A DNA stretch of 64,000 bases from Dicyema japonicum (taxonomy: Eukaryota; Animalia; Dicyemida): contig RDEW01000064.1 of assembly GCA_011109175.1 (NCBI GenBank), forward strand, positions 145,270 through 209,269, in the 5' to 3' direction. Shown in pieces: positions 1 through 64,000 of the stretch. The notes beneath the pieces are model-generated. The model was not told where the DNA came from, searched no databases, and saw nothing but the letters and a program-made list of their open reading frames with translations. The translations under genes were made by a program, and so were the position numbers. Every line of letters starts with the position of its first letter. Within the stretch, counting starts at the first letter, position 1.

Positions 1-29
1 TTGTTATTTCACATTTCGATATATTCAAC

Positions 30-300
30 TGAAGACCCACCTCGGACAGCGCGGGGAAGTGTATTCATGTTTATTGAATAGTTGAAAATCACTGTGATTG
101 CATTAATCGCAATAGGTCCAAGGTGTTTTTGTAAAATACAAAGGATAGAATCAGGCCCACATGAGAGGGAAGAATTCTTCGACTTCAAACCCTCTGAATG
201 GGGATAAAGTTAATCAGCTGTGTTCTTTTCGCTCTTATTAGATATAAAGAAAGCCCATCCGTTTTCCTGAAAGGTTTGTGGCTTATACTGGCGTAATATT
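30..300 (-). mobile_element. Chimeric non-LTR retrotransposon RT fragments (I/Jockey-like piece joined to CRE-like piece)
   Basis: The minus strand reads ..KSKNSSLSCGPDSI..LQKHLGPIAINAITVIFNYSINMNTLP (RT N-terminal region), then VGLQLNISKCE-like sequence in another frame. Confidence 0.4.
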
Positions 301-599
301 TGATGAGCTTGCTAAAACTGTGTTAATCAATCTGTTCTCTTTTAAAATTTCCTTTTGGGCCAAATTGTTTAATTTTTCTCCATATCTGATAAACCGCTAG
401 TCTGATAAATCGTCACTTACAAAATACAACTAAATTGTCTAAAATTAAAAATCTACACATTAATAAATAATAATATACATCTCCAGCTATTAGTTATCTT
501 AAAAACGAGCTTTTTTTGTCCCTCAGATAACCAACATTTCCATCAAAAAAACGTAAATACTGTATTACCATATTTGCCAGTGACCCCCCTACTATTTAC

Positions 600-1300
600 T
601 TTGTAACGCTGTGATATTACGCGCCGAGAGAGAATAGAAACAATGAACACCCTTGTGATTTATTTTTAGTTAAGAAACAACAAATTAGAATTAGCTTAGT
701 ACCGTCGGCTAAGCAGGAAAAAACAACAGTGAATCTAGACTTTTTATGGTCTGTTGTTCTCACGAGAACAGTTTTTTTACCTTTGGAAGATAGTTTTCGA
801 TGTAGGCTTATCAAACCATATTCCAATTTACGATAACTCATTTTTTTTCTCATTTTGATTACGATGGATTGAAAGAGTTATCTTTTCCTCTAAATCTTCA
901 GGCAGTTTCTGAACATCAACTTATAGTTCTCTGTCGTATCACAAGGTCATTTCTCTTTAAAAATCGTGAACATCAACTTATAGTTCCTTTGAAATCGGTA
1001 ATCTTTCTTTGTTCGGCACAAGCCAAACCTCGCAGACGAATCATATTTCTTGTGACGACTAACCCACACTTTCTTCGACCCAGCATACAAGTTCTTGTTC
1101 AAGTGCTGGTTACTGGCAGCGTTTCCTCTATTAGCAAATTTGTTTCATCACTGATAGCTGTGTTGCATTGCGTTTCCAATCTCTTACTAGTTTCTCATTT
1201 ACGCCAAACTTTCTTGAGGCACTACAGTTGTTACCTTCTTCGGCAAGGTTTACAACTTGCAGTTTGAACTTGGCAGAGAATTTCATGATTGAATGTTTAC
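600..1300 (-). mobile_element. pogo-family DNA transposase fragment (CENP-B HTH plus start of DDE_1), degenerate
   Basis: ORF 617-853 contains GKKTVLVRTTDHKKSRFTVVFSCLADGTKL, matching the pogo/POGK motif; upstream frames give a ..ITDFKGTISWCSRFLKRNDLVIRQRT HTH. Confidence 0.75.
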
Positions 1301-1979
1301 CATTCACTTCAATAATTAGATTGATCTTTGCAAGAATTTTTTGTGAAGAGTGTAGTAATCACATCACATTAAAGCGATGAATACGAAGTTGAATTTCATG
1401 ACTCGGTGTATAAGTCAAGGTCGATTTTTTAGGTTGATTTGTGATCAAAAAAGGTCGAATTATACACCGACACATTTTTTATGGAGCGACATTCACATCA
1501 TGGAGCACACATATTATACCCAAGAGACTGGACACGACATGTGGTTATGCCAGTGGACGCAACTATGGACTTATCTGCTCTTCTTGCAGCGACTTTTTCC
1601 ACCTTGATGCATAAAAATGCCTCAGCGGGATGCATGCTCGCTCTGCTTGTGGAACTGCAGTGTCTGCATGGGTACTGGTCGGAAAACTTAGACGATCATT
1701 CCAAACGAGCCCGTCGAACCGAATGAGCCTCTGGGCCTAAATGATATGGACAACCTCTTGCTCTTCTTGTCGGATCTAAGGAAAGCCAGGAAGATTCCAA
1801 TCAGGATCCCAAGTAGGGGTGATAAAGTTAATATTTTATATTAAAATTAAACAAATTCTGTTTTTTCATTATTTTTAAACGTACTCCCTTTATTATTATT
1901 GTTAAATTTTTTTAATTTTATTTTTTTAATTATTTCAATAAATTATTATTTTACTATTAAATAAATATTAAACATCATG

Positions 1980-2800
1980 TGGTTTACACGTTTTTGGATG
2001 CCACTTATTTCTAAGTCTTCTCTGATTAAATTAGCATTAATTGTTAACGACTTTCCAAGAGAATTTCAATTACAAAATAACCATGAGTTATGTAAACTAT
2101 GTTTAACGACAATGAAGTACTTTGTTAACTTTCACAGGTTGTCAAGGAAACATAAAAATTCCGTTGGTAAGGATTTTTTGATGATATAGATAGATCGCAT
2201 GACAACATTTAGCCAACAAAAATTAAATAAATCTAAAATTGAAAACTTGGATTTGAAGGTGACAAGGTTCTTCTGAAATGTGACATTCCGCTTAACAAAT
2301 CATCAATGCCTTTGTTCATTGATCTTTTCAAATGCAACCAAATTTCCCTTCCTTTGCAATCGCAAGCAAGGAACTGTGCCAAATATTTTACAAATGAATA
2401 CATAGCTTCATTAGGGGCATATTTAAGTATTTCATCGAATTTTATTTTCTAGAGAACAAAAAAAATTTGCGATAACCGATGAAACTCAAATTATTTTACA
2501 TAATTGTTCAATGGAGGTCAGGAAATCTTATCCAGAAGTAGATGATGTGATAGCTTCCGAAATTGGAATTCCTTCCAAAGTCGTATTGACGAGATGGGTA
2601 CCTGCTTGAAGGCTACATTTTTTATTCAAAAATTTTAATCCCAGTAATTAACATTTTTGAGTTAATTGAGGATGAAGGCATTTTAGTAACTTGAATGCAT
2701 TGAAAAGTGAAAAAATAGAACAGAGCTTATGAGCATAACTATTCACATATTCCAGGTTGTTCATATATAGTAATTAATCACAAAAAAATATTACAATTTG
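1980..2800 (+). mobile_element. Degenerate hAT (CGGBP1-like) transposase fragment
   Basis: N-terminal FPREFQLQNNHELCKLC zinc-finger-like stretch, and IPSKVVLTRW (cf. PxPxxTRWGTW) near 2565-2600; frameshifted. Confidence 0.45.
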
Positions 2801-2899
2801 GAAATAACGAGTCCACAATATAGTACGCATATTCGACGCTTAGTGCAATAGATTTTGGGAAAGATGAAACAGGGGTTAAAAAAAACAATATTTGGAGAA

Positions 2900-3150
2900 G
2901 AGAATTTTGGAAAGTGACCTAACTAAAATTATTAATATGGAATGTAATAATGTCTCTCCTGAAGATTATTCGTTCCTTCTGAATTGTCAGCCATCCTCGG
3001 CAACTGTCGAATGATGTTTTTCGCAATTCAAGAGTTTTTTGAAGACAAACAGAGATTTTTTGTACACGAAATCTGGAAGATAATGTAATGTCCATTTTCA
3101 ATAAATAGTCTTTAAAACAACATTTGTTAATTTTTTTAATTTTAAGGTTA
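2900..3150 (-). mobile_element. Tigger/pogo CENP-B HTH fragment
   Basis: ORF 2919-3173 has SFDSCRGWLTIQKERIIFRR, resembling the FKASxGWLxxFKxR helix-turn-helix. Confidence 0.4.
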
Positions 3151-3169
3151 AAAAATGTTTGCGCTAATC

Positions 3170-3735
3170 CCAAGAACTATCCAGATCCCCGCGGCTACAT
3201 GCCTGGTCTCTGCAATTGACGACGCTCTCACGTCCGACGAACAAGAGGCCTGGCTAAAACTCCTCAGTCGGTATAAGGAACGAATACAAGGTGTTTTTTG
3301 GACAGAAAGACGAACAAAATACACACATTGGGGTCAAGTTGGACATCTGCAATGCCTTCAATTCACTGCGAAGGGATCAAATTTTAGAAATTACAAGCAA
3401 ACGAGCCCCGGAACTTATTCCACTCGTCTACCTCGCTTACTGAACCAATTCTTCACTGGTTTTTTATTTTATTGAACCAAAAAAACTACCGTCATATTCA
3501 AAATAACAAAATCCAGATGATCCCAGCCTCCCTCAACAGTCTCCACATCTTTTCTCAGTGTTCCGACTGCGTTCCTTCGCATTTCCGATATGGACGGGGT
3601 CCGCATACTCATTTTCGGGGACAAGATTATCTGTTTGGAGACTGGAGTCCAACAAGGGGACCCAATTGGTTCACGATGAAATTGTCCGCTCTATCAACAA
3701 AGAACTAAACCTCTGGCATCTTGATGACGCTGTGT
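3170..3735 (+). mobile_element. CRE-like non-LTR retrotransposon fragments (N-terminal piece and RT core)
   Basis: Across frameshifts: DCVPSHFRY..ILIFGDKIICLETGVQQGDPIG..IVRSINKELNLWHLDDA (xLDD catalytic motif). Confidence 0.6.
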
Positions 3736-4199
3736 ACATATTTGTATGAGTACATATATGACGCTGTGTACATGTAGTAACACAGTCATTCCTGAGTATA
3801 AAAGTTTATTTTTTTAATTTCATAGAAAATGAGAGATCGGATGATGTTTTTCCAAGAACATCATAAGATTTTTATGTGGAACATATTTCGAATGTTTCAG
3901 GTATTTATTGTATAAAGTCTGCTAGAAAACTTAGATTCAAAACATTTTGATCTTAATTTTTCTCAGCAAATCTAAATTCATCCTATTTTAAGCGGATGAA
4001 CAAAAAAATGAACGTTCATTTAACAAAGTATGATATTTGTATTGGAAGTGAGGTATTTTTAGTGAATATATTTAGATACGAGTTTTAAAGGATTATGGGA
4101 CAAATTGAAGCTCCATATGAAGAGCCAAGTAAAATTACTCAAATTTTGTCAAAAAACCGAATAGAGGTTTATTTACGTTTTTATCACAGATTAAGGCAG

Positions 4200-5340
4200 G
4201 ATCAGGAGAATTTAAAATAGTCAACTAGTCGAGTCAAGAAAATCCAGACTTAAAAAAATACATTCTTTGATTAGAACCCAATTAGTGTTAATTTGATATG
4301 ACATGTCGTAAATTCTTTGATTTTTGATAAGAAATGACAAGTGATGTGATTGACAGGTGAAATGTAACCAGCATGGATGGGTAACCCGTGCGGGACGAGA
4401 CATATTATGATTTAATTAATATCCTGGTTGGACAAATAAATCACAGCTATACTCTCGTCTCTGAAAGAATAGTTTCATTTCAAAAAACGAGGAGAGAAGG
4501 AATCGAATTTGATAGGTGTTAAAGAACGGACGGTTTTCCTCAGATTCATGCAGAACGACGTAAGCATTATAATAATTAATCATATAAGGACTTAAATTAG
4601 TAGCTTCACTCACACACGATTACTCTCATAATGAAGAGGATGTTCGAACAGTAGAGAACGATGATGGGATCACTGACTCTATAAGGAACACCTTCATTTT
4701 ACTGCGAATACTGCAATATAAGCAAAAGGAACCCATATAATAGAATGTTCTTACCAGAAGGGTAACTCTTTTTGAAAGACTGCGAAACTGATGAAAACAC
4801 TCCCTGAGGACGAGGACGTTTATCTTCCCTACCCATAAACAACACAGTAAAACGAAGCACAAAATTAATAAAAACCAACCATAACCCCTCTCTAGAACAC
4901 CAATTGGAGTGATCCTCTATCAAATACTCCAAAACATCACCAAACGGAACTGGATCTTTCTCCACAAACTTACAGGTACACAATGACAGCTTGAATCACA
5001 CAAGTTCAACTTGAAAATGAAATGAGCACCACATCTACGCCACGAACTCCAGCACCCCAATGAATCTCCGTCTTATACGAACCTGTATCGGCCAAATCAT
5101 AACTAAAGTGTAGTTCGGAATATAAATCAGTGGGGAAGTTCTCAGAAAGATGATATTCTAGAAATTCTTTTGAATAATTAAATCCAAGTTGTTCCGTTGA
5201 CTCAAATCCTTGAAATCCAGTATAAAAAACACTCCTAGGGGATAGTAACGAAGAAAGCTTTATTTCTACATTCTACCTGACATAGTTTCACTAGTGATTG
5301 TGCAGGTATCAATTATTTTGCAAAGTGTTCTCAAAAGTTC
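4200..5340 (-). pseudogene. Unidentified intron-containing host gene fragment, abutted by a LINE 3' end
   Basis: Stop-free frame FYTGFQGFESTEQLGFNYSKEFLEYHLSENFPTDLYSELHFSYDLADTGSYKTEIHWGAGVRGVD, then a 23-nt gtggtgctcatttcattttcaag intron and further exon-like frames; no family recognised. Confidence 0.3.
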
Positions 5341-5348
5341 TCATACAA

Positions 5349-6060
5349 CTAAGTGATCTCAGACCGACAAAGGAGAGGACGTGTCCGGCAGGGTCGAGAA
5401 TCCTGAACAGCTCTTCTTATTCGACATGGTATCGGCTTAAAATTTATGTATGATTGTAGATAATTCGACAGTGTATGGAATAGAGGGCAGCTCGGTAAAC
5501 TAGCCTCTTTTAAGAGTTTCCGTTGTAATTCGATTAAGAAATTTTCAATGGGCTGAATTTTGTGTTCTGGTCTAATTAACCTTATTGCGGTCTCCTCGAT
5601 TGCGGATAGTTTCAATGAGGAGGATCGTGAAATCTGTATTGCCCACGAAGGACTTGCATACGTCATCGTTGGCCGGATAAATTGTTCATAAATCGTGCCA
5701 AGGGTCCCAGTTCTGTCTCTAAGTGTTTTTGAGAGCATTTTTAAAATTCTCATTTTCTTCAGAGCAGAAGTTACTATGTTCTCAACATGTCGGATAAAGG
5801 TGAGTCCCTGATCAAAGGTGACTTCCAGAATCTTCGGTGTTTTGTTAATAGGAATAGCCTCATTCTTCATAAAGATTTCTGGTTCGACACAAAGCTGTCT
5901 TTTGTAAGTGGTAAACAGTGTGACAGAGGACTTTGTTGCTGATGCGTCGCGTCTCCGCTTCGAGAGCCATAGTTCCAGCTTGTCAAGCATTTGTTGAGCG
6001 GACTAAGTCGCTGATTAAATACTTCTGTCCGTAGAGGCAAGAATGGTATAGTGGCATAGG
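5349..6060 (-). mobile_element. LINE (I/Jockey-like) RT C-terminal/thumb fragment
   Basis: ORF 5349-5990: KSSVTLFT..PKILEVTFDQGLTFIRHV..IYEQFIRPTMTYASPSW, ending EIT*. Confidence 0.8.
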
Positions 6061-6869
6061 AGAGGATCAGACAGTTTTAATTAAAAGTTTATTAACATAA
6101 AAATAAAACTGCAATAAATTAGAGAATGCGACGAGAATTGGTAATTGAATTATGATTCACTAAAAACAATTATAAATTATAAAACTTAAATACACTTATT
6201 TATAGTTTTTTGCATAAATTATCAATATCTCGTCAAATCGTTGACAACGTCACTTGCATTAATATTTTTAAAATTTTACCGTTTGTTGTATTTCATATTA
6301 TGCAGCGTAGAAAAACTTGTTTCGCATAAATTTTTCGTTGAAAATTGTAAAATAATAGACAGTCTTTGTGTAGATAATCTGGGATATATGTTACTAACAT
6401 ATATTCAGAATTCTCCAATTTTTACTCCAACACTATTGATTTTATGAATCGATCATTAAACAGTTCAATAAGTTCTTCAATCTCTTCAACAGATAAGTGT
6501 TTTGACTCTGACAGAAAGAATGATTATCAAGTTTTCGCCAATGATATTAGGTTTCAGTTATTTTACTATCAATTGCTTTGGTATCAATAAAATCACACTT
6601 TTAACACATTTGGCACACCTAAAAAATACCATTGTCAAAATCGAACGTGGACAACAGTCGCACATTACACACAAGTGATTCTCCTCTCTCAAACTAGCGC
6701 CCACGAGGAATGACACAAAACGATCATTTGTCTCACAAAAGCTAGTAATAGGTGTCTTCTTTCTTTATACAATCTTCCGGGTGTTTTCACGTGATCACGG
6801 TTAATCACAAAAGCAAGCACAAATGACACAAAATAAATAAAAATAAATCAGAGATTTAAACAAGTCAAG

Positions 6870-7640
6870 TCCCTGTGCTGTGTAGCATCAATTAATCTAC
6901 TAATATCATCCTTAACTGAATAAGGGATATCCCAAGCACATTAAGAGTACGCATAAATCTCCTCAACAGCAAATTTATGTTCCATACTCTACAATAACAA
7001 AAATATTACAATGAGCCAAATCCACGTGTTAACATGGCACACCAGAGTGAAATTATCTTCCACCAGTTTACTCATCACGACAAAAAATCTCTGCAACACA
7101 CGATAAGAAGCGGATGGAAGCATAGTCAATGCCACTTGCAAAGCGGAGAGATTCTTAGCCAACAAACAGGCCTTAATGACGCACCCACAGGCAGAGGGTA
7201 TAACCTCCTCAAACACCAGCATTCTATAGTAATTGGCAATAAAGGAGAACATAGTCTCAATCATCTCAAAGCTCAGATTAAGGACATCTACAAAATAACC
7301 AGTCAATACTACTTTTAATCAACTCCCAATAATTGGCATCCAACAATCGGGGGAGACTGGTGTCACAGTAATCATTGACTCCTTTAATAACCCCCATTTG
7401 TTGGCAATTGTCAATATAATGCATATTGTCCATCATTTTACGTCAATCCACTACCTCTTCTATGATATTCAGAGAATTTGTTAGTACTTGATCATCACCT
7501 CCCTTCAGTTCCTTCCACAGACTACAATGAGTACATAAAGTACAAGTCCACACAAACGTCCCCATATAATAGCTCAATTTGCCTGGGGGTGAGTACTGCA
7601 CAGTTAATCTGATTTTTTGTGGGCACGGAGAGTGTCATCA
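6870..7640 (-). pseudogene. Copy 1 of an unidentified multi-copy host gene fragment
   Basis: Diverged by a few percent from 20075-20450 and 20807-21600; the minus frame is helical-protein-like and contains a 22-nt gtactttatgtactcattgtag intron. Confidence 0.45.
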
Positions 7641-10600
7641 TTGAAACTATCAAATCTTCGGTCTGGTTGCTGAGAGTACTGATATTCCTCTCACATCCGA
7701 AACTGGAATATATAAAGAATTTCGCCTGTAGAGAGTATCCCCATCTGAAAAGGGAGCACAGTAAGATTTATTGACGGGTACTATGATTCCACATTGGAGG
7801 TACTTTTCTAGTAGTTTGACCACCTTTGAACTGTGGAATGAGAATTGACTAAACCGAGGGAATCAACGTCTGTAGAATGGACACTCGAAAATCATAAAGT
7901 GATGGAGATGGTGAACAGCATCATTCCCATTAAAACAGTTTAAATAGATCTTCCATTTGCTCCTGTATATTCTCAGCGGTAGTGTTGTCTTTAGTTTTGC
8001 CACCAATGACAATCACTATGCTTTAATTTATAATAGAAACAATTTTTGTAGCTATTTGACTATTATTTCAATGTCTTGTAAAATCCATACGTATAATCGC
8101 CGGCAATTTATTTATAATTTAAATTTAATTTTTTAAATATTTTTTTAATAATTTTATTTAATATTAATTTGTCAATCTATTTTTTTTAAACTTAGAACTT
8201 ATTCCTTGGTGGCTAATTCGTACAGGGATTTTAGGGATTTGCCTAGCGCCAGTTCGTAAACAGCCATAGGTTCGGTAAGGAAAGAGAAGTATTTCTTTAG
8301 AGCAGTGGTTCCCAAATAGAAAGGCCGTAGATAACCTTCGACCAGGAAGAATTGAACTCACGGATAATTGGTTTTATGTATTTTTAAAATCATTTGTGCT
8401 TTTTTGTGAACTGTCCCTTCATTATAAAGTTTTTTAGTTCTGTCCATTTAACAACCCCCCTATTGACGGATTATTTAAAACAGTCGATATTGAAAATCAA
8501 TTATTTTTGAAAAAATGAATGCCTAAATTAACTTTATATAAGTGAAGCCTCTGACACGTGATCATACAATTTTGGCCGGACTGATTTGAACACAGATACT
8601 TTGCAATTTCACACTCTTTGTTGAGTTCATAAATTTTGGTTTCTGATGTCTCTCATATTCGCCACCTCGTCTTGCAGACTTGTGCCTGCAGCAGCGGGTT
8701 ACGAGAGATGAACAGTTTTAAAGAATCTCGAAGGGAATAGTTTTCAAAGTAGACGACTACATCTAAAATTCAAAATTAGCAAAACAGGAAGTTTTTTAAA
8801 GAATTTGTGAAAAAACCGGAATCCTAATGACATTTCCGAAATTCTCAAAAGCATCTCGTACATACAGGAAGTGCATTGGTTTCCGGGACGAGCAGAGAGC
8901 ATAGATGGGGCCGGGATCATTGAGGGCCATGTATTTCCTTTTAATTTGTTGGTGATTTTTCGTTCAAATAAATAAACTGATTAGAATCTTTATCATAGGT
9001 ATTGCCGACAACAATGGTCTTACTGAGCGTTTTGAAAAAAAATTTTCGTTTCAAAGTTGAGTCGCGTCGTAAGACGATCCTGACTTTGTTAGCGACACCT
9101 TTACGCATTCTCTCGTACGCTCTAGAAATTTCGGAACCGATTGTGATGAAACAGAAGCGATCTCCGAGGGCGAGAGTTTCTTCAACATCTACCTTTAATA
9201 AAACGATTTTTTAATTTCTAAAAAATATAAATTTGTAAGCAATTCTCGTGATAAAGTGCATTCTTTTTTACTATTTGTATTGAAAGTGCTCTAACATTCA
9301 TATCTTTTCTCGACTGTTTTTTCCATTACTTTTTGCTATTAACGAAGGATGAGCTTAATCGAAGTGTTCTCTTAAGGTTGCGTATTTTTTCCTCTAGCGA
9401 ATTAGGTTCATCGTGTCACTTAGCCTAAATAATTGAATACTTCTCTTCCTCTAGTAGGAGAAGCTCAATGGCTGGCCAGAATTCAAAAGGATTCTTTCAT
9501 CCAAATAGAGACTGTTCACCTTGCTCAGGAGACCCCTAATGCCTGGTTGAATTCAAAAGGATTCTTCTTTTTATCAAACTGGAGACTATTTCGCTCCCTG
9601 GAGACGTGTTCTGGTTTTAACCATATAGCTGAGGCTCAAATGGAACTCGTCAAGAAAAAACTCACTAACTAGGTGATCTCAGCGTCTAACATTTCACAAA
9701 CTCTCCATAAATGTTGCACTCGCGACTCAACTGCAATCCGAATCTCGATCTTGTTATAAATTTACATAACTCATAATTTGCCTTTAATTATAAAAATATT
9801 ATAAATTGAATAAATAATATTTTTAGACTGGTTAACCAATTATTATAACACGCGCACATGCAATTAGAATGATTTTCTAGTAGTGCAGATATATATACTT
9901 CTTCCGATTTTTTTGTTATTGATTTCGATCTGGTTGTTATCAAAATGATAAAGATTCAACTATTTCGGTAACTTCAATCAAGCAGTATTGCTTCAATAAC
10001 AACAATTCCCCCTTATTTTATTTTTTTCACATGCAGTTCACTATCGAATTATTTTTATACTCCAAGTACAAATTTATTTTTATAAAAACAATGTTAACAC
10101 ATCAATGGAAGGAATTCATGAGACCTAATCCATTTTTGTCCCACGTTTTACCCTCGCGGACATCACTTCATTCTTTAGCGGAATAGTTTTCATAATGCAA
10201 TCTTCATCAGAGGATTTGGTCAGGGAGAAATGTAGGAAGATCCTTTTTAACAACTGTGTCGTGCCTGAAGGACTCGTTGTCTCACGGGTGGGATCTGTTT
10301 GACAAGAATTGACCTTCGCTGAAAACTCTATCTTTCGGATTTGAACCCACGACATTTCCATTTTGAATAATCCCGTACAGGCTATTGCTCCATACTTATG
10401 TGAGATATCCACCGAATGCTGTTCTTTTATAATCTGTGTGTTCATTCTTTAGATTTTATTTTTTGACCATATGTTGCAATAAACATTGGAGGTGGTTTAT
10501 TAAACGATTCAGAGGCATCTCTTAACCACGTATATTCCGAAGGAGTTAATATTTAACAAATACTTAATGTGCCCTATTACAATGATTGTATATATGGATT

Positions 10601-10959
10601 AATTTCCGACGTATTGACTCATTACATAATATTAATTTCCAATTGAAATACTAAAAACGTCATTTAGCATGGATAAACCAAATAATATTGCGTTAAATGT
10701 GGAAATAATATTATCTTACTCGGAAATATACAAGTGTCTTCCAATTGATCACTTGCATTAAGACTCATCGTTGTAATTTTATTATTTATTTAACCCCAAG
10801 ACCACCAGGAAACATAGGATTTTAATTTAAATTTTGTTTAATAAATTGTTTTATATTAATTTATTATAGAAAACTAATGTATTAAAATGCACTATATAAA
10901 CAATTCATTGAACCATGAATCTCTTATGCATGTGGTATATAGCGCACATTCATCTCTTG

Positions 10960-11205
10960 GACAAATGTCTTGAAGATCGAGGATATCCGAAAAAGAGTTC
11001 CCAAAATCATGGAACGCTGGATTTCTGGAGAGTTCCAGCCATCAATGCCTCTTGAAGCCTTGATACGAATGAACTATGGAACCCGCCGTCGTGACTGCGA
11101 AGGTCTAGTCACTCGACCGATACGCGCTTGTGTGGGGTCGAGGGAGCATCGAGCCAAGATGCGGTTCCTGCTAGAGCGTGCTGGGTTCATGTGATTAGTT
11201 AGTAA
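10960..11205 (+). mobile_element. LINE 3' end (family whose ORF ends ..AGIT*/AGFM*)
   Basis: Homologous to the reverse complement of 62440-62610; ORF ends LLERAGFM* followed by ttagttag. Confidence 0.5.
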
Positions 11206-11699
11206 GATCTAAATCTATGTAATAACGCGGAACGAAGTTCAAGCTGTATTATCACGTTATCCATTCCGAAATAACATGTAATAACTATATATTTCCCCCT
11301 CTATGCATTTGGGGACAATTGATCAGTAGGCTAGTTGTCCCTTTGCCTTATCAGAATTTCCATTAATAAATTTTGCGACCAATCTACCAAAATGTCTTAT
11401 CCTCCATAAAATTGAATTTTATCAACCAGACATAGAATTCAAATATATTGAACTAGAAAAACATCGTCATAGTCATAATGAAAAAACTCAGGTGATCCCA
11501 GCCTACCTCAGCAGTCTTTGCAAGATTGGACTTGAAGGAAATGCCGTCCAAGGAGAATTTCTTTGGATGGTTGTTGACTAATGGGACTTTTTTTAGTAAC
11601 AATAACAATTTTTTAACAAAGAAGTTGAGGAGTTTTCTCGAGGGTATTACTTACGAGTCCTACCATAAGGCATAGACTCCACACCAAGACCCTTCCGCT

Positions 11700-12050
11700 T
11701 TTTTAAAATTTTTTTTTCAGAACGTTTTGCCCAGTTTTAATTTGTGTCCTGGATCCTTGATTTCCTCCTGAAAGCATAGATCCGACCCTCCACAATCCTA
11801 TAATCAGTTCTAAAGCTTGTCTTCGTACTCTTCGGCAGTCTATCAGTTTTTTGATTAAGGAGACTTACTGGCCGGTCGCCTTGTCTGCTCTAGAAGCGAT
11901 AAGATCTTCTCCCTCTTGTGAGCCAAGAACCACCCTTCGACCCATAAAGTAGGCTAGGGAGAATAGCTCCCTTGAAGATGAACGGCTGACTTGTAACTTT
12001 CGTGTACTTCCTTCTTTCCCTTTCGTCGTCCATGTAATATCCTGCGTGTC
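11700..12050 (-). mobile_element. RTE-clade LINE C-terminal fragment
   Basis: The minus frame IFKGAILPSLLYGSK resembles the RTE motif VYKAIVLPTLLYGSE. Confidence 0.45.
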
Positions 12051-13633
12051 CATAGTTGACCCCCAGATAGCTCAGACTCGTGCATTGTTTACTCTCAAAG
12101 TGTATTATCGTTTTAGGTATTTTTTCATATTATTTATTTGGATTTCACATGATTTTTCAGCAGAGGGCCCACACACTAACAATTCATGCTCAGTAGAGTC
12201 AAAAGGGAAGAGGATGAACAGAAACAAACAAAAAATCTTCAATTCAAGTAGCCACATAAATCGACTCTATCATTGGCGGCACGTGGCATAGTTGAGTATT
12301 AAAATACATAGGATTTCCAAAATCAAGCATCATTGCTCTGAATAAATTTCACACATTTTAATTTTAAAATATTAACTGATGTGAATTGATTAAGTCCGTC
12401 TCAAATAATTCGTCTCCTCTTAGAGCCAGGCCTACCCCTACATTAAGGCTCTTTGTACTAAATAGTTTGGCTCGTCATGGAATGAGTATTTAATTCCTTA
12501 ATTTCATCGTTCAAACGTCAAATAAGCAGCATCCCCCAATCGGTTGGATGTTTTCAAATCCATGGCATCGGGAATTCACTCGACAATGAGAATCTTTGTA
12601 TTGGCAATTCATATCGCTTTGGCTTGGGTGTTCATGAGTTACACCGATGGTTCTTGGAAGATGATTGATAGAAAAGAGTCTTTCGAGGATTTTTCTATTT
12701 CAGTCTTAAAATTATCTTCAGCATTTTTGTAGAGGTCAGAGGGTTTGTTTCAGACATTACAGCTAATTAATGCGGCAATGGAAGATAACCTTATTGAAAG
12801 ATCAAGGAACATCTTTAATCATTGGGACAACTCCCACGTCTCATTTATTGAGTCCATTTGTTTAGTATAACAAGGTGTTAGACCTCTGAGTCGACAGAAG
12901 TAATTTCAGTGCTTACACTCTTATTAATATGTATGTCCCCCTTTTCTTTCTGCCAAATGTTTTCTTTCTGAAATTTCTACTCAACTCAAATAACCCTATC
13001 ATTTACAATGAACTCAATTTTTCTGACTCACAATGATATTTGGTTCAGTTCTCAGATACCAGAGAAGGATATACTTCATGTAGTCAAGCTTTAGGACAGT
13101 ATTTACAATGAACTCAATTTTTCTGACTCACAATGATATTTGGTTCAGTTCTCAGATACCAGAGAAGGATATACTTCATGTAGTCAAGCTTTAGGACAGT
13201 GTACTGAGTAGTGCAAGTGAAATTTATGAAGAATGATGAGAGTTACCACAATTCCACTATGAGAGCTGACCAGTAAGTGATCTGTAAATTTAGATATGGC
13301 TCATACTCTAAAATTTTGCAAAAAATCAATATTTTCTTTAGTCAAAAGTCCAGTTTTTTTCATAGTCGCAAGCTGAACCACAATGTGATTCTTATTGATA
13401 TTTTTATTGCCTCAGAGAAAGTATAATTTACATAAAACCCAAAAGCTACAAATATTTTATCTAAAATTTGATTTTATCAGTTAAATTGGAAAAATCAACA
13501 AAAATGGGAGAGTAAAGACCAAGTCTAGATGTTAGTAGTATAATTAACAACTATCCATTTGTTGAATCCCATAATTAGAAGACCGATTGGGATTAATGAG
13601 ATCAGAGATAATTTTTGACTTGAACTTTGACCG

Positions 13634-13848
13634 GCTTGACGAGTGGCGCCGTCATCAGTGGATACTCACTGCGGAACTGGATTGTCTAGAAAGGACCCAC
13701 ACACAAGAAAAAGAAAAAAAGAAGTGAAGATCATTCCTTGGCTCTACGATTAGTTAAAATTAACTGTTCTATACTTAAATAAAGTGTGTATCCTGCTTAT
13801 GCAGAGCTATAGATATTATGGCTCTCGTGAAAAGGCTGTTATTATTAT
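13634..13848 (+). mobile_element. 5'-truncated copy of tRNA-derived SINE (family A)
   Basis: About 12 substitutions and one short indel versus the reverse complement of 63525-63735; ends in a (tta)n tail. Confidence 0.75.
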
Positions 13849-14539
13849 AAAAAACTATATTGGGAACATGGTTTTCCTGTTTTATGAGGATTACCTGTAT
13901 AATTGTGTGGACTAAAGTAAATACAGATAAAATTCTATGGACGGTAATTGCAGTAAGCAAAATACGAGTGAATATAAACCAAGTGAGCCACAGAAATTTT
14001 TAGCACATCCTAATTCATAGGTATCAGCCCAAACAACCAACATATTATAGAAATAAAACAAATTTGAGTATTAAAATCATAATATTCTTTTTTGTAAAAT
14101 TCCATTACAAACTCTGTGAGGGTATTGCTGTCTCTAGTCGTATTAACAGATAACTTTTAGAAATTGTAGAGAAGTATTGTCCATTTGTGACGGTTGGTAA
14201 TAAACATTTCTCGCTTGATTTTCAGCTTCTTTTTCAAGTGCATCACTCCAAACCTTGATAACTTTATATTTAACAACCATTTTTCTCATATTGCTAGCAA
14301 CAGGTCTAGCATCGATCTGAAATAATTATGAGGATCCAAAAGTTCCTTTTTTTCGTCATCAGTAAATGATTGTCGCACTAAGATGTATTTAATGTATCAA
14401 CTCATTTTAACTGAAAGAAATAACAATAATTTAATCATTGTATTGGTTATTTAATTTTGAACTTTATAAATGATTAGGAAATTAATTTTTGCTGGTTTAA
14501 TTATTTACGTTTTTTACATAAATAAGAAAATCATCTTTG

Positions 14540-14680
14540 GTGTTGCGTCATGTGATCCACTTGTCTTAAGTGGTCCCAAGTGACAGGCTGGAGTTATAAA
14601 GGATCAGTTGCTCTACTACACATTTCTCACACGCCACTTTAGAGGTTTTCACAATTGAAAGGAATGGAAGTCTTTACATG
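14540..14680 (+). repeat. Dispersed repeat family B, 5' part
   Basis: catgtgatccac.tgtct..gtgg..cc.agt..aggc.gg..aaaggatca..tgctct is shared with the reverse complement of about 28980-29060. Confidence 0.5.
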
Positions 14681-14699
14681 CTCGTTCTGGATGAATTGT

Positions 14700-14990
14700 G
14701 TTTTAAAATGAGATTTTGGAGATTAATTACGATATGAGTAGACGATCCGGTTCCGCAATGAAGAGTTCACTGCTGATGACGTCACTCGTCAAGCCAAATG
14801 GATGAATTGTGTTTTAAAATGAGATTTTGGAGATTAATTACGATATGAGTAGACGATCCGGTTCCGCAATGAAGAGTTCACTGCTGATGACGTCACTCGT
14901 CAAGCCAAAGCATCATAGATGTGTGGAACCTTCAGTTGGAATGAACAGAGACAAGATTCGAACTAGGAGCCATCGAGCCTTTTTCCCGGT
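14700..14990 (-). mobile_element. Diverged SINE subfamily sharing the family A core
   Basis: The minus strand has B-box agttcgaatc, then gaaggttccacacatctatgatgc..ttgacgagtgacgtcatcag..gcggaaccggatcgtcta, matching 63650-63790. Confidence 0.6.
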
Positions 14991-15214
14991 CCAAGTTATG
15001 TTATCCATTAAATTGAAATCCAATTCTCGGAATGTACAACTGAAGCACTTTTTGAGAAATTTTTTTATTTTAAAACCAAGAATCACCGACAAAATAAAAT
15101 AAGAGAGTGGAGACCGTCAGGTGATCCCGGCCTCCTTATATTAGGAAATAAATGTACATTATTAAAATTAAATAATGCCGTAATTTTACTTTAATTATTT
15201 AAATATTATCACCG

Positions 15215-15900
15215 TCCACACGTAAACAGCATGTAGAACTCCATCTAGCTTTTTCCAGTTTATGACGCTTTCTGGAAACAGGCTCGTGGTGAATGCAGAG
15301 AAGTCGTCTACGTCACTATTTACCTCGGACAAAAGATTGGGAAGGAAGACAGTCACCTTGAAGTTAAACAAGGTCGGCATCCCTTTCCACAGATGTCAAA
15401 GGATCTTGGGTGTCTACGTCACTATTTACCTCGGACAAAAGATTGGGAAGGAAGACAGTCACCTTGAAGTTAAACAAGGTCGGCATCCCTTTCAACAGAT
15501 GTCAAAGGATCTTGGGTGTGACAATTGATATGCATCTCTGTTTGACACCACACGTAGAAAACATTCTATTGAAATGCGAGAAGAAACTGAACGTATTGAA
15601 AAGTTTATCGGGAATATGGAAGAGTGGTACTCACCCAGTTTTGATGAACGTGTACAAACAGTACATCGAGCCATGTTTCTCATATGCATGCGCCTCGTGG
15701 GACCGTCCATATCTTGGACAAATATGAGGAAAATTGAGGAAATACAAAAGAGGGCTTACAGAGTACGGAGCGTTGGATTTGTGAAGATCATCGACCCGGA
15801 CCTACGCCTCTGGAGGCCCTTATGAGACTAGACTCCAGATCTCGGGAAGTTTGCCCTGAAAATTCAGGCAGCCGTCCTGTACGTTCATGCGCGGGCACGA
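15215..15900 (+). mobile_element. LINE (I/Jockey-like) RT C-terminal fragment
   Basis: NAEKSSTSLFTSD..RILGVTIDMHLCLTPHV..VYKQYIEPCFSYACASW; same group as 5349-6060. Confidence 0.75.
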
Positions 15901-16219
15901 AGGAAGAACACCGGGAAAAGATTAGGTCTCTGTTAGAATCATCGGGATCAAGTGATAATTAGTTTTGTTTTACCGTGGTCTTGGGTTAAATAAATAAAAA
16001 TTAATAAAAATGACGTTTTTCTGGCTCTAAAAAAACCATTTTCAGTGAAAACTCAATTTTGGTAGTATTTTATACCGAAAAATACTAAAATGTACACAAG
16101 AGAAAATTTGCAATTAATAATATTTAAAAATTTATTAAAAATTAAAAAAAGTTAATATAAAATCGGACATAAAAAAGCTTATTTTAAACATTTCTTTAAA
16201 AAAACAAGAAGTACCTTGA

Positions 16220-16802
16220 AAGCACTGGGGATGCGACAAGAGTCGCATGGCTCAAAACGGCAAACTGCCATTCAAAAGGTCCCTGGCTGAACGCCTATCC
16301 TTATCCCGAGATTGACACCCGCTGGATGATGAGGCAGCTAAGATCGTGTACCAATGCATGCCTGTCTAAACTTGAAATTGAAAAAACCATTTTCCTCTGA
16401 TTAGCACCTCTACATTTTATAGTCGACTGGTCTCATACTAGTCTATAACAAAAGCCGTGATGGGATGACAACATTCCCTTTGGCTAAATCTCGGAACCTG
16501 GTTTTAAAAACTGCATGTGTTGATAATTCTCTCCGAAAATTTTATCCGCTTCAGTCTCGGACCCAAGTTATGTTTCTAAGCAAACCGAAGATCAGAAGAG
16601 AAGGAAATATGGAAGCATTCACTTGTTTGTCTAAATTTTTATTGAAACGTCAAGAATCCTTGGCCCACAAACAGGTGACCTAGTTCATCTGATCGGTTCA
16701 TAATCTAAAGTATCCTAAGAATCCACGTGATACTTGATGGCTTAGAAAGCGTATCTCGATAGTAATCGTCAGAGGAAACAGCATGACCATCAAAGCTCCC
16801 TA
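16220..16802 (+). mobile_element. Two small CRE-like fragments (16220-16345; 3' end 16690-16802)
   Basis: KGPWLNAYPYPEIDTRLDDEAAK-like frame, and the RE..WLRKRISIVIVRGNSMTIKAP* terminus. Confidence 0.5.
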
Positions 16803-16989
16803 AATTAAGTGCTCTTTAAAAATTTTTTAATTTTTTTTAAAAAATAACTCTCAATATAAAAAAATCAATCTAAAAGTGCAAAATACAACTCTAACCATAT
16901 AAAAGTCTCACCTCATCCCTAAGTTGTGTATAATCTCAGCCCTAACTTCGTCTAAACGAGTCGATGATTTAAATCGCAATCCATCGCAG

Positions 16990-17470
16990 AATTGCTAAAT
17001 TTCCTGACTGAAATGCGTTAACAATTTCAAAATTTTTTTTCAAAATTCATGAAATAATATTTCACTGCTTCAAACCAACTTCCCCATCTGCATAAATTAA
17101 GCAAAATTTACCACATCAGGTGAATATCCAACATCCTTCAACAAACTACGACGTTGTCGGGTTTTTACTGTGGCACTTTAATGCTTGCAATTAAGCCATT
17201 TATTTCCGGATATGCACACTTTATACGCAAAATCGTATTGTGTGACAAATGAGAAACACACGTCACATGGTGCATGTTGTTATGACCATTAATGCTTTAC
17301 CACCTATTTATTTAGATAAATTTATATCACCAGAAATCATATAAGGAGCGGCATCTGAAATTACTAGATGAAAAGTGTCACAATAATCTTCATTTCTCTA
17401 ATGACGTCATCTATTTATTGGCAATAAGCGAATGCTCCCAATTAGAATCACTAAAAAACCTTTCCTGCTT
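16990..17470 (-). mobile_element. hAT (CGGBP1-like) transposase fragment
   Basis: The minus strand gives ISDAAPYM..HHVTCVSHLSHN (DAAPYM/CxAH motifs). Confidence 0.55.
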
Positions 17471-17479
17471 AACATGACA

Positions 17480-17620
17480 TTACGGAATAAGCGTTTCCGT
17501 GGACAACTGAGATCCCAATTCGTTGCCTCAGTCAGACCGCTTCTCGCACGTCTTTCTTACGGTGGGCCAATTTCCCCCGATTTCCTTTAGGAAAGAGGCT
17601 GTAATACTTCCGGCCGCACC
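17480..17620 (-). mobile_element. CRE-like 3' end
   Basis: Nucleotide homology to 54400-54545 and 60240-60385. Confidence 0.65.
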
Positions 17621-17735
17621 AGATTGTTAAATTATTTTATTATCATTTTATGGGCGACATTAAAATCATTTTTTAAATGCAATTTAAATCAAATTTTTTT
17701 AATAAAAAAAATTGTTTAGTATATTAAAAATTAAA

Positions 17736-18044
17736 TTAAGGCATCTGAATGGCCATGCTATTTCCCCTAACAATAGCGAACGAGATACGTTCTCGGAACC
17801 AACCAGTGTCTCGCGGATCCTTGGTCACAGCTTGAATCATGGAGCCGATCTTACGAACCAACTCATCTGCTTGGGGGCCAAGGATTCCTGACGTTTCCAC
17901 CGCGAATGGAACAAATATATACTCCTCCAAAATTCTCTGGTATTTCCTTCTCTTTCGTTCCTCGGCCTGCTTCGAAGCATGTCCTGGGTCTGAAGCAGAA
18001 GCAACCAAATTAGACGGGGAATTAGAATTTAAAAAAATTAGCAC
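17736..18044 (-). mobile_element. CRE-like RLE endonuclease 3' end
   Basis: ASKQAEERKRRKYQRILEEYIFVPFAVETSGILG..WFRERISFAIVRGNSMAIQMP*. Confidence 0.8.
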
Positions 18045-18269
18045 TTAAATTTAAAAATAGCACTTATAGCATTTATAATGCATGTTTATTTTTAACAAAA
18101 TTAAAAAATAATTATTCCAAATTTAATTTTATATTAAAATAAGTATAAAAATAACATTTTAGCACTTAAATTGGCCTAGTCATCATTATTGATGACTAAT
18201 TGTTAGGACGGAAATAATAGGACATTTTTTAGGACATTTTAAAAACAAAATGCTACATTAGCATGAAAT

Positions 18270-18900
18270 ATTTTTTTCAATATTGTTTACATTGAAATTT
18301 CTATCTTTAGACATCTGTTTTTTCAAAAGGGAGAAAGATTGCTCCTCTGCAATTGAAGTAGCGGGATAGTTTAGAAGGTTGCAAAATGTAATTGGATTTA
18401 TTAATTTGTTATTCATTTTAACAACATCCATTAAATCATTTTACCTTCAATTGAATGCCGTGAGTTTTGTAATTTTTCCAAATTAGATTTTAGCATTTAT
18501 ATTTCGCAATTTCAAAAAGTTCATGAAACAAATTTTCATTCATTATTGATTGCTTCACAATTGCAACTATAATCCTATCGTTTTCAAAATTGTTTACTAT
18601 GTCTTTTATTGTAACGAGATTTTCGGAATAATAAAATGACGTTTCTAAGAAACTTCCCCATCTTGTGATAATTACATCTGGAGGTAATTTAATTCCATCA
18701 AAAATAGATCTGCGCTTTATTGATTTCGAAAAAGAAATTTTTTCAAAAGTCATTAACTGCAAGATATTTTGACATTGTTTTCATTTACAACTTTGTAGCA
18801 AATGAAAAAAATAAGTATTATGAAAATTTTTATTATTTTCATTATTTTGTCTGACTTCACCATATAAGGAGCCACATCGCTAATAAATATGTCAAACTTG
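18270..18900 (-). mobile_element. hAT (CGGBP1-like) transposase fragment
   Basis: ISDVAPYM and LPPDVIITRWGSFLETSFYYSEN motifs. Confidence 0.6.
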
Positions 18901-19619
18901 AAATTTTAAATAAAAATTTATCAAAAACATCTCTAATTGTTTGAATTATAACAGTTGTGGGGGAGCTATTAAATAGATTTTCATAGATAGCAGGTAGACA
19001 CGATAACAGAACGTCCAAGACGGCAAGAGAAAAAAGTGAGTAGCCAGATCTATACCTGGAATTTCCATGGGATGATCTTGCTCAGAGCGCATCTATATGT
19101 CCTGACAAACGGTTTAAAGACATCAGTTAAGATTTGCGATCGTTAAAATCTTCAATAATAATAAATCTAATCCACTTTCTTAACAAGGAAATTTTCTCGT
19201 GGATTAACTCTTTGATATGGCAATATATCAATTCCTACTCTCCTGCATATTTGGATGAATTTCCAGATATCGTTTATGCTGGGCATTAACATTTGAAGCT
19301 CTTTCATCTACGAGAAATAATAGCTAGTGGGTTGAACGCATGCAAGGAAGACTTCTGAAGTTGAATAAACAGCTCAAGCAAATCTCGGAGCTTGTCGAAC
19401 AGAAGGGAAATAAGAGGTTCGATGACGATACGAGAGATACACTGTGCCATTGTGGAAATCGAAATTTGAAATAGGGTGAATTGGGAAGAATAGTTAGTTG
19501 CATTCAGGATGAAATAAATATTGTGGAGAAAAACTCAGAGTACATAAATCCCGGAAGGAATTCAGGAACAAAATTGGTGTTTCGAACCCAATCGGAGGCT
19601 TTTTTATAGAAAGTCAAAT

Positions 19620-20070
19620 GGAGAAACCAGGGATGCCACATTCTGTTTTAAAGAAAGTAATGTCTAGCATTTTTGGAAAATATTTGAAAGGAGCATGATA
19701 TCAAGGAAACACATATTCGATGAGTAAGAGAGTTACTAGAGTAGAAAACACACTTGTAGATCGCAAGAAAAAAAATATCCTTGAAATAATTAATTCCTGC
19801 CTAATTCTAATCTTCAAAGCTACTGGACTTGAACCAAATGCATAAAAATCGGCTACTAATGATTCTGGGTTTAGCTCCCAAGCCAAACTGCTGGATGGAA
19901 TGGTGTATTGGAGGACAAAACTAGCATCGTCTTGAAAAACGAAATTCTAAAGACGATTTTTGATGGAGTTAAGAATAGAATTGACAACTTGTTAGTGATA
20001 AAATTAAATTCTGTAAACCTGTTCAAGGCCATGAATGATCATGCTGTCTCTCTCTATACAACTACTACAT
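19620..20070 (+). mobile_element. NeSL/Utopia-like RLE non-LTR RT fragment
   Basis: ..KNRIDNLLVIKLNSVNLFKAMNDHAVSLYNYYIGL; same group as 35070-36934. Confidence 0.5.
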
Positions 20071-20074
20071 CGGA

Positions 20075-21600
20075 TTAATGACGCACCCACAGGGAGAGGG
20101 TATAAACTCCTCAAACACCAGCATTCTATATTAATTGGCAATAAAGGAGAACATAGTCTCAATCATCTCACAGCTCAGATTACGGACATCTACAAATAAC
20201 CAGTCAATACTACTTTTAACCAACTCCCAATAATTGGCATCCAACAATCGGGGGAGACTGGTGTCACAGTAATCATTGACTCCTTTAATAACCCCCATTT
20301 GTTAGCAATTATCAATATAATGCATATTGTCCATCATTATACGTCCATCCACTACCTCTTCTATGATATTCAGAGAATTTGTTAGTACTTGATCATCACC
20401 TCCCTTCAGTTCCTTCCACAGACTACAATGAGTACATAAAGTACAAGTNAGCAATTATCAATATAATGCNNNNNNNNNNNNNNNNNNNNNNNNNNNNNNN
20501 NNNNNNNNNNNNNNNNNNNNNNNNNNNNNNNNNNNNNNNNNNNNNNNNNNNNNNNNNNNNNNNNNNNNNNNNNNNNNNNNNNNNNNNNNNNNNNNNNNNN
20601 NNNNNNNNNNNNNNNNNNNNNNNNNNNNNNNNNNNNNNNNNNNNNNNNNNNNNNNNNNNNNNNNNNNNNNNNNNNNNNNNNNNNNNNNNNNNNNNNNNNN
20701 NNNNNNNNNNNNNNNNNNNNNNNNNNNNNNNNNNNNNNNNNNNNNNNNNNNNNNNNNNNNNNNNNNNNNNNNNNNNNNNNNNNNNNNNNNNNNNNNNNNN
20801 NNNNNNATCTCTGCAACACACGATAAGAAGCGGATGGAAGCATAGTCAATGCCACTTGCAAAGCGGAGAGATTCTTAGCCAACAAACAGGCCTTAATGAC
20901 GCACCCACAGAAAGAGGGTATAACCTCCTCAAACACCAGCATTCTATAGTAATTGGCAATAAAGGAGAACATAGTCTCAATCATCTCACAGCTCAGATTA
21001 CGGACATCTACAAAATAACCAGTCAATACTACTTTTAACCAACTCCCAATAATTGGCATCCAACAATCGGGGGAGACTGGTGTCACAGTAATCATTGATT
21101 CCATTAATAACCTTCATTTGTTGGCAATTGTCAATATAATGCAATTGTCCATCATTATAAGCCAATCCAGTACCTCTTCTATGATATTCAGAGAATTTGT
21201 TAGTACTTGATCATCACCTCCCTTCAGTTCCTTCCACAGACTACAATGAGTACATAAAGTACAAATCCACACAAACGTCCCCATATAATATCTCAATTTG
21301 CCTGGGGGTGAGTAATGCACTGTTAATCTGGTTTTTTGTGGGCACGGAGAGTGTCATCAAATTTTTTTCAACTTCAGAATCAGCCGTGTCACCGTATTCT
21401 GCATCCCATATCTTTCTTCCATCTGAGGAACCCCATATCTGCTCAAAACATAACCACGTGCTTTGCGGTGGTCCTCATTTTTCGAGAACGCAACAGTTCC
21501 GTAATCGAACGACCTACAAACGTTCAATTGGACCAAACAACTCTAACTGTTCTTATCTTCTCCGAACTCAAATAAAGTCTGATCCTTTACTTTCCAACTG
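20075..21600 (-). pseudogene. Copies 2 and 3 of the unidentified multi-copy host gene fragment, flanking the N gap
   Basis: Direct homology to 6870-7640. Spliced frame DAEYGDTADSEVEKNLMTLSVPTKNQINSALLTPRQIEILYGDVCVDF|LWKELKGGDDQVLTNSLNIIEEV..; copy 3 has TGG>TGA. Confidence 0.45.
20470..20806. other. Assembly gap (337 N)
   Basis: Run of n. Confidence 1.
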
Positions 21601-22989
21601 AATTATTAACAAGTGACACGAAGTATTTAGAAGGTCGATCGCTAGAGCAGAAATACAATCATTTTGAAAAGATCATTTTGAAAGACAATTGAAAAGGTCG
21701 AATCGACTCCGGCTTACGGATCAATACCCTTATCGGAAATAATGAAACAAGCCTCGACGAGAGACAGTCTGCATCTGGAATTCTACCCGACTAGGATTGA
21801 AAAAAATCGAGCTCACCTTTGAACCCGTCGTTATATACGAATACCACACAAACGATGCTGTGTCTAAGAACACTCGGTTGGATAACACTCGGTCAGAAGC
21901 TTTCAAAATATGAGAGTCGGCTAACTTCAAAACAATTTGAATCCCCTACAGTGGGACAAAATAATAAACGTTATCCTAAGAACTACCAGAATAATCACCT
22001 CTGAGTGTCAAAAAAACAAAATCCCCATTTTAACAAATTTCTGCGGATTCTTAATGATTTGTTCATTAGAGGAATAAAGCGTAAAATTCGCGCAAAGTCA
22101 TCAACTCAAGCTAGCATGTGATTTACACAAAAAACCACCAAATCGATTTTTATTTCGTTTTTATTTAATAAATTATTTGTCTCAGTCCATACATGCGAGA
22201 CGCCGTACATTCGAGATTCATCACAAAATACAAAAGAAAAATTTTCTTAGTAAAACTTTAATTGGAAAAAATTATTAATAATATCAAATTACATATAGTA
22301 CATATTTTATTTAAAATAATAATTTATAAAACATGTATCTAGTGAACCTAACATGTCATACCTTGGAAAATTTAAGATCAACTGTGCTACTGGTAACATA
22401 GATATTTGCCCTGACTGGAGAGAACGGGCAAATATCAAAAGACGTGCCTTAGAATCAGCACTTGCAAGAGTTACGCAATAAATTTGCCATTTCGCATGTT
22501 ACAGGATGTCCACGAGCTACTTGGATACAAGGACAAGTAGAGCGGTTTTTGTTTTTTTATCTTAATAGATTTAATTAATAAATTGAAAGATGGGTTTCTA
22601 CCACGAGTTCATCCAAGGGGAATATTGGAAGTTATATTGACTTCATAAAAGACATTGTACGGGATTATAGTAAATCAAAACTTTATACAAGACAGCGGCC
22701 TTTTGAGATTATTACAACGTCAAACTAACAAATCAATCGATAAATTATTATTGGATTTAAATTAGGAGTAGGTTAAAGGTGAACACAAGAGGAGAGGCCA
22801 TAATTAAAATTGCCTCTTCCAAAATATCCTTTCGAGAAATTGGGAAAACTCTCAGTCTACTTTGATAACCCTATTATTTTACGATATTTAATTTATTATA
22901 AAAATAAAAAAATAAAAAAAATTTATTAAAATTAAACGATCAATCTTTTCGGTTGAAGTGGTGACGTGCTTCTGTTTTTCTTCTCTAGA

Positions 22990-25900
22990 AAAATTCATTT
23001 CTTTATCATGTCTAAATGCAAAATTTTTGTTTTCCATCGCCACATTCAATGTTCGTGGCCTCTCATCTCTGATCAAGAGGGAACTATTATCCGAAAATTT
23101 GTCCCGATACAAAATCGACATTTGCTGAATCAGGAAACAAAGAAAGCCCTAGGATCCGATGAAACCATTGGTAACTACCGGATTCTTCTACTCCCATCAG
23201 AAAATTGGCATTACGGTCTTGGTTTTGCAATTAACTCGAACCTATTGAACTGCTTGCATAAAGTATGGACAGTCAGTGATCGTGTTGCCGTTATGCAATT
23301 TGTTTATCATCTACAAACAATACTATAATGACTGTTATCAATTTATATGCCCCACACATGGGCAGAGTTTCCAAAAATATGGATGAGTTGGAAGAGTTTT
23401 ATCAAATCCTATCGAATACTTATATTTGAGTTCATCGATCTGCACTTATATTTATCTGTGGTGACTGGAATGCCAACGCTGGTATGAGAAGGCACGACGA
23501 AGTCTGTATGGGAAAATATGGCAGAGGGTATCGTAATCTCTCTGGACACTCACTCATGGATTTTTGTGATTCATCAAATCTGTATCTATGCAATACCACT
23601 TTTAAATACCCAGCAAAACATATAACTACCTGGGTTGGCATAAGAAGGTCCAAAGACGAACATACGTGCATATTCAACCAAATAGACTACACTATCTGCC
23701 CTATCTCCTTGAAGAGACTTCTGTCTGACTCTAGGAGTTATGGAGGAACCACTACTGACAGTGACCATAAGCTAACGGTGGCCAGATTAAATCTCAAACG
23801 ATACTACGGAATTGAGGCAGTCAAGAGGAAAAGCACACCTCTAAATAAACGTTTGGCTGTGGAAATGTTGACTTTTGACACTTGGCAAAAGAGATACAAC
23901 AAAATGTCTCTAAACGTTTACGTGGAGTTGAACCCAGTGGCACCCCCTCGACTGACCTCGGAAAGATCTTGGATATTCTAAAACTGTTGGATACCAGGAA
24001 AAAGACCAAAATAGACGAATGATTCATGACCCCTTAATTCGAGAATTGTCTGAACAGCAGAAAGAAATACATTCGAAACTGGGAAGTTTAAATTCGAATA
24101 ATGTGCATTAAGGAGAAAATGCAATCAAATATCGCATCTGATAAGAAGACGATCAAATATACTTTGGCACAAATATTTGGACGATAAAGCAACTGAAATC
24201 GAAAACTGTCAGTATGGAAGACGAATGTTCTCTGCTGTTAGACTACTTACACGAGGAACTGCAAAGAAACCACTGAAAGTCTGTGACGACGAAGGTCAAT
24301 ATCTTCAAAACACTGAGGATAAAGCAAATTATATTGCTAGACACTTCGAGTCGTTGTTTAAATCTGAAGGGATTAATGTACCTAAATTTATTGGATATCC
24401 GAGACCCCTTACAAACAAAATTACAATAAAGGAAGTAACCGATGCATTTATGCATCTAAAGGGAAATCGGTCGACTAGTTATGATGGCATTCCGGGTAAG
24501 TTACTAAAACATGCCCCGGTTACTGTTGGGAATATAATCACGAATATCTTAAATGAGTCGATGGAACTTCACTGTCCACTTTTTTGGGACATGGAATCTT
24601 ATTTCCAATACATAAACCTGGGAAAAAAGAAGCGTCGTTGGACGGACTAAGACCTATTATTCTATTGTCAGTTATCAGAAAAACCTTATCGATCATAGTG
24701 TTTAACCGTATACGAGAGCCAGCGGAAAAATACCTTTCCCTAAGTCAAAGTGGGTTTAGAAGTGGAAGATCAACCTCAGATATTGTGTGGAGTCATCGAT
24801 GGCTCACGTCGTATACGAGAGCCAGCGGAAAAATACCTTTCCCTAAGTCAAAGTGGGTTTAGAAGTGGAAGATCAACCTCAGATATTGTGTGGAGTCATC
24901 GATGGCTCACGCTAATATGTCAAAAATACACGAAAGTAATCTACATCCTAGGAATTAATCTAACGAAGGCTTAAGACAGCATCAATAAAGAAAAACTCAT
25001 AATTGTTCTAAAGGAACTGCGTGACGAGGACTGCCTGAGACTAATAAGTTTATTACTTTCCGAAACTGACCTATCCGTGAGAATAGAACAAAGAATTCGA
25101 AGAGTTTCAGTACCAACATGGGCACTCCACAAGGAGATTCCTTGTCCACAATTATATTTATTGTTTACCTCGAAGCTGCGCTCAAGGAATTGAGAAATGT
25201 CATGGGTCCTAAATACCGGGACATAACAGAGTTAATTTATGCGGATGATGTAGACTTTGTGTCTACCGACCATGCGCTCAAGGAATTGAGAAATGTCATG
25301 GGTCCTAAATACCGGGACATAACAGAGTTAATTTATGCGGATGATGTAGACTTTGTGTCTACCGACCAAAAAATACTTGACCAAATTTTACTTCAAGCCG
25401 AACGTATTTTTAAGAATTGGGATTTACGCATAAACATTAAAAAAACTGATTATACACGAGTCGAACGAGCAGAATCAAGGAACGATGAGTGCTGGAGACA
25501 TACCGATATTTGTCGAAGGAAAATGCTGGCTACCATATACTTCAAAAAAATGTACCAAATTTGGATAAGAAAAAAACATGTATCACTGAAACTACGTGTC
25601 AAACTATACGACACGTTTATTAAACCAATTTTGCTATACAATTCCGGAACATGGGCATGTTCTAAAATTGATTTAGAGAAGCTAGATACTTTTCACAGGA
25701 ACCAACTCCGCATGTTGATTGGAATTTTTTGGCGAGAAAAATCTTAAATGAAAATCTATATTCACGATGTAAATCCAGACCACTCAGCACCGATGTTATT
25801 TTATCGAGATGGCGACTATTTGGACATATCTTCAGACTGGACCCGACTACGCCATGCAACAGAATAAAGGAAGAATATTTCTAATACGCCGGAAGTCGCG
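22990..25900 (+). mobile_element. Near full-length degenerate RTE-clade LINE (APE endonuclease plus RT)
   Basis: EN: GLGFAIN..INLYAPH..ICGDWNANAG..NQIDY..SDH; RT: LRPIILLS..QSGFRSGRSTSD..GTPQGDSLS..YADDVD..LYDTFIKPILLYNSGTW; many frameshifts. Confidence 0.9.
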
Positions 25901-26181
25901 GATTTCGAGTAGTCCTACTCGCTGCGAAAAAGAGTCTGTCCTTTATCTTTGTATAATTTATTATATAAAAAATAAAATTAACTACTTCCAATTTATGTGT
26001 TCGTACTCTCAACATAGAATCAAATGTAATAGCTTCCTCCTTTATAAAAGTGTCGTAGTTCTATAACACAAAATTTTTATTATCACGTTAAGTTAAATCA
26101 AAATTATTCAATAACTTAACATATCTTTAATTAAGTGCGGCTGCTCTATAGTTAATATAATGGAATTATAAATTTCAAAAA

Positions 26182-26253
26182 ATCCGCGTCCGGGAATCGA
26201 ACCCGAATATCCAAAATAAAAATCTGAAATCTTAACCACTAGACCAACGCAAA
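26182..26253 (-). tRNA. tRNA-Glu-like gene/pseudogene with anticodon TTT (TTC expected)
   Basis: 72-nt cloverleaf TTTGCGT TG GTCT AGTGGTTA AGAT T TCAGA TTTTTAT TTTGG ATAT TCGGG TTCGATT CCCGG ACGCGGA, followed by a T-run terminator; all stems pair using G:U. Confidence 0.75.
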
Positions 26254-27589
26254 TTGTTTTTAGTGACGTCAACTATTCAACTGTCAACTATAATTTTTCA
26301 TTTATATTTCCTCGGACATTGTATTTTGAGAGGTGACGTCGATGAAACTTGTAAGTTTTTTAGCTCCTGTTTACTTTCCTCCAGGTTCACGAGTTGCATA
26401 ACAGAATGGATCAGAAAAACGTTTTATAAATTTTAGTCCTATTCTGAGAGAGATGTGCCTTCTTCGTATCCAAATATTCCAAAATTTCTTAAAGATAGTG
26501 CCCAGTAACTTCCTTCTTCTGATATCCTCCGGGTATTCCAAAATGAGAAACGGGAATTAAAAGTTAAATTATTATTTCTCGAACGTTCTTAATAATATAA
26601 TTGTCAATATATCAAAATATGTCAGGGTACATAATACGTCACGAGCCTAGAGTGTTACCAAGCCTAGGTGGTTACACTTCGGTTATTTTTCGATAAAGAT
26701 TGAAAATTAATTTATTGTTTGAGATAAATATATGAAATTAAAATTTTTTATTTAATAAAAACAGCATAGGAAATTAGTGTAATTATAGATTTATAATAAT
26801 TATAATGTATAAATGGCCCTTGTGTTCGTAAATAACATAGAGTATTATTATTCTATTTCGTAGAATCCTGATATCCACGTATGTGAAAGAAACAATCAAC
26901 TGAGGATTATACAGTAACCGCCCCGCTTGCATGACTATTCCCAATCTGGATAGCTAGTGAGACTCGCTCAAAATCCAACAGCGTTCACGTAGATATCTTG
27001 TTCGTGTAGAAATCCGATTCCCTAGACGACCCAGGAATTTCAGCGTCGAATATGGACTGATGTATTTGCATATTGAGTTAACGATAATTAGGTTTTTATG
27101 ATCGATTTTGTTTTCTCAGATAAATTAAATATTTTTATTTTTTACAAAAACACAGAGTTCTAATTGTTGATCCTCCCAGACATAATTGACGTGGTCGGTT
27201 CAAATGGTAGTAATTGATATGAACTGGAATAGTCACTGAGTTTCATAATTCGATTCTTACAACACTATTTACCTGGTAGTAGGATTCATTTCTGTCTATT
27301 GACTCCTTCAGAGTTCTCACGACAACACATCTTTCAGGAGACGTCCATTTTCCAAAAAGGATCTCTAATCCCAACACTACAAGAAAGGTTGATACAATGG
27401 GGGATGTGATAGACCTGGTGCCTTGAAAGGAAGCACTCATACCGTGGAAACTAGATTTACCTAATAAGCAATATGTAGACTATTTTTTTTTTATTTTTAA
27501 TTATTTATAATATGAATCCAGACTGTTGTTACCAAAAACGACATGTGTTGTATTTTTTATATATATTTGTGGAAAGGACAAGAAGACTA

Positions 27590-27800
27590 ATGTTCAGTCT
27601 TGTCCTTCTCTCAGTTTTATCAGTCTCGACTATTCTCGCAGAGAAATGTTGTGTTTGAGATGAATTTGGACTGTTTTAACGAAAAGTGCTACGCTTTCAT
27701 AAAACAGTGCCAAAACTATAAAAACGGTAAAAAAATTTGTAGGAAAATGGGGGGAGATTTGGCCAACGTCAACAGCAAGGAGACTCAAAAGTACATTTTT
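27590..27800 (+). repeat. Duplicate of the lectin 5' region (ends at a single n)
   Basis: Near-identical to 27831-28040; junction marked by n at 27801. Confidence 0.8.
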
Positions 27801-27830
27801 NATATATTTGTGGAAAGGACAAGAAGACTA

Positions 27831-28350
27831 ATGTTCAGTCTTGTCCTTCTCTCAGTTTTATCAGTCTCGACTATTCTCGCAGAGAAATGTTGTGTTTGAG
27901 ATGAATTTAGACTGTTTTAACGAAAAGTGCTACGCTTTCATAAAACAGTGCCAAAACTATAAAAACGGTAAAAAAATTTGTAGGAAAATGGGGGGAGATT
28001 TGGCCAACGTCAACAGCAAGGAGACTCAAAAGTACATTTTTGGTGAGCTGAGTGATTTTTATTGTGTAGAGACAATTTTGAAGAAGTATAAGAAGTCATT
28101 TTACATTGGGGTTAACGATATCGCTGAGGAAGGGAAATTCGTTGTTTCTTTGGGAGACGATCTAGTAAATCGATAGATAACATAGAAATCCTCCAATTGG
28201 ATAAAAAGAGAGCCAAACAATTATGGGAATGAAGACTGTACCGTCATTACTAATCATTGTGGACGCTGGAATGATATAAGTTGCGGCAGAAAACGACCCA
28301 TTCTCAGTGAAATTAATGATATTCTTCTTGGCGGTACAATTTGGCATTAA
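27831..28350 (+). pseudogene. Secreted C-type lectin pseudogene (EPN type)
   Basis: Signal peptide MFSLVLLSVLSVSTILA; KCYAF..C..GGDLA..YIGVND..EGKF..NW..EPNN..EDC..RWND..C; introns of 27 and 22 nt; frameshifts and TGG>TAA at 28166. Confidence 0.8.
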
Positions 28351-28689
28351 ATAGAATCAAACCACCGTAGTTGTTAAAATAGAGTCGGCAATTACTAATT
28401 CTCTAATACATTGATTTCCGTCGTCTCTAACATTTCTCATATTATATTACAAGTCCCAACATTTATTCCTTAGTTTTCAATGTAGCGTAGTAGTTGTATG
28501 GAAAGATAAGTTAGGGCAGTTCATGAGGGAATTGAAGACAAGGAGTCTTGTCTTGGTGGCTTGGACTCTCCGTTAGTATCCCATTCCAACCGCTACTATA
28601 TCTCCGTCATTGAAATACACGCAGGCATATTCTTTTTTTTTCAAAAAAATTATGTTCCCTTTGACGGCCAATTCGTTTTTTTTATTATT

Positions 28690-29085
28690 TATTTATTATT
28701 AACCCCGGATACACCGAGAAAGAAGTTAAAGTAAACAACTAATTGAGTGTATCCAGTTTCCACTTCTACGGAGTCCATCCGGAATCAACATAAAGAGTAA
28801 AAGACGTCCATAGTATTTATTTATTATTAACCCCGGATACACCGAGAAATAAGTTTAAGTAAATAACTAATTAAGTGTATCCAGTTTCCACTTTTACAGA
28901 GTCTATCTGGAATCAACATAAAGGGTAAAAGACGTCCATAGTTGTAGTTGTGGAAACCACTCCAGTGGAGTAGGGGAGAGCAGATGATCCTTTTTCGTGC
29001 CGGCCTAGTACTGGGCTCCACCCAGACAGGTGGATCACATGATGCCACTCTAATAAGAAGAGAGAAAAGGAACATACGAACAAAC
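28690..29085 (-). repeat. Dispersed repeat family B with duplicated 3' end and taa-rich tail
   Basis: The 3' end ttctcggtgtatccggggttaataataaa occurs twice here and again at 51915-51960. Confidence 0.55.
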
Positions 29086-29132
29086 AGAAACTTCAACCAA
29101 TTAGCATAGCTCGATATGAGAAAATTTATTTA

Positions 29133-30233
29133 CAGGGTTTTCCGATTTATTTAATAACTTTGTCATAAAATTTAATAACTTTGTCAAAAAATTTAATAAC
29201 TTTGTCATAAAATTTAATAATTTTGTCAAAATATTTAATAACTTTGTCAAAATGTTTAATAATTTGTCAAAATATTTAATAACTTTGTCAAAATGTTTAA
29301 TAACTTTGTCAAAATACTTAATAACTTTGTAAAGGGTCAAATTAAAAGAAACCAATTTTATAATTAATTGAAAAAAACAACTATAAATTAAAATTCTTCA
29401 TTAGCCAATGCTTTAACTAAATTGATCCGCATATGGCTGTACAAATTATTGCACACATCTGATGAAATTTCTCCGATGTTTTGGATTGCGTTTATTAATT
29501 CATCGAGTTCCTACAATTTTTCTTTTTCTATTGGATTAAGTTGAAAAAAAACTCTTCAATTGGATTAAGTTGAGGAGTATAAGGAGGCAAAAAATACAAT
29601 TCATACCCTGTATACGTTAAAAATCAATTGGATACCAGTTCCGAATACAATGTAAAAGGCCGTCCACAGAAATAGCAGCACAAATAGAGAAATTTTTCTC
29701 TCTTATGTTTCTAGTACATTTTTTCGAAGTAACTCCTTTTATAGATCTTCCAAATTTGGATCTCATCAAACAATTGACTCCCATTTCGTCTATAAAAATA
29801 AGCCGTTGATTATCAACTTCAATTATTTTTCTGGCAGATTTTTATCTTTCTTCCATATTTATTGTAGAATTTCTCGCCATAGGTACAAATTGATTTTTTT
29901 AAACTATATCCAAATGTCTCTAGCGTCCTATTTATTGTCGATTGAGAGACATTTTTTATTTTCACATCAAATAAAGAATTTTGTAAATTCTTCAGCGTAA
30001 ATGAAGCATCTTCTTCAATTTTTATTAGCATCTTCTTAAAGTTATTAAGTATTTTGACAAAGTTATTAAACATTTTGACAAAGTTATTAAATATTTTGAC
30101 AAATTATTAAACATTTTGACAAAGTTATTAAACTTTATGACAAAGTTATTAAACTTTATGACAAAGTTATTAGATATTTTGACAAAGTTATTAAATTTTA
30201 TGACAAAGTTATTAAATAAATCGGAAAACCCTG
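29133..30233 (-). mobile_element. Tc1/IS630-type DNA transposon with about 200-bp TIRs built of 21-nt tandem units; TA TSD
   Basis: TA|CAGGGTTTTCCGATTTATTTAATAAC...GTTATTAAATAAATCGGAAAACCCTG|TA; the internal minus strand has an HTH (SQSTINRTL..GYSLKK) and YPIEEFFS (cf. YSPFLNPIE). Confidence 0.85.
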
Positions 30234-31061
30234 TATTTTATTTGAACTTTGAAATTTGATTTTAAAATTAAATATAAATAAATTTAAATCGAACATTTCG
30301 TTAGGTTAAGAAATATCAAATATAAATAGTTAACATTATTTTGATGGTAGGTTATCCTCATAACAATGGATGTACAATCCACGTGTTTGTTCGCGAAACA
30401 GTATATTGTATCCTTCAAAAATGTCGATCATATCATTCCAAATAACTTTTTCTTTAAATTCTGATTTATTTCAATGATAACAGAGATTGAAAATAAGTAA
30501 AAATCGTGAACCATAAACAAGTTACAAATAAGCTTTTGCGGTAAAGTGTTAGGGTATCTAGATTTTAGAGTTGCTAGAATGTTGCTTCCATAAAATAAAG
30601 TCAGCAGACGAATCTTCACACAACGAATTGAGAACAACGTTTTATAATACAGATTAGTAAAGATCACGTATTCAATAAATTCTTTAACGGAAAAGGATAT
30701 CCAGGTCGACGAAAATCTCTTCCAGAAAGTTGTTAGTTTTGTGGAAGATACAGAAATCAAATACATTTGATTGTGGGAAACATTTTGGCTTTTCCAGTCT
30801 CAGTGGGATTAACCAATTAATCGATATCCCACAGGATCGACGACCAATTAAAAGGAGTGTGCTTTATTTGGCTAACAGATGAGATGCAATCATCCGAAAC
30901 CAAGATGAAACAGAAAGACCACTATAAAATCATATGTGAAGATATATTTGAATTAAAGGAGGAGGAGAAAGAATTGACGCTTCCCCAATTGGGAACATTG
31001 CACGCATCTTTATGATGATGCGGTCCGCATCGGTATCTCTATCCGTTTGGGGTAATCGACA

Positions 31062-31560
31062 CTAACGCGCCTGTCTGATCGCATCACCCCCGTCATGCAG
31101 AAGAATTTTTAGGAGATTCCCGCAGCATAGTACCTTGAATGATGCTGTGAAACACACACTGGAATCTGTCGGAGACCCTTCCATATTGGTACCCATTGAC
31201 CTTGACAAAGGAGGCGGAAAGCGAATATATAGAGGAACAATCTTTCCGTTCGAAAAGGGGAAACCGTTAGTTTTAGAACCCACATGTTTTGACTCTTTGT
31301 CCCCCAACATCACCGGGAGTGCGACAAAAGCAGAAATCGGAGAGAGCAGAAGAAAATAAGTACAGATGACCCCTCGACCGATAAAACTCCCGCGCAATTG
31401 CTGTAGAGACAACCGGAGCGATAAGCAATAAGTCCCTAGTCTTCCACAAAAAAACTCGGATGTATTGTTTCGCTTTGAAACCATGATGACTACGAAACAC
31501 GGTCTTTTTAGCGGTCTTCCGTCTGAAGGGCTTTGATCTGCCTTCATACGCCAAATCTGT
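31062..31560 (-). mobile_element. CRE-like RLE fragment (part of left arm of inverted duplication)
   Basis: Homologous to 58430-58850, which continues into GKPLVWDVTCTD..RGNS. Confidence 0.6.
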
Positions 31561-32289
31561 TTAGTAATGACTGGTCTACGAGAGATTCCAGAGAGAAGTC
31601 CAGACGCATCAAGGATCAATGATATTTCATCTAACGTTAAACCTCACAAAATCTGTATTAATAAAAATTCATTCATTCAAAAAAGATAATAAATTAAGTA
31701 AAAGACAGCTTAGTGTTCGGGTCCCAGCATTCCACCATCTCTAAGCTTCTGTTTTCAGCATTGACTTTCCCATCTTTGACTTTTCGGTTGCACGAGAAAG
31801 TCGAGAAAATCTGAAGACAACGTGGACGAATATTTGGTAGTTATTACAATCCTTGCATTCTTCCACAAAAAAGCCCCCAAAATATGTAAGGCATGAATCA
31901 TCTCGTCTGAGTTTGTTTTCCTTCAAGTAAAACCAACTCTGATTTAATTCAGAAATAAACCTGGGCATCCCCCATTTCGTCGCAAATCCAAAAAGGAAAT
32001 ATTCAAATTGGATTCGTTAGCTGGTGGTTGATACTTAACTCAGTGTCGACGCTTCTTATTTATAAGATTTATTGGATTGATATTAAACTGTTCCGACCTC
32101 CTAACCCTCTTTGGGTTAAACTAGGATGGAAGTGCGTTATCCAGGTATCACTTTAAAGACTTGCAATTCAGCCTTTTCCTGAAGCCGATCCTATCGGGGA
32201 TATTTCCGTAATCCAAGGTCAACTGAATGAGTGAATTGACTATCTGTCGGAATGGATAAATATTAGAAACTTCCCTGGATCGACACTGA

Positions 32290-32800
32290 GTTCTTATATC
32301 CAACCAAAGTTAAGAAATCGAATTGACAAAAACTACGTCAAGAGAATTCCTATATAATGTGGGTACTTCTCAAGGGTACTCCCTCTCACCTTTGCTATCT
32401 GTCCTATACAGGAAACGGCGATAAGTGATCTTCCAAGATTTTATGAGGGTAGCATAGAAGCATCCACTTATGCTGACGACGTTGACTTCACATCGAAAGA
32501 TAGATCAGCCCTATTAATAAATAGCTCCAAATGAATTCAAAAAATGGTATCTAACATGAATGTTCACAAAACGAACAAAATATTTTTNTAATGTGGGTAC
32601 TTCTCAAGGGGACTCCCTCTCACCTTTGCTATCTGTCTTATACAGGAAACGGCGATAAGTGATCTACAAGATTTTATGAGGGTAGCATAGAAGCATCCAC
32701 TTATGCTGACGACGTTGACTTCACATCGAAAGATAGATCAGCCCTATTAATAAATAGCTCCAAATGAATTCAAAAAATGGTATCTAACATGAATGTTCAC
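32290..32800 (+). mobile_element. RTE RT core fragment (duplicated around n at 32588)
   Basis: VGTSQGDSLSP and YADDVDF motifs. Confidence 0.7.
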
Positions 32801-33759
32801 AAAACGAACAAAATATTTTTATGTATATTTTAGAATATATAATATTTTGTCACATGGGCAACATAAGCATCTGGGCAACCTGTTTTTTTTACGTGTTTCC
32901 ATTGTAACTAGAATATACTACATAACATGATTTTCTTGTAACTCTTATCAGAGCAACATTTAAATAATTCATTAATTTTAAATAAAAATTACTACAAATT
33001 GTATTTAGTTGTATTAGTTCATAACAGATTTGAAACGAAACAAAACATGTTTCAGAAAGAATGGAATCCTAATAGTCCATAAAGCTAGGAAAGCCACAAT
33101 TACAGGATTCTTTTTTTTTGATACAAGATGAACCCTGCCCAAGTAGGTCTTAGACCTATAACAAAACATGTTTCAGAAAGAATGGAATCCTAATAGTCCA
33201 TAAAGCTAGGAAAGCCACAATTACAGGATTCTTTTTTTTTGATACAAGATGAACCCTGCCCAAGTAGGTCTTAGACCTATCAAGGAGAATCAACTGCAAT
33301 ACTATATCGAAGTCACTCTATACCAAAATTGTCAAACAGTGTGCCAACTTCTAGTGTGCCGCCTGCCAAATACAAATTGAATAAATTTATATGCATTTTT
33401 TGACATAATTAATTTAAAAAGAAAAACAAATTAAAACAATTACTATAATTAAAATAATCATTTTTTAATAAAAAAAAATTTTATTATCAAATGAATAAAA
33501 ATTAAATTAAGGCATCTGAATGGCCATTCTATTTCCCCTAACAATAGCCAACGAGATACGTTCTCGACGATTTTTAATTATACATTAACTTCCTAAGTGG
33601 ACGACGGGGACGTGTTTTCCTGGGAGGTCTGAAATCAATCTCACGGCTCCTCCCAAACTGAGTTCCTCAAGGATCGCCAGGTTGGCAAAAATGAAAAGCT
33701 CTGCTCTATACATTATAATTGTTACGAGGACGAAAATATTGATGTTGCTGTATCCGCAG

Positions 33760-34310
33760 AGTGGTTGGCCATTGGAAACAATAGTCCGAGATCTGAGGAA
33801 TATTATTTTTCAAGACAGGAATCTGTTATTTGCAAATTCGATACATCATATGCCTGCTGGAACAGGATGCTGAACAGTAACAACATCAGAAGGCACAAAG
33901 AAAAGGTTAGGCTATTACATTTACACTTTAGCAGAATGTACGGCATCAAAATTCAAAGAAACTGAAGACTCTGGTATAAATACTATTTATTGGCTGGAGA
34001 ACTCAAACTACTGTAAGGTGCTCTTATCAAAGTCATCCATATTGTTTTAACGTGGGACGGTGGCATTTCGAAGTATTATAAATATTACGTATATTCAATC
34101 CGTCGTCCTCAAAAGACGTTAGAGAGTATGCTTGGTTGAGCATAAATAAGAAGTATCCACTATCGAGAACTTTGTCGCAGCAACCAATCACTTGGTGGAA
34201 CTAAATACTCAGTTGAGAACGGTGGCGAAAAGGAAACGGAAAATTATCAAGTATCAGCTCCTCCAAGATGAGACAGGTCCAGGTGGAAGAAGCGAGTAAT
34301 AATGATAATT
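33760..34310 (+). mobile_element. RTE-like LINE 3' end
   Basis: Continues the RT fragment and ends gaagaagcgagtaataatgataa; nearly identical to the reverse complement of 55785-56290. Confidence 0.55.
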
Positions 34311-35069
34311 TAATAGGCTCTTGCAATTTTATGACATTTTCGATAGGAATATCGTTATAAGTGAATACATGACTCATAGTGACACGTGATCGTAAATATA
34401 TTTTGTTTTTTTCAGTTTATACATTTTTTTAGTTTTTAATTCACGGAAATGACCGACATCAACCCAGGCGACGATTGAGAAATTACGGGAGAACATTTCG
34501 ATTGCTCGTCTCAAAATATCGTGCTTGGAATTCAATCTAGCTTACGTATCTGAAGATTTTCTCATCGTTTGAGAAAAATACAAGATGGTTTTCAATAAAG
34601 GCAAATTTTCTCATAAACATAAAATACACATTAGGCTTACGAAACCCACATCGTCTCTTAAAACCTCCTATATTATAGTATCCACTGACTAATAAGATGT
34701 CTTTGTTGTAGGCTCTGTCATTTGTCTAAATATTATAAACTTTTTACATCAATTTTCAACAACAATATACAAATAAGGATCAAAAAACTCAAAAACATTA
34801 TTTTTTTCTCAGACGTCGAATAAACATGATAATTTTATTCTATCAGCGATAAATGTGACATATTTATTAAAATAACTGTACCGTCCCTACGTGGAACTCA
34901 GCCATACTTGGCACTTCACAAGATCCAATCAAAATAAAAATTAGTTTTCTGGATAATTCAGAATTTTTTGAGTTGAATGGTGTAATTTTTAGTTAAAATC
35001 ATTAATATTTAAAAACATAAAGTACAAAAAAATCAGTCAATAAGAATAGAGTGTCATTTTAATGGAAAA

Positions 35070-36934
35070 ACATGCAACGTGCGTTCGATTCGGTGGCGTT
35101 AAAACTCTCTCGAGTTGTCAAAAATGTTGAAAGGAAAAATGGAGAATGGTCACTTGCGTTACCTGATGGTATGAATGTAACTCTTGCAATATCCGAGAGC
35201 GTTGTGGCAGATGACCCAAAAGAATGGGCGAGGCATGTAGTCCTGCAGGTACGTAGCAGGCTATCTCGAATGCCCTGGAATGGTTGGCATATGCTCGAAC
35301 AGCCGAGGAGCTCTACTCCATGGGGGTCTGCAGGTACGTAGCAGGCTATCTCGAATGCCCTGGAATGGTTGGCATATGCTCGAACAGCCGAGGAGCTCTA
35401 CTCCATGGGGGTCTATTCCAGGAAATTCTTTGAGAGTATAGGAATAGATTTGAATTATTCAAAGTTGCGACTAACACGCAAGTATGTAGCGAGTTAGTAA
35501 GAGTCCTAGAGGAACACGAAGGATATAAGTATCTGGGTGTTACCGAATCTCCAAAGTCCCTTATAATGTCTGAGACAAAGCGATAAATTACTAAAGGCAT
35601 CCGTAAAAGAGCAGCGTTATTGTGTAAGACGTCTCTACATGCAAGGAATTTGTACGTAGCATTAAATGAGTATTATGTCTTGCTGCTAAACTACTACATA
35701 GGTGTTGTGGAGTTGAACTTAAAGAGTATGATGAGATGGATGTTATGATTCGGGGAGTACTCAGAGAAAACCATGTCCATGTGCTGGCAGACAATAAGGA
35801 GAGACTATATTTACTCAGTGATAAATTCGGCCGTGGACTGTGTGGAGTAGTCCAACTAAGTGAGCGTATCTTAATCCGTATGCACGACACCCTGATAGCT
35901 GGGTCAAGTGTGTCTGCTAGGAAGCACGCCATAATAACGACCGAGAAAACACGGGCAATCCACCTAGGCACTATCAGACCTTTTTTGTCTGCTAAGTATG
36001 GTATTGATAATGGTGGGCTAGTAAATGTGAAGGCGTTGATCGAATTACAATATAATAATTTGATGAAAATGATCAACTTAAAAAACCTTCATAAGGTACT
36101 CTTCAGAGCATTGGACAATCCACATGTCGACTTTAAGTCGTCGACAATATGGCTAAAATACGGTGACAGCTCACCTCGATCGAAGGCGCTGTACACGTAT
36201 ATGCAAGACCGCAATATTTTTTGGGGTCGATCAACAAATACATGCCCCCACCGTAAGTCAAGGCACATGTCGGTTGATCATTTAGCCACTCGATGTGGAT
36301 CCATGCTCTGCCACGACTATGTGTGAATGCACAACGAGGTAATAAGGATTCTTCATCTTCTACTATGCAATAAGTATGGTATTCGCCAAACCAGAAAGTT
36401 GCGGATTCATAAGGTGCAATCTGTTGTAGAGAACACCAGGGTCCAAATTAAGGTAGACAGTGTTATCCGTACCTCGGTGCTACTCAAGCACAATAAACCG
36501 GACATTTTTGTACACGATAAGGTGTCTGGCCAAGTCCTTATCATAGAAGATTGCATCACGTCTCAAGACCGTTTGCAGACTGTGAAGTTGGAGAAAAAAG
36601 GAAGTATGACTTTCTTGCAAACGAGATGGGGCAGATGCTTGGTTGCAAGGTCCTCGTTATTCCTATAGTAATGACGTGGGAAGGAATTGAAACAAAGTAC
36701 CACAAGGGTTATCTGAAGCAGTTGGGGGTAGATAGGAAGCTCCAGGCCTATCAACAGTCCACTGTGTTAAAGCGGATTCTAGAGAGCCTGACAGTGGAGT
36801 ATAGGAGGCAGAGCCCTGAGATGCCATATGGGAAGAGGGTTCAATTGGACAAGGCGCTCTCGGAGATGTTTCAGCAACCAGAATCGAACCTGCCTGAGGA
36901 GGCTGGTGCACAGGCAGGCGAGGAAGGTTGTTGA
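35070..36934 (+). mobile_element. NeSL/Utopia-like RLE non-LTR retrotransposon, 3' half
   Basis: YKYLGV; KERLYL..GRGL; zinc-knuckle-like CPH..VDHLATRC; HNEV; KPDI; EKKRKYDFLANEMG..PIVMTWEG; frameshifts and stops. Confidence 0.85.
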
Positions 36935-37009
36935 TTATTAAATATATTAACTTTTTTATTGTTTGTTAAATAAAGTGGGTATACTAAATTAAATTAAAAA
37001 TTCAAATAG

Positions 37010-37680
37010 TCCAACAGCATGGATAAATTCATGAGTTGTTGTTAAAGAAAATTGGCTAATAGTGAAGGTTTTGATGTTAGCTCAAATAGTCAAAATAATT
37101 TGAATATAATCAATGCGACTCCAAAGATAAGAAAATATTGTCCAACCTACTTATTGTAGGATTCACACATATTATTGTTGATACTTTTGGAATACCCCTC
37201 TTTTTGCTTTGTTCAAAACATTTCAGATAGTATGAGGTCTACAAATTAAGAAGACATTTTGAAACGAGTCATTCAGAATATGTCCATAAGTAAAATAGAA
37301 AAATTCATAACCAAACGAAAACGTTAAAAAATTGCTCTGTCTCATCAATGCTTTGCTTCGTACAAAGTTTCTTACAGAATTGCAAAATTTAAAAAACCGC
37401 AGAATTTTGGATTAACTCTAGTTTGCCAACGATTATTGATATGGTTGAAGCTATGTTTTGGTTATGCAAACCAATTACGGTAACTATCACTTTCTGATAA
37501 CACAGTCGCTAGAAGAATTGATGACAAATCTGGAGATCAAAAACTTTGTGTTAAAATGAAAGAAATTATATCACTAACTTTTTTGTGTTAAAATTTGTTT
37601 ATGCTAAAAATAATATTTGTATTATATTGTGGAATATAAAGGAATACCTGTAAAAAAAGTTTGGAAACATGTCCTATAGT
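37010..37680 (+). mobile_element. hAT Buster/Charlie transposase fragment
   Basis: LRRHFETSHSEY; SYKVSYRIAKFKKP; IDMVEAMF; DNTVARRIDD. Confidence 0.7.
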
Positions 37681-37769
37681 GATGGCAGTTTAGATTCTTC
37701 GTATCGTTCTCTTTATATTCTCTTATTTTTAACAGCTCCCTCGAAAAGTTGCACGTTTTTTTATTTCAA

Positions 37770-38560
37770 TTATTTAAAATAGTTAATTAAAAAATCAGTA
37801 TTTAAAAAATCGTCCTTCAATGAGAAACACTGAATGAGCCAGCTCCTTTCTTTCCTATCATTTTTCTTCGTGATGACCGATCTGATTCTGTTTAGCAGGA
37901 CCAGTGACCTGTTTCTTATGATTCCTGTCGTTTCCATGGCTACTGGTTCTAAAATGAACTGTCCATCGAGACATACATATTTCCTTATCTGTAGGGTATC
38001 AGCCTTCTTCGAAGCAGAGCCTGGGTTAGTTGCTGTCACAACAAGGCTGGAGGTAGAGAGGCTATCCACACAGGTGGCATTCCAAGCAAAATATCTGCTG
38101 CTTTCTCACGAAAAGAGAGTAGTTACGTCTGATCTTTGGTTGGCTGAGGCGAGTCCGAGAGGCTATAATTCCAGGGATTTCCGGTTGGAATATTTTCCAA
38201 ATAAGTTTTTCCTGGGGACGGAGTCAAACGCTTTGTGAATATCCACGGAATAAAGTACCGTCTTCTGGGTGTGTTTGTGACTCACCTCAGGATAAAATCT
38301 GCCAGGGTGGTTAAATGGGTAGAAGTTGAGAGATCTGTTTTGAACCCGTGCTGAAATGACATATCTGGTAAAACATCCTAAATTTTTGAAAGGACTAGAT
38401 TTTCCAGTAGCTTTGAGATTGAACATAGGAGAGAGACAGGCCTGAATGACGCTTGATTGTCTTTCCATCTTCCAGGTATCAGAATTGGTCGTATATGAGC
38501 ACTTTTCCAAATAGTATAAAATTTTTGTTAACTGAACAGTCTTGTTAGGATGCAATGCCT
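37770..38560 (-). mobile_element. CRE-like element, internally deleted (RT piece plus RLE)
   Basis: VDIHKAFDSV; KADTLQIRKY..FILEPVAMETTGI..ERSWLIQ. Confidence 0.65.
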
Positions 38561-38899
38561 AGTGTTCCTAGATATTTCAGTAAAATAGTTGGAATTCTAT
38601 CAGGACCGCTAGTCTGTTTTAGAGCATTTTAGTCAACCGTAATGGCACATGTGAATAAAATATCCTGAATAGTTTGCGGATTTGTAGGTTTTATTAGTGA
38701 TGTTATTTTTATTATTTTGTTTTTGTTTTTTAAATTCAATAACTTTTTGCTAGTGATTGAGGATGCTTGCATTGCGTGTGTAATAATAAATGGGATTGAA
38801 TAATCGCTTCCTTAGAATAGTCAACACCCCAATGCAAACATAGATGCTTAGTGGAACATTTCATAATTTAAAAAATCACTAAATAAAAAATCTCCCTAA

Positions 38900-41600
38900 G
38901 GGGGAATCGCCTCCTTTGAGAACACTGTCCTAGTAGATGATAACTGGACACAATATATTCTTTGTTACTGATCCCTCTTAGAAATACCCTTAACACGTGG
39001 TCGAATACACCCTATTCACCACCGACATTAAAATCTCCCGGTAGTGCGACAGCAGACTCTACAGTACCAGTCGGTTAAAGAAGGCGTCAATTTCTAAGGT
39101 AACTGAGGGACCAACCTTTCCGACGGTGCTCTAAAATAAATTAACTACTTACTCTGAAGACTCTTAATAGACTCAATCAGCAGTCCGTGCTCTCCCACAG
39201 AATTACAGATGTGTACAACCTCTGACTGCAATTGAGCTGCAACTTTCTGACATTATCCCTTACTCTACCATTATCTCATTAAACTGATCCAGCACGTGGG
39301 CAAAAACCTTTTCCATCAAGTATTCCATGCCACGTAACCCCATCACCAAACACAATGTCTCCATCTCTACCATTACCACACTCCAACCTTGTCGTGATGT
39401 GTATTCCTCCAAGTCGAACACGTGAGCACCCTCATTTGCACACAACCCCACGAAACAGTTACAGGAGAACGAGTATATCACTTCCCTCCGAGCCTACGCT
39501 TTCAGCAGAAAGTCAACGTACCTAAGTAACCACCACGTAACTACCACGCAGCCATTCTCTGCTGTAGAGGCGGTAGGTCCCCAATCTCAGTACAGTTCAC
39601 CCACAGCCCATTATTAAGTGAGTCCATAACACGTGTCCAGCCAACTAAGAATAAAAGAACCCCTTACAGACAGCATCCACTTGCACAACCACATTAATGA
39701 GGACGGATATCCTCAAGTTCACTTGTGAGGGAAGACACGTGATCATTGCAGCACTGCTTTGATACGAGCTTTCCTCTATCATTCTTAAGAGGATGGCACT
39801 GAGAGCGCTCTCAAACTGCTTTCTGTGATGTTCCGTCGCGAATCTACGGAAAATCCTTGACAGGGCTGTAATAGACGTCATAAGGTTGGACCTACTGTGA
39901 CCATAATAACCCACGTGGTCTAAAAATACTCTTTATTGTTAGTTAAAGATATCTCAGACTTGCTTTTCGACTGCTTCCCGGATATGTGACCCATCATTCT
40001 CTGTCCCAACACTGCGAGATCCAAAGCCTTTATCAACCCACGAGTCACCTGTTTGTNCTTAAGAGGATGGCACTGAGAGCGCTCTCAAACTGCTTTCTGT
40101 GATGTTCCGTCGCGAATCTACGGAAAGTCCTTGACAGGGCTGTAATAGACGTCATAAGGTTGGACCTACTGTGACCATAATAACCCACGTGGTCTCAAAA
40201 TACTCTTTATTGTTAGTTAAAGATATCTCAGACTTGCTTTTCGACTGCTTCCCGGATATGTGACCCATCATTCTCTGTCCCAACACTGCGAGATCCAAAG
40301 CCTTTATCAACCCACGAGTCACCTGTTTGTAAACTTCAGCTTAATGTAGTAGACGTTCTCGATATGCTGAATCAAGGAGAAAACCACGTTCTCCAGAAAT
40401 TTATCACAGAGACTTTCTGCTATGCTTATCAATGGAAATTTCTTGTGTTACCACCAGCTACCTCCTCAGGACAAAGCACGTGGAAGCAGGTTCCTACTCC
40501 CTCTGTAAGTCGAAGGTAGCTACCAATGTAGTTGATTCTGCTTATTCTGGAGAGACACAGGGAGAAGTGGTGCTCTATCAGGTTGGAGGTGTGGCTAAAT
40601 CACGGAAAAGGCTTACAAATATTTGGAGAGGTCACAGACACGTGCCAGAAATTCGGGGTATGCGTTAACAGCCATGTTTATGGAGGAAAGGTCTGACAGG
40701 AGAGCTGGTACAGGGATCCCCTTTAAGGTGCAAATCCCCTGAGCCATAGACAAAACATACTCGCAGTCATCTACATGTCCCTCACGGAATGCCGTCTCCA
40801 GTCGTACGCAGATGTCCAGTCCACATGGAGTTGACAAAGTCTGGACCTTTCCGAGCAAATATTCCAAATGTGCTTTGGCCTGACCCATCAGTTCGGTTTT
40901 TCTAATCAAGCACGTGTCATGTAGTTGTCCCACCATGTGCACTAGGGCAATAACAGACTTGTCGTCCAACTCTCCCTCAAATTTAATCTTTTTACCCGCC
41001 ACTGAGCATATTAAGCCCCAAAATGAGTCTTATTTCGTCCGCTGATACAACAGGATCTTAGTCATGGAAGGTAACTACAACACATGTAACCAGTACCTCA
41101 CTGTAAATATTGTTGGACAGCTGGGCATTCACCTCCTCCATCATACCCGAAAGGACTGTCTTTCTCTTCCTTATCAAAGTCAAACTGGAGATCAGTCACA
41201 ACAATACTAGTTGGTGGGGAAATTCAGGGATTTGAACTCTGTGGAGAGCATTTGACGCAGTTGTCTAAATATAAAAGAGAACCAACAATATGATGGCAGC
41301 AAAACATCGAACACAGAGATCTTGGGAAAACCTGACCTTGTCCCGGAAAAGACAGACTAGAGGGAATGCTCTGACTGCGTTAATGAGGATTGAAGACAGA
41401 GATTCGTCCGTTAGTTCCGGCTATTCCGATGAGGGACACTTAGAATAAGGAAATTTTTCACTGATAATCAGTTTAGAGAGGCTGAAGGGGGCAAACCGTT
41501 GAACTCCGTCTAAATCTGAGACCGCTTGATCACCCAGGGAATGGATCGAAGTGAGAAGTGTCAATTTTAAGGAAATTCATTTTCATGTTCTTTTCGGTTG
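38900..41600 (-). pseudogene. NCKAP1: NCKAP1/Nap1 (Hem family, WAVE complex) gene fragment with micro-introns; lacks N- and C-termini
   Basis: FDLEEYTSRQ|EMETLCLVMGLRGMEYL matches [36 protein letters not shown] matches LSLFRDEV; DDKSVIALVHMVGQL matches DKHIAELIFYMEEL; VQVD matches VQID. Confidence 0.6.
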
Positions 41601-41619
41601 AAATCACACAATTGCGGAT

Positions 41620-42894
41620 CGCCTGACCAAAGAAGAAGACCTCCTTCCGGATTTTGCAGAAGGGGGCGTCGACCTCGTTCAGGAAATTCTCAGTTATTCA
41701 CAGGGTTTATGACGTTTGTAATATTCCAGTGGTTTGGTATCTGAGAAGAGTGACCATGAATTGTTCTTTACAAACAAGAAAAAGAAGAAGGTGGTCGTGA
41801 AAGACAAATTACACCCTCTTAAGCGGCCTCTTAGATGTTTGGCAGCCCTGGAGAACAAATCTCTGGTGAATATAGATGGCAACAATAAGGAGACCAAAAT
41901 GCCTAAATCCAACAAGAAGAAGTCGACGATAGTCTCCAAGACAGATATCACTGAGCTAAACAAAATTCTTCCTGAGAGAAAGCCTAAACCAAACATGGCA
42001 AAGATTTTCGATATTTGGTCTTCCCAAGGCCACAATGACAAAACACGTGTCCACGAAAAACCTGATCTTCTTAAGCAGGTACAAACGTGTTTTCACGTGT
42101 AGAATTTACCACATCCGGGATTTTCCTACAACCCTGAGCCAGAACTCCACCAGGATTTACTCTGGGCTGCCCACGTGGCTATAAAGAATGATGAGGATGA
42201 GAAGGATTTGGCTCAAAAGATTTATAATGAGGGGTTTAACATACCAAAGGAATTACTAGAGGTTATTACCCACGTGGGTTATCCATTTAGAAGCGGGAGG
42301 AAGAGATGATGTTGAGTGGGCTGGGAGAGGACGAGACAGTTCCCAAGGAGACTGAGATGGTAGTAGAAGACGTCATACGGAAGTCCTTTCGACGGGAGAA
42401 GAAGACACGGTCTCAAATTATCGCAAAGAAGCGAAATTTGATGAAGGTCTCGGTCCCTGGTTAATTTTCGGAAAGAATGAGACTCCGTGAGTGTCTCAAC
42501 TCGAAAAGGGACAAACAGTTCCGGAATTTGAATGATATCTGTAAGATGTTGGACAACGAGGATAAAAGGATTGGGGAAAATAAGGAGCTGACATCAAAGA
42601 AGCGAGCTGCTCTTAAATCGAGGACTAAGAGGTTGGCGAGGCTTAAATTCCGTGAACCCCTTCCGTTGGATGTTAAACCGAGTGATGAACTGCCATCATA
42701 ATTGACTAAACTGTCGGTAACTGATGATTATTATTACAGCCTGAGGAGAGTCTGTTGAAAGACCATTGCGTGGACTTTCAGAAGAGGAATCTGATATGTC
42801 CGTCGAGGAAGTTAAGGAAGATTGGGTTATTGTTTGTAGTCGTAAGAAGACTAAGTATAGAGAAGTTGTTAGAAGGAGTTTGAGATATTTGTGA
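41620..42894 (+). pseudogene. NOP53: NOP53 (GLTSCR2/PICT1) ribosome biogenesis gene, disabled
   Basis: GLVSEKSDHELFF..KRPLRCLAALENKSLV; GFSYNPEPELHQDLL; KRLARLKF..DVKPSDELPS*LTKL|PEESLLKDHCVDFQKRNLI; in-frame TAA at 42699; intron 42447-42470 ends CG; start not resolved. Confidence 0.75.
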
Positions 42895-43919
42895 GTTTTT
42901 AATACTTTGTGTTGAGTTGGCTGTTTTTGTAAATGCTAAGTTGTTAAATAGGCATTTCTTCTTGAAAATGTTTTGAGAATGGGAAAGTTATGCTTTATAA
43001 TTAATCTTGCCCCCCATATACAATAAGTCCTCTCTAATCAGTCATCCAGTGCCAAAATACTTTTTCTAACTAGCTTATTTTTGACATTATCGGAAAGTTC
43101 CTGAATTCGTCGATAAACCGTATTATTGACAATGAAACAAAATCCAGTTTTTTAGCGATTTCTCCCTTAAAGACACTCCACGAGCTACTGGCTTATTTTT
43201 GATATTATCGGAAAGTTCCTTAATTCGTCGATAAACCGTATTATTGACAATGAAACAAAATCCAGTTTTTTAGCGATTTCTCCCTTAAAGACACTCCACG
43301 AGCTTTCTAAAATTTATACGCTTAACCATTGTTCGCTATCAGATAACTCACATAATAAAATAACTTTAAAATTAAAAAGATGGTCTGGTCCATTTTAGAT
43401 GATTGTCTAGCAAAATTTAGTAGAGATGATTTACATTTTGGACTTGTTGAATTTATTTTGAAAAATAACCATTGTTCGCTATCAGATAACTCACATAATA
43501 AAATAACTTTAAAATTAAAAAGATGGTCTGGTCCATTTTAGATTATTGTCTAGCAAAATTTAGTAGAGATGATTTACATTTTGGACTTGTTGAATTTATT
43601 TTGAAAAAAAATCCTTATTTTTGAGACGTGGATGCTTCATTGACAAATGTTTCGAAAGCTTTGATGGTGTTTGTCATTATTTGATTGCATATTCATTTTG
43701 CCGTTTCCGGTATATCTTCCTTTTTCAAATTCATATTATAGATAACATTATTTTATTTGCTTTTTATTAATAATAATAAATAAGGCGATTTTTGTCAATA
43801 AAGTCAAAAATTCATATGTCCTTTAAAATTATTTAAAACTTATAAAAATGTGATTTTAAATAAAAAAATATTCTATAAATCAAAAGTTATAAAGTCAAAA
43901 AAAAGTCAAAATATAACTT

Positions 43920-44330
43920 TTTTTGCCGAACGATCCATCGAGGCATGTGACTGAAATGATATCTTCGACATGCTGAGGTCTGAGGCCAAACAGCATCGTC
44001 TTGCATGCCATGTGTTCGCCGCCAACCATGGGTGCGGAGCGTGGCAGGATGCACTCCCGTGTTCCTCCCTGGGGACCCTTTTGGACGATGACTGTATTCG
44101 GATTGGGATCACCCCTGGGAGTTGATGTTTGCGTCGAACACCAATGTTGATGTGGAGGGATCGTCGATGCCAAAAGGCTGCACCCGCTCTCGTGCAAAAG
44201 GAGTGCGAGCAGAGCACCCCGCCAAGAAAGATGTGCGGGAAGCGGTCTGGCTGAGGCAACGAATAAATATCGCAGTTGTCCGCGGAAACGCTTACTCATG
44301 ATGTCAGCAGCCGCTCTCCCCCATAGTTAA
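43920..44330 (+). mobile_element. CRE-like 3' fragment, internally deleted relative to 59640-60400
   Basis: Direct homology; deletion junction at gagcaccccgcc|aagaaag. Confidence 0.7.
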
Positions 44331-44426
44331 TAAATAATATTTTATTGTTAATAGATTTTTCGTTTAGTAAAGTAAAAAATTTTATCGATTTTATTTATTA
44401 ATTTTTCGAGTTTTTAAATAAATTGC

Positions 44427-44610
44427 ATAGTGCTGGTAAAAAAAACCGGTTTCGTAGTTACAAACTTTTTTGGCGTATAGATATTAATTTTTAACTGAAT
44501 TAAAGTGTTTGGAGTTGACTAGATGTATAATTTTTTTATTTAAAAAAATTTCCTTAATCGTCTAAAATTTTTAAAATTTCAATTTAGCGTGTGAATAAAA
44601 AAACCGGATT
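44427..44610 (+). repeat. Solo left TIR of the Tc1 element at 60498-61459
   Basis: agtgctggtaaaaaaaaccggtttcgtagttaca.. matches 60499-60680. Confidence 0.65.
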
Positions 44611-46849
44611 TGGATTACAGCCAAAGGTAGACTGATTCCAGAACCAAGGCCACAGTGTCGGTTTTCCGAGAGAAAAAATAATACGGTAGTTCCCAAAGGG
44701 TCCGTCAACGCCCGAAGGCACCTTCGTTTCTTGTAGACAACAAATCCGATTTTGTATCTCTTTAGGTCTTTTCCAGCCTTTTAGATTGACAGGATGACAG
44801 GTTTACATGAAAAAATAAAGTTCTTTACTCCTTGGAATATTTTCCTTCAATACTCATAGGCATCTTTATTGCTAGGGAATCAGCCAATCTAATCACATGA
44901 TCATGGCTGATGGCCTTCGAGGGATCACAGTGAGTGAAAGAGTTATTATGCGATCTTTCAAGAGGGCACTAATACATAAAGTCAGATATACAATTAGTCA
45001 ATATCTTCCCCACCCCCCACATTTGGCCTCAATTGGTCTGGATCATCTGGGGATTTCAACGAACCTGTCTTCAGCAATAAGTGATAACGACCCCACAATG
45101 ATTTAAATCACTGGTAGACTCATATTTTCTGTGGTTATCGTCGCAATTTTCGTCTCCCATGGACAGTTAATATAAACATCACATCTCTCTAGGTCCTTAA
45201 AGTATCTCCCTCCACCTGGTCTCTAATACACCTCAAGCATTAAATGTTAGGAGCTTCAGACGAGAAACGAGGGACACTACCTCGTCAAAAAAGGATGACA
45301 AACCACTAAGGTGCCTGAAAATATTCATAGATACTCTTCCTGGCGATGGGAGTTTTTGTCCTCGACCACCTGAGAGAACCCCCTCCCCCTGCAAGAAGCG
45401 GTCCACTATGCTAAGTTAAGCATCAATGGGTTGAGGCAAAATTTTGGACTACGCTTTCTCCTGGTGGAGTTGAAGATCGACATTGCTTCGATTTACAACT
45501 CCCTTTAAACGGACCTACTCCCGCTGTTACCTGTTGCATGTAAATATTGACTAACCGGACAAAAAACAAGGTGGTGGTCACCTCACTTTATACCGGAGAG
45601 ATTTTAGATGCGTGGACATCACTTTGGAGACGTAGAACCTAATTGGGAAAGACGATGTACTGAAATCACTGCGATTTCACTTGGGAAATAAATAGAAATT
45701 TTTTTTTATGAACATCTGGGTTCCCCCACCTGATTTTTATCCAAAGCATTGTGCTACACTCGATTTATCCACCTACCTTGAACGGTGTGATCAGTAGTTT
45801 GAGTTTGATATGTGGATTTTGTAATCCCTAACTGCATGCACGTATAACGCTTCCTGAGATTCTTAATAGCCATCTGAGGCTGACGGGGAAGCACGAGGAA
45901 CGACTAAGACCATGGTGATCTAAAAAATCTTGAACATGGGAGAGAGATAGGTAACCAGGATCATCGACACTACTTTGATTTATATTAGCTACCAAATCAA
46001 CAAGCCTTTCAGTAGAGTTCGACTGACCAGTGTTGTCGCTCGTGTCGCGATTATCTGGGGGTTCGATCCCTACGTGATACTTACCTAGTCGAAGGGTTCC
46101 GTTCTCTGCCTTCTTCTAATTAAAGATACCTCATGTGGTATCTCTACCTATCTCAGATGACGGTGTCTGTCGGCATCCAAAAAGAATATATCTTTTCCCT
46201 AATCAACTGGTGGGAAGTAATGCTTGGAAGGATGTGTCTCACTCTGACCGTGGGAACTGGGGTTATTGAATGAAGTAGAGTTTGACTACTAAAAACTCCT
46301 CGTTGTACTTTCCACTTATATTCGAATATGGAACTCAACGTTGATCAATAAACTGTTTTGCACGGGCACTGCTATCGACACCCTTACAATTTCCACCTAT
46401 AAGGCTGTTTGATAATATGGCCTAGTAATATAGTTGTTTTGTGAGAAAACGACTTTTTTTTAATTTAACTAAGTTAAAAAAAGAAAAAAATCTTTTCAGC
46501 TAACTATGCGATCCTAGACTGATTGGGGGAGGTCAACCGGCGGGACTGGGATCTTTAAATAATTTCCATAACAGGCTTTAAGTCAGCTCGTATTTTGGGT
46601 GGTTTATGAGATATTGGAAAAGGATGTAATAGAGGGGGGTGTTTGCTAGGTTAGGAACTGCTCGGTAAAAGAACTAACCTATTGTAAATTCTAACTATCT
46701 AGTGTTTCCCCCAAAACTGCTTTTCTCAGAAGACGAGCTATAGCCTTGCCACTTCTCCGTTTCCTCTTCGCTCAGATCAATCACCACAGCACTACTAAAC
46801 TGTGACGTTAGCCTACATTATGTATCCCGCAGAGTCTTCTAAAATGCAT

Positions 46850-48050
46850 GTATCCCTGTCTTTGATCTTCGGTTAGCGTCGTCACAATGTCCTTGATAGC
46901 TGAATTCCCTAAACATCCACGTGAATGATGTACCAACTAGATGTCTGCTCAAATTGGATATCTTCATGCAGTGTTTCTCAACCTGTTTTTGTATCGCCTC
47001 TGTCCCATCAAAAATTGTCAATTATTTCGTCTTCTTTTTCAGAATTTATCATTTCATCTTCATCAATGAATTATTCTTTCTCAGAATTCTCCGATAACAC
47101 CATTTAGTAGTATCTTCATTTTCATGGTGTTGAATATCAAGGAATGTTTCCATGTCCGGAGGGTCCAAAATTCCAATTTTCCTAAAAATTTCAGTAATAT
47201 TATTTCCCCAATCATTTGGACTGACCTCGATATTTTGTTTACGCAATTTATTGAAACAATTTTTAGTTGCTTCATCCATGTTCTATTTGAGTGATCATAA
47301 TTTATCGAACATTCATAATTATATTTTTTGTACCTTAAATTTTGAAATCATAACTGGCTTTAATTTATGGGTTCCAGTCATATTTGTACATAACATAATT
47401 GAAACCCGATCTTTGAAATTTTTATATCCACCAAATCGTGATTTGCATATGCTCTTGGACAAAATCCTAGAGCCCTGTCTCGTCCATATTGTAAATTTCG
47501 TCTTCTTTATAATGTTTGGAAATTTTTTTCAAAGTGATCTACAAATCCTTCTAGGTCAGGTTGTTTGTCAGTTATCAATTCCCATCTAATTTATGCATTC
47601 GAAAACTGTATTTTAAGAAAACCTTTTGAATTCTTGAAATCACAAATTGATAACTTTTTAGCAATATTTTGTGCTTTATTTGATATTGGTCCATCATTTA
47701 ACATAGCCCCTAACAAACAAATAAAAAAATACTCTTAGATTCCATCAAATCCATCCATTCAACTAGCTTAGCATCAAGTTCAGGAAATTTTAATGATTTG
47801 CATGGCTTTTTTGAAGGAATATAATTTTTAGATGTTTTCAATTTGGAATCTCAGGAATTAATAAAATTATTCACTGTTTTTCTTTAAATTCGACATTAAA
47901 TAAATCAGAAAATCTGTGACCGATTGTTTGGCACAATGTAGTATTATTCTCATCTTTATCTCTAAAAATTTCAAGTTTTTGGAAACAATTAAGCTTGTAT
48001 AATTACAACGAGAAGCTTTCGAACACATGGTAAAATTTTTAAAAAAATAA
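46850..48050 (-). mobile_element. Tigger/pogo transposase, degenerate
   Basis: GYKNFKDRVSIMLCTNMTGTHKLKPVMI (Tigger DDE_1 motif). Confidence 0.7.
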
Positions 48051-48347
48051 TTGAAAATGATTAGTAAAAATAAATTTTATTTTTTTTAATAATGTTGGCC
48101 AATTTCTTAGAAAAATTTGCTTTTCTATGAAAATTTGCCCTGACGTGAAATTTTGAACCAATTTGAGAATTGGGCAATTAGAGGGAGTTACTGTAGTTAT
48201 GAATCCTTAATAACTACCACCGAAAAGCCAACTTTATAAAACCTCTAGTCGTCCATACTAACTTAATGATTATCTAAGAGGACACCTCTGTGCCATTTAC
48301 TACTCAAAAACCCAAATATTAAAAATGATAAAAAAGAATAAAAAACG

Positions 48348-51300
48348 TTATATAAGATCAGTAAGCGCAATCCTAGGGACGATATTCATAGCAGTCAATT
48401 CCTGTATGAGTAATTTAAAAGCATAAGGGATCTTAATAGCAGCCATGGACTGTCCATCTCTACAGTTTTGACACCAATTCTCATATCCCATTACTCCACA
48501 CATTTGACAAATATGAGCAACAAACTCATCACTAGAGTGCACCAATCTCTCATAAATAAGACTGCTGGCCCCGTAAGCTATCAAACAATCTCTCTCCATT
48601 TCCCCAATTCTGAGTCCCCCTTCACGGGTTCTAACCTCCGTGGGTTGTCTAGTCAGATTAACAATAGGTCCAGTCGCCCTAGCATGTATTTTGTCCCCCA
48701 CCATGTGTTTCAATCTCTGATAGTAAACAATCCCATTATAAATATAACACTTTAACGGTAGACTATAATAACACCACAAATAACCCCCCAATACCAGTGT
48801 ACATGATATCCTCCCCAATGTAATTAAATCCATGAGTTTCTAATACCTTCTGAGTAAATTCCCTCTTATGCCCCGTGAAGACTACGATAAGTTAGAGAAA
48901 TACTAGTGGCATCGATGAAATCTCCGTTAATCGATGCCGCCTTCCCCGCCAATATTTCCAAAAGTTTACCCACAGTCATCCTTGAGGGGAAACCATGGGG
49001 ATTCATGATCTAATATCCACCAAAAATTACAATATCAGGGATGTAGCCCTACAGTTACGTATTTCATCCAATCCATGACCTACCATCAGTCCCAATACCA
49101 CCTTAGTCTTGACCAGTGGTTTTTGGGGATATAATAAATTATAAATAACAGAGTCGTAACGGTCCCGATGATTCTCAGCCATTAGGCCCTGAGTCTGTTT
49201 GCACATTGCACACTGATAGGTTAGTCTGGGGGCAGGGTTGTGATTAGGGAATGGAATGGTAGAGGCAGCTATACCGATTAACGCACAACCAGCGATCTCC
49301 ATGTGAGTATGATGTCTGACTAATTAATACAGCCATACTCAGTAAGCTCATCCCTATTACGGGCCAACACCACATCCTCCATTTCGTTGCCGTCAATAAA
49401 CTCCAAAATCCCTTTCTTTGTCATGGTTTGCACTTGTCTACAATATATACCCAACAAACATGTATTTCCTCTGTAAAGCAATCTCCATTTCGGGGGTAAC
49501 CAAACATCTCCCATTCTTTACTCTAAAGAAAGGTCTTATTAGGCGACCAGAATCATATGACACTATCACAAAACGACGTATTTCGTCCATATTAATGTTA
49601 ACATAAAAGGGGAGGAGTGACAATCGACGTAGTCTTCTTATTCTCTCCACCAAATTAGCAGGTTCAGGAGTTATTCCAATAAATTCCCCCAAATTAATAA
49701 CAAAAGTACCATTAAGGAAAACCATATAGCTTGTAATACTAATAGCCTGAGGTCCCGATAACGATTCATCTACAAGCACTCCAAAGTTTCTCAATACGGT
49801 GGCTATAGCATCATGCTCAATATCACACGACACTTCAGTCAGGAGAGCAAAGTTCTTAACAAGTCCACAACTCTGTAATATACAAATGAGGTAACCTCTC
49901 CCTCAGGGGTATCACATGGACATATGAAATAAAATTGAGTCCCGTGAATAGATCGGGGACCAACTGCCTTCCTAGACTTCTCATATTGGGAGGCTATTCT
50001 CGTCAGATGCGTGAGTGTTGCGATATAACAACATCGATTCAACACTTGAGTAACCCCCGGTCTGTCCATTTTGAACATTTTTATAACCCAATTCCCCTAT
50101 AAATCACAACCCCCACTACAGTCAAAATAGCGCCCTCCATTCTGTCACAAATAAATCTGGGGGACATATAGTTAACCAAGTCAAATCCATTATTCTTGTA
50201 TAACCTCTCATACCTCTTCCTCAACTAGGAATAACCCCCACTAACAAAATCAGTATTGAAAGTCTGAAACAAATCCTGAAATAACAAGGAAAGCAATGAA
50301 GAAGCCAACTCCACCCGTTTGTTTCCACAATGTTCCTTACAGTCAACGGTCTCGGGCATTAGCTTACCCTTTATGAACCGGTAGAACATAATACACAAGT
50401 ACACCGCCTTTCTCCTCAAATTGAGCCCATCACCCTGATAATAACACAGCAAATGACCTTAATGTGAGGCAGTACTGTGTCGGAAAGTACTCTATCAACC
50501 ATATCACTTCTACTTAAGTCCTGAACCCCCTGTTCATAACCGCTTATACTCAATTTATCCTCCAAATACTTACGCGCCTACAATTACCCCCAACAGCCAC
50601 CGCCACAGCCGTGTGTACTTTAGCCACTTCATGACACTGATAGAGACTTGAAGTCAACATTGAGAAAGCCTCAGTTGTGAGTCCCATGTAGCCAATCGCT
50701 TCCTGATCTGTTTCAATGCCGAGGGCCTTCACGACAATGTACGCTGGGACAATCTCACAGAACGAGTTGTGTTTTATGTAAAATATGTCGTTCTTGAGGA
50801 ATAAAGTCAATTTACTCTTCCTTAGGGGGGTAGAACTACAGTTAACAGTGTAACTACCACATAACTGAACATTTCAGCTCTTCTCCGTCGTCCTCCACTA
50901 TTATACGGTTTTTTATTGTCTGTTCCTGTATCATGAGTACTCGTTCGGTTCCCTTCACGACAAAGTATCCCCCAGGATCAAGTGGACATTCCTGGATGGC
51001 GATCATCTGATAATCCCTGTGAAGATCGTTCCTGATTATGTTGCAGCATTTGGACTGCAGCATTATTGGCATTCTACATGACACCATAGGGTACCGGCCA
51101 ATCAGGACCTTCTCTTTCTGTACATATGACCCGAGTGCTCCCTTCTGGTAGACAATATCAACGTAAATATCAGCAGAATATGACATATTCCTTTGACGGC
51201 ACTAAAGTGACCCACGTCAACAACTTCATTCGGATAAATATCCCGCATAGCTCCTAATCCGTCTGATACTTCAGGGTGACCAACATAGATATCCTTATAT

Positions 51301-51613
51301 CTGAGAATGATATCACAAATTACTCTATAAACAAGCTTCCTGTGGCAAATGAGTAAAATTGATTCTGTGCCCTCACAATCTCTTTAATCTAATAATAATG
51401 GAAGTAACAACGTGTTTTTGAACGAAACTGTTGAACGAATTAATTTGCATCTTCACTAGTCCACCAAAGTGAAGATATTGAGGAAGAAAGGACTCCGTAC
51501 CCTACAATTTATATCAAACTAAGACTTTAAACTCTCTTAAGTGTGATCGATCATTTAAATACAACTCTGAAAATCTTTGGTTACTATTGCGTAAATAATA
51601 ACAATTACTGCAT
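48348..51613 (-). pseudogene. POLR3B: RNA polymerase III second-largest subunit (RPC2) with about 20 introns of 21-25 nt and about 190 codons missing; start codon tentative
   Basis: After splicing, colinear with POLR3B: [108 protein letters not shown] (RPC2-type C-terminus). GYDIEDA and GDKFSSRHGQKG are absent. Confidence 0.9.
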
Positions 51614-51849
51614 CCACTAATAAATTCTAAAGCATTCACTGATTTTAAACGTTTATTATTTGTTATTTAGGTTAACCACTTAATAATTATTTTTAAAATA
51701 TTATTAATTTTATAATATTCAATCTTAAAATACGAAAATGATAAAACCAAAAGTTCTATCGGCTCGCTAAGAAATTTCCGTCTCCAATCGGCTTCACTGT
51801 AAAGATCAAAGTAGCCATTTCCGTTCGACAGTGGAAACAATGGAGACGC

Positions 51850-51960
51850 ACAGGCTTCGAATGTCACGTTTGGTTGCGGGAACTAGGATCACCTAACTAT
51901 TTGACATTTCTTTTGTATTTTTTTCTCGGTGATCCCGGGGTTAATAAATAAAATAATAAA
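51850..51960 (+). repeat. Dispersed repeat family B 3' end
   Basis: ggaactaggatcacctaactattt..ttctcggtgatcccggggttaataataaa matches the reverse complement of 28690-28900. Confidence 0.5.
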
Positions 51961-52059
51961 AGTTCTGTATTTTCGATATCCTAATAATACTCCCATGTCT
52001 CAATTGAATTTGACAAAAACGTGACTATTAAAAACACGTGTTTGTTAATGGCAATATCA

Positions 52060-53560
52060 CCCTAATAATGGAAAATATTAAATTTTGAACGGAAGGATGC
52101 CTAATGAATTGTGGAATGATGTGCAGTTGGTTATCAGGAACGCTGCAATAAAACATGTCAAATACAAAATGCTCTGAGTGGCTCTCTGCCAACACCCTAA
52201 ACATTGCTAAGGCTCGTAAAGCTGCTAAAATCTCTGGGAATATAGACTAGACAAGAAAACTTAACTCTGAGTTCAAAAAGGCAGCCAGGAAGGATAAGGA
52301 CTACTCGAGGTTACGCTGCAAAAAATGGAAGATGACTATAAGAGAGGTCACACTAGAAATGCGTATTTACAACTAAAAAGATTATAAACCCCCTATACGA
52401 AAATGATGGGCAAAATCAAGGACAATGACGGTGTTGAATTACTAAGCCAACAAACATCCGAAATTGATGGAGAGAATATACGGAAAGGCTATATTCAAAA
52501 ATCGTGTGCCAACCCATATATGTTAATGAAGCAACGTTGGGTGAAAGGCATAAAATCCTCGAGGAGGGATGCGTGTGGGCTACACAGCAATTAACGGGGA
52601 ACAAGACACCGGGGATTGACAACATCTCAAGCGAATTATTGAAGGCTATACCGGTGACAGCTATCACCAGTCTATTTCAAAAAAATTGTGAAACTGGTAT
52701 TTGGCCACGTGAGTGGAAAAGATCTATATTTATTCCAATACCGAAAAAAGGGGATACCTAGAACTGTTCAAACTATCGTACAATAGCCTTAATTCCCCAC
52801 GTCCGCAAAAGACTTCTAAAGATAATACAACATTGTCTAATGCCAAATGCCGAAATGATTCTACCGGATGTCCAAGCAGGATTCAGGAAGGGACGAGGCA
52901 CACGTGACCAAAAGTCCGGTGGATTAGGGGGAAAGCCCATGAATCCCAAAAGAGTGTATAAAAGCTTTTGATTCCGTTATACATGACAAGCTGTGGTCCG
53001 CTTTAAAAGAATTTGGATTCGATGCCTATCTGACATTGCTTATCAAATCTCTTTAAAGGATCAAGAAACTACTGTTAGAACAGTGTATGGAAATACCGAT
53101 TAGTTCAAAATTGGTAAAGGAGTAAGACAAGGATGCTCATTATCTCTCATCCTATTCAATATGTATGCCGAAATGATCATGACTAATTTGGATACTGTAT
53201 CAAATAACGGGATTAAAATTGGAGGCAGAAACATCAATAAATTGCGCTATGCTGACGATACAACCTTACTGGCTGAAACAGAGGATGGCCTCAGAAAGTT
53301 GATTCTAAGATTCAGAGAAGAGAGCGCCGTCTTCGGTTTATTGCTAAATAATGACGACTGGTAATAATGGAATAATAGGAACAAAAATTGGGAATGAGAA
53401 AATAGAGAGTTGCGTTAATGTTGTCTTTCTGAGATGTCTAATTAATCGGAATGGTGACGGAGGCCTGGAAATCAAGAGGCGAATTGCCATGGGACGAGAC
53501 ACCTTCCAGAGAATGAATAGAATTTGGAAAAGCAAAGATATTTGCTTAAGGCCAAATAAT
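52060..53560 (+). mobile_element. RTE (BovB-like) LINE RT, degenerate
   Basis: NKTPGIDNISSELLK; WKRSIFIPIPKKGD; QAGFRKGRGTRD; GVRQGC; LRYADDTTLLAE. Confidence 0.85.
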
Positions 53561-53747
53561 CCAATTTATTTTCCCCCTGTTTCTCTGTCAGTCCTTGTCT
53601 TTATAAATTGAACCTTTGCAGAAAGTCCGAGCCTGCCTTCGTGTCTAACTAATGATACCATACTTTGTATCTTCGGGGACTTGAATAATCAAATTCAGAA
53701 AAATCTTCCCATGTTCTAATAATTAATTATTATTTTTTACTAAAAAA

Positions 53748-53867
53748 TTGTACGACACTGTGAGTGCCCCGGCGGTCACCCAGCCAAGTACAAACACAGC
53801 CTATAAACGCTTAACTTGCGAGGTAAATATAATAAAGAGCAGGGGATTCAAAAGTGAGTCTTGTGGT
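53748..53867 (-). rRNA. 5S rRNA-like gene/pseudogene
   Basis: Minus strand ctcgcaagttaagcg..gtacttggctgggtgaccgccggggcactcacagtgtcgtacaa then T6; box A and box C are recognisable, the 5' part is diverged. Confidence 0.7.
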
Positions 53868-53944
53868 ATTCCCCTTTTCATTACAATCGTATCCTCTGCA
53901 TCTCAAAAATTATTCTCTTAATGTCAGAAGATTTCTTAACCAAT

Positions 53945-54560
53945 CAAGTAAAAGTTTTGCGATTTCAGATACGATTAGCTGACAAAACTATGCGTCATAC
54001 CAACACCAATGTCGCTGTGGAGGGATCGTCGATGCCAAAGGGCTGCACCCACTCTCGTGCAAAAGGAGTGCGAGCAGAGCACCCCGCCATGCTGCTATGA
54101 ACAACATTGTCATGCGAGCGTTTGAAGCGGCAGGTTTCCCGGCAGTACTGGAGACTGTGGGATTGGACCGCGGAGATGGGAAAAAATTGGATGGGTTAAC
54201 TATCTTTCTGTTCATTAAGGGAAAATCGCTCGTATGGGACTGCACTGTTGTGGACTCTTTTTCGAACTAGATGATGCTCAGCTCGGCGCAGTCAGCTGGA
54301 TCGGCAGCCGATCTGGCCGAGAAAATCAAGATTAAAAAATATGGCGAAATTGGAGACCGCTAACGTTTTGTATCGTTAGCAATCGAGACCTCTGGTTCGG
54401 CCGGAAATATTACAGCCTCTTTCCTAAAGGAAATCGGGGGAAAATTGGCCCACCGTAAGAAAGACGTGTGGGAAGCGGTCTGGCTGAGGCAAAGAATTGG
54501 TATCGCAGTTGTTCGCGGAAACGCTTACTCCGTGATGTCAGCAGCCGCTCTCCCCATAGT
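53945..54560 (+). mobile_element. CRE-like RLE 3' portion
   Basis: RHAAMNNIVMRA..VGLDRGDGK.LDGLTIF..GKSLVWDCTVVDSF..AIETSG..QRIGIAVVRGNAYS. Confidence 0.85.
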
Positions 54561-54670
54561 TAATAAATAATATTTTATTGTTAATAAATTTTTGAAATAA
54601 AAAAAATTATCTATGTCATAATCAACTCTGATATATATAAATTATTTATCGTTAATAAAAAAAAATTCAC

Positions 54671-55568
54671 ATGGGTATTAGACATATCAGCAAAAATATC
54701 ATTTTCTTGCTTTGTTTGATCGTTACTTGTATATTGTTTTGGAAAATTAATGTAAAAAGTTTATAATATTTAGACAAATGACAGAGTTTACAACAAAGAG
54801 ATCTTATTAGTCAGTGGATACTATAATATAGGAGGTTTTATGAAACCAGGTGGGTTTCGTAGACCTTATGAGTATTTTATGTGGATGAAAAAATTCGCCT
54901 TCATTGAAAACCATCTTGTATTTTTCTCAGACGACGAGAAAATCCTCAGAGGCATGGGTAAGATTAGAAAAAACCTTCCTACCACTTTAATTAACATAAA
55001 CAGGTCAGAATTGATTGGGTTTAAAAAAATTGAAGAAATAAAGCATATTTTCACACTTCCTGGATTTGGCTTGCATCCTGAAGAAACTGGAAATTATCAT
55101 TACTCCGCCATCATGAATTCCAAACACGATATTTTGAGACGAGCAATCGAAATGTTCTCCCATAACTTCTCATACGTTGCCTGGGTTGATGTCGGTCTTT
55201 TCCGTAACGTGAAAACTAAAAAAATGTATAAACTGGAAAAAACAAAATACATTTACGATACACGTGTCACTATGAGTCAAGTATTCACTTATAGAGAATA
55301 TCCTATCGAAAATGTCATAAAAAATTCAAGAGTTTGGGTATCTGGAGCTATATTTATAGGTCATGTTGACCTAATGTACAAATTTTGTGATAATTACGAA
55401 AGGTTCTTTCTAAAATTGTTGTCCCTTAAGCTGATGGCGACTGACGAACAAGTACTTTACTCAATGTACACACTCGAAGGACTCGGACTTGTGAATAATA
55501 CAATAAGATTGAGCGTCTATCAATGCGGTTATTATTCAATTTACAGGCTTCTAACAAACGTGAAATAA
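54671..55568 (+). CDS. HtrL/YibB-like type II membrane protein (join 54671-54751, 54774-55568; 3' end may extend via another intron)
   Basis: 27-codon exon with a TM helix, 22-nt gt..ag intron in phase, then LVSGYYNIG..Y..WM..F..IENHLVFFSD..MNSKHD..WVDVGLFR..SGAIFIG..DEQVLY, typical of HtrL-like proteins; no disablement seen. Confidence 0.7.
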
Positions 55569-55784
55569 TCTGATTATTGTTACACTTAGTTTTAGTTCTA
55601 AAATGGGTTTATTTGGTGTTTTACAGATTATTTATCAGTTTGCTATTTATAATCAGCTTTGGGATAAATTAATTGGTTTATAGCATCGGGAATACCCAGT
55701 TACTCCCGAATTTAGTTATCGCAAATAATGAAAAAAAAGGTATCACTCGCAGATTTTTTTAATATAAAATCGACCCAATTAAAT

Positions 55785-58700
55785 TATCATTATTACTCGC
55801 TTCTTCCACCTGGACCTTTCTCATCTTGGAGGAGCTGATACCTGATAATTCTCCGTTTCCTCTTCGCCACCGTTCTCAACTGAGTTTTTAGTTCCACCAA
55901 GTGATTGGTTGCTGCGACAAAGTTCTCGATAGTGGATACTTCTTATTTATGCTCAACCAAGCATACTCTCCAACGTCTTTTGAGGACGACGGATTGAATA
56001 CACGTAATATTTATAATACTTCGAAATGGCACCGTCCCACGTTAAAACAACATGGATGACTTTGAATAGAGCACCTTATGTAGTTTGAGTTCTCCAGCCA
56101 ATAAATAGTATTTATACCAGAGTCTTCAGTTTCTTTGAATTTTGATGCCGTACATTCTGCTAAAGTGTAAATGTAATAGCCTAACCTTTTCTTTGTGCCT
56201 TCTGATGTTGTTACTGTTCAGCATCCTGTTCCAGCAGGCATATGATGTATCGAATTAGCAAAAACAGGTTCCTGTCTTCAAAAAATGCTATGCCCCAGAT
56301 CTCAAAATAAAAACATATTATGTTCGTTTTGCGAATATTCATGTTAGGTACCATTTTTTGAATTCATTTGGAGCTAATTCCAATAGGTCTGATCTATCTT
56401 TCGATGTAAAGTCAACGTCGTCAGCATAAGTGGATGCTTCTATGTTACTCTCATAAAATCTTGGAAGATCACTTATCGCCGTTTTCTAGTATATGACAGA
56501 TAGCAAAGGTGAGAGGGAGTCCCCTTGAGGAGTACCCACATTATATAGGAATTCTCTTGACGTAGTTTTTGTCAATTCGATTTCTTAACTTTGGTTGGAT
56601 ATGAGAACTCTATCATTTTCAAAGATTCAGAATCTAGAAATTCTTCCACTGTCTTCAGTAGTAGATCTCGACGAACAGTGTCAAAGGCCCTCGATAAGTC
56701 TAAACCAAGGATAGTCTATGCGAGTTATCATTGATTTACAGCGCAGCGTTACTTGTGGCTCCATAATAAATCCATCGTTGATCTTTCTGTTCTGAATCCA
56801 CTATGACTTTGTGAACAAGTCCTGAATCCACTATTAGGTTTTCCATTGGGCCAGCTGGCTTGTTTCGGGTCTGGATTTGGATTAGTAGTTCAGATCCAAG
56901 CAATAAGTATTCAATTCTGGCAAACAACGTTTTTTTAAGCGGCAAATAATGTAGTCAATTTAATTAAAGTTATTGATTATTTTTCCCGTGGAACAAATTC
57001 TTCTTCCAGTCCTCGTAGTTTTATGACAAGTGAAATACTGACAGCAATTGTTGCTTAAAGAAGACTAAATGATTGGCAAAAGTGGGTCAGTGTCGATCCA
57101 GGGAATTTTCAGATTTTTTTTTCCATGCCGACCGATAGGTCAATTCACTCATTCAGTTGACCTTGGATTACGGAAATATCCCCGATAGGATCGGCCTCAG
57201 GAAAAGGCTGAATTGCAAGTCTTTTAAGTGATACCTGGATAACGTACATCCATCCAAGTTTAACCCAAAGAGGGTTAGGAAGTCGGGACAGTTTAATATC
57301 ACCCACCGATAGGTCAATTCACTCATTCAGTTGACCTTGGATTACGGAAATATCCCCGATAGGATCGGCCTCAGGAAAAGGCTGAATTGCAAGTCTTTTA
57401 AGTGATACCTGGATAACGTACATCCATCAAAGTTTAACCCAAAGAGGGTTAGGAAGTCGGGACAGTTTAATATCACCCCAATAAATCTTATAGATAAGAA
57501 GAGTCACACTGAGTTAAGTATCGACCACCAGCTAACGAATCCAATGTGAATATTTTCTTTTTGGATTTGCGACGAAATGGGGGATGCCCAGGTTTATTGC
57601 TGAATTAAATCAGAGTTGGTTTTACTTTAAGAAAAACAAACTCAGACGAGATGATTCATGCCTTACATATTTTGGGGCTTCTTTGTGGAAGAATGCAAGG
57701 AATGTAATAACTACCAAATATTCATCCACTTTGTCTTTCATTTCAGAAATCAGACTTTCTCGTGCAACCGGAAAGTCAAGGATGCGTGGCTGTGAATGCC
57801 GAAACCAGAAGCTTAGAGATGGTGGAATTCGGGGACCCGAACACTAAGTGGTCTTTTACTTAATTTATTATCTCCCTTTGAATAAATGAAATTTATTAAT
57901 ACAGATTTGGTGAGGTTAAACGTGAGGGGTAGATGAAATATCATGGATCCTTGATGCGTCTAGACTTCTCTCTGGGATCTCTCGTAGACCAGTCATTACT
58001 AAATAGATTTGGTGTATGAAGGCAGATCATAGCCCTTCAGACGAAAGACCACTATTTTCTTCACAGTCACTCCCAGTGGTATTAATAGATTCCGGTCCTC
58101 ATTCAACTTCGAGTCAGATCTCATAATGAGAGCAAACTTTATAGTGGATTTCATGCTCTTTTCAACAAGATAATTTTTCATGAGAGAAATACCATTTCCG
58201 CATCCATATAATAGTAATGGCAGAATGACTCCTTAGAAGACCAAGAGAAAACTATCCAACCTAGCATTCGGAGACACAGCAATATCTTATTTACTTTTGT
58301 CTCGGATATAATTAACATTTAGTTCTCCAATATAACTGTTAAAAAGAGATTACTTTATTCCCCCAACTTTATTAATGCGGCGCCTTCACTCTGGATCGCT
58401 ATGGAGACCACCTGGGTGAGCCATTGCGTTACGCGGTCATCATGGTTTCAAAGCGAGGCAATACATACGAGTTTTTCGTGGAAGACTAAAGACTTACTGC
58501 TTATCGCTCCGGTTGTCTCTACAGCAATCGCGCGGGAGGTATATCGGTCGAAGAGTCATCTATACTTATTTTCTTTAGCTCTCTCCAATTTCTGCTTTCG
58601 TCGCACCCGGTGATGTTGAGGGACAAATAGTCAAAACATGTGGAATCTAAGAATAACGGTTTCCCCTTTTCGAACGGAAAGATTGTTCCTCCATCTATTC

Positions 58701-58850
58701 GCTTTTCGCCTCCCTTGTCTAGGAAAATGGGTACCAATATGATAGGGTCTCCGCCAGACTCCAGTGTGTGTGTCACAGAATCATTCAAGTTACTATGCTG
58801 CGGGAATCTCCCAAAAACTCTTCTGCAAAAGGGGGGTGATGTCGGTAAGT
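55785..58850 (-). repeat. Right arm of composite inverted duplication
   Basis: Reverse-complement match to 31080-34310; contains an RTE fragment at 55785-57090 on the minus strand. Confidence 0.8.
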
Positions 58851-59235
58851 GTCGATAATTTCTCCCATAATCAACAGATGACCATATTTTCATTTGAGGC
58901 CGGGAAACCACTGGTTTGGGATGTGACATGTACAGACACGTTCGCCCAAAGAAATCTTCACGAGAGTGCTACAAGGGCCTGTTCAGCATCCGTAAAGGCG
59001 GAGAAGGCCAAACTCGTTAAATAGGTCGACCTTCCCGATGATGTCAAATTTGTTCCCCTTGCTATGGAGACTTCCGGATCCTACTCCCCCTCTACACTTG
59101 AGTTTTTCGGACGTCTTGGAAACCGGATCACCTCATGCACTGGAGATCTCCGTGAACGCCGCTGCCTATTTGAGCGAATTTCGCTCGCAATTTTGAGAGG
59201 GAACAGCCACGCAGTGAGGGCGGCAGCTACCTGAC
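58430..59235 (+). mobile_element. CRE-like RLE 3' portion
   Basis: GKPLVWDVTCTDTFA..KAEKAKLVK..FVPLAMETSG..RERRCLFERISLAILRGNS. Confidence 0.75.
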
Positions 59236-59639
59236 TTCTATTGTTTAAATATTGTTTAACGGTTTAAAAAAAATCAACAGTGTGTCTGGAATATTCTACC
59301 CCCGTTTCCGGTATATCTTCCTTTTTTCAAATTCATGTTATAGATAACATTATTTTATTTGCTTTTTATTAATAATAATTGCTAAGACAAAAGATAGGTA
59401 TAGCCATACACCGAGGGAACTTGTTCGCAATCTACGCAGCAGGCTTCCTCAACTAACATTTGTTTAATTGTTAAAAAAAATTTTGTTAATAATAATAAAT
59501 AAGGCGATTTTTGTCAATAAAGTCAAAAATTCATATGTTCTTTAAAATTATTTAAAACTTATAAAAATGTGATTTTAAATAAAAAAAATATTCTATAAAT
59601 CAAAAGTTATAAAGTCAAAAAAAGTCAAAATTTAACTTT

Positions 59640-60400
59640 TTTTGCCGAACGATCCATCGAGGCAACGTGACTGGAATAATATCTTCGACGTGCTAAAGTC
59701 TGAGGTCAACCAGCATCGTCTTGCATGCCTCGTGTCCGCCGCCAACCATGGGAGCGGAGCGTAGCTAGATGCACTCCCGTGTTCCTCCCTGGGGACCCTT
59801 TTGGACGATGACTGTATTCGGATTGGGATCAACCCTGAGAGTTGATGTTTGCGTCGGACATTAATGTCGTTGTGGAGGGATCGTCGATGTCAAAGGGCTG
59901 CACCCGCTCTCGTGCAAAAGGACTGCGAGAAGAGCACCTTGCCATGCTGCTATGAACAACATTGTCATGCGAGCTCTTGAAGCGGCAGGCTTCCCGGCAG
60001 TACTGGAGCCTGTGGGATTGGACCGCGGAGATGGGAAAAGACCGGATGGGTTAACTATCTTTCCGTTCACTGACGGAAAATCGCTCGTATGGGACTGCAC
60101 TGTTGTGGATTCTTTCTCGAACTCGATGATACTCAGCTCGGCACAGTCTGCTGGATCGGCAGCCGATTTGGCCGAGAAAATCAAGATTGGAGATCGCTAC
60201 CGTTTGTACCGGTAGCAATCGAGACGTCTGGTGCGGCCGGAAGTATTACAGCTTTTTTCCTAAAGGAAATCAGGGGGAAATTGGCCCACCGCAAGAAAGA
60301 AGTGCGGGAAGCGGTCTGCCTGAGACAACGAATTGGTATCGCAGTTGTCCGCGGAAACGCTTACTCTTTGATGTCAGCAGCCGCTCTCCCCTATAGTTAA
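59640..60400 (+). mobile_element. CRE-like RLE 3' portion
   Basis: GKRPDGLTIFPFTDGKSLVWDCTVVDSF..PVAIETSG..QRIGIAVVRGNAYS. Confidence 0.85.
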
Positions 60401-60497
60401 TAAATAATATTTTATTGTTAATAGATTTTTCGTTTAGTAAAGTCGAAAATTTTATCGATTTTATTTATTAATTTTTCGAGTTTTTGAATAAGTCGAA

Positions 60498-61459
60498 TAG
60501 TGCTGGTAGAAAAAACCGGTTTCGTAGTTACAAACTTTTTTGGCGTATAGCTATTAATTTTTTAACTGAATTAAAGTGTTTTGAGTTGACTAGATGTATA
60601 ATTTTTTTATTTATAAAAAATTTCCTTAATCGTCTAAAATTTTAAAAATTTCAATTTAGCGAGTGAATAAAAAACCGTTTGATTATTGTTTGATTTATTT
60701 CAGTTCTTGTTTTTTTGTGTTTTTTTAGCAGATTTTAAATACAATAATTAAAGGAAAGATCCCTCTCTTTTGGAGTTAAAATGGACGATAAAAGATATCG
60801 CAGAACATTTAAATATCCAAAATCGACAATCGGAGATTTTCAAAGAAAATTCAAAAAAATCAAACCACGAGGCTTTCTGGTTCCGGACGTCCTAAAAAGC
60901 TTCAAAAAACAGACATTGAAAATCTATTACATCTTATTGAATGCGATCCAAAAAATAAAACATTTTACTGGTAGTGGTGTATGTAGAAAAACAATTGGGA
61001 ATTATTTCTAATTTTCTAATTAGAAAATATGTCAACGTAAACCGTTGTTAGATATGGTCTGGTAAAAAACATAGTAATCAGATTTGAACGCATGGAAAAC
61101 TACTATTTTCTCTGATGAAGCATCTTTTCAGGTTTTTTGACTAAAAAGGAAATTCAGTTATCGAAAAAAGATTTTCCACTCTGAATTGAGGCATATGACG
61201 CCGACAGTTAAGTTTGGTGGAGGTGGTGCTATGGTTTGGGACTGTATCTTCTATCAAGTAGTTGGCAAATTAGTTTTTGTCAGTGGGACATTGAATTCCA
61301 CTAAATATATAAATATTTCGATGATATTATAAAATATTTTTTAATAAATAAAAAAATATACCAAAATAGAGATTAAGCTTATGATTTACGTTGAAAAATT
61401 AAAAGCTATAATCCAAAAAAGTTTATAACAGCAAAACCGGTTTTTTTCTACCAGGACTG
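60498..61459 (+). mobile_element. Tc1-family transposon, internally deleted, with about 150-180 bp TIRs
   Basis: Ends (c)AGTGCTGGTAGAAAAAACCGG and CCGG..TCTACCAGGACTG|TA; internal PTVKFGGGGAMVWDC..GTLNSTKYINI. Confidence 0.8.
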
Positions 61460-61844
61460 TATTTACGTTTCATATACTGCTATGTCGCGTTCAATCAGGT
61501 AGGTCATTGAAAAGGTTAAGACTGATATTAGAAAATATCCTTGCGATTTTTTTATCAACTCACGAATTTTCTAACAAAAGATTTTTTTTAATCTTTCGTC
61601 TAAGAAACATTTCAAACTTACAAGTATTTCACGGGTGCCACTGTAAAAATATCTAATTTTCTCATTTCATCTACCGACTCTAGAATCAAAAAGGTCACTA
61701 ATGCGCAGTCGAATATGGTTTTCCTTTCATAAGTATTAAAGTTGACAAAACTTGTTTAAGGGTATTAGAAATTATTTTACTTCTTCCTTCAATTCATAAA
61801 AATGTATAAATTTATGACAAGAAACTCGAATCGGCTCAATAATC

Positions 61845-61935
61845 TAAAGGGTCACCAAGGATCCACATGAGAAAGGATGGCTTCGAGAGCGCAGCTATCG
61901 TCAGAGGAAACAGCATGTCCATTCAAGCTCCCTAA
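61845..61935 (+). mobile_element. CRE-like 3' terminus
   Basis: Homologous to 16720-16802 (..IVRGNSMSIQAP*). Confidence 0.55.
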
Positions 61936-62439
61936 CTTTTAATTTCTTAAAATTAATTGTTTATTAATAAAAAAATTAATTAAAAAAAGAAACTTGAAAA
62001 AAGCTATTTTTGAGTTTTTTGATGCTTTTATTGTAGAGGTGTGTCTATTCGTAAAGTGCGGTTTAACAGATTCAAAAATTGTATTTCAGTAAGGATTTAT
62101 TAAAAATTAAAAAGTATCTGGAATCTAGATTAATTAGTTATAAGCTATTTTTTCTGCTACAAAAAATGGAAAAATATCATACTTTTCCATGCATATACGA
62201 ATATTTGAAAAAATTCCTTCCACTGAAAAATTATTCTCTAAAGACCGAGATTTTTAGCCTGAAAACGTTTTTAATTGCATCATTCTATATTTTAATACAG
62301 TTTTTGATTAGTTTTTTTTTTCATATTAAAAAAATTTTTTTGCAGATAAATTTGTCATAAAGTCAAAAAAAGGTCAACATTTTGAATTTATAAAGTATAA
62401 ATAAAAATCGCCCGAATAATAGGACCAGTGACCGTGGTT

Positions 62440-62610
62440 ATGTCAAACTAACTAATCACGTGATCCCAGCACACTCTAGAAGAGAACTAAACTTGGCCTG
62501 ATGCTGATCTTTCGACCTCACACAAGCACGCATCGGCCAAATGAATGCATCTTCACAACGGCACGTTCCACGGTTCATGCGCATCGTGGATTCTAGAGGC
62601 ATGGAGGCTG
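62440..62610 (-). mobile_element. LINE 3' end (AGIT* family)
   Basis: Reverse-complement homologue of 11020-11205. Confidence 0.5.
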
Positions 62611-63524
62611 GAACTCTCCAGAAATTTTTTTTTTTAATTTTGAATCTTTTAGTAAATTATTGTTTTTTCATGTTGAGCATCCTATAACGTAGAGCCTATA
62701 GAGCCTAAATATAGAATGTGCTAATTATTTATTAAAAATTTTATTAAAAATAGTATTTTTATTTAATTGTAGAACCCCAAAATCATGTCTGCGGGGGATC
62801 ACTGATCTAGAGGAAGTCTTATACAATAAACTCTCCCAAATTTGCCATTTTTGGTTTTAAAAATTGGCAAATTTCAGAATTTAATCAATAATTTTATGAT
62901 AGTTATGGGGGAACTTCTCAACGATGAAAATAACTAAATTTGATTTTATTGCGAAAAAACTTATTTAAAAAGTGAACGAGGAAACTCGTTTGCAATCCAC
63001 GCAGCAGGCTTCCTCAACTGACATTTGTTTAATTGTTAAAAAAAATTTTTTTTAAAAAAAGTGAACTATTAAATTTTATCGAAATAAAATTCAATTCCCA
63101 TTTGCTTCCATTTTATATTTCTAATATTTGCATTAAAACTTCTCATAGATGTAGTGAGGACGAAACCTTCTCGTTTTCAACGTTCACAAAAAAATCCATT
63201 TCAATTTCCCTGAAATTGGATGCTATTTCATTCTTGTTTAGGGTTTCATTTCAGTAGTTTCTTCGTGGATGAGTATCTCATTATCATCAATTTATGATGT
63301 TATTTATTCTTCACCCATTGCATTTTTTCAGAATAATGTATAGACAAAAATTCTTCGATTTCAATGGGATCGTGAATATCCGTATTAATAATATTTCTTA
63401 TGTTCACATTTACTAAAGTTGTGCTAGTACTCCAATTTTTTAGAATTTAAAAACAATTTTTGATTCTATTTCCAATAATCGAGTAAGATACTCCAATTTG
63501 TGTCTATTAAAGTGGACTTTGATT

Positions 63525-63840
63525 AATAATAATAACAGCCTTTTCACGAGAGCCATAGTATTTATAGCTCCGCATAGGCAGGACACACACTTTATTTAAG
63601 TAAAGAACAGTTAATTTTAACTAATCGTAGAACCAAGGAATGATCTTCACTTCTTTTTCTTGTGTGAGTGTCTTTTCTAGACAATCCAGTTCCGCAGTGA
63701 GTATCCACTGATGACGGCGTCACTCGTCAAACCCTTTTGGCATCGTAGATGCGTGGAACCTTCCACCAAGTGAACAGCAGCGAGAATCGAACCCGTAACC
63801 TAAGTCACTTTAGCCCGACACCTAACCACTATATTGGCTG
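63525..63840 (-). mobile_element. tRNA-derived SINE (family A), near full length
   Basis: A box TAGTGGTTAGG, B box GGTTCGATTC, conserved body shared with 13634-13848 and 14700-14990, (tta)n tail. Confidence 0.8.
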
Positions 63841-64000
63841 AATTATTCCTGTATTTTAATATTTTTTTATAATTCCAAAATTTATTGGCTGAATTATTCC
63901 TGTATTTTAATATTTTCCAAATTCGATGGCAAGCAATGAGAAGGACAATTATTTATAAGGAGCAAAATTGACTTCTCTGTGCTAAAAGGTTATCGAATTT

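Follow-up and report, generated by a model that had tools for sequence, protein, structure and literature searches.

On its minus strand, the 64,000-nt stretch of the Dicyema japonicum genome analysed here (the window; C339:145270-209269) carries a copy of RPC2 (POLR3B) which is probably the daughter of a recent segmental duplication of ~11.7 kb that subsequently lost 584 bp, and which would accordingly be a young pseudogene or a null allele. The 10 nt found at the breakpoint begin with GT and end with AG; as judged from the alignment with the sister copy, they are a chance deletion scar without a history as an intron. The assembly searched comprises 67,542,437 bases in 377 contigs; Lu et al (2019; PMC6736024) reported for it a size of 67.5 Mb, 377 scaffolds, introns that are extremely short, 49% repeats, 1.24% heterozygosity, and a BUSCO score of ~76%, from pooled animals (PMC6736024).

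Identity of the gene and anatomy of the gap

The gene runs from an ATG (51613-51611) to a TAA (48350-48348) and is interrupted, according to the exon/intron models, by ∼17 introns of 21-25 nt each. The models were obtained by dynamic programming in which introns had to end in YAG and measure 20-26 nt, a range set to 18-45 nt within the deleted segment; loose intron limits in minimum-intron dynamic programming yielded spurious introns. Pfam, PDB, and homologue searches were all conducted with one exon each, no spliced full-length protein being used as the query. Exons matched the Pfam families RNA_pol_Rpb2_1, _3, _4, _6, and _7, all above the curated cut-offs, and their best PDB matches were human (7a6h_B) and yeast (5fj8_B) RPC2; two poorly conserved exons had no PDB match. 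Against the PDB chains, the C-terminal exon matched RPC2 at 1e-51, RPB2 at 1e-40, and RPA2 at 1e-27, and the other exons ranked the paralogues likewise, with RPC2 ahead of RPB2 and RPA2, for which separate loci are present in the genome (C24 and C35 for RPB2, C112 for RPA2). Because RPC2 matches exceed those of RPB2 and RPA2 exon by exon, the gene is, by homology, that of the second-largest subunit of RNA polymerase III, and the assignment to POLR3B made in an earlier note on this DNA is borne out. The closest match of the C-terminal exon, which sits inside a 163-aa genomic open frame, was to a protein of Octopus sinensis (71% identity) in a word-index search of a collection that probably does not include Dicyema. 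TAA, TAG, and TGA were absent in frame across ∼850 RPC2 codons, which indicates that the standard genetic code is used here. The deletion aside, the window copy contains neither a stop nor a frameshift from ATG 51613 through TAA 48350; a frameshift suspected at 49338-49316 turned out to be an ordinary 23-nt intron, identical in both RPC2 copies.

Around the breakpoint, the minus strand reads ...AAG ACT AAG (KTK), the 22-nt intron gtggtattgggactgatggtag, GTC ATG GAT TGG ATG AAA TAC (VMDWMKY), GTAACTGTAG (49058-49049), GGC TAC ATC CCT GAT ATT (GYIPDI), the 21-nt intron gtaatttttggtggatattag, and ATC ATG AAT CCC CAT GGT... (IMNPHG), exactly as the earlier note had described it. In the PDB alignments, KTK ends at residue 723 of human RPC2 and IMNPHG starts at residue 928. 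Approximately 191 residues (human 731-921), including SYSGYD and GDKFSSRHGQKG, are absent from the window copy, in agreement with the ∼190 residues of catalytic core that had been reported missing. In terms of the RNA_pol_Rpb2_6 profile, the flanking exons cover positions 2-56 and then 258-292 and 329-372, whereas ∼57-257 are missing (Pfam). A complete Rpb2_6 domain with SYSGYD..ED and GDKFSSRHGQKG is not encoded by the window copy; these motifs occur only in a sister copy.

When the whole genome was searched with the Rpb2_6 profile, five loci only were obtained, two of them being RPC2 (Table 1). Scans with Rpb2_3 and Rpb2_7 recovered all five and Rpb2_1 four (without C112), and none of the four profiles used on the entire assembly (Rpb2_1, _3, _6, and _7) revealed a third RPC2 gene. 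Collinear and sharing the same introns, the two RPC2 copies are ∼99% identical within the gene (BLASTN and MAFFT global alignment); they differ by a single gap, of exactly 584 bp (L013:2594-3177), missing in the window. The remnant encoding VMDWMKY corresponds to the first 21 nt of a 156-nt exon of the sister copy, which continues for another 135 nt (...AAA TAC GAT AGA CTA CCC TCA GGG CAG...). The missing segment also encodes ...EVGDKFSSRHGQKG and ...PPEDMPFTES, after which the 23-nt intron GTAAGTGATTGTAATAACTGTAG and GYIPDI follow. The additional sister exons cover Rpb2_6 positions 58-106 and 184-234, including GDKFSSRHGQKG (Pfam), and align with human residues 726-773 (PDB). Altogether, the deletion took three whole exons and parts of two others, encoding the hybrid-binding/active-site core.

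The same alignment divides the scar into two parts. Its G (49058) opens the exon codon GAT, and the remaining bases, TAACTGTAG (49057-49049), are the last 9 nt of GTAAGTGATTGTAATAACTGTAG, with the deletion junction falling between 49058 and 49057 (...AAATACG/TAACTGTAGGGC..., also given as ...AAATACG/TAACTGTAGGG...). On the 5′ side the break cuts an exon behind the G of GAT, and on the 3′ side it falls 9 nt short of the intron end; the GT of the scar is half exon and half intron, and its AG is an intact 3′ splice site. Since the sister copy has an exon G followed by an intron tail at this place, the GT..AG does not represent two joined intron ends, and the exon-precise fusion of the 5′ end of one intron with the 3′ end of another, as proposed in the earlier note, has to be given up. 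The junction can be placed in one way only, with 0 nt of microhomology. No flanking repeat was found, and the longest word common to the 60 nt around both breakpoints, 7 nt in length, lies off the junction. The lack of microhomology and repeats argues against intron-to-intron recombination, including the microhomology deletion between micro-introns that had been considered, and against a repeat that a k-mer assembler would collapse. The deletion itself is blunt, of the kind left by end-joining. The 584 bp are present once in the genome, within the other full-length copy, which speaks against a split or trans-spliced gene whose middle lies elsewhere, another of the options entertained before.

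Like the ultra-short spliceosomal introns known from Stentor (15-16 nt) and from Dicyema and myxobolids (∼20-27 nt), the 10-mer starts with GT and ends with TAG; in contrast to them, it has half the length of any RPC2 intron here. The introns of RPC2 measure 20-25 nt, plus one of 41 nt, and none is near 10 nt. The 10-mer is outside the local length range, and the sister copy has exon at its 5′ side; a spliced 10-nt intron, as contemplated earlier, is not required for explaining the sequence. When the 10 nt are retained, the frame continues V T V G L H P and then meets a TGA, which corresponds to the frameshift and early stop that had been predicted. The 584-bp segment of the sister copy is open only when one 41-nt intron is assumed. 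That intron is long for the RPC2 gene yet near the published mean intron size, 38 bp.

Table 1. Positions of the features discussed (window coordinates unless a contig is given).
Feature	Position	Strand	Basis or remark
RPC2 (POLR3B) copy with internal 584-bp deletion	51613-48348	-	Exon-wise Pfam and PDB matches
10-nt scar GTAACTGTAG	49049-49058	-	Alignment with sister copy L013
Exon remnant VMDWMKY	49059-49079	-	Aligns to human RPC2 724-730
Micro-exon GYIPDI, intact	49031-49048	-	Human RPC2 922-927
TGA	49035-49037	-	Reached 7 codons past the junction if the 10 nt are retained
Met (ATG); Arg in sister copy and human RPC2 (GNWxxKRFKMDR)	50076-50078	-	Sequence comparison
Asn (AAC); Asp in sister copy and human RPC2	48926-48928	-	Sequence comparison
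Val (GTT); GGT in sister copy, Gly in human RPC2, Gly (TEGRxR) invariant in 120/120 RPC2 fragments	48633-48635	-	Sequence comparison
Duplicated block	41864-53557	.	Collinear with C339:212959-239204
5′-truncated LINE reverse-transcriptase fragment, upstream of RPC2	52084-53557	+	Cut by the duplication boundary
Nop53 copy	41734-42900	+	In-frame TAA 42699-42701 versus TCA in second block
Second RPC2 copy (Rpb2_6 locus)	∼C339:233.4-237.2 kb		40 kb downstream of window copy
RPB2 (Rpb2_6 locus)	C24		
Decayed RPB2 duplicate (Rpb2_6 locus)	C35		
RPA2 (Rpb2_6 locus)	C112		

The duplicated block and the flaws of its two copies

Both RPC2 copies are part of larger collinear blocks. Outside the gene, the blocks are 92-97% identical, with 3-8% divergence plus multi-kb insertions in the flanks; the second block carries additional insertions and begins right after a 3.7-kb run of Ns. 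At the other end, homology stops inside a LINE, the frame of which runs on in the second block (...IWKSKDICLRTKCRLVNAIVFPVFLYGVESW...) but breaks off at 53557 in the window. Because the frame continues only in the second block, the window block is taken to be the derived copy. In agreement with this direction, the window Nop53 contains a TAA, which stands just before a conserved C-terminal motif, and the window RPC2 carries replacements at three conserved sites (Met, Asn, and Val; Table 1), which hint at relaxed constraint. Nop53 was found in these two blocks only, and the 5′ end of its second copy is cut by an assembly gap. That the locus does duplicate follows from two older partial copies of the LINE-RPC2 junction on another scaffold.

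Across 850 comparable codons, 13 synonymous and 11 nonsynonymous changes separate the RPC2 copies (pS 0.024, pN 0.0055), which corresponds to a pN/pS of 0.23 (p = 4e-4 versus neutrality), a pairwise value that is not assignable to one lineage. Intron divergence is 2.1%, and substitutions amount to ∼1% gene-wide. The low pN/pS indicates that purifying selection acted on the copies for most of their divergence, the disabling events being recent or still polymorphic. Substitutions are unevenly distributed: only 5 of 1353 aligned sites differ in the 5′ 1.35 kb, compared with 31 of 2247 in the rest (p = 0.003), a pattern suggestive of gene conversion, or of the assembly having mixed the copies.

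Nor is the sister copy free of flaws. In its VYYQ motif, TAC is replaced by TAA (C339:233,757-233,759; L013 2258-2260) at a position that is Y or F in 120/120 fragments of homologues; a mostly conserved Pro is replaced by Arg; and a 1-nt gap at L013 4636 breaks the frame unless splicing removes a 20-nt GT..CAG stretch, the counterpart of which reads through as exon in the window copy. Going by the assembled sequence, no RPC2 copy reads cleanly. The paralogue whose existence, according to the earlier note, would speak against its reading is largely there: a core-bearing copy, with flaws of its own, lies 40 kb away. The notion of an intact parent covering for a dead daughter is, as a consequence of these flaws, only partly shown. 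RNA polymerase III is indispensable. The simplest readings are that each of the young, redundant copies has a segregating null allele, both of which are displayed by the consensus of a pooled sample; that the assembler swapped variants between the 99%-identical copies; or that the TAA of the sister copy is a minor allele or an error. It is decidedly improbable that neither assembled RPC2 encodes an active subunit, with the working RPC2 residing in unassembled DNA (e.g., germline-restricted or amplified, somatic genome rearrangement having been reported for dicyemids) or a functional mRNA being built from both copies.

Origin of the junction

In the course of events considered probable here, the RPC2 locus would have been duplicated at the DNA level over ∼11.7 kb, with the window block as the daughter. 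A blunt loss of 584 bp, from mid-exon to 9 nt before the end of the downstream intron, would then have left behind a G and TAACTGTAG, which happen to spell GT..AG. Normal splicing would be expected to retain the 10 nt, to shift the frame, and to run into the stop seven codons on; loss of the daughter copy may be tolerable through the other copy. We infer both this order of events and the existence of the deletion in the animals, beyond the assembly. The frameshift and stop caused by the retained 10 nt point to a young pseudogene or null allele: the default-spliced mRNA would be frameshifted and encode ∼700 residues without the catalytic half, and the product of the window copy most likely does nothing. 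With duplicated (non-processed) pseudogenes, the window RPC2 has in common that it is a DNA-level copy, that introns and flanks are kept, and that the parent resides on the same scaffold; a source copy with common introns and flanks exists, and relative to it, the window copy bears a disabling lesion, the internal deletion. The neighbor Nop53 in the block is disabled as well. The window copy differs from such pseudogenes in being very young (∼1% divergence, pN/pS 0.23, one frame-breaking lesion) and in that the parental RPC2 carries a nonsense codon itself in the assembly.

It is unlikely that the assembler placed in tandem what are really haplotypes or population variants of one or two loci. 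In that case, the deletion and the TAA would be segregating nulls or mosaic consensus calls from a pooled sample of high heterozygosity, and no real individual would lack an intact RPC2. The divergence of synonymous sites (2.4%) and introns (2.1%) is close to the published heterozygosity (1.24%), and the DNA came from pooled animals and underwent clean-up with HaploMerger (PMC6736024). Moreover, the second block starts exactly where the 3.7-kb N gap ends, the 5′ 1.35 kb of the copies are nearly identical, and good and bad states alternate between them, the window being good at exon d and at 48758-48725, L013 from 50149 to 48928 and at 48635. However, the flanks differ by 3-8% and additionally by insertions of several kb, homology stops abruptly in the LINE, gap-free on both sides and without resuming, and the two older partial copies of the LINE-RPC2 junction elsewhere show that the locus duplicates.

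Quite unlikely, too, is an assembly artefact, in which the 584 bp would be present in the locus of the animal but were lost when contigs were built, gaps closed, or long reads used for gap filling. The assembly did undergo scaffolding, PacBio gap filling, and GapCloser treatment (PMC6736024), and a 99%-identical pair of copies is hard to assemble. On the other hand, the site contains no Ns, near the breakpoints there is no repeat or common word of more than 7 nt able to cause k-mer collapse, and copy-specific variants flank the junction on both sides.

It is very improbable that the window copy is expressed as an RPC2 that is in frame but catalytically dead and acts in regulation or as a dominant negative. 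For such a product, the 10 nt would have to be removed, or else the 21-nt exon skipped (via a 53-nt intron, 49101-49049, by which KTK is joined to GYIPDI in frame). The frame is kept across each of these alternative junctions, outside the deletion it is open from ATG 51613 to TAA 48350, and pN/pS is below 1. Yet, a 10-nt intron would be half as long as the shortest intron in the RPC2 gene, and either in-frame product would lack the core of the hybrid-binding domain, which makes folding and assembly doubtful. Replacement of an invariant Gly and of conserved Arg and Asp residues suggests relaxed constraint, and the low pN/pS is accounted for by the copy being young and its sister constrained.

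Programmed or somatic excision, by which the 584 bp would leave as an extrachromosomal circle during somatic genome rearrangement and which had also been among the options of the earlier note, is highly implausible: although chromatin elimination and the formation of circular DNAs have been reported for dicyemid somatic cells, and 584 bp is within the size range of the "long" circles (median ∼700 bp; PMC6543705), the two versions differ by ∼1-2% and have different flanks, so that they do not represent the pre- and post-excision states of one locus, circular contigs of Dicyema sp. bore only mitochondrially encoded protein domains (PMC6543705), and the assembly contains the 584 bp in neither circular nor permuted form.

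Significance and relation to other RPC2 proteins

Taken alone, the window RPC2 carries little weight, being probably just another young duplicate pseudogene of a parasite whose genome is rich in repeats. The observation is real and its explanation ordinary; what interest is left comes from the parental copy being imperfect and from RPC2 and Nop53 being confined to a duplicated block that is damaged in part. The sole two RPC2 copies and the sole two Nop53 copies of the assembly share this one duplicated block, and lesions are present in both RPC2 copies and in at least one Nop53 copy. If it is true that the assembled DNA holds no intact RPC2, this would raise a question on the completeness of the assembly or on somatic and germline content in dicyemids. 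For annotation, the junction advises caution because GT..AG remnants can pass for record-short introns in genomes with micro-introns. Compared with RPC2/POLR3B of known structure (7a6h_B, 5fj8_B), the window copy has domains 1, 3, 4, 6 (both ends), and 7 but is missing the core of domain 6 (human residues 731-921). It further deviates by six replacements in the near-invariant HNQSPRNTYQCAMGKQAMG motif, which are common to both Dicyema copies.

Lesions in the two RPC2 copies

In the genome as assembled, every copy of RPC2 carried a disabling lesion. That of the sister copy, the probable parent, 40 kb from the one in the window, was a TAA codon on the minus strand at L013:2258-2260 (L013 being the sister-copy sequence; C339:233757-233759), where the window copy read TAC. 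This stop falls within the conserved VYYQRLKHM motif, at a site where each of 120 homologues has Y or F.

Six replacements, common to both RPC2 copies, affected a near-invariant motif that reads HNQSPRNTYQ.AM.KQA.G in the human and archaeal subunits. At this site, NHNPAPRLTYQCAMCKQTQG was read in the window copy (49255-49199, minus strand) and likewise in L013; RPB2 on scaffold C24 of the same genome kept the motif perfectly. A 1-nt indel (window 50517, minus strand; L013 4636) determined the reading of GTTATGAACAGGGGGTTCAG, a 20-nt GT..CAG stretch. In the window copy the stretch formed seven in-frame codons, and in the sister copy the frame was kept only if the stretch was spliced out, which may reflect exon-to-intron switching in a micro-intron genome.

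Nop53 and mobile elements in the duplicated blocks

The gene for Nop53 (60S biogenesis) was found only in the two duplicated blocks, one copy in each (see the table). Between the RPC2 and Nop53 copies lay the remnant of a DDE_1 transposase, which the second block contained as well.

Among the damaging changes of inferable direction, several were G:C>T:A transversions, in a sample too small for testing.

Location of the elements, gene copies and G:C>T:A changes
Feature	Location	Strand	Remark
LINE reverse-transcriptase fragment	window 52084-53557	+	family of dozens of copies genome-wide, 86-91% identity
pogo/Tigger-like transposase remnant	window about 46800-47900	-	Pfam DDE_1, E = 3e-5
Nop53, window copy	window 41734-42900	+	premature TAA at 42699-42701
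Nop53, second copy	C339:212959-214200		5' end cut by assembly gap
RPC2 locus, partial copy	G000:C79:895397-897442	+	inverted pair, 93% identity
RPC2 locus, partial copy	G000:C79:906671-908620	-	other member of the pair
RPB2, second copy	G000:C35:803000-806730		decayed
RPB2	C24:579760-583510
TAC>TAA	window 48725		TAA in the sister copy; TAC in the window copy
GGT>GTT	window 48635
AGG>ATG	window 50078
TCA>TAA	window 42700

Further copies of RPC2 and RPB2

The RPC2 locus has been copied repeatedly. Both partial copies on scaffold C79 comprised the same LINE fragment, the region upstream of RPC2 and the gene's first 350-480 nt. RPB2 (Pol II) also had a second copy, on C35, whose residues differed from those of the C24 gene in the compared stretch and whose domain 3 was matched only partially.
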